A DNA stretch of 64,000 nucleotides from Heteronotia binoei (Eukaryota): positions 38,006,001-38,070,000 of the forward strand of contig NC_083229.1 in the NCBI RefSeq assembly GCF_032191835.1, given 5' to 3'. Made by a program: the position numbers and the translations under genes. Positions within the stretch are counted from its first letter, which is position 1. Each line of letters opens with the position of its first letter. The notes below the pieces were generated by a model that searched no databases, was not told the origin of the DNA, and saw nothing but the letters and a program-made list of their open reading frames with translations. This document shows, one piece after another, positions 1-64,000 of the stretch.

Positions 1-979
1 CTGCAGTGTTCCATTTTGCCAGATGAAGTGTCTTCAACCTACACTCTGCAAGCAAAGGGAGGCAGGAAGGAGTGCATGGGCCTGAGGACTTCCTGGCTTG
101 TTCTCTCATATCTACCCATCATATTTTTATCCTGCCCTTTCTCCAAAGAGTTCAAGGCGGCACACATCCTGTGGAGATTAAGACGAAAGAGTGGACCAGT
201 TAACCAAGGACATTCAGGAAGAATGGGGATTTGTTTGGGGGAAACATAGATTTTTTCATGATATCTGAATGCTTTATTAACAGTATAATCCTATGCAGAG
301 TTACTCCAGCCTAAGCCCATTGAAATAAAAAAGATGAAGACTACTTCATAGGATTGTAGTATGGGTTCATCTTTACAAGTGCAGCGAATCTTATGTGCAG
401 AAGAAAACATGCTTCTGTTGCATTCCTGCTGAAAACATCAGCACAGATGTGATTTGAGAGGAAACTTAAACAGACTACTATTTGACAACAGTTGCCAAAC
501 AGTACTGTATAGAAGCTGGGGGAAAACACAATGCAGTTGGGAGTCCAAGTCACAGTGAAACCACACAACAGAAATAGTCAGCTGTGAAAATATAGTTTAT
601 AAGAGAGTTTGTAGTTGATTCAAGACAACCAGGATTATACCCATAATTTTTTCAGAATACATACATAACCTTGGATCCTGCAAACATTGCGCCTATTCAG
701 GATTCATATATGAATGTTGACAGCTGAAACTGTGATGTCTTATCCTAAGACCACAGATTTAATGTTCTCTTAAGTTTGGTTCTACAGTGATCACCAGAGC
801 ATATACAATAGTGAACTGGGCTTTAACTATAAACAAACCATGCAAATCTTATTATGCCTATTTTTCCTGCTACAGGAAATAATTATAATAAATATAATAT
901 CATCAATTTAAAAACTATCTACATAATAAAATATGTATATAGCTGACTTTCAAAAATTAGTTAATAGTATCTGACATAC

Positions 980-1044
980 TTGTCCCACTCGCTGTAATCC
1001 CTTGGTATGTTTTTCTTCGTTTTTCTCTTTTTTGAAGCTTTGTC
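980..1044 (-). CDS. SPAG1: SPAG1 coding exon 5 (DKASKKRKTKKNIPRDYSEWDK)
   Basis: AG/GT-bounded 65-nt exon; matches recalled human EKYSKRPTKKKTPRDYAEWDK; phase continuous with exon 4. Confidence 0.92.
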
Positions 1045-2031
1045 CTACAATAAAGAAACAGTTGCTGTTCTACAAAATAAAGAAGCTGTTACATTTGATC
1101 CACAATTTAAATTGCAAAAAGAGAGGGAAAAATAATCCTATGTTGACCAAGAACACTTGAATTAAAATTGTCTTCAGATGCGTTCTGGCCTTCTAGTTTT
1201 CTTCAATAAAAACATGGTGGAATAGCATTGATTCACTGTGTTTCTTCCAAGGATTAGGCTTACAGCATTACAGCAGTGCAGGTCACCTGAATACAGTTTT
1301 TATTTCCTCATCCTCTTTTTTGTCTTCAAAGGGTTCCCCAGAAGCTGCACTTCCACTAAATGAAAGGAAATTTGTCATATCCCCACAAGTCCCTTGTCAG
1401 GCTTTGGTAGCACTTCCAAGCATGGCTTTATTAAGGGACAGACACTCACAAAGCAGCCAAAATAAATACAGTTTGCAAGTCCACACTTTTGTGATCTCAC
1501 TGGGGCAATGGTATAAATAGCTTTATTCACAGGAATTGCTGAATGTAACTATCTGCTGTATTTCAACCAACTTCTTCAGACTAACACAGGAAAATGAAAG
1601 TAAGGAAGAGAGCTGTCTAGGGGATGCAGACTTCCTCCATATCATAATCAGGATCTAGTTAACTCTTTACTATTCTTTTTACTATACAAATGACTTCTGA
1701 AATGAATGCAAAACAGAGGGACTGCTCTTCATTTCTCACACATGTCACTCACTCACTGCAAAGAGCTACATGGCTTTGCCTGCTTACCGTCCCCCCATGC
1801 AGCTTTCATCCTGCTGAGCTTTAAAGGCACACACACATTCCAAAATACAAACAGTTTGCAATCTTCTTCTAAATCTGTTGAGATTTAAAGGCACATCATG
1901 GTTGTTGGGGCCGTACTTCCCCCTGCCAGCCAGCTGGCTGGTGGTAGGGAGGCGCCTGCAAAACTGGGGGATCCCCTGCCCAGACCCGGGGGCTGGTAAG
2001 CCTAACTGGAGCCCATTCCTTCTCTATAGTG

Positions 2032-2167
2032 TAGGGGTGGCCAACAGTAGCTCTCCAGTTGTTTTTTGCCTACAACTCCCATCAGCCCCAGCCAGCATGG
2101 CCAATGGCTGAGGTTGATGGGAGTAGTAGGCAAAAAACATCTGGAGAGCTACCGCTGGCCACTCCTG
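2032..2167. mobile_element. Palindromic hAT MITE
   Basis: TIR (c/t)aggggtggcca...tggccactcctg; perfect 8-bp TSD ctatagtg. Confidence 0.9.
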
Positions 2168-2605
2168 CTATAGTGGAACAAACCTCTGGAGGGGGGGCAC
2201 TGTTTTTAAAAGTGTTCAGGAGGCAATGTAAGGCCCTTTTTTTCTTCGGGCTTTTAAACTGCAGTCAATTGGGGGGGGATTAATGGAGTTTTATTGTGGT
2301 TTTGTACATTTTTAATCTCACAACTGTAAGCCACATGGGCAAGACAAAGTATAAACATTTTAATAAATAAATAAATAAAAGCAAGTCAAACTGAACACAG
2401 ACTTACTTCTAAATATATATTCACAACTCGGTGGTGCATATCTAAAAGACCCTTCTGAATTAATTTGTAGATGGTCATTATATCATTTGCAAATATTTCA
2501 ATGGGAAAAATCCTAGCAAAGACAAACACTGGAAATAAGTGTCTATTAGGCAGAATAAAATTCACATATAGATACTGAACAGGAAGTATAGAAGTCAAAT
2601 CACAC

Positions 2606-2731
2606 CTGGCTAATAGGCCCAAAGCTATCTGAATGACGAACTGGTGGCATGTTTTCCAGGTTCTCTTTGAATACTTCAGTTGTAGCATACCGCATTTTAT
2701 ATTCCTCTTCTTTCATATCTGTTAACCAGTT
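2606..2731 (-). CDS. SPAG1: SPAG1 coding exon 4 (NWLTDMKEEEYKMRY...NMPPVRHSDSFGPISQ)
   Basis: 126-nt phase-0 exon, ttcag acceptor and gtgtga donor; aligns to recalled human SWVSEIKKEEDKMHF...LPPVRGSNS. Confidence 0.9.
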
Positions 2732-3881
2732 CTGAAGCATGAAGACAATATTACTGCATTTCAAGATCTGAAACACATATTTTCTCAGTAACCTTTATTT
2801 TTAATATGCATCTCTGGTTCTAAATTTTTTAATTGCAGAAAAAATGCTGGAAGCAAAAAGGTAAAATATCATCAAAATCGATCAGTGTCCAAACAACTAC
2901 AACAAAGGATCTACATTAGGCAGGGGTGTTTTTTTTTTTTGCTTTAAGTGACATTCTTCTATCCAATCTTACAAGTTAAGAACTGCTTTTGAAATTCCCT
3001 TCACTTTCAAAAGTCATATGACACCCATGATGAATGAGGATAGTGCTAGTCAAGAAAAACATCTTAAATTGTCTTAGGTACATTGAACTAATTGTGCAGT
3101 TTGGACAGAACCAAAATGATATGTTGTTATTATATATAGATACAGATATACACACTATATTAACTGCATTCATACTTTTTTCTTAGTTTGTATACATTAA
3201 ACACAACAGTGGGGGGTTTTTTCATTTCCAAGAATTGAAGTTTCTCCCTCCAACTAAACTTTTGATCTATATAGTAGATCTATAATTTTAAAAAATTATT
3301 GGCCAAAGTGATGATTTAACACAAGCTTCATAGTACATTTCAACTGCAAGGATCCAAAATAAAGCATGACAACAAAGAAGTAGCGAGATGAAGATAAAAT
3401 TCAAGCAACACACTACTAAAAACAATATTGATCTGTCCCTTCATGACACTTAAGAACCAAATTGATACCATAATGAAATGTTTATGCAAAGTACATTAAA
3501 CTCCTATTCCTGGATCTACTATAAAGGTCTGTTACTCACTAACAGTGTAATCCTAAAAAGAGTTACACCCTTCTAAGCCAGCTGACTTCAGTGAATTTAT
3601 AACTCTGTTTAGGATTTGCATTATAAGGATCTGTGACCAGAAATCCAGTCTGTGACCTAAAGGAGAAGAGGTTGGCAAGAGTGAACCAATGCTGCATTGT
3701 TTTTATAATAAATTTTTTAAGTATGCTGTAAAATGCCTTGAGAGCTTTGTGCTACAAAGCAATATAGAAATAAACAAAGGATTTTGCACAGTATGTTAAG
3801 ATGAGGACAGGATTCATGGGGTTACCTAACTAGATACTAAATAAGCACTTTAACACAATACAGAATGCAGCTATAAAATAC

Positions 3882-4041
3882 CTTCATTTCATCATTTATT
3901 TTTTCCCATTCCTCAGCAGTAAAATCAGAAGCAGTAGCTGCTGGTTTCTCTTTTCGTAGAGCTCTGCTGTTTGGAGCCAACGATTCAATGCGTTTTTCAC
4001 AAAATAACGTAAGATCAGGATAACAGCCTTCCTCACCAGAC
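3882..4041 (-). CDS. SPAG1: SPAG1 coding exon 3 (SGEEGCYPDLTLFCEKRIESLAPNSRALRKEKPAATASDFTAEEWEKINDEMK)
   Basis: 160-nt exon, AG/GT; strong match to recalled human SGEEGYYPELTEFCEKHLQALAPESRALRKDKPAATAASFTAEEWEKI. Confidence 0.96.
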
Positions 4042-4160
4042 CTTGAAATAAAGACATGCCACATCACTGCATGATCTGAGCCTATACATATCAGTGTTTC
4101 ATGTTTTTAAAGAATAAATAGTAATACTCACCTGCACTCATCTCTTACTTTTCAGAAGTA

Positions 4161-4661
4161 CATAAGAACATAAGAGAAGCCATGTTGGATCAGCCCAATG
4201 GCCCATCCAGTCCAACACNNNNNNNNNNNNNNNNNNNNNNNNNNNNNNNNNNNNNNNNNNNNNNNNNNNNNNNNNNNNNNNNNNNNNNNNNNNNNNNNNN
4301 NNNNNNNNNNNNNNNNNNNNNNNNNNNNNNNNNNNNNNNNNNNNNNNNNNNNGGACCTCTGCTCCATATTTTTATGTAACCTCCTTTTGCAGCTGGCTAT
4401 GCTTGTAGCCACTGCCACATCCCGTGGCTATGAATTCCACATGTCAATCACCCTTTGGGTGAAGAAGTACTTCCTTCCATCTGTTTTAACCCAGCTGCTC
4501 AGCAATTTCATTGAATGCCCACAAGTTCTTGTAGTGTGAGAAAGGGAGAAAAGTACTTCTTTCTTTGCTTTCTCCATCCCATGCATAATCTTGTAAACCT
4601 CTATCATGTCACCCTGCAGTCGACGTTTCTCCAAGCTAAAGAGCCCCAAGCGTTTTAACCT
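4161..4661 (-). mobile_element. CR1 LINE 3' end (split by DIRS)
   Basis: RLKRLGLFSLEKRRLQGDMIEVYKIMHG C-terminus and a (TTCTTATG)-type 3' tail; contains an N gap. Confidence 0.92.
4219..4352. other. Assembly gap (134 N)
   Basis: Run of N within the CR1 3' end. Confidence 1.
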
Positions 4662-4846
4662 ATCTTCTTCGTGGTCTCTGTGCATCACACTTGTGGGATA
4701 CTGCGCCTGCGCCGGTCCCCAATAGGTATCTGTAAGAAAGCCTGGGAATTTTCTGCGGTCGGCGCCACTGGGCATGCGCAGGCGTCCCATTGCGCACGCC
4801 CAACAGCGCCATCGCGGTAATCCTGCCCGTTCCTTTCTGACCGCTG
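4662..4846 (+). repeat. DIRS left ITR
   Basis: About 4680-4846 is the reverse complement of about 10411-10575 with scattered mismatches. Confidence 0.93.
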
Positions 4847-5106
4847 CACGAAGAAGCTGCGTTTCCTCGTGTTCCCGGTCGGTGAGCTTCGGGTTTTACC
4901 CTTTTTTCCCCAGCCTCTGTATATATAGCCTGTTTGTTGTTTTCCTTAGAGTAGTAGTTAGTTTCTTAGTTAGTTAGTAAAAAAAAAAGACTTTGTATTT
5001 TTCCGGGTGCGTGTTGTGGCGGGTCGCCCTCCGGGGCCTTCCCCCTGTTGTTCCCTAGCTTTTTTCCCCCTCTCAGAGGACTCTGAGAGGATCTTCCCAG
5101 TGACGA

Positions 5107-7315
5107 TTGTCTATGGACAGTCGCTGGGGTTTTTTTAAGAGGTGCCAGGCCTGCGGGAAGAAGATTGCCCCTCCCGACGGCCATTCCCTGTGTCTTCTCT
5201 GCTTGGGTGAAGCGCACCGTGTGGAGGCCTGCCCACACTGCCTCCGCTTCTCCAAGCAAACCAGGAAGAACAGGGCAGCAAGGCTCTCGGCCGCACTGAC
5301 TGCCTCGGCACTTCGTCCTCCGAAACCAACGGCGGGTCCTTCGGCATCAGTACCGAAAATGGCGGCCGCCCAACCCCCGACGGTCCCATCCACCGATGTG
5401 ACTTTGGTCGAGGCGGAAGCTCCGAGGGAGCAACAGCCCGCGAAACGAGCCCTTGAGGCGTCGGTCGAGAGGCCTGCGAAGAAGCGACGGGAGGAGGCGG
5501 GCCGAGAATCCTCCAAGAAGGCGAAGAGCAAGGAGAAGCGAAAGCGACCACGCTCCACTTCACCTTCCCCCGACGTGTCGGCACCGATCGCCATCGAGCC
5601 GCCGAGAAGGGTTCCTCCCTCTCCGCTGCGCAGCTCGCCGACTCCAGGGGCCGGCGCGCATCGGCCGCATAGCCCTTCAACTCCAAGGGCTAGCGTCCAT
5701 CGGCCACGCAGCCCTCTGACTCCAAGGGCTAGCGCTCATCGGCATCGCAGCCCGCCAATCCTCGGGCCCAGCACTCATCGGCCGCGACCCCCAGCATCGG
5801 AAGTGGAGATCGACCTAACCCGTCGATCTCCATCGGTGGCATCCCGTCGACGGAGCGTCGGCTCGGCATCCGATGTTGAAGCAACGACATCGGCCGATGT
5901 GGCGACGCCCACAGCGCCTAAGCGCGTGAGAGAGAGGGAGCCGTCGGTCGAGCCTCGCCGCTTCCCACCGATACCCCCCTGGGAGCAGCATAGATAGCAG
6001 TCGACCTACCCCTGCTGCCTGCAGTACCATTGGTACCAGCCAGCGGAGCACCCGGAGTGGGAGCATCGGTCCGAAATGTCCTCGTTCTCCAGGACATCGC
6101 ACCGATCCAGACGACCATCGGTCTCGATCCCACCGGAGCGACGCGTCGCACCGACAGAGCCCCCGCACCGACCACCGACGCCGATCCAGTCGCCACGGAG
6201 GGAGCCAACATCACCCCTGTCGGCGCGCTCGGAGCACAGAGAGTCTTCGCCATCGGGGTCGGAGAGCGACGAGGAGAGAACCTGGGAACCCTCGCCGGAT
6301 CCCAACACAGCGGAGGACCTCCCAGTCTCGCCCTCTGAAGACCTGCGGTCCTATGCGGAGATGGTTAAAAGGATGGCAACCACCATTTCCCTACCCATCT
6401 CCCAGCCCAAGCCAGTTGTGGACGATAACGTTTTTGATATCATCCAACGGGACACCTCCGCGGCTGTAGCCCTGCCAGTGACCAGGGTCATACTACAGGC
6501 ACTCAAGGACCCATGGAAGAAGCCATCCTCGGCATCGGTGTCCTCGAGGAAGCTGGACCATATGTACAAGGTCCAGGAGACGGGGGCTGAGTTTCTCTTC
6601 ACGCACCCAAAACCGAACTCAGCCATCGTCTCGTCTTCCTCGAGGTCGCGCAGGGTGCATTCTGCCCCCCCCTGACAAGGAGGGGAAGAAATTGGATACC
6701 ATGGGCAGGAAGATCTACTCGGCGGGATCCCTGGGCACGAAGGTATCGAACTATGCGGCCTGCATGGCGAGATACCAGTACGCCATGTGGGAACAGCTGT
6801 CCCCCCTCCTGTCCTCCCTACCCGAGGACAAGAAAATGGCTGCCAAGAGACTGCAAATGGAAGGCCTGACGGTAGCCAAGCAGCAGCTAGCAGCAGCGAG
6901 GCACATGGTGGACGTGTCTGCCTCGGCCATCATGTCCGCCGTCTCCATCCGTAGACACTCCTGGCTGAGGTCTACCGCCCTACAGCAAGACACCAGGGCG
7001 CTCATCGAGGACTTACCCTTTGAAGGGGACGGTCTCTTTAGTACCACCACGGACAACGCCCTGCAGGAACTGGATAAAAACCTGAAGATCTCCAGGAGCC
7101 TGGGGGTTCAGGCACCCTCCAGACAACCCAGGGCCAGGCAGTGGAGCAGATCCTGGACCAGGAAACCTACCCACAAGCCACCCTCAGACCAGCAGTGGCG
7201 CCCTCGCTCCTCACAACCCGACAAGCCTGCCTACTCGGGTAACAACAGAGGTCGCTACAGCACCCAGCCCTCAGGCAAGCCTAAGGGGGCCCGCCCCTCC
7301 AAGCAGGGACTTTGA
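5107..7315 (+). pseudogene. DIRS gag (ORF1), interrupted by one nonsense codon and one +1 frameshift
   Basis: N-terminal Cys/His finger (CQAC...H..CLLC...H...CPHC); TAG at 5995-5997 with the frame continuing; C8 run at 6665-6672, where removing one C restores APPDKEGKKLDTMGRK; C-terminal part resembles the DIRS-gag/LAP2alpha-type domain. Confidence 0.85.
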
Positions 7316-9209
7316 CTTCTTTGTCCCACGCATCGTTGCCCCCACCCATTCCACTATCCGCCTCCGCCCCTTCCTGCCTGCCTGGGATCGGGTCTCCTCA
7401 GACAGGTGGGCCCTTTCCATCATCAGAGAGGGCTACAAAATAGACTTTGCTCAGATTCCAAACCAGTCCATAGTGATTACCACCCCTCCCTCCCCGCCTC
7501 TGCTGGCGGAGGTGGCCAACCTCCTACAGAAACAAGCCATAGAGATGGTTCCCTCAGGGGACATGGCGGGTGGTTTCTACTCCCGCTACTTCCTTGTTCC
7601 CAAGAGGGATGGAGGCCTGAGACCCATCATGGACCTTCGGAATCTGAACAAATTCATCCTGTACCAGAAGTTCAGGATGTCCACACTACAATCTATCCTG
7701 CCCCTCATCAACCAAGGAGATTGGATGGCCACCATAGATCTCAAGGATGCTTACTTCCATATCAGCATCCACCCAGAGTTCAGAAGGTTTTTGAGGTTTG
7801 CTGTGGGCCCGCAACACTTCCAGTTCACGGCCCTACCATTCGGACTCTCCACAGCACCCAGGGTGTTTACAAAAATGATGAGCGTAGTAGCTGCCCACCT
7901 CCGGTTGCAGGGAGTGATAGTCTTCCCATATATAGACGACTGGCTCCTGGTGGCCAGATCAAGGGAAGATCTGTCTGCTCGCATCACATCCACACTACGC
8001 CTTCTCGAGGCCCTGGGTTTGCAGGTCAACCTAGAGAAATCAAAACTCACTCCATCAAGGACAGTGCAGTTCATTGGGGCAGTACTGGACACAAACCTAC
8101 ATCGGGCGTTCCTGCCCGCCCAGAGGGCAGAGGACATCATCAACACAGTGCAGTTGCTTCAAAGACAAGGGTGGGGCACAGTACAACAGCTTCAGTGGAT
8201 GCTGGGACTGATGGCGGCGACGACAAGCGTGCTACTCTTCGCGAAACTGAGGATGAGAGACCTGCAGCTATGGTTTCTCTGTCAGTTCCGCCCAACCAAA
8301 GACTCACCTCGAAAGAGGTTCACTATTCCTCCTACGACGCTCCAATCGCTCCAGTGGTGGGAGTCGAAGGACAATATCTGCCAAGGAGCGCCCTTCCATC
8401 TCCCGGCCCCCACAGTGACCATCACCATGGACGCTTCCCTGTGGGGTTGGGGGGCCCACATGGACGGACTGTGCGTGGGGGGCCAGTGGCCTCCCAAGCT
8501 GGCCCTGCACCACATAAATTACCTGGAACTGCTGGCGGTACACTTTGCCCTTCGTTCATTCCGCCCGAAGCTGGCGGGAAAGACAGTGGCACTGCTCACA
8601 GACAATACCACCGCCCTAGCTTACATCAACAGGCAAGGTGGGACGGTGTCCCGTCGGCTCTGTGCACTCGCGATGGACTTGTGGACGAAATGCATCCAGC
8701 ACGACATCTTTGTGAAGGCCGCACATCTCCCAGGGGTCCTCAACATACAGGCGGACTCCCTGAGCAGAAGGGGGGCCTCACCACACGAGTGGGAACTTCA
8801 GTGGCGCTTCCTGCAACCAGTCTTCCAGCTTTGGGGGTACCCACAGCTGGATGCCTTCGCCACAGCAGACAACAAGAAGTGCCCCATGTTCTGCTCCAGA
8901 GGGGGGGCCGACCCAGCATCCCTGGGGGACAGACTCCTCATCCCCTGGGAGGGCCGTTTTCTTTACCTGTTCCCGCCCCTCCCCCTGTTGACGAGAGTAG
9001 TCAGCAAGATAGCAACGGAAAAGCCACGTTGCATCCTGGTAACCCCCTGGTGGCCTCGCCAGAACTGGTTCTCCTCCCTACTACAGCTGTCGGGGGGGAA
9101 CTTCTACCACTTCCCAGCGGAACCAGACCTCTTGTCGTCTCAGGGGGGGCACGTGCTGCACCACAACGTGCCACACCTGAAACTGACAGCGTGGCTTATA
9201 GACCCATAG
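7311..9209 (+). CDS. DIRS pol: reverse transcriptase, RNase H and C-terminal adenine-methyltransferase-like domain
   Basis: Stop-free from 7086 to 9209; YIDD at 7929-7940; RNase H D(ASLWGWG), E(LLAV), D(NTTA), D(SLSR); FPP motif at 8970-8978; first ATG only at 7545. Confidence 0.95.
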   Translation, partial: FDFFVPRIVAPTHSTIRLRPFLPAWDRVSSDRWALSIIREGYKIDFAQIPNQSIVITTPPSPPLLAEVANLLQKQAIEMVPSGDMAGGFYSRYFLVPKRDGGLRPIMDLRNLNKFILYQKFRMSTLQSILPLINQGDWMATIDLKDAYFHISIHPEFRRFLRFAVGPQHFQFTALPFGLSTAPRVFTKMMSVVAAHLRLQGVIVFPYIDDWLLVARSREDLSARITSTLRLLEALGLQVNLEKSKLTPSRTVQFIGAVLDTNLHRAFLPAQRAEDIINTVQLLQRQGWGTVQQLQWMLGLMAATTSVLLFAKLRMRDLQLWFLCQFRPTKDSPRKRFTIPPTTLQSLQWWESKDNICQGAPFHLPAPTVTITMDASLWGWGAHMDGLCVGGQWPPKLALHHINYLELLAVHFALRSFRPKLAGKTVALLTDNTTALAYINRQGGTVSRRLCALAMDLWTKCIQHDIFVKAAHLPGVLNIQADSLSRRGASPHEWELQWRFLQPVFQLWGYPQLDAFATADNKKCPMFCSRGGADPASLGDRLLIPWEGRFLYLFPPLPLLTRVVSKIATEKPRCILVTPWWPRQNWFSSLLQLSGGNFYHFPAEPDLLSSQGGHVLHHNVPHLKLTAWLIDP

Positions 9210-10228
9210 AGTTCTCGGGCAGGGTCCAAGAGGTCCTCCTAAATAGCAGAAAACCCTCCACCAGAGCGTCCTACGATAGGAAGTGGAGGAAGTTCTCGAA
9301 CTTTATGGCTGACCGGTCAGGCACACCAAGGGAGGCAGGCCTGCCGGCAATCTTTGACTTTTTGCTGTCCCTAGTCGATGCAGGCCTAGTCTTCTCTTCC
9401 ATTAAAGTTTACCTGGCAGCCATTTCTGCCTTTCACGAACCTGTGGGCGGATACTCCATTTTCGCCCACCCCCAGTCCAAAAAGTTTATGAGGGGGCTGT
9501 TTAGACTGCATCCACCATCTAAGCCTTTCACTCAGTTGTGGGACTTGACACTGGTCCTAGACATACTAACCAGGCGTCCCTTCGAGCCTATGGCCACATG
9601 CTCCCTGCAGCTCCTGTCCTGGAAGACTGCCTTTTTGGTGGCCATCACTTCCGCACGTAGGGTGGGGGAGCTCACGGCGATGCGTTGTGACTACCCTTAC
9701 CTAGCCTTTAGAGAATCTGGTGTCTCCCTGGCCCCAGACATCAACTTCCTCCCTAAGGTGGCCTCCCAATTCCATCTCAACCTAGAGGTTTGGCTACCAA
9801 GCTTTTTCCCTAACCCCTCCTCGGACGAGGAGCGTAGGTTGCACGCCTTAGACGTCAAGCGTGCCTTGCTCTTTTACCTAAAGCGCTCTAAAGCCTTCCG
9901 CAGGGACCAGCAGCTATTCGTCTCATACACTGCGCCCAGACTGGGCTCCAGGATCTCGTCACAGAGATTCTCGAAGTGGCTGACAGAGACCATCAAGATC
10001 TGCTATCTCCTAGCAAAGAGGCCGCTGCCGGGACCTGTCCGTGGACACTCCACAAGAGCGATGGCGACATCGGTGGCGTTCCTGAAGGGCGTGCCCTTGA
10101 CGGATGTCTGCAAAGCTGCTACCTGGTCTTCCCCGCATGCCTTCATGAAGCACTACTCGCTGGACGTGCATGCTCAACAGAGGACTCGGTTGGGGACTGC
10201 GGTTCTACAATCTGCTGTTTCCGGTTGA
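7316..10228 (+). CDS. DIRS tyrosine recombinase ORF overlapping pol
   Basis: Open frame from the gag stop to 10228; catalytic R (ARRVGEL, 9656), HSTR (10046-10057), W and Y (KHY, 10154). Confidence 0.95.
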   Translation, partial: LLCPTHRCPHPFHYPPPPLPACLGSGLLRQVGPFHHQRGLQNRLCSDSKPVHSDYHPSLPASAGGGGQPPTETSHRDGSLRGHGGWFLLPLLPCSQEGWRPETHHGPSESEQIHPVPEVQDVHTTIYPAPHQPRRLDGHHRSQGCLLPYQHPPRVQKVFEVCCGPATLPVHGPTIRTLHSTQGVYKNDERSSCPPPVAGSDSLPIYRRLAPGGQIKGRSVCSHHIHTTPSRGPGFAGQPREIKTHSIKDSAVHWGSTGHKPTSGVPARPEGRGHHQHSAVASKTRVGHSTTASVDAGTDGGDDKRATLRETEDERPAAMVSLSVPPNQRLTSKEVHYSSYDAPIAPVVGVEGQYLPRSALPSPGPHSDHHHGRFPVGLGGPHGRTVRGGPVASQAGPAPHKLPGTAGGTLCPSFIPPEAGGKDSGTAHRQYHRPSLHQQARWDGVPSALCTRDGLVDEMHPARHLCEGRTSPRGPQHTGGLPEQKGGLTTRVGTSVALPATSLPALGVPTAGCLRHSRQQEVPHVLLQRGGRPSIPGGQTPHPLGGPFSLPVPAPPPVDESSQQDSNGKATLHPGNPLVASPELVLLPTTAVGGELLPLPSGTRPLVVSGGARAAPQRATPETDSVAYRPIEFSGRVQEVLLNSRKPSTRASYDRKWRKFSNFMADRSGTPREAGLPAIFDFLLSLVDAGLVFSSIKVYLAAISAFHEPVGGYSIFAHPQSKKFMRGLFRLHPPSKPFTQLWDLTLVLDILTRRPFEPMATCSLQLLSWKTAFLVAITSARRVGELTAMRCDYPYLAFRESGVSLAPDINFLPKVASQFHLNLEVWLPSFFPNPSSDEERRLHALDVKRALLFYLKRSKAFRRDQQLFVSYTAPRLGSRISSQRFSKWLTETIKICYLLAKRPLPGPVRGHSTRAMATSVAFLKGVPLTDVCKAATWSSPHAFMKHYSLDVHAQQRTRLGTAVLQSAVSG

Positions 10229-10267
10229 CCGTCTTCCCACCTCCAGGTATGCCTTGCTTGCTAATCT

Positions 10268-10360
10268 CCCACATGTGTGATGCACAGAGACCACGAAGAA
10301 GATAGACAGGTTGCTTACCTGTAACTGTAGATCTTCGAATGGTCATCTGTGCATTCACAC
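10268..10360 (+). repeat. DIRS internal complementary region (ICR)
   Basis: 10268-10303 is complementary to 4662-4697 (1 mismatch) and 10304-10360 is complementary to 10567-10623 (1 mismatch). Confidence 0.95.
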
Positions 10361-10410
10361 TACCCGCCCTCCTTCCCCACTGCTGACGGTCTCCCTTTAA
10401 TAGGAGCTTT

Positions 10411-10623
10411 CAGCGGTTATGAAGGAACTGGCGGGATTACCGCGATGGCGCCGTTGGGCGTGCGCAATGGGACGCCTGCGCATGCCCAGTGGCGCCGACC
10501 GCGGAAAATTCCCGGGCTTTCTTACAGATACCGATCGGGGTCCGGCGCAGGCGCAGTATCCCACAAGTGTGAATGCACAGATGACCACTCGAAGATCTAC
10601 AGTTACAGGTAAGCAACCTGTCT
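10411..10623 (+). repeat. DIRS right ITR with terminal extension
   Basis: Inverted copy of the left ITR plus the ICR-complementary terminal segment. Confidence 0.93.
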
Positions 10624-11944
10624 TTCTTCATAGGGAAAGTGTTCCAAACCTTTAACCATTCTAGTTGCCCTTTTCTGGACTTTTTCCAGTGCTGTAATAT
10701 CCTTTTTGAGGTTCAGTGACCAGAATTGTACACAGTATTCCAAATGATACTGGCTTATTTGTTTTCAGTTCCCTTCCTAATAATTCCCAGCATGGCATTG
10801 ATCTTTTTTATTGCACTCGCAAACTGTCTTGACAATTTCAGTGAGTTATCTACTATGACCCCAAGATCTCTCTCTTGATCAGTCTCTGTCAGTTCACACC
10901 CCATCAACTTGTATTTGTAGCTGGGGTTTTTGGCCCCAATGTGCATTACTTTGCACTTGGCCACATTGAACCTCATCCGCCACGCTGACGCCCACTCACC
11001 CAGCCTCAACAAATCCCTTCAGAGTGCTTCACAATCCTCTCTGGTTCTCACCACCCTGAACAATTTAGTGTCATCTGCAAACTTGGCCACTTCGCTGCTT
11101 ACTCCCAACTCCAAATCATTTATGAACAAGTTAAAGAGCATGGGACCCAGTACTGAGCCCTGCGGCACCCCACTGCTTACTGTCCTCCACTGCAAAGACT
11201 GCCCATTTATACGCACTCTCTGCTTCCTATTAATGAGCCAGTTTTTGATCCACAAGAGGACCTGCCCTTTTACTCCATGACTCTCGAGCTTACTAAGGAG
11301 CCTTTGATGAGGAACTTTATCAAAAGCTTTCTGGAAGTCAAGGTAAACAACATCTATTGGGTCCCCTTTGTCCACATGTTTGTTCACCCCCTCAAAGAAA
11401 TGTAACAGGTTAGTGAGGCAAGATCTTCCCTTACAGAACCCATGCTGAGTCTTCCTCAATAACCTGTGTTCATCAATGTCCTTGATAATGGTTTCTACCA
11501 ACTTTCCCGGTGTTGAAGTCAGACTGACTGGCCTGTAATTTCCCGGATCTCCTCTGAAATCCTTTTTAAAGATGGGGGTGACATTTGCTACCTTCCAGTT
11601 CTCAGGAACGGAGGCAGATTTCAATGAAAGATTACATATTTTTGTCAGGAGATCCACAAGTTCAACTTTGAGTTCTTTCAGAACTCCTGGATGTATGCCA
11701 TCCAGATCTGGTGACTTATTAGTTTTTAATTCGTCAATCAGTTGTAGGACCTCCTCTCTTGTCACCTCAATCTGACTCAGGTCTTTCAACACCCCTTCCA
11801 AAATTAGTGGTTCTGGAGCGGGCAAACACTTCTCATCTTCCACAGTGAAGATGGGGGCAAAAAATGCATTCAGCTTCTCAGCCATTTCCCTATCCTCCTT
11901 CAGTAATCCTTTTACCCCTTGGTCATCCAAGGGCCCCACTACCA
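10624..11944 (-). mobile_element. CR1 LINE ORF2 RT region, 5'-truncated (split by DIRS)
   Basis: LDFQKAFDKVPH, GVPQGSVLGP and FADD motifs; frameshifts and deletions present; rejoins 4661 in frame. Confidence 0.95.
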
Positions 11945-12140
11945 TCTATTAAAAAAAAGTTAACTGAGCAATTTTCCTCTCATACTTCCACCATAATCCC
12001 TATTTCTCTTTCAATGATTGTTGTTTGATTTTAAATTAGCTTACAGTTGGTATGACTATACATTTAGCATTCCCCTTAATCTTAGAAGCTGAAGAGATGT
12101 AAGTATTCATTTTAACGTATTTTACTGTTATACCTTAGGC

Positions 12141-12459
12141 CAAGGATGGCCAAACCTGCTTAATGTAAGAGCCACCTAGAATAAATGTCAGAAGTTTGAG
12201 TGTTGAAAGACATGAACATCAGATGTTTGGGAGGGAAGGAAGGAAGTCAAATAGATGGGGCAGGGAGGAGGGGGAGAGAGGTGGAAAGAAAGCAACTTTA
12301 ACTTTAAATGCATTCTCCAAGCTGGATTGACTTGGATAAATGATTTAGAGAGAAATGCCTTCTCCAAGCCAGATGACAGGGCACTGGGAGCTTCGAGAGC
12401 CACACAATATGTGTGAAAGAGACACATGTGGCTCCCGAGCTGCAGTTTGGCCTCCCCTG
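12141..12459 (+). mobile_element. hAT (Buster/Charlie-like) MITE, ~320 bp family
   Basis: caggggtggccaaac-type TIRs; TSD ccttaggc/ccctaggc. Confidence 0.85.
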
Positions 12460-12628
12460 CCCTAGGCACAAGGCTGTATAATCATGCTGCTGGTGTATGG
12501 CAACAGCTATGAAGAGATAGATGATCTGTTGGCTTCTCATATCCAAAACATCTTTTACATCTACATGTTAATCATCTTAGTCCGAGTTAACCAAAATTAT
12601 TTTTTTAAAAAACATTTAAAACATTTAC

Positions 12629-12768
12629 CGTAATATCCTGAGAATCTTTTCCAAGTGTTTAACATCTGTGCATTTTTCAATGAATTTGTAGTCCAGATGT
12701 TCAATGGGAATGTGATATGTTTTTGTTGTCCCTTGGCCCAGTAAATGTGAAACTTCTTCAGCACTCAT
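12629..12768 (-). CDS. SPAG1: SPAG1 first coding exon (MSAEEVSHLLGQGTTKTYHIPIEHLDYKFIEKCTDVKHLEKILRILR)
   Basis: ATG at 12768, acceptor at 12771-12772, donor gtaaat; 140 coding nt; matches recalled human GTTKTFKIPIEHLDFKYIEKCSDVKHLEKIL. Confidence 0.96.
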
Positions 12769-14555
12769 AACTAGAATTGTGAAATATAATTTTACACCAG
12801 ATTTTCCCAGTGTTTTTGAAGTATATAATTTATTTTATATATTTATATGCCCAACTTTCTATCAAGCAACTTAGGACCCAAGGCAGGTACAACAATACAA
12901 ATATTAAAACAACAAATATAAAATACAATAAAATCACATTGAATACCAGTCTGACTCTAAAAAACATCTTATGTCCCACTAGCAGGATGTTCCTCCTTTG
13001 CCCAGGCTATCCCAAAACTCCTCAAAATATTTCTGTTTTACAGAAAGCCAGGAGCTCCACTGATCTCTTTCTTCACAGAAGTGGTTTCACAAGCATGGGG
13101 CAATTACTGGGCCCAAATTGTCCCAGAATATGCCTTAGGCAAAGGGAACGCCAATAGATTTCGCTGAGAAGCTGCCATATGGGGAAAGGATTTCTGTTGG
13201 AAGACAACATTAATAAAGAAACAAAAGTAGTCTGTAATATTATTTAGATATTTATACTCCACTTTTGTCCCTGAGACCCAAAGTGTTTATAAAATCATTT
13301 TGTGCGCATGTTAAAAGCTTATACCCAGAATTAAACTTTGTTGATCTTAAGGGTACTACTGGACTCAAACAAAAATCCTGTGAAGTAGGCCAAACCAAGG
13401 TAGAATCACTAGCATAAGGTCATCCAGCAAGCTTCTATGACAGACTAGAAACTGGAACTTGGATTTCCCTGACACTGTAACCATGTTACCATTCTGGATC
13501 TTAGAACAGTTGTGCCAAAAACATGCATTTAACTGGGTGGGCTGACTTCACACAGTATGGAATGCTATGGGCACACAACCTAGCCAGTTTTTGCCACCAC
13601 AGCAAAAAATTCCATAGCCTCTTCAGCCTTCTACACAGCAAATTTTAATATTAAAATTTCTATAATATTTTCACATAAGGATTTATTCAATTCTGTCTTT
13701 ATAACAACAATGAACTGTTAAGACAAATAATTATTTAATGTGCCACAGTTTTTGTTATTATCAGAAGAATCAGGACAAACGCCCTCTTCAGGTTAAAAAA
13801 GTTAAAGCAGCAACTTTTTCAACTGTTAGCAATTATTGCTTGGTACTCCAATGACCACGGTTCCTTGAGATCTCAGAAGGCGTTAGAGGTCAGGCCCAAA
13901 CTCAAAAAACTCCCCCAAATGGTGGGTACTGCTTTCCTTTCCTTTTCACTGTGTGCTGCCAGCCCCAAGATAACATTTCAAAACCTTCCATCTTTGTTCA
14001 GCTCTAGAAGCTTAAAATGATTTCTACACTTTGCCCTCAAGATTAAGACAGATGCCAGCCACAGGCAAGGACTGGGATTAACTGCAGACACTTCCAAGAG
14101 AAATCATTCTCTTCCATCAGTCCCCATCCCCTTTAGCAACCCACAGCAGCTGGTTTCCACTGCAGTTTCTGCCCCATGGCTGTGACGGACACTGGACTGG
14201 AATGGGTCCAGCACTGATGTGTCTTCTAGGAAATTCTGGAGCTGTTCTGCCACCACTCTCTCAATTACTTTACCTAGAAATGAAAGATTTGAGACTGAGT
14301 GGTAACTGGAAGAATCCATAGGATCCAGAGATGGCTCCTTTAAGAGCAGTACTACCGCAGCCTCTTTTAATCCCTCTGAGTAGATCCCCAGATCGAGGAA
14401 CAGATTGATAATGTCTACCAGGAGATTCTGTATTCCCTCACCACTGGCTTTCACCAGTCCTGAGGAACATGGGTCTAAGAGGCATATGGTTGGCCTAACA
14501 GCACCCAAGATCCTCTCAACATCAGCCCAGTAGAATTAGCTAAAGGTCAAATAAG

Positions 14556-14685
14556 CAGGAGTGGCCAACGGTAGCTCTCCAGATGTTTTTTGCCTACAAC
14601 TCCCATCAGCCATTGGCCATGCTGGCTGGGGCTGATGGGAGTTGTAGGCAAAAAACATCTGGAGAGCTACCGTTGGCCACCCCTG
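14556..14685. mobile_element. Palindromic hAT MITE, same family as 2032-2167
   Basis: Near-identical sequence in the opposite orientation; TSD not clean. Confidence 0.85.
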
Positions 14686-14704
14686 AAATACTGAATCCAA
14701 GATG

Positions 14705-14950
14705 ATTATGAAGATGAGGAGGAAGAGATTGGATTTATACCCTGCCCTTCACTACCTGAAGGAGTCTCAGAGTGGCTTACGATCTCTTTTCTCTTCCCCT
14801 TCCAACAACAGGTAAGTGGAGCTGAGAGAGTTCTAACAGAAACTGCTCAAGAGGAATAGCTCTGCAAGAACTTGTGACTGATTCAAGGTCAGATCAACAG
14901 GTGTATGTGGACTCCCAAGATAAGAGTCCACGCACTTAACCAAACACCAA
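14705..14950 (-). mobile_element. Squam3-like (tRNA/CORE) SINE
   Basis: ttggtgt..ggttaagt head and gggtataaatccaat tail on -. Confidence 0.7.
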
Positions 14951-16310
14951 TTGTGCTGGGTGAGAGCTAGCAGCAGTTGCGATGGAAGCTGCATAAAATT
15001 CCTTTTTAGCAGCCTTCACTGCCACCTCATAGGAGTTCATAAATGTCATAAAAGAAGTTCTTGCAGCTTTATCATAAGTATGCTGCCACAATCTTTCCAG
15101 TTGTCTAAGTTCATCTCCCTGAGTTCTGTACTGTACCGGGGGAATAATTCAGATCAGGAGTGGCTAGGATATGGGGGAGCAATTTCATCAATGGCTTCAG
15201 AGAGATGAGAGTTCCAGTCCTCTATCAGCACAAATGACGTACTGTAAATTTCAAAACTTGCATAAGCCACTATTACAACTGTAATGAAAATGAGCACCCA
15301 ATGCTACTGTTATTAGGAAAAGGCCAGACGAACACCTTAAGCATATATTCTGGACTGTACATCATGACTTGAGGAGGTCTGACAACAGTCCTGTCCTGCA
15401 CTGGAGGATTTGTCTGGATAGTTTTGATCTTTTTGACTCAATAATTCCATGTACTATAATCTTTTCTGAATTCATCTCCAACAATTTGATTTCCAATATG
15501 GTCAACATTTCTCTGATCAGTTGCTGTTTTATGTGTCTTCTGTGCTTCCATGTTACTCATGCACTTATTGAAGACCTGGCAAATAGTACAGAATTCATCT
15601 TTTCAAGAACTTCCCCCAACTTTCTTAATTTTAAATAGTTTCAGTTTTTGAATATGAGGATTGGTTACGTTTTTATGGACAACACCTGATGAAGTATCAG
15701 AGTATCACCTACCATTTTGACTGTCACATACACTTTAAGTAGGTTAGCAACTTTAGGTAGGCCTCACTGCAAATATGAAGGTTACAGAGTAAGGCATATC
15801 AGGATACCTAATAACTTTTGTTATGCAAGCAAGCAGATGGAATGTACTATGCAAAGGTTTGAGTGCCAATATATACTTTGCTGGAGACCACTTTATAAAT
15901 CCACCCACTCCCACCACTAAGTAGGTTTTTGGAGGAAAACATGGAATCTTTGAAAGAGGTTTCTTTGAAAGAGAGGGGAGGGGTGGCTCAAGGGTGCAAG
16001 TACTTTACATTTATTAGCGGTACCATGGGGGAGAGTGGGAGTGGGAGGGGTACCCAGAGTAAATCTGCAGTCTTCTTCTTCTAGATGGGGAGTTCAACTT
16101 CAGTCGCTTTCTGCACCAACCCATATTGGTTTATTTCAGGAGCAGGGCAGGGAGTGCTTTAAAGACAGTAAAAGTAGATTTTTGAAACAGAAAGGGGCAG
16201 TATTAAGTATCAAAATTGAAAGGACTTTGAAAAAAGAGTGGTAAAGCGGAAGTTCGGGACGACAAGGCTGATTTGAAAGAGTTAGAAAGGGTGCAGCTAT
16301 CGGGCCTCAC

Positions 16311-16520
16311 CTTCGCTTGCTCAGTGGGACCTGGGGCAGCAGTGTTGACGCCTTTCTCCTGAACTGGGTCTGTGGGCGGTGAAGACGCACCTGCTGGCTC
16401 CTGAAGCCCGACTGGCTGCCGACCTGGGACTGCAGAGGACCCGCTCCTGCCAGGCCTAGCTCCGAGAGACGCTTCCACCCACCTACTCAACATCAGCAGC
16501 AACAGAGCGGGAGAAGTGCT
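16311..16520 (-). other. SPAG1: Putative non-coding SPAG1 exon 1
   Basis: AAG|GTGAGG donor at 16311/16310 inside a GC/CpG-rich block just downstream (on -) of an X-box; 5' boundary is a guess. Confidence 0.5.
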
Positions 16521-17029
16521 GGTTCACCGCGGTCTGGTTTCTATAGCAACGTAGAGCGCACACATGCGCAGTCCATTAAAATTCTGCTTGGGCGATTTCC
16601 CCCCCCCCCGCCCTCCCTCCATATGAGGGTGCAGGGCAGGGGGGACTGTTTCATTTTGTGTGCTTGAAGTTTTTCCCTCCGCAAGTGTGCACTGACCTCC
16701 CTCCCCTTCATGCCCGGCCTCGTGGAGCTGTTTTCATTATTGGCTCAGTATGCGAAGGGGTTGGAGCCCTTTGAAAACGATACAGAAATGCCCGCTACTG
16801 CTGTCGTTGCTTCTGCTCGCAACATTGTGCGCTACTGCCGCTATGCTCAGCTTCCTAACTTGTTCCCTCCATCCTAGAGTTTCGTTGCAAGCCCCAGAGC
16901 TGCTTCCCTCAATAGCTCTCATTGCTTCCATCGCCTCCCACAGCCACCGCATCCCTGAAAGAAACTCTCCCCCGCCTTTTTTAAAATTTCCCAACAATCT
17001 GTGATACGATACAACAAAGTTTGACTCCG

Positions 17030-17098
17030 ATTGGCACCTTTTAAGGTTTAATTCTGGGTATAAGTTTTCGTGTGCGTGCACGCTTCCTCAGATACAAG
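17030..17098 (-). mobile_element. Penelope-like pseudo-LTR remnant with hammerhead motif
   Basis: gtat-CTGAGGA-A-gcgtgc-ac-gcacac-GAAA-actt-atac followed by the aaggtgcca PLE terminal motif. Confidence 0.7.
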
Positions 17099-17652
17099 GC
17101 AAGCTTATCTCCACGTCGTCTGAAGTGCACTGAAATGTAACGGGGAGGAGCAAGTATGTAGAATAGACAAGTATGTAGAAAGTATCTCGACACAGCGCTT
17201 AGGCCTTGGATGAGGCAAAAAAACCCCAAAACCCTGCGCCTGCAAGAACCACGCTTCACTTAAAGTCACGTCAAATTGCACTTTTTTGCTCTCTTCTGCA
17301 CAGCGTAGAGCTTTCGAGCGCATGCGCGGAAAGCGAGACGCTAATTATAGCCGCCCCTGCTGACACTGGACAAAAGGGAAACGAGAAACAATTGCGAAGA
17401 GCGGTTGCCGGGGCGACGCTAGGTCGCTCTTAGACCTCTTGAGAAGGAGCATCACCTCCCTCTCCTATAAAGCGCTTACGAAGACCATCTCACACTGCAG
17501 AAGCGGATTTGATGTTAACTTTTAAAATCCACTTCACCAGTATAATGCTTAGGGTGGCTAACTAAAGCGATAAAGAACAATCCTGTGGCACCTTAAGGGC
17601 TAACATTTATTTCATGTGGGCAGCCATGTTGATCTGAAGCAACAGAATGAAG

Positions 17653-18242
17653 GAGTCCAGTAGCATCTTTAAGACCAACAAAGTTTTATTCAGAATGTAA
17701 GCTTTCGTATGCATGTGTACTTCGTCAGACAAGGAATGAGGTACAGCGAGCAAAGCTACATAAAGCTGGTGAGCAGTGGTTTAGAATGCAAAATGGTACA
17801 AAGTTAAACTCCAATGGCAAAATAGTGTAATTAAGAAATTGAAAGAACATTTGGTCTGGATAGCATTTGCATGGGAAACCAATAAAATGTAATAAAAGCT
17901 GACCGTTAATTGCCCTATTGCTAGCAAGTAGGGTTAACTAAAGACACATTTTTCTTAAAGATGTTCTTGTCCACATAATTTACTTTTTAAAGTATAACAT
18001 GCATTATAAACATCATTCTAATTTATCATAAGAAAATGCTATCCAGACCAAATGTCAATTTGTTAACTATATTATTTTGCCATTGGATTTTAACTTTGTA
18101 CAATTTTGCATTCTAAACCACTACCCACCAGCTATATGTATGCTCACTGAACCTCATTCCTTGTCTGAAGAAGTATGCATGCACATAACAAAAGTTTACA
18201 TTCTGAATAAATTTTGTTGGACTTAAAGGTGCTACTGGACTC
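17653..18242. mobile_element. Penelope-like element as a ~210-bp inverted repeat
   Basis: Arms 17653-17868 and 18034-18242; both end in ...ttaaag(g/a)tgctactggactc. Confidence 0.8.
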
Positions 18243-19268
18243 TGACATTATTCTGACATTTATTTCAATATAGGGTTAGGGTTAGTTCCTGGTTGGGAAA
18301 TATCAGGAAATTTAGGGGGTGATCTGAAGATGGGGAGATCCGGAGCATAGTGCCTCGATCCAACTTCCCAAACAACAATCTTCTGTCACCTGAAGATCAG
18401 TTGTAAGCCTGAGATCCCTAGTCATCACCTGGAGGTTGGTAATCCTAGTCACAGCTCGCTTTCTCAGATACATTAAAATAAATGTTAGTAGTTAAGGTGC
18501 CACTGTATTTATACTGTAACAGCCTAAGACTTCTCAATCATCACAAAAGTAACTAAAGGAATTTATGCTATGCAACATAAGCATGTCCCCTTCACCTGCT
18601 GCTGAAAACAGATCAAGCGGCTCCAGCAGGCAGAGCAGATAGAGGAAAATCTTGGAAAAAACTTTTCTCTGTAGGAACTTTTTGAGGCTGAGCTCACATT
18701 CTGAAGCACAGAAGTCAAGTGTGCTGAAGGTTCCTGTCCTACGCACGTGTTCATGAATATTCATGAATATGAATCTTGCTGGATGAAGGCTAGATCAAGG
18801 CAGGCAACCTTCTGGGCCAAATGGAGGCTCAAAGAATGATTAAGCCACTGTGGGTCCTCATTGGAGAGAAAGGTGCATTATGAATATAATAAATTAATGA
18901 TTTAAAGACTGAATATAGCTGAAGACATATGTAAGATAAAACTGGGATCTTAGTGCAGTTCATTAATAGCAAACTGGGGATGGACAAACTTAAAAGCTAA
19001 GCATTTGGTGAAGTCTGACACAAGTTATAGGCCTAAAGGAACATTAACTCATGTTATTTCTAGGCACTCAAACAGACAATGAATGGACAAGGCCATCCCC
19101 GAAGGCTTACAATCTCAAAGAATTTTTTTTAAATAAATCTTCATTTTACACTGTTAGCAGGCTTCAGTGGAGGATTTAGAGAAAAATATGTTATACCTAA
19201 ACTAAACAATACTGTGAAAAATATTAGATAATCTGAAAACATTGACCAAACTTAGCCTTACTCTAAAG

Positions 19269-19570
19269 TGGGGCTGGTCAAACATGCTTAACGTAACAGC
19301 CACATAGAGTAAACATCAGATGTTTGAGAGCTGCAAGACATGAACATCAGAGGTTTGAGGAGAGATGGAGGGAGGCAAATTGATGAGGGATAGATGGAAA
19401 GAAAGCAACTTTAAATGCATTCTCCAAGCCACTGGCTGGCTTGATAAAGTGATTTAAAGAGACAAATGCCTTCTCCAAGCCAGCCAACAGGATGATGGGG
19501 ACTTTAAGAGCCACACAATATGTGTGAAAGAGCTATATGTGGCTCCCAAGCCACAGTTTGGCTACCCCTG
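19269..19570 (+). mobile_element. hAT (Buster-like) MITE copy
   Basis: Same family; TSD ctctaaag/ctttaaag. Confidence 0.85.
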
Positions 19571-19701
19571 CTTTAAAGTATACTTTTAATTCGAAACAGA
19601 AAAAATATACCCACACTTGCCCCTAATGTGGTGGTGGGGAATTAAAACCAATCAGAAATCACTATTGGAGGAAAAAAGGAAACAAAATGTTTGAATAGAA
19701 T

Positions 19702-19707
19702 TTTATT
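19702..19707 (-). terminator. POLR2K: POLR2K polyadenylation signal AATAAA
   Basis: tttatt on + about 115 nt past the POLR2K stop. Confidence 0.6.
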
Positions 19708-19819
19708 ATGATTACTGAATAATTTACACTATCAGGATATGCTTTCTCATAACAAACACAGCAATAAATTTAGCATGTAAAGAACACATTGCGAGAAATC
19801 AGAAGCATCTTCAACTTCT

Positions 19820-19842
19820 TCATCGGGCATCAAATACAACCA
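19820..19842 (-). CDS. POLR2K: POLR2K last coding exon ((L)VVFDAR*)
   Basis: tatag acceptor; tg gtt gta ttt gat gcc cga tga; canonical RPB12/RPABC4 C-terminus. Confidence 0.95.
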
Positions 19843-20811
19843 CTATAGGAGAGTTAAGGAAAAAAGTCGGAAAGCATCTACAAAAAATTGACTCTAACAT
19901 ATGTGGTGGACAATACAGACAGCAGATGTGCCTGTGCATATGGAAACTGATAAGCACAGAGCTTAATGGAGCCCACTTCCTTGCCTGTCTGGCCACTGGT
20001 CAATGCAATACATCAGCCATTCAGTAGTAAACCAATACATACCTCCCATACGCTTATGTATCGCAACTACTGCTGTCCTCTCCACTATTAAGATCAATGA
20101 TAACCTACAGTAAACAACTAGAAGACTTCAGTGTGCACATAGGTGACATGTAGCTAGTGAGGGAGAAGACTTCTTTAAGCCAATTTCCTTATCTAGGTAC
20201 TACATATTTTGTGCTTATACAAAGGAATTGAAATATGTCCTGCGCACATGTCTTAACAAACCAAAAAAGAAGCAAATGTGAAAATCCAATTTCTTGCAAC
20301 AGCTTTTTTTGGAACAACAGCCTTCTGCCTTGGTGGTTCAATAGTTTATACTTTTATGTTCCTAATGCCTAAAATAGCTCCTCTCCCCTTTCAAGTTAAA
20401 TACACTGGTTACACTTCATTTAAACTAAACAGCTCAATCAACACTTTAAATGTGACTTTACACAGCAAAGATGTGGGGTGAATAAGACAATAAACTAGGC
20501 ATAAGCATTTATGTTTCTCTTCCTCACACATGTCCAACAGAACTTCTGCATCATCTTTAACCATGTCTTGTTCAAGATATATTGAATTTAATAGTGCTTA
20601 TTTGCAAAGTAATGCATTTAGAATTAGTATATAGGTTTCACTGACTTCAAGGGGAGTTAAGCATTCTTAAAAAACCTTATGAGAAATAATTTTATCACCA
20701 ATCATCAGATTCAGTTCAGAAATTACAATTTTCATTGGGGAGAAAAAAATGCTGAAAGCTCAAGCAGTCAAAACAGCATGTTAGAATTAAGATGGTTATT
20801 TAAAAGGATAC

Positions 20812-20904
20812 ATCTTTTTGTTCTCTTCTTGTACATTATTCTGTAACCACACTCTCTGCATCGGATGGTCTCTTTTGCATTTATTTCATTTTCTCTATGA
20901 CACT
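20812..20904 (-). CDS. POLR2K: POLR2K middle coding exon ([31 protein letters not shown])
   Basis: 93-nt AG/GT exon with zinc-ribbon cysteines and the invariant [16 protein letters not shown]. Confidence 0.95.
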
Positions 20905-22129
20905 CTGAAAATTAAGAAAAAATCAATAATTTGCTAGACCAACATTAGAAGAAATATAGGAAAGTCAAGTTTAATCAAGAACAAAACCATGGCAAAGTAA
21001 GAATGTAGTTAGTACTTTATGCTATGACACCTTCCCATTTGTATGGCTGCACAAAATGTTAGGGAATTTTAGTATAGGAACCTTTCCTAGGACTCCCATC
21101 CTACCTGGCTGGACGTGGGGAGGGGTTTGAAACTGGCAGAAATCCCATAATTTGAGATAGAAAGAGAAACCTATTCCAAAGTATTTATGATTTATTGAAA
21201 GAAAACCATATTGCACAAATTTAAAGCAAGAAACAAATTCAGTATTCATCTTACAGAAGGGAAAAGACAAATCAAGATTTACAAACAGAACCAAATCAGA
21301 GAGGACTAAGCAAATTCAGGTTGCCTTACAAAACTGCTCCATCTTGCCTATAATTCCACCACACAAAATATTAAAAATAGCCCAAAAATCTATCACAGAA
21401 CAAAACACTGGCTGGATATTAGGAAAAACATTTTAACAGTAAGTTCTTCAACAACTGAATCAGTCACCTAGGGAGGTGGTGAGCGCCCCCTCATTGGCAG
21501 TCTTTAAGCAGTGGGCTGGACTAGATGGTCTGTATGGCTCCTTCTGTGAACTTTATGTTACTAAAATTCAACTCCTTGCTGTATTTTTGTAAACTGTGAT
21601 AGCATTTCAACAGCTGGGACTTGTGACAGCAAACTCAATACTTCTTGTGAGTAAGCTCCAATGAATAAAATGGGACTTACTTCTCAGTAGACCTGCTTAG
21701 GATTGCTTCCATAGTTGTTGATGTAGTATCCAAATTCAAAATTTAAACTGGTCAGTCACTGAGGTATATTTCAAAAATGTACAAGATTCATGAGTACAGA
21801 AGAAAACTGCATTTCATTGACATTATCAGTGTTCCCTCTAAGCTGCAGAATCTTGCGAGCAAAAATTCTATTGACATTAAAGTTGTGAGCTAATGGCATT
21901 AAAGTTGTGAGCTACTGCATAAATTAGTGTGCTTCGGGGTCATCCTTCCTGAGCTAAGGCAAAAATATGTGACCTGCAGGCTAAAAATCTGTGAGCTTGC
22001 TCACACTAACTCATCTTAGAGGGAACACTGGACACCGTATAATACAGTCAACATGACTAGCAAGCTTACATTACACATCCCAACTACCAGTGACACATGG
22101 ATTTTAGAACAATTATACAGTGAGCTTAC

Positions 22130-22190
22130 CTCCACAGATGTATATCATGGGCTGCTGCTTGGGAGGTGGTGCATCTTTCTGGGTGTCCAT
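22130..22190 (-). CDS. POLR2K: POLR2K first coding exon (MDTQKDAPPPKQQPMIYICG)
   Basis: ATG at 22190, 61 coding nt, G|gtaagc donor. Confidence 0.96.
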
Positions 22191-22299
22191 ATTCTGTTAG
22201 TAAAGTAAAGACATAATACTCACATTAGCTACGTTTTTAAAACAAGGCTTTCCTCATAAATCTTACTCCTAATGAAATGGGAGGCGGGGATGAAAAAAT

Positions 22300-22700
22300 A
22301 TTCTCGAGAACGCTGCGCCTGTTCTATTCAGTCTTTACTGGGTGAGAGCAGGTAACTCAAGAGGGCATTCAAAAACAGAGTATGCCGACAAAGAAAAAGA
22401 GCAGGCCACAGAAAGAAGCAGTAGCATACCCCGCCTCCAATACTAGCCTCATGGAGAGGACTAGAAAGTCTCACACCTCACCAAAAAATACAAGAGAAAG
22501 TATGATGACATACACAACAGAACACAGCCGACGCCCGCTTAACAGAAACAGCTCCGCGACAACAGAATAATTCTCCAGAACCAGCAAAACCCCGCTACCG
22601 GATCGCATCACACACGTCCGTGTGGCGCAGTGTGATGACGTTACACAGGATCCCGAAACAGCCAATCGGGCTCCACCTTCCCTGTAGGCGGCTTTTCAGT
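22300..22700 (-). promoter_or_regulatory. POLR2K CpG-rich promoter / non-coding exon 1 region
   Basis: CpG-rich; CRE-like TGACGT (~22636) and CCAAT (~22662) motifs just upstream of the first coding exon. Confidence 0.6.
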
Positions 22701-24899
22701 GTATCGAGATGCATGTATTTGTCTGCTGTATCGCCTCTTTCTGTTTGAGAATCTGATATCATATCTGCTCAAGAAGTTCCGTTCAGCATCTGAAATAATC
22801 GAAATATTTGTTTATATTTCCACTTAACAAAGAACCCTGAGGAGAGTGTGGAAGCTAATGATATTTTAGCAACATCTTTAGAGAAGAATGGTCCAAATAT
22901 TACTTTCACGATATTGATTTCTAATTTTACTTCACAATAATCCTTTTTTAAAGCAGATATTACACATCTATATTTTATGTTCCTACCACATAGAGCTTTC
23001 AAAATATTAGGATGTTCCGAATTTGGAAAACCAGAAGGTACCATGCAAGACTTACAGTGAGATTTACAGAGCAATTATAATCTGTGTAGGTTTGCACTGT
23101 CATTTTCCAAATGAGGCTATTACAGAGCCCTCTAGAGCTTTAAATTAGATGGGACTGGGAATTACGTAACCATTTCTAAACCGTGTTATTTACTACTAAA
23201 AGGTACGAATCAGTATTTATATACTGTATAATTTCTTAAAACTTATTGGCTCATTGATTGAAAAATATATTGTATTCCATCATAACCCTGTAAAATAAAA
23301 TTATCACCATCTGTGAAAAATGCTTAACTGAGGAAGCGATCGTAAATAAGTCTTCTCCGAGGTCCCATGTTATTTCGGGTTTACTGCCAGGAAGGCGTCA
23401 TTGAGGACTGGAGCGTGAAAGTGAAAGTAACAGGTTTCGAACGCTGTGGAGCTGTCAGCTCTGGTACTGATATGCTGAGCGGTTTACTGCAATTTGTCAA
23501 ATACAAGTACACACACAAACTTCTCAGTTTAAGGCTGCGTTTTTACATTAATTGAACGTGTGAGTTAATTGGAAAAGGCAGGACCAGATGCAAGAGTGCT
23601 ATTTAAACTGGGGGTCATTAAGGTTTAGCACAAAGGTCCTACCTCATTAATTTTTTTACACTTGCAGGAAAGAAAAGTGGGTTTGTTGTGCAGTGTGCAT
23701 CTCGCCCCCAGTCTCAACAAATCTAGGATGATGAAGTAGGAGACACAGCCTTCAGCCACGCTTGTCCTTTGCATTCTGGATCACACAAAATAGCTTGAGG
23801 TTACTGTTTGGTACTAGAACATCGGATTCAGCTCCCCACGCTTACTAACACCTTGGACCAATTACGCCCTCAGCCTCACCTACCTCAAAGGATTGATGTG
23901 AACATAAAATGCGGGAGGACTACCTGAGCTTCATATGGGAAAGATGGGATAACAAGGTACTAGGTTAAATAGCAATACTTTAGACAATAACCCTACGCTC
24001 ACTTAACCGAGAATGTCCCATTGAACAAAGTGGGATTTATATGCGAACAGACATAGACTTGGGTGGCAGAAGCCTTTAATCATGTCATTCGGTGAAAGTA
24101 GTAAGACTGCTAATATTGACTAACTCTGCAGCCTATTGTGGGCTTACTGCAGCCTTAAATCCATTGAAATCACTGAAACTCTGCATAAGATCGCACTGTT
24201 GGGGTTCCATGGTTTTTTTTTTTTAACTGACATGACTATTTGACAGCAGTATTATAGGATTAGTGAGTATTATGACCCCCAATTTATAAAATGGGGATAA
24301 GACCCTGAACAACCTAACTCACAGACAGGGCAAAAAGTTTCAAGCAGGGACGTCCTAGCTCTGACTCTTACACCAGTTCTCTCTGTGTTGGTAGAATACA
24401 TTCAGGTGGGAAGTCGTGTTGGTCTGAACAGATGATCAAAGTTTGAGTCCAATGGCCCCTTTAAGACCGACGAAGTTTAATTCTGAGTATAAGCTTTGGT
24501 GTGCAAGTTTATAGGTTACACAAGCACACTTCAGATAAGAGTGTGCACTTAAGCAAGAATTCTAATTCACTACAATAATGTCGAGTTAAAGGATCAGGCT
24601 GAGAGTCCTTGGGATTAACCACCACGTACTGTACAGCGTATCTCTCTGTTTTAAAAAATGGAGGAAGGAAAGAAATATGGAGTAGTGTTGTTAAGGCAGC
24701 CTGGAAGCAACTTGCAGAGATAACCAAAAGCAAAATAAATAAAGAAGCAAGCAGGTAGAAGTGAAATGGAGTAGAGCGGGATGATAAGAAGAGTGCGTCT
24801 GAAAAAAAAAGCCTAAATAAGAAGAAGCAAACCCAGACGGGAATGCCTTGAGATTAAGCCCCTCAGTAGCGAGCTCTAGAAAGAGCTCCTCTTCTGGCC

Positions 24900-25210
24900 C
24901 TTCTAACATCTAAGCACACAGTTGCAGTTTCTCCGCCTCCTCCTCGGCTATGCTTTTGCGCTTGGCGTTGCCCGGGGCTCCTCTCCGAGGAAGCCGCGCC
25001 GAAGGGGGAGGAAGCGAAGCTACAGCAGTTGGGAAAAGGCGGGTAGTTCAAAACCGAGCGAGGGAAACCTTCAAGCCAGTGCACGCGGGCAGCCGCTGCT
25101 TGGCCAGGGGGAGGCGGCTCTTCGTCCTTAGTAGGGCAACGCTTCAGGGCTGAGGCGAGAAGGAAGTTGCGGTGGCTGCCCCCCCCCCCGGTTTCGCTAG
25201 CAGAGAGCAG
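24900..25210 (+). promoter_or_regulatory. CpG island, probable FBXO43 promoter (divergent from POLR2K)
   Basis: GC/CpG-rich block; GGCGG-n4-TTCAAA CDE/CHR-like element at 25038-25052; head-to-head layout as recalled for human. Confidence 0.55.
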
Positions 25211-25731
25211 CGCCCCTTAATCTTTCGTTCAGAGCTTGTCTTCAACTTCTCGTCAGTTTGGGGAATAGTCTGATTTTTTTTTTTCACCTGACCTTATTTG
25301 CTTCTCTGAAGCAAATTTATCGCCCTTCCCACGTTTTGGGGTAATCTGTTTTCATCCCCTCCTCACCAGCTTGCAGGAAGATAATTCAAGACAGGTGACT
25401 GAACCCCTCAAGGGGTGATTAAGTTCATCCAGCTAAGAATGGGGTTTTATTGAATAATTAAGACACCAACTGATTTGTTTAAGCATACTTTTGACTATGT
25501 TCTCTAAGATAACTAAATGATACTCTAATGTATCTTGGATATTTCTCCCTTGCCCCCACCCCTGCATTTTACCCTGACCCTCTAGGTTAAAAGGACATTT
25601 TGATTTTAGCTGTATGGAAAACTTCATGCGAAGCATCTCCTGACCTTCAAGTTAAACAGGTAAGTTGGGTTACACCTGTCTTCCAGGTGGAGGAAATTTA
25701 ACTATTGCCAGCAGCCTGTGTATCATCAGCT

Positions 25732-26010
25732 CAGGGTATGCTAGGCCAAACTGCAGCTCAGGAGCCACATGTGGCTTTCGAAGCCCCCACTGCCCCGTTG
25801 GCCAGCTTAGAGATGGTAGTTGTCTCTTTAAATCACTTTGCCAAGCCAGCAGGTGGCTTGGAGAATGCATTTAAAATTACTATTGTTTCTTTCTACCTCC
25901 ATCTCCCCCATCTATTTTCCTCCCTCCCTCCTCTCAAACATCTGACATTCATGTCTTATGACTCTCAAACATCTGATGTTTATTCTTTGTGGCTCTTATG
26001 TTAAGCAAGT
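25732..26010 (-). mobile_element. hAT (Buster-like) MITE copy, truncated
   Basis: Reverse-complement similarity to 12141-12459; one end missing. Confidence 0.75.
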
Positions 26011-27389
26011 ATATGCTAATTGGAGGAGAGTAATTGAGAGAGTAGGTACAGAGTAAGCAGTTTGAATAGGCACATGTATATTCCCAATGAACCACCACCT
26101 GAAGGTGACCATCTCCTTTAAAAAATTACTAAAACAATTTTGTCATTTCTTAAAACACACTCTGTTTTATGTTTTCTCTTAGTATAATAAGTAAATTCTC
26201 ATGTACAAGTTATTTAAACAAGAAAGAAAGGCTGAGGATTGTATTCTTAAATTAAGATTGTTCTCCAAGGAATTGTGGAAAATGAAACTTGACATAGTCA
26301 TGTCTCATGCCTTTTTCCTCAGCTTGTATAGTTCCCCCTCAACTTTTTCAGGGCATATACCTATTCTCTTAATTACTCCCCTCCAATTAGCATAGGCCAG
26401 GGGTGGCCAAACTTACTTAACATAAGAGCCACAAAGTGATAATCTGGTTGCTTATTCCTGACAGTATCATGTTTTCTCCCTCACAGGGTGTCTGTTGTGG
26501 GAAAAGATTGTAAAGGAGATTGTAAACCACCCTGAAATTCAGAGTGAAGGGTGGGGTATAAATTCAGCCGCCCTGAGCCTGCCTCGGCGGGGAGGGCGGG
26601 GTATAAATAAAATTTTATTATTATTATAATATAATTTTATTTTCAAAGTATAGATGGAATCTCCAGGCTTCAGCCTGACAACATAAAGTCTCTTGTGAAT
26701 GTGGCCATTGCAACATAATTGTAACAATTAATTCTCTTAATTCTTCACCACCACCCCCAAATTTGCTAATTTTCATTTTTTCAGCTTGAAATCTACTGTT
26801 TTGTAAATAACTTATTTATGTTGGTGCTCTTTCTATATAATCCACAGCTATACAATTCTTCTTTCAGTAACATTTACTTTAAGGTTTAAAAAGATGCTCT
26901 AGCCTTTATTCAGGAAGATGACCAATAGTTTCAGTTCTTTGTTGTATTTCATGAAATTAGCACTTCAAGCAGATATCTAAATAGGAATATAACATAGATC
27001 TAAAGAAATGTGCATGCACACAAAAGTTTAAAGCCAGAATTAAACTTTGTTGGTTTTAAAGGTGCAACTGGACTCAAACTTTGTTCTGTAGATTAATATA
27101 AATATGGTAAGGGCAAGTATCATTTTCCTTCCCTTTCAACTCCCATTTGTATAAAATAGTTATATTAATATATTTTTATAGGAATAGGTCTCTCTCTCTC
27201 TGTGCCCTCATTGGAAAATATAGCATACAGATGGTTTAATAAACATGATGAACTCTTGCCTTACAGACCATGATAGGGCAGAGAACATGATAGAGTAGAG
27301 GTGAGAGTGAACTCCCTTACTTAGTCCAGCACACTTTAAAGAAGTCTGTAGGGGCCTTGGTGTAATGAAGCTGAATCCAGATAAGACAT

Positions 27390-28670
27390 AGGTGATGCTT
27401 GCTGGAAGAACCACTGCTTTGAATGGGATTGTTCTTCCTATTGTTGATGGTGTGCAGCTTTCACTTAGTGATAAAAGCTGGGGAGTCTTGCTGGATTCTG
27501 ATTTCTTATTGGCAGAGGTTGTTTTGTAGAAAAACAGGTGGTGGAGCTCATTAGCATAACTCATTAGCATATGCTTCCCCCCCAGCCAAAAGCAACCAGA
27601 TGCAAGAAAGGAGAGTCCTGGGTGAGCGAGGCCTGCTTGGGCTGGCTAGAGATCCACCCCCCCCCCTCAAAAGGCCATCAAGCCATCCACTACCCAAAAT
27701 CATATAAGAAGTGGAAAAAGTGTGGCATGGGCTTCTCCAGGGGTTAGTGAGGGCTGCTTGGGGCGTGACAAAGCTTCTGGTGGCTGGCTGGCTGCCTGCT
27801 CTCCTAACCCAGGGATTGTTATGCAGCTGCACCTACTATTCAATGGACAAGATAAGTGGGGAGGAAGAGGGGGAACCCTCAGAAAGGTTCAGGAGCTGTG
27901 CTCCTGTGAGCTCCCGCTGAATCGGAGGCCTGGTTATTTGAATAACAAGTGTCCATAACAGCAAAAAATGCTTTTTGCCAGCAACATCTAGATTGGAAAC
28001 TGGTTCCATTTGCAGATAACTAATCTGGCCACACTACTCCATAAATGGGACTAGATTGCTGTAACAAATTCTACCTGGGGCTTCCCTTGAGGACAGTCCA
28101 GGAGTTGCAGCTGTTACAAAATGTGGCAGCTTGTTTGTTATCTGGGGCTAGATGACAGGACCATATTACTTCTAAAAATTATTATTAAAGAAATATTCCT
28201 ACTCTTGAGGTCCCATCATGGGTTACAAATTATTCCCTGGTCTAATTCAAGGTGTTGGTACTCACCTTTCAACATCTTCATGATCTGGGGCCTGTATATT
28301 TGAAAGACTGTTTCTCCCTTCATCTTCCCATGTGTCAACTTTGTTTAACTCACTAATATCTGCTATCAGTTCCTCCACTGTAAGGCATGTTTTCCCACAG
28401 CCCAGATCAGGCTTTTTCAGTGGCTACCCCATGTGTCTGGAGCAGACTCCCCAAAGGGTTTCTGCCCTCCTGACTTGCCAGCAACAATGCAAAACAGAGC
28501 AGTTCCAGAGAGCTTTGGGGGCAGCCTAAGCTTATTAGTTGGGGTAGTTGTTTTTAGTCTTTTTTTAATGCTTTATTTTATTATGCTGTGTTGTGTTGTT
28601 TTTACACTGATGCTATTATCCTTGAATGCCTGGTAGAAAGATAGTATGTAACTGTTCAAAATAAATAAAA
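27390..28670 (+). mobile_element. Decayed L2 LINE 3' half
   Basis: Degenerate SLGVLLD and DCCN..YLGLPL..VQELQLLQNVAA motifs; TAAA-type tail. Confidence 0.7.
27513..27975. mobile_element. hAT-like MITE (ctcattagcat family) inserted in an L2
   Basis: Degenerate cagggctttttt-type ends; L2 sequence resumes on both sides. Confidence 0.6.
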
Positions 28671-28746
28671 GAATTTTTGCCTACTGGTCTGGTCCCCTTT
28701 CTGCGGTTGGCAGAATGCTGCTGCAGCCAGTCAGGAAGATCACGAT

Positions 28747-28931
28747 CAGGCATTTTTTTTTTGAGCAGGAACGCAGTTCCGGCTGGCTTGGCATCAGTGG
28801 GTGTGGCCTAATATGCAAATATGTTCCTGCTGGGCTTCTAAAAAAAGCCCTACGTAAAACAATGGTGATGTTGGGGTGTGGCCTAATATGCAAATGAGTT
28901 CCTGCTGGGATTTTTCTACAAAAAAGGCCCT
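28747..28931. mobile_element. hAT MITE with duplicated octamer unit
   Basis: TIR cagg(g)c(a)tttttt...aaaaaaggccctg; 8-bp TSD atcacgat/atcatgat; internal direct repeat with ATGCAAAT. Confidence 0.85.
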
Positions 28932-31469
28932 GATCATGATACAGACAGTGCTCATTGCTGAAGTATAATCTCAGGTTTCAAAGTAATGAACATAACTTTC
29001 TATGCTTAACTTTGGTATGTTTTAATGTCACCTGTTTCTGTCCCTCAGCAAAGAATCACAATTGGGCAATGCCCACACAGTTCTGGAATGCTTCTTATTT
29101 AACTGCAATCTTCTTGTAAATCCAAGGCAAGTATAACATATTACTTTTTGTTAAGATTTGCTAAAGATGCTGCCTAGGGTTCAAAGAATGGTTCAACTAA
29201 TTCTGTGATATCATGTGACCCCTCCCAAAACCCCTCCTGTTATTAGTGCTTCTGCCTCATATCCACCATTACTGAATGGCAAACTGCTTTTGAAATGAGT
29301 GGGAGTCTCAAAAACAATGTGCAATGTGGCACTATTCAGTATCTTTGTAAGTAAAAACTTCCTTTGGCTAGGAAGCTTAAAACAGGATGGATTTATTTAG
29401 GTTACCTCTAAAAAAGATCATTTTGAAACACTGATATAAAGCAAGTTTTCTGTTTTGAAATTTGTATGGAGGAAGGGAAAATGATGTAAGCTTCTTTGGG
29501 TCCTCAATGAAGAGAAAAGTATAAATGCCCTGCACAAGTATTATTTTGTTATTAAACAGAACTTTCAACCAATCTAAGGACATAATCTAAAATATTTAAT
29601 CATGCATCTCATGTGTCTTGACAGCTAAGCACAGTTGCTTAGTTGAAGGCTCAGGCTGCAATTCTATGCATGTTTATATCAAAACAAATCCTAAAATACA
29701 GCATATTTCTGACCAAATATGCATACAATTGGTCTGTAAGTATGCAGAGATTCTGGATTTTGGTAGTTATAGAACCCTCCTCCTCATGAGATAGAAAGGA
29801 AAGCATAGAATCACAATTTGAAAACTATATTATGGACTTTGCCTAGTTGGGGGGGCATAGAATAGTAGCTTAATCCAAGGATCTCTTGGATCCTTGCACT
29901 TTCAGTGGCTTGATATAGTTGCTGGCTTCAGTAAAAAGTCCATAGCAATAAATACATGACAGACTGTGTAATTTCAGAATCCTGTCCCATTATTCCTTTT
30001 TCTACACGAAAACGCTTTTAAATGTGTGTTAGAGAAGTACAGGCTTTTACTTGTTTTCATTTTTGTTTAAATGAAAATGTTTACTTGTTTTCAGTTTTCA
30101 TTTAAAATAGTTTCATTTACTTGTTTTCAGTTTTTGTTTAAAATCAGGTTACTGAAATTTGTAGGGGAGGGGAGAGCTTTGATTTTTTTTATCCACCTTG
30201 GTCTAAAGTAGTTCTTTGGATCCTAATAACTGTAGTCTTTAATGTTTCATCCAATCTGCCAGCAAGATTGTAATTAATCACTTCTGTCTGCTTAGAAGGC
30301 AGGGAGATTTTATACTATACACAACTTCCCATTAGAAATTTCAGTCCCATTATAAGAAATTGGAAAACTAGAAGTCAAAGCATTGTTATATATAAACAAT
30401 TTTGCATTAGCAGAGAAACAAACAATATGTTGCAGTGAGTTTTAGAACTCCAAGGAATTTATGCCGATGCTTCTGAGTGTGATGGTTCTACAATAACTGT
30501 TTGTGAGAACACGCCTTTCACCTTGTGTCACTGACAACATGTGGCTTAAGTATATGTTGTTTCATCTGTGAGCAATGACAAATGCCAATACACAAAATTG
30601 TGTGCTAGCTTCAGTTTCAGCTTTGGGATTATGGAGCCCCCACCAGGTAGGTTATGAAATTCATAGCAAGCTGCCATTTTCAGTATGGTTTATGGAAGGA
30701 CCTGCTGCTAGTATATAGCCATAAAGAACAAAGGTGTTGTGCTTTCTGTCATGCTAAAAAGAGTGGCAGGATGGATGTTCCTTTTTGGTACAGACAAGTT
30801 CAGAGATAAACTCCCCCTCTGCAGAAGCTCTCTTTTCTCTCTTGTTCACCATGGCCTGGCCATCTCCACTAATTAATTTTCTAGTTCTCTGTGAACTTGC
30901 ACACCCCCCTCTCCAGTGAGGTCCAGCTCTTCTGCCTGTCATGTGACTTCCAGCTTGGTATGTCTTATGCCATTGGGAGGACAGTGAAAGATGGATCCTT
31001 GGAAAGATTGAAGACTACTGGTCTGAAGTTCCAGGATATGGTTTGAGAGAGCAGTCTTGTTGAAGTTGAGCGGTTATAAATCTGGGGCATAAACTATGGG
31101 GGGCAGCAAGGCTCAAGCCTCCTTCTTTGGGCTGTCAGGTCATCTGGGATTTCCCCGCAGGAGCAATGTCTTTCCCACCCACTGCAAGATAGCATAATGA
31201 AGTTAATCAGGCTGTCAGGTTCTCAAGTTCAGTCAGTCCTTGTCTTTGTAGCAAGTTAACAAGTTCATAGGAGGCATAGGGCTGGTTTTGTTTGGTTAGA
31301 GGAGATGTCCTTCAGTGGATAATACTGTCTGCAAAGAAACAATAGAAAGAGAAAACTAGCATAGAAGGGGAAAAGGAAAGATAAATCCATCTAGCAATCA
31401 GGAGGCCTTAGTGGCTGGACTGAAGAATGTAGATCCTGTAGCTTGCAACACAAACTGATGTAAATACAG

Positions 31470-31680
31470 CTAGCTTTGACTTCTATGGCACCCTAGAGAC
31501 CAACAAGATTTTGGGGGTATTAGCCTTTTTTGTGAGTCAAAGTTTCATTGTTGGTATTTGATGAAGAAATCATGGACTCTCAAAATCTTATACCCATAAT
31601 ATCTCGATGGTCTGTAAGGTGCTACTGGACTTGAATCTAGCAGTTCTACTGTAGGCCAACACAGCTACTCTCTGAAACTA
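31470..31680. mobile_element. Penelope-like remnants in inverted arrangement
   Basis: Two opposed copies of the ttgttggt.t.taaggtgc terminal motif. Confidence 0.65.
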
Positions 31681-33645
31681 TCTGCTATAAGTTATGTATC
31701 AAGAAAATTATGGTTTACTTTATAGATGAGATACTACTAAACATATTATTACTGTGCCCTGGTGGCCCTACCTTAGAGAAAGAAATAGTCTCATCTCTAC
31801 TTTAGCTATAGGTATGGGGGAGTGCTACCAAGAAACCTCTTTCTACCTTGATATGTGCTCTTTGTCCTAATTCCTTCCTGGCTGGATTTGCCTTGGCAGC
31901 CATATTAGGAGATAACAATACCTTGCTTTGGAGAAAGGGAGGTCAAAACTCTCCTCAGGCTATGCTAATGAATGGCCAAATCCTTGGGTGGAAGACTGAT
32001 TCACTGATAGGGCTTGCAAAGCCAGGAACTCACCTTGTTCTATCAAGGTAATTTTATCAGTAAATGTGAGCCTGAGTGCAAAATCTAATTATTGTCAAGC
32101 AGACAGGTGAGCTGATTACATTTTGCTGACCTTCTCTGAATGTCTCCTAACTTACCACCCTCCTCCAGGCATGAGGGAAGCCAATCTTTTTGTCTACCCT
32201 GCCTGGATGCAATCTCCTTTTGTCAACTTTGTGGGAAGCTCCTCCCTCTTTAACTCAGTCACAGCCATGAAATCCATAGATTCTCATCCTGGACTCACTG
32301 TGAATTCCTGGATCTTATGTCTTTGAAAGTCTTTTGTGTTGCTCTGCCAGCCAAAACTGCAGTCTCATCCTCTGCGCTTTCACAGAGGTTGCCAACACCA
32401 CTTTTCTTTCTCTTGGTCTTTGAGAAGTTCTGCCAAAAGCCCTTATTCTCAACCTGTGGATCATCGAAGCAGACAAGGTACTTTAAATTAAGGTGATTTT
32501 GATACCACAGGGCCTGCAGCTTTTGAGAAAATGAAATGGAGGAAATGGGAATATGTCTTTCTTTAGCCATGTGTGTTTGCAGGTGGACAGAGGCCTGTAA
32601 CTCAAATGGTGAAAGTTAAGGTGATTTTGGTATCCTGTGGCTTGTAGCTTTCGAGAAAAATAAATTGATGAGATAGGAATATTTCTCTTTTGCTGTTTTT
32701 TTCCTGTATGGAGGCAGGGAGATAAAGCTGGCTTCTCAAATATGGAAAGTGAGGTGATTCTGCTGTCATGTACCCTAATTTGACAAAAAAAAAAAATGCT
32801 CCCATATTTTCAGGCCAGGGTATTTGAGACACCAGTATTTACTGTGGATCCTGAGATGCATTTGGAGATTCATACTGAGTATCCAGTATGTGAGCAATGT
32901 ACTTGTTAGAGTGTTGATCTAAGATTGGGGAGATCAGAGTTCTAATCCCCATTGAACCATAAAGCTCACTATGTGACTGAGGTCAGTCAGACACTCTCAG
33001 TCTAACCTACCTTGTAGTGTAGTTGTGAGAAAAAAGGGGGGAAGTATTTCCTTTCATACACAAATGAAATATTTATTCTAATTGTCTTACTGAAGGAGTT
33101 AATGGAATCTTTCCTCTCCTAACAGAGCCCTCATTCTTTGACTGAAATTCAGACTATTTTGAGTTCAAAAACTACACTTTTAAAACCATATGATTAATTG
33201 TTGATGGCATATGGTTTTTGGAAATATAAATAATATCACCTGAAATATTTCTGAATAAAAGCCTGGACCAGGTTTAGCTCATCCCCGTCCCCCAGGAAAC
33301 TCAGAAGTTTACTTTGCTGATAATGAAGCATAACCAGAGTGACATCTTGTTAGGAACATGGTTAAGTCTCTATCATGCAACTTTATGCATATAACATTAA
33401 AGAACTGATTAAACTGGGGTGAATAAGAGGGATATGGGGGGCTTGATTCTGTATGCTTAAATTGTTATCTGTAAGCCTCCTTGAGTCACAAGGAAAGGTA
33501 GGGTAGGGATGCTAAATAAATAATCTCAAAGAATCTGTCTATACATGTATAGTAGTGTAGTTTACCACAGGATACTGGTTTCCTGAAGTAAATAAAACTT
33601 TATAATGCTGTCTTTATTTTACAGAACCTAACAAGCTCCATAGAG

Positions 33646-35156
33646 ATGTCAGAAAGTCACTCGGTTCTATCTAATATTCTTAAAAGAGGCAGACTGATCT
33701 CTCCTGGCAACAGTGCAAGATATTGCAGCTTTAAAGAGTCTTGCTCTCCTTCCATATTTCATGACAGTGGATACAATGGATCATTAAAAGATCCCAGCTT
33801 TCATTATACCAGTGTAGAATATAAGGGAGAGCAGAATGAAAGAGGTCTACCTGAACATTCAAAATACTCGCATTCTAGTTTATGTACTTCAGTATCGTCT
33901 CCTGCTGAGCATGAAAATGTTATATTTTTATCAGAAAGAAGGGATCTTGGCCTGTGTACAGACTTCTTTGAAACACCCAAAGTTGCTAAAAAAGACTTGT
34001 CACTCCGCAGAAGACTGCTTGTGTCTAAAGCAGCTTCTGTTGGTGCTATAGGATGGTCTGAGAAACAAACTTGTTTGGGGAGCAGCCAGAAAAAAAAATC
34101 TGTACCTCACTTTCTTAGTTTTGATGAAAGAGTTTCAAAGTGTGCCTTGGATTCTCCGAGGGTGATGAGCTATAAGCCTTTGGCGACTAGTACCTTAAAA
34201 ATTGAAGATCCTTCTCCTAGTTGTCAAAAATTAAGGCATGTATTTTCACAGCAGAGAACTTCCACAGTAGATGATTCAAACTCTCAGGGCAGCCTATTGT
34301 CAGAATCAGTCTGTTTATCTCCAATCCAGCCTAAATCTCCCATAAACTCTTTTGTTGCAAACACACCTTATAGCTTTGCTGACAGTGCTCTTACCAGTTT
34401 TAACCATCAAAGCACCTACTCAGAGTTAGTTAGGACTCCTAAACGTGTGTTGCCTGAGACCAGTGTAGATGGATTTGTCACACCCATCAATAGACTTATA
34501 GAAGGCTTTCATTTTAATACATCTGAGATAAACACTTCCCCAGCTAAAGCGCTAAGTGACTCCGACCTCTTAGCTTCTGATAGTAGCTGCAGTAGTTTAC
34601 TTGGCTTAGATAAATCAGAAGATTCCTTGACAGATCAGGAGGGATCTTTCCAAGAACTACTTCAAAAACATAATGAATCACCTGTTGTTCTGAACTCTGG
34701 AAGAAAGGTAAGAATAAGAAAGCTGCAGCGTTCAAGAAGGCTATCCACTCTTTCAGAATGTGGCTCACAATCAGAAAAAGAAGAAGACTGTGCTAATGCT
34801 AATCCAAAATGCAAGCGGAAAACAGTAGATGGTTCTATCAATGAAGAAAGTAAATTGTTTTTTAATAAGGAAGACAAACACACAGTTTTGAATCTTGAAG
34901 ATTTAACAAGAACCCCTGCTTTGCAAATGATTCATGAGGTCTTTATGCAAAGCAGAAGTAAAAATACAAAGCAAAATGACCTATCTAGGAATATAGATGG
35001 AACTGACATATCTGTTCTGAAGTGTATCATCGCTAGACTCATTGGCAAGAAAATGGGACTTGAGAAACTAGACATATTAACAGAATTAAAAGAGAGAGAC
35101 TTAAAACATGTTCTTGGTATGATTTTAGGTATCATGACTGTGGAAGGCCTATGCAG
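33646..35156 (+). CDS. FBXO43: FBXO43 (Emi2/Erp1) large coding exon
   Basis: Acceptor at 33624, ATG 33646, donor after 35156; DSGYNGS degron, QRTST and RRLSTL phospho-motifs, N-terminal part of the F-box. An upstream coding exon cannot be excluded. Confidence 0.95.
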
Positions 35157-35641
35157 GTAAGAGAGAAAATGGTAGATTATACATAGTCCTAGATTCTCCC
35201 CCACCTTACACCCCTGCCCCAGTCTTGGTATAAACAAATTGAAATTTACTTAATATATTGCTTAATGTAATTTTTTTCAAATTGACATTTGACAAATAAC
35301 CATGACAATATTGTTTTGTTTGTTTGTCTCATAAATTGAAAGATTATGTATGTCATCAAAGTTTGAGAAATTGCTAGAGCTGGCTCTTAAAACACTTATA
35401 AATACTGGCATATGTCCTGACATCATTCAAAAGTATCTGAATTAGCATGTTCAGTTTGTCTTGTTTTGCTGTTTAGCAGCCCCAAAGCATGGTGTGATAT
35501 AAGTGTTTTCCCCATCAGGCCCAATACTGCATTTATTATTGGCATGGCTTCTGCAGGCTTGCTAGTGTAGCCAAAGCAGTCCCATCCCTTGAACTGTGGC
35601 ATTATGTTTAAATAGTGGCTGATGGTGGTTCTTTATTTCAG

Positions 35642-35744
35642 TATGTGGGAAGTAAGCAAAAACTGGCGAGAAATTGTTGGACAAGATAAACATGCAAATC
35701 AACGAAGGAAACTATACATAAAGCAGTTGAGAACAGGAACTAAG
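35642..35744 (+). CDS. FBXO43: FBXO43 exon ([34 protein letters not shown])
   Basis: 103-nt AG/GT exon completing the F-box; matches recalled human VWKVSRNWREIVVQDKNANRRRK. Confidence 0.95.
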
Positions 35745-36054
35745 GTAACAAACCTCTACATGGGCAATTATTGAATGGTGTTCTGAAGAGATGGAATAAA
35801 GCTCCAGATTTACAATGGAAAGCTTCCCTCATAATGAGTCTTTCTGTATATATATGCTTACTGATTGAAACATACCATCTTGATGAGTCCAGCCATACTC
35901 AAGTTTATGTTAAAATTGTTTTTTGTGTACATAATTTGGAGATGCCCTTCTGACCCAGAAACAGGTTCTGAAGGCAGATTTGGGGGATATAGGATTTTTG
36001 GGTCTCTTGGCTCCTGTTCCATGCTCTGTCAAGAATCAGTGGCAGACTCTAATC

Positions 36055-36309
36055 TGGAATCCAGTTTGGTGTAGTGGTTAAGTTCATGGATTCTTATCTG
36101 GGAGAAATGGGTTTGACTCCCCACTCCTCCACCTGCACCTGCTGGAATGGCCTTGGGTCAGCCACACCTCTTGTAGAAGTTGTCCTTGAAAGGGCTGCAA
36201 GAGCTCTCAGCCCCACCCACCTCACAGGGTGTCTGCTACTGGGGGAGGTAAAGGAGATTGTGACTGCTGAGACACTGAGATTCTGAGTATAGGGCGAGAT
36301 ATAAATCCA
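36055..36309 (+). mobile_element. Squam3-like SINE; its tail is split by the L1-like insertion and resumes at 38599-38625
   Basis: tggtgtagtggttaag head, ctcacagggtgt core, gatataaatcca tail; aatgtcatcttct continuation after 38612. Confidence 0.8.
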
Positions 36310-38598
36310 GTTTTTATATAATTTTTATCGGTTTTAAGTACAAAAGAAAAAGCATAAGCACAGATACAAAAAGGAAAAACAAAAGGGGAGAGGGGGAGGA
36401 CATATACAGAATGGGAAAGGCAGGGTGGGGGGGGGGGAAGGAAGAATACAAGTATATCTATTTTAAGTCTACCTCCAAATAAAATATCCAATTCGTTCTA
36501 CCTGCAAGTATAAAATTCTTCATATATTTTGCCATCTTTATCTTCCATTATAAAACATTTTTACCAAACTGTTATTTGCAATTCAAGTCTAAACAGTTCT
36601 TCTTCAACACATATAAATCTGAACAAGTCAGAGCAGTCTCAGCACAAAACTTACTACTTTGGTTAACCTTGTTAAAAAAAACAAACTAATTTATCAGTTT
36701 ATCACTATCATTAACAGAGACATGAAAAATTCATATCTTTATCCTTAAAACCCCCCCTAAAAATACAACCTGGTATAATGTCTATTTCAATATAAGCAGT
36801 TTCTCCTGAGAGACATTATTAACAAAAAAAAATCTAGCAGTTTACATAACATCTTATTGTCTACCTTTTTAACATTTAATCCACCTCTTGTATACCTATT
36901 GGGCTAGGAAAAACAGCTTTTTATGACCCAAAAATGAAAATCTCAAACCTGTTCTTATTGAGCGTTACCTACCCAACTATCCAAAATAAAAACATTTCAG
37001 GAAATCCTCTTTACTAGAAAGAAATTAATCTCCTAAATTATAGATTAACTTGTAAAATTACCCATATCTATAACAAACATGGAAACTAATATTATCTATT
37101 GAAAACAAGTTCAACAATTTGTCAAGAAATTATGTTATCTGTCTTCTTAAAAATTAAAAAGATTATTTTTACATAAAATTCTTTTCAAAAACTTTTTGGG
37201 CCTTTAACTTTTAAATTCATATTGTTTTAAGCAAGACAGCTTATTCTAGCCCAAAAACAAAAGGAAAAAAAAAGAAATTTCACAACCTAATTTCACATAT
37301 CAGAATTTTTTACAGAGTCCCATGTCCAGCTCTCCACTGAGAAAAGTCTAATTCAGGAGAGTCTTCTTTTTTAAAGATTTCCACATCATGATTTTCTAAA
37401 TGAAATACAGTATTTTTTGCACCATAAGACTCACTTTTCCCCCCAAAAAAAGTGGAGGGAAAAGTGTGTGCGTCTTAAGGAGCGAATACTGCAAAAAATT
37501 CACACAAATGCCTCTAAATTCTCTTACTTCTTAAAGCAGTCATCCTTCTTGAAGGAGATAAGAAAAATTGCACAGCCTTTGTTCCTCTCAACCTAGCCTG
37601 AGGCAATCTCCATTTCCGGTCCTATTTTTTTAAATGCGCCACAAGATTCCATTTTAATTTTCTTTTGTTGATTTCCCAACAGCTCACTCTCCCATTTCGA
37701 TTCCACAGACATCACCAGGTTCTCTTCAGCACTCTGCTCATGTAGAGCTGAGATTTTGCTAGCTTTTAGCAAAAAAGCTGCCATTTGCTTCTCAACCAAA
37801 TCAGCCAATAAACCAAGATCTTGCCTCAGAGATTTTAAACTGCTCAAAATGTCTTTATAAGGAATTTCACTTGGCAAAGCCATTTTTTTGTCAGCAAACT
37901 CAGTCCATTAATCCTGATTAAACAGTAGCTCAGAGTCCCAGATAGCCCGCCTTCTCAGACTCCTCCAACTGAAGTCTTAGATGTTAATGTATGAATTTCA
38001 GATCAGACAACAAGGAAAAATCCCTCTAACAGGTATCTCATTTTGTTCAGACCATATTGCAGCTAAATAATAGTCTCTTTAACAGATATCCAATTATGAT
38101 CTGGGTCAATTTAAATGTCCGTATTCTGATTAATTCAAATTGTTTCCAGTGTTTAAAGATGTTCTTTGACTTTCCACGGCCTCATTCACAGGGAAATTAG
38201 AGACATCAATCTCTTTCCCTTCCTTTGAACTACTAAGTCATTAGACTATAAAAAAGACCCATTAACGTTTGGCAATTGAAAGCAAACTTACTTGCATTGC
38301 AGATTTGTCGTGCTTGAGATAGAGGGTTGATAGATCAAAAGCTTGTTAGAGAAAAGAAAGGCAAGCAGTCGAGCGTTCGTCTCTTGTTGCTGTATTAGCG
38401 GTCGCGACGGGAAGAGAAGGTACAGGAGCAACAGCCATTGCGCCCGTTCCGCTGTGAAAGCCCCATGCCCAAGAGACCCTCCTAGAGTCTCTTTGGGGGT
38501 GTCAGATCCGTGACACCCCTCCCCCTGCCCGATCAGGGGGAGTCACAAGCAGGAGAGCTCGCGATTCCACCTGCTAGCAAGACGTGGCCCAGAAGTCA
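36310..38598 (-). mobile_element. Non-autonomous L1-like retroposon (2.3 kb) with TSD
   Basis: GACTTC(T)GG 5' start, CpG-rich 5'UTR, 96-aa ORF (37593-37883), C/T-rich 3'UTR and A-rich tail; 14-bp TSD gagatataaatcca/gggatataaattca; no ORF2. Confidence 0.7.
37408..37491. mobile_element. Tc1/mariner-pogo (Tigger-like) MITE nested in the L1-like element
   Basis: TA|cagtatt..cgc(a/t)ccataagac(g)cac TIRs, about 84 bp. Confidence 0.75.
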
Positions 38599-39328
38599 GG
38601 GATATAAATTCAATGTCATCTTCTATCTAATCATCTGGCAGGTCACATCCCGTCAATTTCTTTTACTTGCCAGTTGCCACACATATATGTGTCATTTCTT
38701 TACTATAGAATTTTACATGGCTTCCTGAGGGTCCTTCTCACTGAGAACTCCCTCCAAAATATACTGATGCTCAGTAACAGCAGGCAGACTTCCCTGCAGT
38801 GGCCAGCACTGAATTCCTGTAATATGCAGCCTTAAATGAGAAGTTGGTCTGCACAGTTGAACAGCATTGTGAAGCCCCCAAAGGCCCAGACATTGTTCTG
38901 GATCAGGTTCAGGCTAAGACAACAGGAAATCCAATCAGGGATCTGCAACTCTTAACATTTCTATTAATTAATAGCAGCTATTGTGGGGCAGGAGAATTGA
39001 ATTAGGGCTAACATTTTTTGTTTAAAACATTATCTGGGTACTCAGTTTTCCTGAAGACTACTGCTTTCCTTCCTTATGTTGCTCTTTGCCCCAACAGGAA
39101 AAACACATGGAATGCATGGTAGAATCCTCCCTCCCCCCCCGCCCCCCCGGAAATCTTCTGCATTGTTCTGTGGTTCCATGGCAGATGTATGCATTCTTTT
39201 TGTTATTGCTTATGTGATCTGCACAAGATTTATATAAAGTTTAAAGAACATGGCTGATGTAAAATTGTACACTGAGCCTTAAATAGATGGATGAAATAAA
39301 GTAAAGTAAGATGCTGGCAACTTAACAG

Positions 39329-39514
39329 GGGCGCATGCCAGAAGCTGAAGATGTTTCCACAAGACTTATGATGGCTAGATTTGCGCTTAGACCGGTCCAG
39401 GCTCAAGCAAAACCTGCAGTATTACAGATGGAGTCGTCTTGGATTGAGTTTTTGACACCCAGGGGATGCAGTCCTCTTCATCAATCAGCTAGTAAGCAAG
39501 AAGCATATGTAAAG
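39329..39514 (+). CDS. FBXO43: FBXO43 exon with D-box (RFAL) and Cdk TP site
   Basis: 186-nt phase-0 exon GRMPEAEDVSTRL...SKQEAYVK; gtagga donor. Confidence 0.93.
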
Positions 39515-39649
39515 GTAGGAATCTGCATCCAGCAGCTTAAAACAAAAAAGGAGGGAGGTAAAAAGGTAAAAAAGAGGTAAAAAAAAGTAAAGCACTATAG
39601 ATGGGACAAATGTTGGGCAATCAATTTTAGTGGGCTATAAAAGGACAAA

Positions 39650-39840
39650 GAGCTCTGTGGCGCAGAGTGGTAAAGCTGCGCTACTGTAGTCAAACTCTCT
39701 GCTCATGACCTGAGTTCAATCCCTGCGGAAGCTGGGTTCAGGTAGCCGGCTCAAGGTTGACTTAGCCTTCCATGGTCGGTTAAAATGAGTACCCAGCTTG
39801 CTGGGGGTAAAGTGTAGATGACTGGGGAAGGCAATGGCAA
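39650..39840 (+). mobile_element. Sauria-type SINE (5' part)
   Basis: gtggcgcagagtggtaaagctgc tRNA-like head; tail truncated. Confidence 0.85.
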
Positions 39841-39847
39841 GGAAATG

Positions 39848-40101
39848 AAAGGTCCCCTGTGCAAGCACCAGTTGTTTCCAACTCTGGGGTGATGTTGCTC
39901 TCACAATGTTTTCACGGCAGACTTTTTACGGGGTGGTTTGCCATTGCCTTCCCCAGTCATACTCGTTTTACCAACCTCGGAAGGATGGAAGGCTTGAGCT
40001 GGCTACCTGAAAACCCAGCTTCCACTGGGGATTGAACTCAAGTCGTGAGCAGAGAGTTTGACTACAGTACCGCAGCTTTACCACTCTGCGCCACAGAGCT
40101 C
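39848..40101 (-). mobile_element. Sauria-type SINE, inverted partner of 39650-39840
   Basis: cccctgtgcaagcaccag...ccactctgcgccac on +. Confidence 0.85.
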
Positions 40102-40598
40102 TTTGTCCAGTACTGCAGTTTTAACACTCTGCTGCGAAAACAGCTGTAATGTGATGTCACCCCAGAATCAGAAACAACTGGTCCTTGCACAGGGGACTAT
40201 CTTTCCCTTTTTAAATGAGGACAGTGGTATCCTATATGTTTCGGGAAAGTGATAGACCTTCATCATTGCTCAACAGTTGCTTCTTGCTTTTATTTCTTCT
40301 GCAAATAAAAATGTCTTGATTATTTGTTCTTACTGGGTTGAACCCAGACTAACTATTCCATCCCTTTTCTTGCCTCCCGTCTCCTACCAGTCTCCATAAA
40401 ATGCTGCTCCTGAGTGATAGGCACCTTGAGGAATGATGTGAAGGAGAGAATGGGTGGAAATTGCCTATTTGGTCAAGACTCAACCTATTGATTTTTATGT
40501 AAACAACATTTATGTTAATTCCACTGCAAATCTCTAGGAAGTATAATATGGGATTGATGAAATAACCTATAAAATGCCTGACTATTCTTCCCCTATAG

Positions 40599-40847
40599 GT
40601 TGCTAAAAGTCTCTTGAGTGATGAAGCTTTAAAGCCTTGTCCAAGGTGTCAGTGCCCAGCTAAATACCAGCCCTTAAAGAAACGTGGGCTCTGTAGCCAA
40701 GAAGACTGTGCATTTGACTTCTGCATTTCATGTCTATGTGCTTTCCATGGATCAAAAGATTGTTACAGTTCATCTGCTAAATGGAAAAACAGAAAAGATG
40801 CTCTGCCAGGAAGTGCCAAAAGCAAAAGAAACTTAAAACGTCTCTAA
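40599..40847 (+). CDS. FBXO43: FBXO43 last exon: ZBR domain and RL tail
   Basis: [17 protein letters not shown]...C..C..H...C...KSKRNLKRL*; total spliced CDS 2049 nt = 682 aa + stop. Confidence 0.97.
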
Positions 40848-41078
40848 ACATACTGGAATCAATGGAATGCATTCTCCTACCCCTATTCCCAAATCTGTAT
40901 GATAGCATTTTAACAATTATGCATTTTGAAAGTATTAAGTTATTGTGCCCGTAAATCAAGCAAATAATTTCCCATATAAATATCCCAAATAACTTTTGAT
41001 ACATTTTTGAAAAAAGTGAAAAAATTTTAAACTTTGCCTTGTGTTTGTCACTTTGCTAGTTGCACTGAGTGATATTTC

Positions 41079-41084
41079 AATAAA
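41079..41084 (+). terminator. FBXO43: FBXO43 polyadenylation signal
   Basis: First AATAAA about 230 nt after the stop, followed by T/GT-rich sequence. Confidence 0.6.
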
Positions 41085-41220
41085 GTACTTTCAATACAGT
41101 TTTGTGTCATTTAATCCCATTTGGGAATTTTAATTACACTGGCAAAGATGCTGTGGTACATTTTTTCCTGGGATGGTCATCCACAGGCAATATAGCAAAG
41201 ATTAAAGTGTATTAGATCCA

Positions 41221-41370
41221 AGCAGGCAGCCGTGTTGGTCTGAAGCAGCTGAACAAAGCAGGAGTCAAGTTGCACCTTTAAGACCAACCAATTTTTATTT
41301 AGAACGTAAGCTTAAGCACACTTCATCAGACGAGGAATCCAGCACAGTGAACAAAGCCATACATAGCTGA
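41221..41370 (-). mobile_element. Penelope-like remnant
   Basis: cgt-CTGATGA-A-gtgtgc-[deletion]-aagctt-acg plus the PLE terminus. Confidence 0.7.
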
Positions 41371-41494
41371 GCAGAGTAGTAGCTGAGCATAGTAGATACG
41401 TTTAACTACTATGCACTGACTGAAAATGAGGCTACGCTAAGCCTTTCCTTAATGGGAAAAAAATTCCAAAGGTGCATGGGTGTTATGCCCTCAC

Positions 41495-41690
41495 CTGCTC
41501 AGGCTAGCCCACTCTTGTAAGATTTTGGGAGTTAAGCAGGGTTGGCCTGGTTAGTGTTTAGACGGGAGACCACCAAGGAAGACCAGAGTTGTGATGCAGA
41601 GGGAGGCAATAGCAAACTACTTCTGAATGTCTTGAAAACCCTACAGGGTTGCCATAAGTCAGCTGTAATTTGATGGTAAAAAAAAGGTGG
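41495..41690 (+). mobile_element. 5S-rRNA-derived SINE
   Basis: Degenerate 5S head (aagcagggttggcctggttagtgtttagacgggagacc) with a BovB-like tail (gggttgccataagtc). Confidence 0.75.
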
Positions 41691-43649
41691 TAGTATCACT
41701 TTATTATTTTATCTAACTGGCTAACCTTTTAAATATTTTTTCTTTAATTTATTCTTGCACTATGGGCACTTGGTGGAATAACTGAATTAAAATTATACCT
41801 GGCCATGAATCACTGCAGCTGTTGCAGCAGATGTTTTATGGTAGGTTGTCATGTGTAATATATTCAGTATAAAAATGGGGCTTTAGGCAGCTGCTCTTCT
41901 GACAGACTAAAGATCTGGTAAAATAGCATCTTGCCTACAATTTGGTAGGCAGGAACCTTTGGATGAGGGCTACAGTACTTAAGAATTTCATCCCAAGTGG
42001 ATGGAGTAGGGGGAGATCCAAAAAGATCTTATACCCTCCACTGGTCCCAGAATGGAGAGGCTTCAGCCTACTTGCTTGAAATTTTGGAGGGAGGTTTTTC
42101 TTTGCTGAAAGTCAGATTCTTGAAACACCTTGAATAACAAATTTCTGGCTACAAAAGTGTCTGGAAACTTGAGCTCACTTTGTCAAAGGCATGAAGTGAC
42201 TGCTCTATCAGCAAGTTTATTTTACTAAACTGTAAGGAAAGCAAAATGGTTAATGATGGGTTTAAGAGGCTTTAAGTGGTGTTTTTCTTCTCTCTGATAG
42301 AAAGGTGACTTACCAGGAAGGTTATTATACCACAGAGAGAAGGGTGATGGGGAAGAACTATAATATTGCTGTAATGTTAATCCTTAAGATGCTTTAAGAC
42401 TCTTGTTTTATGCTTCTTTGATACAATTACCTCATTAAAATCTGTATTTTTTGCACAATTCCAGTTCTTGAAAATCTCATTTAAGGGAGGGAATGAGGGG
42501 AGCTGATTACCCATTAAAATGATTACCAAACTGATTAAGAATTGAAACATGTGACACATATTACAAAATGCAAAGTCTTTTTACTAAACAAAACAACCTG
42601 AATCCAAATAAAAATGTAAATGTTTCCATTCCTGTTGGTGTTGGGAAATAATATCTGATACCTCATTGGAATAACATTCTATCTGCAAGGTCCCTTACTG
42701 CCTTTAAATTTTGCTTTGAAACATATTAAAAATCCTCTTTTCAAGCTTTAGGTCCCTTGAGTGTCACTAAGATTGTTTAGAAGGACCCACCTTGGCAATG
42801 CTGTTTTTCTATAGCTGCAGATGTATTGATATGTCACATAAAAGCTCTATGGACACTGCTGCACTAAGGGACTCTAGTGTGCATTCTAGGAACTTGAATT
42901 GTTTTGATTGCTTTTTGAAAAATACCACTTGGCATTTGCACAATTTACAGCTTGTCATGAAAAGGGGGCAAGCAGAATAAATCAACACATGTTTAAATGT
43001 TCTGCCTTTCTTGAGGCATCATGAACAAGACTTCCAAAAGGTCTCCCATCCAGAGCTTGAGCAGACTTCAAACTGCTTAGCTTCAGCCATATTGCCATAG
43101 GATGTGCCTTCCAGTAGCACACAAGAGTTCTGCTTGAAAGGAAAAACCTTTCAAATGCATAAAAGGGTTTTACCCCACTTTTTACTACAACTTTTTTTGT
43201 TTTATGTGAAGCTAAGTATTCGCCACGGAATGTTCTGGTAACACAGCTGTGTGGAAACATCCAGAATACTTCATACTTTTTTTGTTTTATTGAATTTCCC
43301 TTGTAGAGCAGCTGTCATCATCCCTGATCTGTTTAAGGTGCAGGAAGCTGAAAGGGCTCAAGCCTGTCTAATTCCTTTTTAGCCGACAGGAACGGGGGAG
43401 CTCACAGAAGACAGTCCAAGTAATAAATTATATCTGCTTCTAGTATGGCACTCCTTGGGGATGGCTTGTAACTCTAAGTGACAGAATGTGGCAGCGTTCT
43501 TGAAAAACACATTGTCAGGTTGGCTTTATTCCAGCAGTATGTTAGTTAGGCTTCTGGGTGCTGGATGTTTCAATGAATTTATTCAAGGTATTTTTGTGCG
43601 AGAGGGGGAAATGAGAGGAAATCAAATGTGAAAGAGTAATCAACAGTTT

Positions 43650-44690
43650 TTTTAAATCAAGTGTATTTACAGCCCACCTTGGTGAGACTCAAGGCAGATT
43701 ACAGAACAAACAGCAGAGCCATCCAATTAACAGGGCAGCAGGAGTATGATTACAGAACTGGACACAGTGCAAACAACTGAACTAACAAACTGTTTAAGGC
43801 ATGACACTATAAAACAAAGCAGGTAGCAAAGATAGAACACAGTGCAGTAAAAGGAAGGTTAGCTGCATACAAAAACATTGCAGTAGACTGAATTTATCCC
43901 TTATAAAGCAATTTCCCATGCTGTTTCCATTATTCTACAGTTCTAATCCCATTATAAAAATGCCTTCTTCAATACTTCTGTTTTGCACATACGGTGGAAT
44001 TAGAAGCCGGGGAGGGGGGCTGACAACCTCAAGCAAGCTGTTCCACAAGGTGGGAACCACAACCAGGAATGCATGTGCCAAACGTACCCATTACCAGAGT
44101 GATAGGTTTTACTCACATTAATGAAGCTGTCACAGGGAAACATAATAGGAGAGGCGCCCCTGAAAATATGTGGGCCCAAGGCTATTAAGGATTACCAGAA
44201 ACTTGAACTGGGTCTGGTAACTAACTGGTAACAATTAAGTGTCTGCAGCATGAGTGTGATATGCACATTCTGCCTACTGCCTGACAGCTGTGGTGTTTTG
44301 TGCCAATTAAGAGTTCCTGAATTGCTTTTAAGGGCAAACCCAGTGTATTGCAGTAGTCCAGCTGTGTAGTCATAGCACAGATTCAGGATGGCCAAACTGT
44401 GTCTTAGGAGCCACAAGTGGCTCATTTACACATATTGTGAGCCGGCTTGGAGGAGGCATTTGTCTAGCTAAATCACTTGTCCATGCCAAGCCAGCTGGTA
44501 GTTTAGAGAATGCATTTAAAGCTGCTTTCATTCCATCTTTACCTCCCTCCTCCATCAATTTGCCTGCCTGCCTTCTCTCAAACACAACATTAATTCTATG
44601 TGGCTTTTAGATTAAGCAAGTTTGGCTACCCCTGGCATAGATCAATGTGGCCAGATCAACGGAGTAAAGATAAAGGGCCGTCTTCAAGAT
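43650..44690 (-). mobile_element. Decayed L2 LINE 3' part
   Basis: LDYCNTL.GLPLK-like motif on - and an L2-type 3' tail near 43660. Confidence 0.7.
44384..44634 (-). mobile_element. hAT (Buster-like) MITE inside an L2
   Basis: Family similarity; TSD approx gcacagat/gcatagat. Confidence 0.8.
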
Positions 44691-45022
44691 CAGGGGTGGC
44701 CAAATTTGCTCAATTTAAGAGCCACATGGAATAAATGTCAGATGTTTGAGAGCTGCAAGACATGAATGTCAGATGTTTGAGAGCAGGTAGGAAGGGAGGG
44801 AAGAAAACAAATAGATGAGGGAAAGGAGGTAGAGGTGGAAAGAAAGCAACTTTAACTTTAAATGCATCCTCCGAGCTTCCAGCAGACTTGGCTCAGAAAA
44901 GTGATTTAAAGAGAGAAATGCCTTCTCCAAGCTGGCTGACAGGGTGGTGAGGGCTTTGAGAGTCAAACAATATGTGTGAAAGAGCCACCTGTGGCTCCTG
45001 AGCCACAGTTTGGACATCCCTG
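44691..45022 (+). mobile_element. hAT (Buster-like) MITE copy
   Basis: TIRs intact; TSD ttcaagat/ttctagat. Confidence 0.85.
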
Positions 45023-45914
45023 TTCTAGATTAAATGAAGCTAGAATGCCTTTTTTGCAGCTACATTAACTTGCTTCTCTAGCAATATTGCAGAGTCAAGT
45101 ATAACTTCTGGACTTTAACTGAGTCAGTGAGTGTCAGCTGGACTCCTTTAAAAGTGGGAAGCACAATGTCCTTCAAGGCCCCGGCCTTCCCAGCCTCCAT
45201 TACCTGTCTTGTCAGGATTCCCTTTCAAGGTGCTCTTATTTAAACCATTTGACAACAGTAGAAAGGCACTAGTTGAGGACCTCTACAGCAGCATCACCAG
45301 GTCATCTGGACAAAGAGATATAGAGCTAGTTAAGAACAGCAAGTGTATTGTGTACACAAACTATAAAATATTATAATTTGCTAAATTTGTTAGTAAAACT
45401 GCCCATAATGAATTCTAGAAAATTGCAAATATCAGCTTTCCTTCCTGCAGGAGGTATGCTAGTTCCTTTAGTTTGTATAAACTGTGACTAATCCCTCCAT
45501 CTGAATAACTCATGTACTATTGAGTTAGGAGTAGATTGGTATGACAGCACCAGATATGTGTGTTCAAGCATGTGTTGTGTAGAGTATACATATCACGTTC
45601 CTGCTGGTATCAGGAAACACTGCAACTCCCAATGGATCATGTATCCAGGCATATCTGGGTTTTGTTGCCATTTAATATGTGCGAATATCTTCAAGTAACA
45701 TCACAAAGCAGGAGTCCAATGGCATCTTGAAGACTAACATCATTTATTCTAATATCAGCCTTCATGAGTCAGAGCTCACAACCTCAGATACAATAAAGAA
45801 AATCAAGTGGCATGCCATGTGAACAGAGAGGTTACCTTCCAGAAATGTATTTTACATGACATTTCCCCCACATCAAAATTAGTCTTTTTTAAAAACCCAA
45901 ACCCTGTATGCAAG

Positions 45915-46135
45915 CATTCTGTAGTTTAGTGGTAAGAGTTGTCAGATTAGGATCCGGAGACCCGGTTCAAATCCCTATTCTGCCATAGAAGTTCACTAGG
46001 TGACCTTAGGTTTGTCACACTCACTCAGCCTAACCGACCTCACAGCGTTGTTGTGAGGATAAAATGGAAGAATTATGCAGGCTGCTTTGAGTTCCAATAA
46101 GGGAGAAAAGTGTATTATAAAAGAAGTAAATAAAT
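45915..46135 (+). mobile_element. Squam3/MIR-like SINE
   Basis: tgtagtttagtggtaagag head, ctcacagcgttgttgtgagg core. Confidence 0.65.
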
Positions 46136-47334
46136 AGGACCAAGTGGCAGGATGCTGAAAACGCTGTGCTTCTTAAACTGTCATGGGAGGAGCAGCTTCT
46201 CCATTCTCTCCTTCTGAAGGTGCCAATATACTAAACAGAAAGCCTTTGAGGCAAAGAAGAATGACTGATCTCAGTGCTAAATGAGGAGAGGCAAAGGAAG
46301 TTTTAGGGTATTTCTAGGAACTGCACATATTCTGAAATTAAGCAGTGGATCCTATTTCTCTCTTGTAGGTAAGAACAGAGAAATTGCCTCTGTCTTCCTG
46401 CTTCTCCCCCTCCCACCAACAGCCCTCTGTTGCTGCTTGGTCTATGGCAACTTTCCCAGAAGCCAGTTGTGTAGGGGGGAAGAGATTTGGGCAGGGGAAG
46501 CTGGAGTGCTTTACAGATCATATTTTGCCTGCTTCTGATTTACAGTGAAAGTTGACATGGGAGTCAGCCTTACCCCTGTGTCTCATACAAACAGAGAATC
46601 TGGAATGGTACAGATGTTTATTCAAGATGACAGTATGTGTTATGCATGAAGTCGGTTCCAGTGCTTACAAAATGCATACAAAAGAAGACTGTTACCTTAG
46701 CACTAGGTATGCTAAAATAGATGATGATAAAATTAATAGTGGATGCCAGAGTCTGGGATGCACACGAAGCATGCCAGAGAAAATCCTCTCCAAAAACACT
46801 CTATCACAGCATGGAAATGTCTTGGTTCCAATTGCTTGTGTTATTCCATGACTAGAATGAAATTAATTACAGGAGAATCTATGCCATACAGAGCAAAGTG
46901 ATATAAACCAGACAACTCAACGCCCACTCTCTCCCTCTGAGTACTTTAAGCTGCTGCCAGATGATCTGGTGAGAAATGGAGGGCATTCTTTCATTGTTGT
47001 ATTTGGATCTTCGGGGGAGCTCTGTGCTGAGAAGCATGTAGGAGACTTTGGAGCAGAGGTAAAAACATCTACTGTTCCTGCTGCAGTTGACATCCACAGC
47101 TTTACTGTTCACATTGTTCATTGACAAATACTGGGTTCCACCACTAGGGGCCACTAAGGATTCATCTTCAAAATCTACAGATCTTTGAAAAACCCATTTT
47201 GTTACTTTTAGGTTCTGCTCCCAGGCTATGCAGTACATTTGTAAATGAACATAAAGGCTTCATGCTCATCTTCCCTGCCAAGTATAGCCAATGCATATTT
47301 AATGTTGAAAATATGTTTCATTTAACTAAAAATA

Positions 47335-47613
47335 AAAAGGTAAAACAAGCACCAGTCATTTCCGACTATTGACGTTGCTTTCACAATGTTTTCAAGGTAG
47401 ACTTTTTATGGAGTGGTTTGCTATTGCCTTCCCCAGTCATCTACACTTTACCCTCAGCAAGCTGGGTACTCATTTTACTGACCTCGGAAGGATGGAAGGC
47501 TGAGTCAACCTTGAGCTGGTTACCAGAACCCAGCTTCCACCAGGATCGAACTCAGGTTATGAGCAGAGCTTGGACTGCAGTACTGTAGCTTACCACTCTG
47601 CACCACAGGGCTC
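47335..47613 (-). mobile_element. Sauria-type SINE
   Basis: Family similarity over about 280 bp. Confidence 0.85.
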
Positions 47614-48614
47614 CTTTAACTAAGAATAGCAACTGAGAAATGTGGGTTTATTTCAGTGATAACATTAAAATCTAAGTTTTATTATTTTTTTTTTAATTAA
47701 CCTGTCTTTCACCTCTCTAGGAAGGCATGCAAGAATGTAGGTGGACAACTTTGGAGCATAAAGAGTCTGTTTCAGAGGAACATCTGCCCTGAAGGCAGCC
47801 AGACCTTTGAATATCCTGAAGGGAATTTTGAAAACCCCAACTAACTGGCCTATTTCAAGTAGCAAGGCTTAGGTTGGGCCTGAATAATTTCTCTAGTGTT
47901 TGCAGGTATTGATACATTTGTTTGAAGGGGACAAATCTTTGCTCTGTATCTTCCTTGGGATGATGGAATAATCAAGCATAAATCTACCCATTGATGCCCA
48001 TGGACTGGATTCCAGAAACCTTTGGAATGCACCCCCTAGTTTCAGTGCCTATTTGGCTGATCAAGTGGTTGAGACATACAATAGTAAATGACCATGCTAT
48101 CAAGGGTACAGTTATAGGTGAGTACTGTGCCATTGTTTGGGCATAGGATTTTTCTTTCTTTTGCCGTTGCTGTTAAGAGAACAAGTGATCAATGGGTGAC
48201 TCACCCCGACTGCCCTGAGACTACGTTGTACTTGGCTTGACTGTCATGTGATTTTTCTTTCAAAGTACGCCATCTTGAACTCACAAGGGGAAAAAGGGCA
48301 GAACTGATGTATTGTCATAAGCAACGTTTGTAGATTTTTTTAAAAAAAAAAAGCTTATATTTGGCTTGATTTTTAATTGTCAGACTGATTTAAATTGAGC
48401 CAGAGACCAAGGCATTAGGAGTTTTAAGTACTTTGATCAATTTCTGTTCATCTCTTCCACAGATCTGGAGACAATGTTGGTGAGTGTTTAAGTGCTGCTT
48501 AGCCATGCTGGGGCAGCTAGCATTTTTTTCTCTTGCAAAGACAGGGTGCCAGAAAACACCCACTTAAAAAAAAATCAAATCCAACGTTTATGGTTGTTAA
48601 CATAGGAGTTAGAT

Positions 48615-48845
48615 TTTAGTCCTTTGGGACCAACAAGATATATAAGGTTTAAGCTTTTGAGAGTCAGAGCTCCCTTCGTCATACAAGCAGCAATGGGGTC
48701 CCAAGTATCTCCACTCCTACTTGTATCTGACGAAGGGAGCTCTGACTCTCAGAAGCTTAAAGCTTGGAAACTTTGTTGGCTCCTAAGTACTACTGGACTG
48801 AAATCTAGCTCTTTTACTACAGACCAACACAGTTATCCTCTGAAA
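48615..48845. mobile_element. Penelope-like inverted pair
   Basis: Opposed copies of gacgaagggagctctgactctc..aagctt. Confidence 0.75.
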
Positions 48846-49229
48846 GTTTCTTGACATAGTTGAGTCTGAGGTGATTCTGGACTCAAATCGATTCTACTTC
48901 TACTGCAGACCAACAGGGTTACCCCCTCTGAAATGCTCTTAACATAAATTACCTAGAAGAATTCACAAGAATTTTACATTCCTTGCAAGTAGGTAGAATT
49001 CCAGGGACACACAACTCACTCACGTTTACTCTGGGTCAGGAAATCTGGAGTAATGACCGCTTGCTAGTTTTGTCCTTAGAACAGAAAGAAGAAAACATTA
49101 TCACATTAATTAGCCCTAATTTTGTTTACAAAGAGTAACAGCAGCTCCACCATAGGAACTGAACTCCCTCCCACCTCGACCTACTGTCTTTTGAAACTAG
49201 ATCAGCTCTGCCAAAAGGCGGTTCATCTA

Positions 49230-50230
49230 AACGGGGGAAAGGGCTACTTACGTTCTTCCGGATAAGCCCAGATGAGCTTTCCCCCACAATATACTAGTCT
49301 CCAAGGCGGCATTATGTGTAACTGTTACTTGTGGCGCATCACAATAGAGGCTGCCTGTATTGAAGAAGCAGCAACTGCATCGCCCCCGGTGCAGACGTCA
49401 AACCAGCCTGCTTGAACGCGGGGAGAAAAGTGTGAACAAAGCCCCAGCGGGAACATACGTCTTGGCAGCCACCAATTACGGCCCAACCCCGGTTGTGAAG
49501 TTTGCAAAGCCATTTCAGACTATTCCCGCTGGTTAAACTTTTCCGCCATACAGACACGGGGCTGCAGAGGGCGCCGCCGCTTTCGCCAAACGGGAGGAAG
49601 GCTCTCGCGCCGCCTAGAGGCTGAAAGACGCACAAAGCCTCGCCAACAAGGTTATCGGCTGCGATAACGTTTATAAAAGGGATTCTTCTCCGATTAACTC
49701 ACTGTTGTTTTTGGGTTTTTGCGCGCCCAGAATTTTTACGCCAAGCCGAGAGAACCCCCCTCAGTAGCCAAGAAGAAGACAAATGGTCGTTCATGGAGTC
49801 AGGAAAGCTGGTTCCCGTGCATCGTCTGTAGCAGCTCCATAGCAACCCGACTTTGCTGTGAGACCACACAAAACTGACCCACGCCAAGTTTTGTAGCAAT
49901 TCCTGCGCGCCAAAGCCCGGTCGTGGTTTTTGTTTTTTCTTTGCAGCCTCTCTGCCCGGGTCCCAACGGAGGCAGCTGCGCTGAGGAGAATGCGTCTCTA
50001 ACTCACTCAGCACTGGCAGGGATAAGCGTGTCTTTTAAACGCCGGGCAAGCAGGGACTCCATGCGCCCTCGCCATGCGAGAAAAGAGGCTGACCACCGGT
50101 ATGTACTGAGACAGCAGAGAAATGAAGAGGCTCGCATGCCCTGCCCCCCTCAGTCATCCCACCGCCATAGCGAGAGGCTAAAGGGCAGTGGATGGAGCAC
50201 GTGCTGCGTTTGTTCTCACCCTTTCTTCCA
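49230..50230. promoter_or_regulatory. CpG island, RGS22 promoter
   Basis: CpG-rich block containing RGS22 exon 1; RFX half-site-like CTCCATAGCAAC at 49835-49846. Confidence 0.75.
50074..50098 (+). CDS. RGS22: RGS22 coding exon 1 (MREKRLTT)
   Basis: gccATG Kozak, 25 coding nt, G|gtatgt; matches recalled human MPEKRLTA. Confidence 0.88.
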
Positions 50231-50759
50231 TTAGGGAACTCAAGGCGGCGTACATAGGAGTGTTTCCCATCTGGTCACTGACCAGACCGCTTCTTACCCA
50301 AGGTTGCTGGTTTAAAGGCCGTCCACCTAGTCCTCTCTAACCTCTCTAGTTAGGGTTACTAGACTCCAGGTAGCACCTGGAGATGTTACAGTTGATCTCC
50401 AGACTACCAGGATCACTTCCCCTGGAGAAAATGGCTGCTTTGGGGGATGGTTTCTATGGCACTGTATCATTGCTGAGGTCCCTCCCCTCCTCAAAACCCA
50501 CCCTCTCCAGATTCCACCCCCAAAATCTCCAGGTATTTTCCAACTCAGATTAGCCAGTTTTATCCCTAGCTAAAAGAGTCCTAGTTCAGGCCAGGTTCTT
50601 GCATTTCACCATCCCATAACTCATTAGCACTGGAACAGAATGCATAGCCTCTGTCATCTGGCAATAATAGCATGCTGCTCCAGACTACTGGTGGAGGGAT
50701 CCCTTTCTTGATACACCTATGTTCAAAAGTCCCTTATGTTAAAAATGCCCTGACCTGGA

Positions 50760-51392
50760 TAGTCCAGCCTAGCCCAATCCCATCAGATCTGGGAAACTAA
50801 ACAGTGTTGGTTGGCCCTGTTTAGCATTTGGATGGGAGAGCACCAAGGTAGTCCAGGTTCTCCTACACAGAGGCAGGCAATGGCAAACCACCTCTGAACA
50901 TCTCTTGCCTTGAAACTCCCCCCCCCCCGAGTTGTTAAACTCATTTGTTATGAGGGCTAAATCTGACATAAGTGTCACTTTGTCAGGCCAGGCCATGCAT
51001 GCTATAAAATGTAATACTAGGCACCTGAGATATAAACCTTATAAAGGACACAAGAAAACCCAGTTAACATTTTTCTTTACTCCAAATACAAACATGCTTA
51101 AAACATGAACACTCGTACAGTATTTTCTTAATATATCTCCCTGATGCCCATCCTTCCACTTTCACCAGCCATTGCTCATTATTTATTTATCACTTCACAT
51201 TTCTATCCCATCCTTCCCAAATGGTACACTGGGACAGTGTACAGGGACATAATGCACAGCCTCTGTCATCTGGCAATAAAGGTAATGACCAGTTGCTTTG
51301 GGGCTTGTTCTGGCTTGTGGGCTGTATGTTTGACATCCCTGCCCTAAGGGGTTGCCATAAGTGAGCTGTGACTTGACAGCAAAAAAAAAAAA
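50760..51392 (+). mobile_element. 5S-derived SINE split by a ~430-bp insertion
   Basis: 5S-like head 50760-50860, body to ~50920, tail ggggttgccataagt...gacttgacagc at ~51347-51392. Confidence 0.6.
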
Positions 51393-52505
51393 GGAGGGGG
51401 GAGTGAAAAACTGCTTACAAGTGAAGAGAGTAGACCAAACATTTATCCTAGTCTGTGCTATTTTCTTATTTAGTATGCTGTTATTCTACATTGCTTGTAG
51501 AAACAGTATTTGTTGCATGCAGCGTTTAAGCTGTGTTCCAAATGTGTCTCACCTTTGGCAATTAAATACATAGTGTGGTGTAGCAGTCAAAGAGATTTAG
51601 CTTGCTTGATTCACAGGCTAGGTTCAGCCCTGGAACATGTGAAATAATAAAAAAGTTTGGACAGAATGTTCAGCTCATCAAGTAACCCCACAAATCTCAC
51701 ATGTATTCAATTAAGGGTAAGGGGTTTTTTTTTAGTGGGCCAGAATTCTAAGTATGCTTCAAGCCATCATCTCTCTTGAGTAATTAAGTACTTATCTGTA
51801 GAGTCAGTGCAGAATCCCCAAAAGTTGCTTTAGATTAATCTTTGTATTGAATGTTGGAAGAGAGAATCTTTTTTCCTTCTTGGAAATGGCAACATGAAGG
51901 AGACTTGATTGCAAGTATTATCTCATTAAGAGGATAACTTGTAAATGGGCATGAAGTTCCACAGGAGAAACACCATGTTTTAAATGCATGAAGGTCTGCA
52001 AATCTTCAAGACCCCAGGATCTCCAATTAAAAGGATTAGGTAGGAGGTGAAAGACCTTTACTAGAGTAGACAGTTACTAACTGCTTGCAAAGCAGATGCT
52101 CAGTCCCTCCTTCTTTATAGCTAATTGAAATCAGTGGCATTGTATCCAGGCCACACTTCAGTGCCCTTTATTTTGTTTTGGATCATAAGAACACAACATT
52201 TGCTACTTTTTCACTGAGCAAAATGCTTATTTTCTGCTTTACAACAGACTTTAGCTATGTAGCTTCTGACTTTAGGATTGAAAACTAAATCTGAAAGATA
52301 GTGGTTTGCAGCATGTGAAACAATGATTTAGTGTAATTGTCTGAATACAGAAGCCCACATTACCTGCAATGTTAGGGTACTCCAAACCAGGATCTGAAAC
52401 TATGATTTGAAGTTTATTTATTTATTCTGGTTTTATTTTATGAATGAATATGGACATCTTGGCTTAGTCCTGGCTTGTTGCAGTGTCCAGTGCTGGATCT
52501 TATCA

Positions 52506-52790
52506 CAGGGGCGGTCAAATAGTGGCTCGAGAGCCACTTGTGGCTCTTTCACACACATTATGTGACTCTCAAAGCCCCCACCACCCTGTTGGCCGGCTCT
52601 GAGAAGGCATTGTTTCTTTAAATCACTTCTCCAAGTCAGCTGGTGGCTTGGATAATGCACTTAAAGTTAGTTGCTTTCTTTCTACCCCTCCCTCCCTCCC
52701 TTCGTTCTTTCCTTCCTTCCTCTTGTTGCTCTCAAACATCTGATGTTTATTCTTTGTGGCTCTTATGTTAAGCAAGTCTGGCCACCCCTG
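52506..52790 (-). mobile_element. hAT (Buster-like) MITE copy
   Basis: TIRs; TSD tcttatca/ccttatca. Confidence 0.85.
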
Positions 52791-53244
52791 CCTTATCACA
52801 GCGTAGGCCAAGAGGCCAGTTGGATCTCTTGGAGAGAAGGACAAAGGTGATCAAACCAGCCTTTATCAAGGCCAACCTGGATTTGAATTATTGTCTGTAA
52901 CCTGAAACTTGGTATCCTAAACTAACAGCATTTAAAATTAATAATGATTCTGTGTTATGCCTGAATTGAACCATTGGCGTTACTCAAAGCTAGATGGATA
53001 GGGTTGCCCACGCTAGGTTGGGAAATTCCTGGACTCTTGGAGGAGTGGAGCTTATGGAAGTTAGGGCTTGGGGAGGAGGGAGAGGGACCATAGTGGGTTA
53101 TAATGTCATAGAGTCCACCCTCCAAAGCTGACATTTTCTCCAGAGGAACTGATCTTGGTCATCTGGAGATCACTCGTAGTTTGGGAGACGGGCCTTACAC
53201 TAACTGTTCCTTGTTCCAAGCCCAATTTTCTATCCTTTGGTTTA

Positions 53245-53408
53245 ACAAGGTCAGTATTGTGTACTCTGACAGGCAGCAGTTCCACAGAGTATCGGGTTGG
53301 GGTGTTTCACATTGCCTACTATCTGATCCTTTTAGCTAGAGGTACCAGAGATTGAACTTGGGGATCTCTGCATGTAAAGCAAATGTTCTGCTTTTGGGCC
53401 ATGGCCCC
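53245..53408 (-). mobile_element. tRNA-derived SINE with CR1-like tail
   Basis: Similar to 61685-61900 and 63445-63635. Confidence 0.6.
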
Positions 53409-54024
53409 TCCCTAGGCTGTGATTTTTTGGGGGTGGGAATTAGCTCAGGAAGAAAGGGCTAAACATGCACATGTGCTACAATCCTGATCCACCAAATCCC
53501 TTGCTACGTGTGCCCACACTCAATGTGGCCTGCATCCAAATCACACTCATGTGGCTGCTTGTTAGGATTAAAGTACATGGCAATAGATCCAGTCATGGAT
53601 CCCCAAGGCACTATGCCATTTTATTTATTTACTTGGTGTAGGTGGCAAACCATCAAATCCATTCAAACAGATTTTTAAAATTAGGTATTATAAACTAATT
53701 AAAATCCATAAATAAGACATATAAACAATTGTGTTTGGGCCTAATAAGTTATAGTAGGAAGCTGATACAGGAAACAAAACATCTGGAGAAGAGCTTTAGT
53801 AGTGATACTTTTACTTTAGATACTTTTATATTACTTTTCTCAATGAATTCTGCTTATTTCCCTCTCATTTAGCAAATCAATAAAACAGGAATTCTGTGTG
53901 TGTGTAATGTTTTTGTATTTTTATTGCTATACAATACTGTGAAATATATAATAAAATAATAACTGAGAAGTAATTAAGCTGATTAATTGTTCATGGTTCT
54001 GCTTTGTTTTTGTGTCTGTTTCAG

Positions 54025-54053
54025 TGCCTCCCTGTATCAGAGAAAACGAATTT
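54025..54053 (+). CDS. RGS22: RGS22 exon 2 ((V)PPCIRENEF)
   Basis: 29-nt exon, tttcag / gtaagt; matches recalled human EPPTITEEEF in length and phase. Confidence 0.85.
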
Positions 54054-56436
54054 GTAAGTAACCTATTTTCCCCTGTCTTCAGAAGAAGCAGGCAATCATT
54101 GAACATTATTTACTTCAGTAAACATTATGGTTGGCAATCATGTGCCTGCCATCTAATTTCTTCTTCATTTTTAATCTACTGTTTTTTATTTTCCACTTTT
54201 AAAATAACAACTTGTTTCACAAGGAGGATATGAACTAGTCAGGCACAGAAATTGAAAAGGACTGTTTGTATCTTTGCATTGTTTAATTGTAACAAGAATA
54301 CACTTGCTTCTGTATCTTTGCAAGGCATAGGTGGTCTCTCAAGGGACCAAGTGTAAACAAATCCCACACAACAATTTTTGTTGTTCACCATTTGCCCCAC
54401 CACCAGAGAACAATATCTCCGAGTGCTTTCCAGAAACGTTGCTTTTCTCAGACTCAGTTCAGGGCTCAGAAAGAATACACTGAATGATTTATGAACTTGT
54501 GGTTCACTGGCTTTGTTGATGAACTACCCCAGCTGCAAAGAGTCAAGATGAGCTCCCTGTAAGCACTGTCTGTGCTGATCTAGAATATACTATATGGTGT
54601 ATCAACAAAAGGGCCAAATCAATTAATCATAAAACTTTTGGGGCATTCTTCCTAAGGAGAAGAAAGAAATATAGATAGGTTTGAGGCAATAGAGAAGAGA
54701 AGTGGAAGGCAAGATCTCAGCTGATGCCAAGGTAACATATATCCTAAATTGAATTCCAGTAACTGTCTCCTTCCCTACAATTCAAGATTTCCTCCACTGA
54801 CTTCAGTTTATTGCCCCAGTAGCATGCCTTCCAGCTGGGGATGTTCTGGATCTTTTATAATTCCAAAGCAATCCAGGCTCTTCCGATGTTTAAACACAAA
54901 ATAACTGAAAGCTAATTTGGCCTCTCTAATTGGGCAATTTAGTTATTCCAGGTTGATTACTGATTAAAAGGAAGTTGTCTTAGTAGATTCTTTGCCTCCC
55001 TTTCACTTCATGTTTAACTCTCCTGCTTTTTCTTTTTTACCTCTATGCTGTTTGTAGATTGTTTTGTCAAACCAAGCACAATTTTTTCCTTTCTGTGGCT
55101 GTCACTTTTTTTCTGCTAGGGCTCTGCCTCCACCTCTAACAGCTGCAAAACAGACAGAAACTCAACATGTGTTGAACTGTCAATGCACCTAATAAGCTGT
55201 GGAAAGGCTTCTCTTGTTAAGTCTGTTAAAGCAGAACTTTCTACCTGCACAACACCTTTTTCTACAAGATAATTTTGGAAAGCCCCCCCTCCCACATTGT
55301 TTTCCATTCAGAAAAAAATGTGCATTTTAGTAGTATACAGAGAACAAAGCTAAATATATTTTAAAACGAATTTTGAGTAAGGCTTCAGTACTAAACATAT
55401 AATTACTTGGATATACTTTTTATGAATTCAGTATAACTTCTGAATAAATGTGTTTAGAATTAAGGGAAATAGAGAGATGATGTTTCTGGGAGCTGGTATA
55501 ATGAAGTAGCTAAGATAATGATCTGTGATCCATGATCACAGTTTAGATTTCGCGTCTCTACCATAGACTTGATACATGGCGTTCAGCAAGCCGTTCTTTC
55601 TGAGCACCTCATCTACAACAGAAAGGATAATAATATTGGCCAATCGCACAAGATTGTTGTGCAAAATATAAAGTGCTTTGAACTTTGTGAAGTGCTTTCA
55701 ACATATGAAAATACTGTACAAATACCAGATGTATTAGTTTCTGATAGGAAAGTTTAAAATCTGGGAGAAAGCCTGCGCAGAATCTGTTTTACTTTTTTTT
55801 GTTTGTCCTTCCCCATTTCATTTTCTGATGCTGCTATCACTGTTACAAAAATAATAAAAGTGGATTAAGAAATGAAAGTCCTATAGGGAATTTTCACTGT
55901 ATTAAAAGTTAAGATAAAAGTGCAACAAGAAATCATATACAAATAATGCAATAAAACATATTGATAAAAGATGCAATTTTAAAACATATATTCTTTCTTT
56001 TTGCTACTTTAGTCTATAAATGACACCATTAGAGCACATAAAAGCAATTCTGAAAAAAAAGGTTAAGTTAGTTCCCTGTGCAAGCACCAGTCGTTTTCAG
56101 AAACATCAAGTAGGTTCACCGATAGGAATATGATGACCCAGTTATATTTCTTTGAGCAGAACTGATATTCAAGGATTTCTAGTAAGTTTCTGTGCCCACT
56201 TAAAAGTATTGGTCATTGAAGTCCTAAACAGTTAGGACTCCAGTTATCTGAAAGAAAGCCTCCTCCCATATTGACTTGCTTGAGTCGCTGAGATCTGTCA
56301 GATACACTAGAGATGTGAACTGGGCAAAAATTCATTATAACTTCGGCTCTGGGCTTTACGGGAGAAATTTTTTAACATGATTGTTTATTTTGAAGTAGGG
56401 CATCATTATTCTAGGATTTGAATCAATGTTATTTCA

Positions 56437-56732
56437 AAGGTAAAAAGGTAAAGGTAGTCTCCTGTGCAAGCACCAATCGTTTTTGACTCTGGGGTGATGT
56501 TGCTTTCACAACATTTTCACAGCAGACTTTTTACAGGGTGGTTTGCCATTGCCTTCCCCAGTCATCTACACTTTCCCCCCAGCAAGCTGGGTACTCATTT
56601 TACTGACCTCGGAAGGATGGAAGGCTGAGTCAACCTGGAGCCGGTTACCTGAACCCAGCTTCCGCTGGGATCAAACTCAGGTCGTGAGCAGAGGGCTTCG
56701 ACTACAGCTTTACCACTGAGCCACGGGGCTCT
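56437..56732 (-). mobile_element. Sauria-type SINE
   Basis: aaaggtaaaggtagt tail through ccacggggctc head. Confidence 0.88.
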
Positions 56733-57682
56733 TAAAAGAAATTCTACCTGTATATATTCACAGAATTTCTAATTTCTGCAGTGAAAAGTGATTTGTTTGA
56801 CAGACTTTTCTATGGACAGAAAAGTATTAATGTTCCTTGTTAATTTTTTGTACCAGATCATCTACAAAACAACAGTTTTAAAGCAATTTGCATGCTATGA
56901 ATAAGTGTGAAATATGTTGCATTTATGCACTAGCCTATTAGTAATGAAGCTTTTCACACAAAGTACTTCCAAATGTTTAAAACTCTGCTTGTCGTTTCTG
57001 CCACTGGGAATCTTTCACTTTCTTTCAGCAGTACCGTTGTGCAACCCCCACTGATTTCAAATGTTTACACAGAAACCACAAACTTTTGACATCATCATTA
57101 TCTTGCAGGCTAATGCAGGCACTGTGATTTTCTTCATGGTGGCATTGGAGGGGACAGCTGTACCAAGATCCTGTCCTTGCTTTAAATGTAATAAGAGTAA
57201 CATTTGCTTCCATGTCTTTGCAAGGCATAGATGGTATCACTGAGGAAACCCTAAAGCAGGAGTCTGCATGCAATCTAGGGCTCCAGAGCCAAATGTGGTT
57301 CCATACAGAACTTAATATAGGTATTTGAAAATGAAAATAAGATCTTTAAGTTGATGTACATACAGCTCTAAAATAGTATTCTTTATATGAAGATTTGAGT
57401 TTGGCCATGTCACTGAATAACGTGACCAGAGAGGTGTCCATTTTTAGCAGCGAACAGTGCCTATATTGCCCAGCATGGTAGCATCTTATTGCCTGACAAG
57501 GGAGAGCTGCAAAAGATGCCATTTTGTGGGCCATGTCTTGGAGCTCTATTCCATGGGGGAGGGGGGACCGGTCAGGGTACAGTTGATTATTTTCAGAAGA
57601 GTGATGCAGCAAAGTGGCCACCCGTATTCTGAAAAAGCAGTATTCTTATTCAACCATGTGACATGTTTTTTTTAACCTTCAG

Positions 57683-57745
57683 GAGGAGTACCTAGCAACT
57701 GATGACGTCCTTGTAGACTTCTTTAATGAATTCTTGAGCCTCCCA
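57683..57745 (+). CDS. RGS22: RGS22 exon 3 (EEYLATDDVLVDFFNEFLSLP)
   Basis: 63-nt AG/GT exon; matches recalled human EDSLATDDFLVDYFNEFLSLP. Confidence 0.96.
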
Positions 57746-58574
57746 GTAAGTAGTTTGATCCAGGTTCTTCTTCAAATGCTTATTCTGAAATTTAAGAAAA
57801 TAAACTTGATTTGCAAGATTGTATGGGTTAAGGTGGTAACAACTGTGCCCTTAAAAAGTAGAATAGGTTGTTTGTATAGTCGCTCCAGTTTGCCTCCATG
57901 TCACTGTGGATATAAAGCCACACATCTGAAGCATTCGCCCTTGAAACTCACACAAAACAAAATCCAGTGTTGACTGTGTGAGAAGAATTATCTCATACAG
58001 AAGACCCCAGAGGATTTTTAGGCTGAGAGAATAATGCAGCACTCCATGCCAAAGCACCAAAATGAAGTGTCTGTTGAGAAATCCTGATCTCATCATAATT
58101 TGATTTTCTCAGGAGAATTTTCTCTCCTCAGCATCACTACAGTAATGTGAACATTTTCTATTTCCAGTCTGCTGCTGCTCTTACAAGTTATTCAGTAAGA
58201 ATGTGACACCCCTGTTAAAAACACTATTACAATTTTGGCCTTTTATTTTTTGTTTGTGCTTGTCCTGTTGTTGCCTAGAGACAGGACCCAGGTGTATGCA
58301 TTAGTATGTAGGCAAGAGGTTAAATTAAAGAGTAGCATGTGACTGGTTGTTACCAACTGCAGGAAACATGGATGAAAGTCTGTTTCTCTGTTGATTTATG
58401 GAACTTAATTCAGCTAGTGTACACTGAGGCTCGATGTTATGGAAGCCTCAGGGATGTCACCAAAAGCAGCAGCCCTGCGTCTCTCCCTCTTTTTCCCAGT
58501 GATGTTTAGTCATACCAAACGTTTAACATTATTTTACTATGCTGCACATAAAGAGTTTTAATTTGAGCCACTCT

Positions 58575-58810
58575 TTAGCTTTGGAGCCCATTTTTGTTAT
58601 ATTTTTATCTCACCTCCTTCCTCCAAGGCATTCACACTGGAATACAATGGTTCCCATCCCTCCTTTTCTCCCTCAGAACAATTGTGTGAGGTAGATTAAG
58701 CAGAGGGATAATAACTGGCCTAAGGTCTTCCAGACAGCTTCATGGCTAAGATGGAGGCTGAACCCAAGTTTCACCAGTCCTTGAGTCCAACTTGCTAACA
58801 TACTACACCA
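58575..58810 (-). mobile_element. Squam3/MIR-like SINE
   Basis: Reverse-complement core and head similarity. Confidence 0.6.
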
Positions 58811-58919
58811 AATGACTTATGGTATGGATTAATTCTATGAAGTAATTAAAAGAGGGTGTATGAGCATGTTACACTGTGAGGTATCATATGGTTATTATGT
58901 AGTAGTGAATTTGTTTGCA

Positions 58920-59150
58920 GCGGCCTAGCAGGAACTGAGGGAAAAGGGGACACTGACCTCCAGAACATGTGGTTGCTTGGGTGGAAAACACTGTTGTGCA
59001 TCAGCTCCAGAGGGGGGAGGGGTGCCCTTCAGATAGCTTTTAGCTGGAAGAATCTTGTCTGTGGCTAGTCTGCACAGGCGCAATCCCAATATGTCTGTAC
59101 AGAAGATGTTGATCAACAACAGTTACAGGTAAGTTCAACCCTGTTTTTCT
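58920..59150 (+). mobile_element. Old DIRS right-terminus remnant
   Basis: cacaggcgcaatccc...gaagat...acagttacaggtaagttcaacc resembles the young element's end gcgcaggcgcagtatccc...gaagatctacagttacaggtaagcaacc. Confidence 0.55.
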
Positions 59151-60294
59151 TGGAATTGTTTCAAGTGAGCTGTTGTGTTTTGTCTGCAGTAGAAGTGCAA
59201 GATTCATATGCATTAACACCATAAAGATCCACAAGATTTCCAGTACATAAGTGTTCAAATATCAAAGCTCACTTAGTCAGATAACAGCTTGTTGGTGTCT
59301 AAGGTGCTACTGGACTCGAATCTTGCATTTCTTTGGATTAAGTCACATTGAGTATGATCCTGAATAGACTTATTTAGGATTGCTCTTTTTGATTTATATC
59401 CCTGCCCCTCAAACCTGTGGTCAGAACTGTTACTCCAATCATTTGTTCACCAGCCCATGTGCAGTGCTGTGGGATGCTGGATGTAACCTTTCCCCTACTG
59501 CCCCACCATGCCTTATTTTTTATGTGTGGGGCCCAATTTAGAAGGGTGACCTACACACAGAAGCCAGTTGGACTGCGGCATGTGCCTTTCATTAACGTGA
59601 CTAATCACTCTGGGGTGTTGTCATTGGTTTCCATTCCATTCCTGTATATACCTTGTAAATGACTGGTGGTCAAGCATTCAAAATGACAATACAATTTATA
59701 TTTAAAACATTGTTATTGGCATCTGTTTTACTGCATAAAAGGAGCCAGATGTTTTCAGTTTAGCTAATTGGAATGCCTATTGGAAAACGGGTCCTAGAGC
59801 TCCATTGCTTGGGGCTGAATTAAAAATAGATACAAGTGATTAATTAATGTTATCCTTGGTTAGTTTTCTGTGTAAATATTATAGAGCTGAAATTTTCTGG
59901 TGTCTGTTCAAATAGTTCCAGATTTTGGAATTTACGTGCTTCATTTGCATGTTCATATAAGCTAGCAAGGGTTCAGTGATTTGGAATTAGGAGCTCATTC
60001 CATGCACGTTTAAATTTGTACATGTTGCTAAAGCTGCAGTTATTTTTTCCAAAGTTAAGGAAAACATCTGTATTAAATGTATGTGAACCATGTATATATT
60101 AAGTTAAAAGGAGTGCTCTGTCAGCATATGTTACACTCAAGTATCATCTTAGTGGAGCATGGTATGTTAGGAATGGATCAGAACATTTTTCAAGTCTTAT
60201 TGGCAGAAATCATACAATTAGTCAACATTCAGTGTTTCAAGAAGTGGGGATATTGTTATTGTTGAAAAGGCTACCAATTGAGTACTGGATCAGT

Positions 60295-60870
60295 GGCTAC
60301 CAATTGAGTACCGGATCTGTTTCAAGGTTTTAGTTTTAAGTTTCAAAGCCTTACACGGCCTGGGACCGACATATCTTTGGGACCGCTTCTCCCCATATAT
60401 GCCTCTGAGAACACTGCAATCTGGCACTCAACATCTGCTGACCGTCCCTGGCCCAAAGGACGTCCGACTAGCCTCAACCAGGGCCAGGGCCTTTTCAGCC
60501 TTGGCCCCAGCCAGGTGGAATCAGCTCCCCTCAGAGATCTGGGCCCTTACTGAATTGTTACCTTTTTGTAGGGCCTGTAAGATGGAGCTATTCCATCAGG
60601 CATTTGGTTGAGGCAGCGGGCATCCTATCCCATCCATTGACCCTATGCTGCGGTACCACCTCTGCTGCAATACTGATTTTATACTATCTGATATTCAGTA
60701 TATTATGATGTGCTCAACTGAGCCTCCAGATTGTATTGTCTACTTTTTTTGGTTTTAATTGCTGTTTAACTGTTTTAAAATGTTATTAACCACCCTGAGC
60801 CCGTCTAGGAAAGGGCAGAATATAAATTATCTAAATAAAATAAAATAAATAATAAATTAAATAATAAATA
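60295..60870 (+). mobile_element. 5'-truncated L2 LINE, relatively young
   Basis: WLPIEYRICFKVLVLSFKALHGLGPTYL open frame, 3'UTR and (TAAA)n tail. Confidence 0.85.
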
Positions 60871-61264
60871 AAGTAGTTCTTCACTGTTGTGAGACTCTTT
60901 ATGTGAAGCTCATTGGGTAACCAGTCACTCCCTTTCAGCATAACCTACTTTCACAAGGCTGTTCTGAGGATGAATGGGAGGATCATTGCTTGGATCTGCT
61001 GGTGCACTTTGGTGGACAGATTGATTTCTGCCTGCAGAGTGTGACTTCTTTGTCACCCTATTTCCACTGCCTCCCAAAATGCTGCTTCTAGACATCCAGG
61101 GGGAGCATTTATCAGTGCCTTTTGACTGTGGTAGGAGGCAAGAAAATTGCTCTCCATGGTTGGAAATTCTTGTGCCCAGAAAAAAAACTCTGGTGGACCC
61201 AAGGTGACATAAGTCTCACCAAGCTCCTTGGTGGGTAAGTACAAAAACAGATCTGATAGAAATT

Positions 61265-61395
61265 TTATCTGAAGAAGTGTGCTTGCACACAAAATCTCAT
61301 ACCTTGAATAAAACTTTTGTTAGTCTTAAAGGTGCCACTGGACTCTAACTTTATTCTGTTGCTTCAGACCAACATGGCTACCTACCTGGATCTAA
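61265..61395 (+). mobile_element. Penelope-like remnant
   Basis: tat-CTGAAGA-A-gtgtgc-tt-gcacac-aaaa-tctc-ata and the full PLE terminus. Further short remnants at approx 13300, 24405, 27005, 45705, 59255 and 62050. Confidence 0.75.
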
Positions 61396-61404
61396 AAAAA
61401 AAAA

Positions 61405-61650
61405 AAAAAAGTAGTCCCCTGTGCAAGCACCAGTCATTTCCAACTCTGGGGTGACGTTGCATCATGATGTTTTCACGGCAGACTTTTTATGGGGTGGTTT
61501 GCCATTGCCTTCCCCAGTCATCTACATTTCCCCCCCCAGCAAACTGGGTACTCATTTTACCAACCTCAGAAGGATGGAAGGCTGAGTCAACCTTGAGCCA
61601 GCTACCTGAACTCAGGCCGTGAGGGAGCTTAGGACTGCAGTACTGCACAA
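61405..61650 (-). mobile_element. Sauria-type SINE
   Basis: Family similarity; head partly deleted. Confidence 0.82.
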
Positions 61651-61684
61651 GCAATGTAGGAGCTTAGAGGGCAAGTTGTTGAAC

Positions 61685-61900
61685 CCATGAATTCATGAAG
61701 CTGCCTTATACTAAATCAGACCATCAGTCCCTCAAAGTCAGTATTGTCTACTCTTACTGGCAGCTGCTTCCCAGAGTCTTCCCATAGTCTCTGGTAGAGG
61801 TCTTTCATATCACCTCCACTTTGATCCTTTTAACTGGAGATGCCAGGAATTGAACCTGGGACTTTCTGCCAGCCAAGCAGATCTCTACCACTGAGCCATG
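61685..61900 (-). mobile_element. tRNA-derived SINE with CR1-like tail
   Basis: B-box ggttcaattcc on -, followed by a CR1-3'-like body. Confidence 0.7.
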
Positions 61901-62260
61901 CCCTCTTGCCAAGTTCCTGCATTGAGGTATGTACTGAAGATTTAGCAAATTTAAAAAGAAAGCATTTACTTTTGGAAAATTAGAAAAAAATACAGCCTTA
62001 TGCTTTAGATGCAAAAGACATAATTAGGGACACCCCTCCCTGATCCTTTAACTCTCAGAAGCTTATTCCCCCAAAATCTTGTCTGTCTCTAAGGTGCTAC
62101 TGGACTAGAATCTAGCCCCCCCCATGGAAATTCTTACATCAGATTAATTGGAGAGAGAAAGTGAAATTCAGAATTATGAACCAATCCCTAAAACAGATTA
62201 ATATACTACAACAAAGTGCTGTAATAGTGGGTGATCTTACTCTTTCAAACTTTTTAATAG

Positions 62261-62482
62261 GCCTTTTCAGAGAGAATTAAATTTAATCCTGATTATGGAA
62301 TTTTTGAAGTTGTTAATGATGATCCTCAGAATTTGGAAGTTCAGCTGAAAAAGATGCTAGCAGAACAGAAACCTCGGAATCCCATTTACAGTGTTACAAG
62401 ACCAAAATCAGAAGCTCCAGTTTTTAAAGACACCAGCCCTCCACCTCCAGACTTAAATTTTGACCCAAGTTACATAGCGAAG
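62261..62482 (+). CDS. RGS22: RGS22 exon 4 (AFSERIKFNPDYGIFEVVND...PRNPIYSV...YIAK)
   Basis: 222-nt AG/GT exon; matches recalled human TFSEAIRFNADYGVFEVAND...PRNPIYDV. Confidence 0.95.
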
Positions 62483-62514
62483 GTAAGAGTACATTTTCTA
62501 AATATGTTGATGTA

Positions 62515-62765
62515 AAAAGGTAAAGGTAGTCCCCTGTGCAAGCATCAGTCGTTTCCGACTCTGGGGTGACGTCGCATCACAATGTTTTTGCAACAGACTT
62601 TTTTATGGGGTGGTTTGCCTTCCCCAGTCATCTACTTTCCCCCCAGCAAGCTGAGTACTCATTTTACCAACTTCGGAAGGATGGAAGGCTGAGTGAACCT
62701 TGAACCAGCTACCTGAAGCCAGCTTCCACCGGGATCAAACTCAGGTCGTGTGCAGAGATGTTGCT
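62515..62765 (-). mobile_element. Sauria-type SINE
   Basis: Family similarity; begins about 30 nt after the RGS22 exon 4 donor. Confidence 0.82.
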
Positions 62766-63444
62766 GTAGTTATTCCATATTTAAGTAGCATTTTCATGTT
62801 GTGATGTATTTTATACCAGTAGTGTCAGAATTGGATCTAATATTAGGTTGACTTGCTGTGTTTATTTGATTAATTGGTTACAAACTTCTGGTGAAGGATA
62901 AAGATGGCTCCAGTTAACTGGAAAGCAGACTTGCGCGCGCACGCACACAACAGTGTCATAGAAGAGACATTGTCTTTCAGTCTCATATTGAAAAAAGAAT
63001 ATTTTCCAATCAGGATTATCATCTTATTCATTTTCTTACTGTTCCAGGAAACAAGAAGTGGTTTTGTCCCTAAGCTAAAACCAGTGGTGTTCAAATGTAT
63101 TTTCAAGGAGCTGTTTTCACAATGGCTCACATGAAGAACCTCCTGCCTATCTGCCATAGAAAGAACCCTAGAGTGTTACGGTGGATTTTGGGACAAGTTC
63201 TAGAGTATACCCTTGGTTCATGCAGGACACAGGTCAGGCCCACTGAACCTCACTGTCTGTTACCCATGTGAATTTATTGCATTATAAAAATTTTCAACTG
63301 TTTAGTTCCAAAAAGTATTAAAGAGATATACAGCAGAATTGTGGAAATTCACAGCACTAAGAAATACACATGGGATTTTTTTAAAAAAAGCATAAAACAC
63401 CACTATCATTGAAAAAGCAGAGTAAATAATTCTAAAGCAAAGAG

Positions 63445-63635
63445 GCGCCGTGGCTCAATGCCTTGAATGCAGAGGTCCCTGGTTCTATCCCTGGTATCTC
63501 CAGTTAAAAGAACCAGGCAGTAGAGCTATGTGAAAAACTTCAGCTTGAGAGCCAGGACAGCGGCTGCCAGTCTAAGTATACAATACCAATCTTGATGGAC
63601 CAGTCTGATACAATATAAGGCAACTTTATGTGTGT
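63445..63635 (+). mobile_element. tRNA-derived SINE with CR1-like tail
   Basis: gtggctcaa...ggtccctggttctatccc head; ggaccag...ataaggcaact tail. Confidence 0.65.
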
Positions 63636-63882
63636 TCAATATAGACAGTTGACAAAAGAGAAGATAGCACTGGAAGTGTGACCTAACATACTGCCGCAAA
63701 GCTTCATTTTGCTACATAGCAGATTGGAATGGGTTGGAATGAGAAACAGTAATGACTTCTTTGCCATTCAGTACTGATGCCTTGAAAAACTTCCATGAAG
63801 CCCTGTGGTTCTTGGAAACACAAATTGAAAACCTCTGGCTCATACTTATTTGGAGGGTTAATTTTAGATTTTCTTTTCATAG

Positions 63883-63968
63883 TGTCTGGATCGAGAGCAG
63901 GCCATTAAATGGATTAAGAAAGAAAGATTTCCAGCATTTCTAGAAAGTGATTGTTACTTTGAATACAG
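63883..63968 (+). CDS. RGS22: RGS22 exon 5 (CLDREQAIKWIKKERFPAFLESDCYFEYR)
   Basis: 86-nt AG/GT exon; matches recalled human CLSREEGIKWIKKERLPAFLESDCYFEYR. Confidence 0.96.
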
Positions 63969-64000
63969 GTAACTACAGAATGTAGGTCTTAAAATTGTAA

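Follow-up and report, generated by a model that had tools for sequence, protein, structure and literature searches.

A conserved octamer and probable recoding signal at the gag stop codon of a DIRS1-like retrotransposon

An extensive overlap of the recombinase ORF with pol, in which the catalytic domain sits in the non-overlapping 3' end, has been reported in about half of 28 DIRS1-like retrotransposons examined, including lizard, frog and fish elements (Piednoel et al., 2011, PMC3266345). The overlapping ORFs were described as early as 1985; nevertheless, no published expression mechanism for DIRS elements was found in the descriptions consulted, which do not state that the overlapping frame starts at the gag stop in frame with gag, nor that the stop context is conserved, although mention of the in-frame gag-stop-recombinase arrangement in other accounts (Cappello, 1985; Goodwin and Poulter, 2001, 2004) cannot be excluded, and a full-text search of the comprehensive 2016 review of frameshifting showed no occurrence of "DIRS" (PMC5009743). 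Several well-characterized recoding systems offer points of comparison. In bacterial prfB (release factor 2), a programmed +1 frameshift occurs at CUU UGA C, where peptidyl-tRNA-Leu moves from CUU to UUU while a poorly recognised UGA-C waits in the A site, a shift that needs a Shine-Dalgarno-like stimulator 3 nt upstream and is autoregulated by RF2 levels. The antizyme (OAZ1) +1 frameshift of animals takes place at UCC UGA U and uses a conserved 3' pseudoknot and polyamine sensing, whereas the gag-pol junction of the retrotransposon Ty1 shifts at CUU AGG C, where the slow A-site codon is a rare Arg codon. Stop-codon readthrough is known at UGA-CUA(G), as in alphavirus nsP3/nsP4 and human OPRL1, and at the gammaretrovirus or Tca2 gag stop. 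Reporter work has further demonstrated that termination, readthrough and +1 shifting compete at weak stops, and that the P-site codon steers the outcome (PMC9841425).

A DIRS1-like element was analysed in a 64,000-nucleotide stretch of the Heteronotia binoei genome (NC_083229.1, positions 38,006,001 to 38,070,000; hereafter, the window), in which a first-pass annotation had proposed that CUU-UGA-C at the gag stop could yield Gag by termination, Gag-RT/RH/MT by a +1 slip and Gag-YR by readthrough. The underlying observation was confirmed: gag ends AAG CAG GGA CTT TGA C, pol lies in the +1 frame, and the gag frame reopens after the TGA and remains stop-free for 971 codons (Table 1). Three corrections are nonetheless required. 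The frame that follows the TGA, which had been described as the YR frame, encodes the recombinase domain only from just after the pol stop, its first roughly 638 codons being a Pro/His/Gly/Arg-rich overprint of pol with no Pfam hit; no methyltransferase family was detected by Pfam (E <= 0.01), and the "MT" label was not confirmed; and gag in this copy is broken twice, so that the window's own element is dead and cannot make the proposed products.

Table 1. Features of the DIRS1-like element in window coordinates; L numbers denote individual DIRS1-like loci used for comparison.
Position	Strand	Feature	Supporting observations
4660..4846	+	Left inverted terminal repeat	Arms 4685-4846 / 10411-10572 are 93% complementary and arms 4660-4698 / 10267-10305 are 97% complementary; GC content rises from about 0.30 to 0.50 or more at about 4400
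5113..7315	+	gag (putative capsid-like ORF1), broken in this copy	Starts at ATG 5113 (MDSRWGFFKRCQAC...), in-frame stop at 5995-5997, frame change near 6665, ends ...PSKQGL* at TGA 7313-7315; weak Pfam LAP2alpha hit on 6692-7312; tblastn matches to gag of relatives at 34-45% identity; most related RNA-library contigs differ in length by one base at 6665
7310..7317	+	Conserved octamer CTT TGA CT, the proposed recoding site (CUU in the P site, UGA in the A site, C and U at +4 and +5)	Present in window, L001, L002, L003, L086, L089, L090 and L091; L087 has AAC TGA CT
7311..9209	+	pol (RT / RNase H plus the conserved C-terminal region), +1 relative to gag	Frame (TTT GAC TTC...) open from the stop at 7083 to TAG 9207-9209; first ATG at 7545; RLRPFLPAW...W..II.EGY motif; Pfam RVT_1 (E 6e-26) and a weak RT_RNaseH hit; C-terminal block DxFA...FPP...W invariant in one alignment; about 2000 homologues, the best 50% identical; best homologues are reptile and amphibian DIRS-like proteins at 45-51% identity
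7316..9229	+	Spacer "X", gag-frame continuation overprinted on pol (-1 of pol)	Stop-free, against 12.3 stops expected; 31 stops in the third frame; not conserved as protein
9230..10228	+	Tyrosine recombinase domain, in the gag frame	Ends at TGA 10226-10228; weak Pfam Phage_int_SAM_1 hit (1.2e-3, below the curated cut-off); tblastn matches of 41-53% identity to the matching part of relatives, in the same frame relation
10267..10629	+	Right inverted terminal repeat and internal complementary region	Pairs as for the left repeat, and 10298-10361 / 10566-10629 (97%)

The three comparative predictions of the first-pass annotation, namely a conserved YTT-TGA-Y motif, pol in the +1 frame and the absence of a stop between gag and the recombinase, were each tested and, taken together, support its reading. 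Within the window's own deep clade (bootstrap 100/99), CTT TGA CT is kept in 6 of 7 intact elements, across path lengths of about 1.4 substitutions per site and a pol identity of about 50%, and in 2 further copies, even though the surrounding roughly 200 nt are diverged and full of indels; TGACT is the only invariant block in the 228-column alignment of this region, and the bases that follow UGA-CU vary among the 7 clade members (CUC, CUU or CUG). As the conserved C at -3 and U at +5 fall on pol codons whose amino acids differ between elements (D/A/T/I before, S/F/W after), selection at the nucleotide level rather than the protein level is indicated. The motif is not universal across the superfamily, however, where the last sense codon varies (TCC, CCC, CAA, AAG, AAA and others). 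The frame plan is more widely shared: pol is +1 of gag in 48 of 59 DIRS1-like loci from metagenomes and assemblies whose gag could be placed, as well as in L086, L087 and L089, and the recombinase, wherever it could be placed, is in the gag frame (41 loci). In those 41 loci, a single TGA or TAG, never TAA, separates gag from a roughly 2.9 kb open frame ending in the recombinase. These counts are not phylogenetically independent, and most of the loci are metagenome contigs of unknown host.

The overprinted frame is selectively maintained. It contains 0 stops in 42 of 42 elements, against 12-38 expected from synonymous shuffling (the single truncated locus, L051, with 94 pol codons, expects only 2.8), whereas the third frame has 19-78 stops; in the window, a stop-free overprint of 631 codons was never reached in 500 synonymous shuffles. 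Its amino-acid sequence is nevertheless unconstrained, as dN exceeds dS in this frame in 9 relative pairs (dS between relatives is saturated, and the only mildly lower dS of pol relative to gag or YR was given no weight). Moreover, the frame is open from the gag stop and not from an ATG: the first ATG lies 24-1629 nt downstream (957 nt in the window), which leaves 6831 pre-ATG codons without a stop across 51 elements. Likewise, the gag stops look leaky, with 38 TGA, 13 TAG and 0 TAA, whereas 16 of 83 pol and YR stops are TAA (p = 5e-4); the +4 base is C or G in 47 of 51 (p = 5e-6), and UGA-CUN occurs in 20 of 51. Pol often has no start of its own, as 28 of 51 elements, including the window and all five CCC elements, have no pol-frame ATG before the conserved N-terminal motif, although L001, L002, L003 and L086 do have pol-frame ATGs upstream of or near the stop. 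Elements with pyrimidine shift-prone codons showed only a trend toward lacking pol ATGs more often (14 of 20 against 13 of 31, p = 0.08, uncorrected for phylogeny). The pol frame upstream of the gag stop is open no further than chance allows (median of 261 nt against 272 nt in shuffles), which fits entry at the stop itself, and a canonical -1 slippery heptamer at the pol end, sought as another route to the recombinase, was found in only 1 of 42 elements.

A scan of viral contigs for relatives found nothing, one protein (P0010, Pleurodeles) gave no DNA, and searches of sequencing runs found only small shares in one metatranscriptome study; the contigs recovered are short (about 80-540 nt), come from many diverged copies and show presence, but cannot show transcripts, ends or splicing. 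Genome-annotated copies (L004 from Chrysemys, L088 from Varanus and L091 from Pogona) are decayed or have gag and pol fused by indels and thus say little about the intact state; the fused gag-pol models in lizard and turtle annotations seem to be copies in which an indel has hard-wired the shift.

On this comparative evidence, the gag stop of this family is probably a programmed recoding site, an interpretation held with moderate confidence. In intact copies, most ribosomes would stop at CUU-UGA-CU and release Gag; while the UGA, slow to decode and in a leaky context, waits in the A site, some ribosomes would let the peptidyl-tRNA-Leu slip from CUU to UUU and continue at GAC to make Gag-Pol, and others would decode the UGA with a near-cognate tRNA and run through the spacer to the tyrosine recombinase, making Gag-X-YR. 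One short signal would thus set the ratio of the three products from a single unspliced RNA, although that ribosomes actually shift and read through, and in what proportions, is inferred. No significant RNA structure was found in the 90 nt after the stop in six clade members (z-scores from -0.03 to 2.63, none shared, with pseudoknots not modelled), so any recoding would rest on the short signal alone and could be inefficient. In addition, the clade member L087 has AAC instead of CTT, and many last sense codons outside the clade (CAA, AAG, AGA, CAG, TAC) cannot re-pair in +1, so a P-site slip at the stop cannot be the general route to pol. If confirmed, the site would add a productive two-way recoding event at one stop to the known repertoire, would explain why a 630-codon frame with no constrained protein sequence is kept free of stops, and would give annotators a rule for recognising intact DIRS copies and for avoiding mis-called genes.

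Among the alternatives, the likeliest, though still unlikely, is that only readthrough is programmed at this stop, with pol made through reinitiation after gag termination, non-AUG or internal initiation, or a shift elsewhere in the gag/pol overlap. The readthrough signatures hold across the whole superfamily, the last sense codon is often not shift-prone, some elements carry a pol-frame ATG close to the stop (e.g., L087 at +16, L005 at +19 and L002 at -23), and a G-run lying 9-12 nt upstream of the stop in the fish-like clade could be another shift site. Conversely, more than half of the elements lack any pol-frame ATG in the entry zone, and within the window's clade the CTT codon is as well kept as the TGA, which readthrough alone does not require; furthermore, CTT, TCC and CCC recur before the stop in separate clades, and these are the P-site codons of prfB, of antizyme and, it would seem, of some antizyme variants. 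More doubtful still is the possibility that only the +1 frameshift is programmed, with the recombinase made from an internal start or a separate RNA and the long open frame kept for some other reason. The established prfB site, the lack of a pol ATG and the existence of ATGs inside the overprinted frame favour this view, yet the frame is open from the gag stop itself, long before its first ATG, it is not a conserved protein that needs its own reading frame, and no other reason for 42 of 42 stop-free overprints suggested itself. Least likely is the absence of recoding, wherein the octamer is kept by double coding (Leu-stop in gag, Phe-Asp in pol) or by shared descent and pol and the recombinase come from spliced or subgenomic RNAs (e.g., via the AG at 7401), for although the expression of DIRS proteins has not been worked out in any species, the flanking residues in both frames are free to vary while all eight bases stay fixed, including wobble positions, splicing would not need a 630-codon stop-free overprint in frame with gag, and no joint at the gag stop or at 7401 appears among the 14 joints listed for RNA-library contigs, which are themselves too short to exclude splicing.

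A broader and more tentative proposal is that a single leaky stop codon is the ancestral translational switchboard of metazoan DIRS1-like retrotransposons, setting Gag:Pol:recombinase stoichiometry, with different clades having tuned it through different P-site codons (CUU, UCC, CCC, AAA, CAA) and 3' contexts (CUN, or GGR-UGC). Such a site would be the first programmed site known to use both readthrough and frameshifting productively and would explain the long-puzzling ORF overlap of DIRS elements, which is the feature observed here.

The site shares its heptamer and proposed slip with prfB, yet it belongs to a eukaryotic retroelement, and the upstream stimulator and the autoregulation are bacterial features with no counterpart in a eukaryotic host; readthrough in the zero frame has no role in prfB. 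With antizyme it shares a stop-codon-stimulated +1 shift, here only proposed, and a pyrimidine-rich P-site codon, and six of the DIRS1-like relatives carry TCC before the stop (five as TCC TGA and L067 as TCC TAG); it differs in that no significant 3' structure was found. Ty1 likewise presents a retrotransposon gag-pol junction with CUU in the P site and a +1 slip of tRNA-Leu (only proposed here) with no 3' structure, but its A-site codon is not a stop, so there is no termination or readthrough branch. Lastly, as in the readthrough systems, a gag or upstream ORF is separated from downstream enzymes by one in-frame UGA or UAG with C at +4, and other clades have UAG/UGA-GGR-UGC, which recalls the MuLV UAG-GGA context; the window, however, has CUU-C rather than CUA-G after the stop, and the readthrough frame does not encode pol but runs through the overprinted spacer to the recombinase, while pol lies in +1.

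A single DIRS1-like tyrosine-recombinase retrotransposon was identified in the window, where it is the only copy in the 64 kb; it is GC-rich (0.50-0.67, against about 0.35 in the flanks) and is bounded by inverted repeats that, together with a further inverted pair, give the ITR-plus-internal-complementary-region layout of the family. This copy is nevertheless dead, as gag carries an in-frame stop and subsequently changes frame; because most related contigs in RNA libraries differ in length by one base at exactly 6665, the latter break is private to this copy. In the same libraries, contig depth is 10-100 times higher over the right terminal repeat/ICR than over the coding part and is high even in the run of another organism (X3); terminal-repeat-only derivatives may be abundant.

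Coordinates of the element and its features in the window
Feature	Position	Remarks
N run	4219-4352	134 bases; about 300 bp upstream of the left terminal repeat
DIRS1-like element	about 4660-10630
Inverted repeats	4685-4846 / 10411-10572	93%
Inverted repeats	4660-4698 / 10267-10305	97%
Further inverted pair	10298-10361 / 10566-10629
Start of gag (ATG)	5113
In-frame stop in gag	5995-5997
Frame change in gag	near 6665
C-terminal half of gag	6692-7312	weak Pfam LAP2alpha hit (E 2.7e-4)
Upstream limit of the open pol frame	7083
CTT	7310-7312	last sense codon of gag
TGA	7313-7315	gag stop
C	7316	base after the gag stop
pol	7311-9209	RVT_1 at 6e-26; +1 frame
First ATG in the pol frame	7545
Recombinase part	about 9230-10228	matches that of relatives at 41-53% identity
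End of the open gag frame after the TGA	10228
Right terminal repeat/ICR, raised contig depth	10236-10400

The first-pass annotation, which had described gag as ending in CTT-TGA-C with pol in the +1 frame and with the frame directly after the stop remaining open, is correct as written. One qualification is needed concerning its designation of that last frame as the recombinase frame: the recombinase domain occupies only the last 332 or so codons, whereas the 638 codons before it are a Pro/His/Gly/Arg-rich overprint of pol with no family hit.

A search with the pol protein returned about 2000 homologues, the best of which are only 50% identical and come from reptiles, amphibians, and unnamed assemblies, and DNA was obtained for twelve of these. 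In six of the relatives (loci L001, L002, L003, L086, L087, and L089) the plan is identical, with gag in one frame, pol in the +1 frame relative to it, the recombinase (where the contig reaches it) in the gag frame, and exactly one stop, a TGA, in that frame from gag onward. Six of the seven intact members of this clade, which has 100/99 support and whose members are about 1.4 substitutions per site apart, read CTT TGA CT at that stop. The exception, L087 (positions 1642-1665 of that locus), reads AAC TGA CTT and has a pol-frame ATG 16 nt after the gag stop, where the gene caller starts pol; this may represent a switch to reinitiation. In the nucleotide alignment, TGACT is the only invariant block around the junction, and the flanks have diverged with indels. 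The C before TTT and the T after GAC fall on pol codons whose amino acids differ between elements, so the constraint is on the bases. Two decayed copies, L090 and L091 (Pogona vitticeps), also keep CTTTGACT, although in L091, where an indel appears to have fused gag to pol, the motif is read out of frame. The copies annotated as proteins in public genomes (L004 from Chrysemys picta, L088 from Varanus komodoensis, and L091) have gag and pol in one frame, with L004 and L091 carrying them as a single ORF; these look like indel-fused, otherwise decayed copies and like an ascertainment effect that biases protein databases, because gene callers favor copies with a hard-wired shift.

A scan of metagenome contigs with a pol alignment yielded 80 more loci at 32-42% identity. 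Of the 59 loci from elsewhere whose gag could be placed, 48 have pol in the +1 frame of gag, and in all 41 whose recombinase lies in the gag frame, that frame has a single stop and then stays open to the recombinase end. The overprinted frame has 0 stops in 42 of 42 elements (the window included), whereas synonymous shuffling of pol predicts 12-38 stops for every full-length element and the third frame has 19-78. Moreover, this frame is open from the gag stop rather than from an ATG, as the first ATG lies 24-1629 nt downstream, which leaves 6831 pre-ATG codons without a stop. Its amino-acid sequence is unconstrained (dN is 0.36-0.61 and exceeds dS in nine pairs), while pol shows strong purifying selection; the overprint therefore behaves as a spacer that must be translatable but need not mean anything.

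The gag stops themselves are TGA in 38 elements, TAG in 13, and TAA in 0, whereas 16 of 83 pol and recombinase stops are TAA (p = 5e-4), and the base after the gag stop is C or G in 47 of 51 (p = 5e-6). UGA-CUN, the classic leaky context, occurs in 20 of 51 elements and UAG/UGA-GGN in 13, often as GGR-TGC; these counts are not phylogenetically independent, but the contexts recur in separate clades. Interestingly, several unrelated clades (loci L016, L017, L025, L031, L051, L052, and L061) share stop-GGR-TGC-SSN after a UAG or UGA (e.g., CCC TAG GGA TGC CCA and TCC TGA GGG TGC GGC), which recalls the UAG-GGA context of gammaretroviral gag readthrough. A separate and unexplained bias was noted at the pol/recombinase boundary, where the pol stop is TAG in 30 of 46 elements and is followed by C in 20 of 46.

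With regard to how pol is reached, 28 of 51 elements have no ATG in the pol frame between its upstream stop and the conserved N-terminal motif, and the pol frame is open upstream of the gag stop no further than chance allows, which fits entry at or near the stop. The last sense codon is CTT, TCC, CCC, TTT, or GTT in 20 of 51 elements, and TCC and CCC each recur in four separate clades; CTT and TCC are the codons of the prfB and antizyme sites. The link between shift-prone codons and the absence of an ATG is, however, only a trend (p = 0.08). In other clades the codon is CAA, AAG, AGA, CAG, or TAC and varies between close relatives, and a slip at the stop therefore cannot be the universal route. 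Those clades may use another site, candidates for which are a nearby ATG and, in the fish-like clade, a run of 5-6 G (e.g., GGCCGGGGGGC) that is kept 9-12 nt upstream of the gag stop in loci L047, L054, L062, and L056 (and more loosely in L053 and L042), although the last sense codon there varies (CAC, CAG, TAC, AGA, CGT); this run could be another frameshift or slippage site for pol.

The site is real and deeply conserved in its clade, and it sits at the one position where three conserved reading-frame relations meet. The three-way reading, in which one stop yields termination, a +1 shift into pol, and readthrough toward the recombinase, is the most economical explanation, although it has not yet been shown by experiment and we regard it as only about as likely as not. 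Versions in which only one of the two recoding events is programmed remain possible, if less favored. No joint at the gag stop or at the AG at 7401 appears among the joints listed for RNA-library contigs, though those contigs are too short to exclude splicing. There is no significant RNA structure after the stop in six clade members, and a canonical -1 heptamer at the pol end is almost never present (1 of 42).

The overlap of pol with the recombinase is well known, as is the location of the catalytic recombinase domain in the non-overlapping 3' end (PMC3266345). An expression mechanism, by contrast, is given in none of the papers that we were able to read, and full-text searches pairing DIRS with readthrough, recoding, or ribosomal frameshifting found nothing relevant. 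The site proposed here would differ from known kinds of recoding site in that readthrough and a +1 shift would both be productive at one stop. In this regard, reporter experiments have shown that termination, readthrough, and +1/-1 shifting compete at weak stops and that the P-site codon steers the outcome (Loughran et al., 2022; PMC9841425), which makes such a two-way productive site mechanistically plausible.
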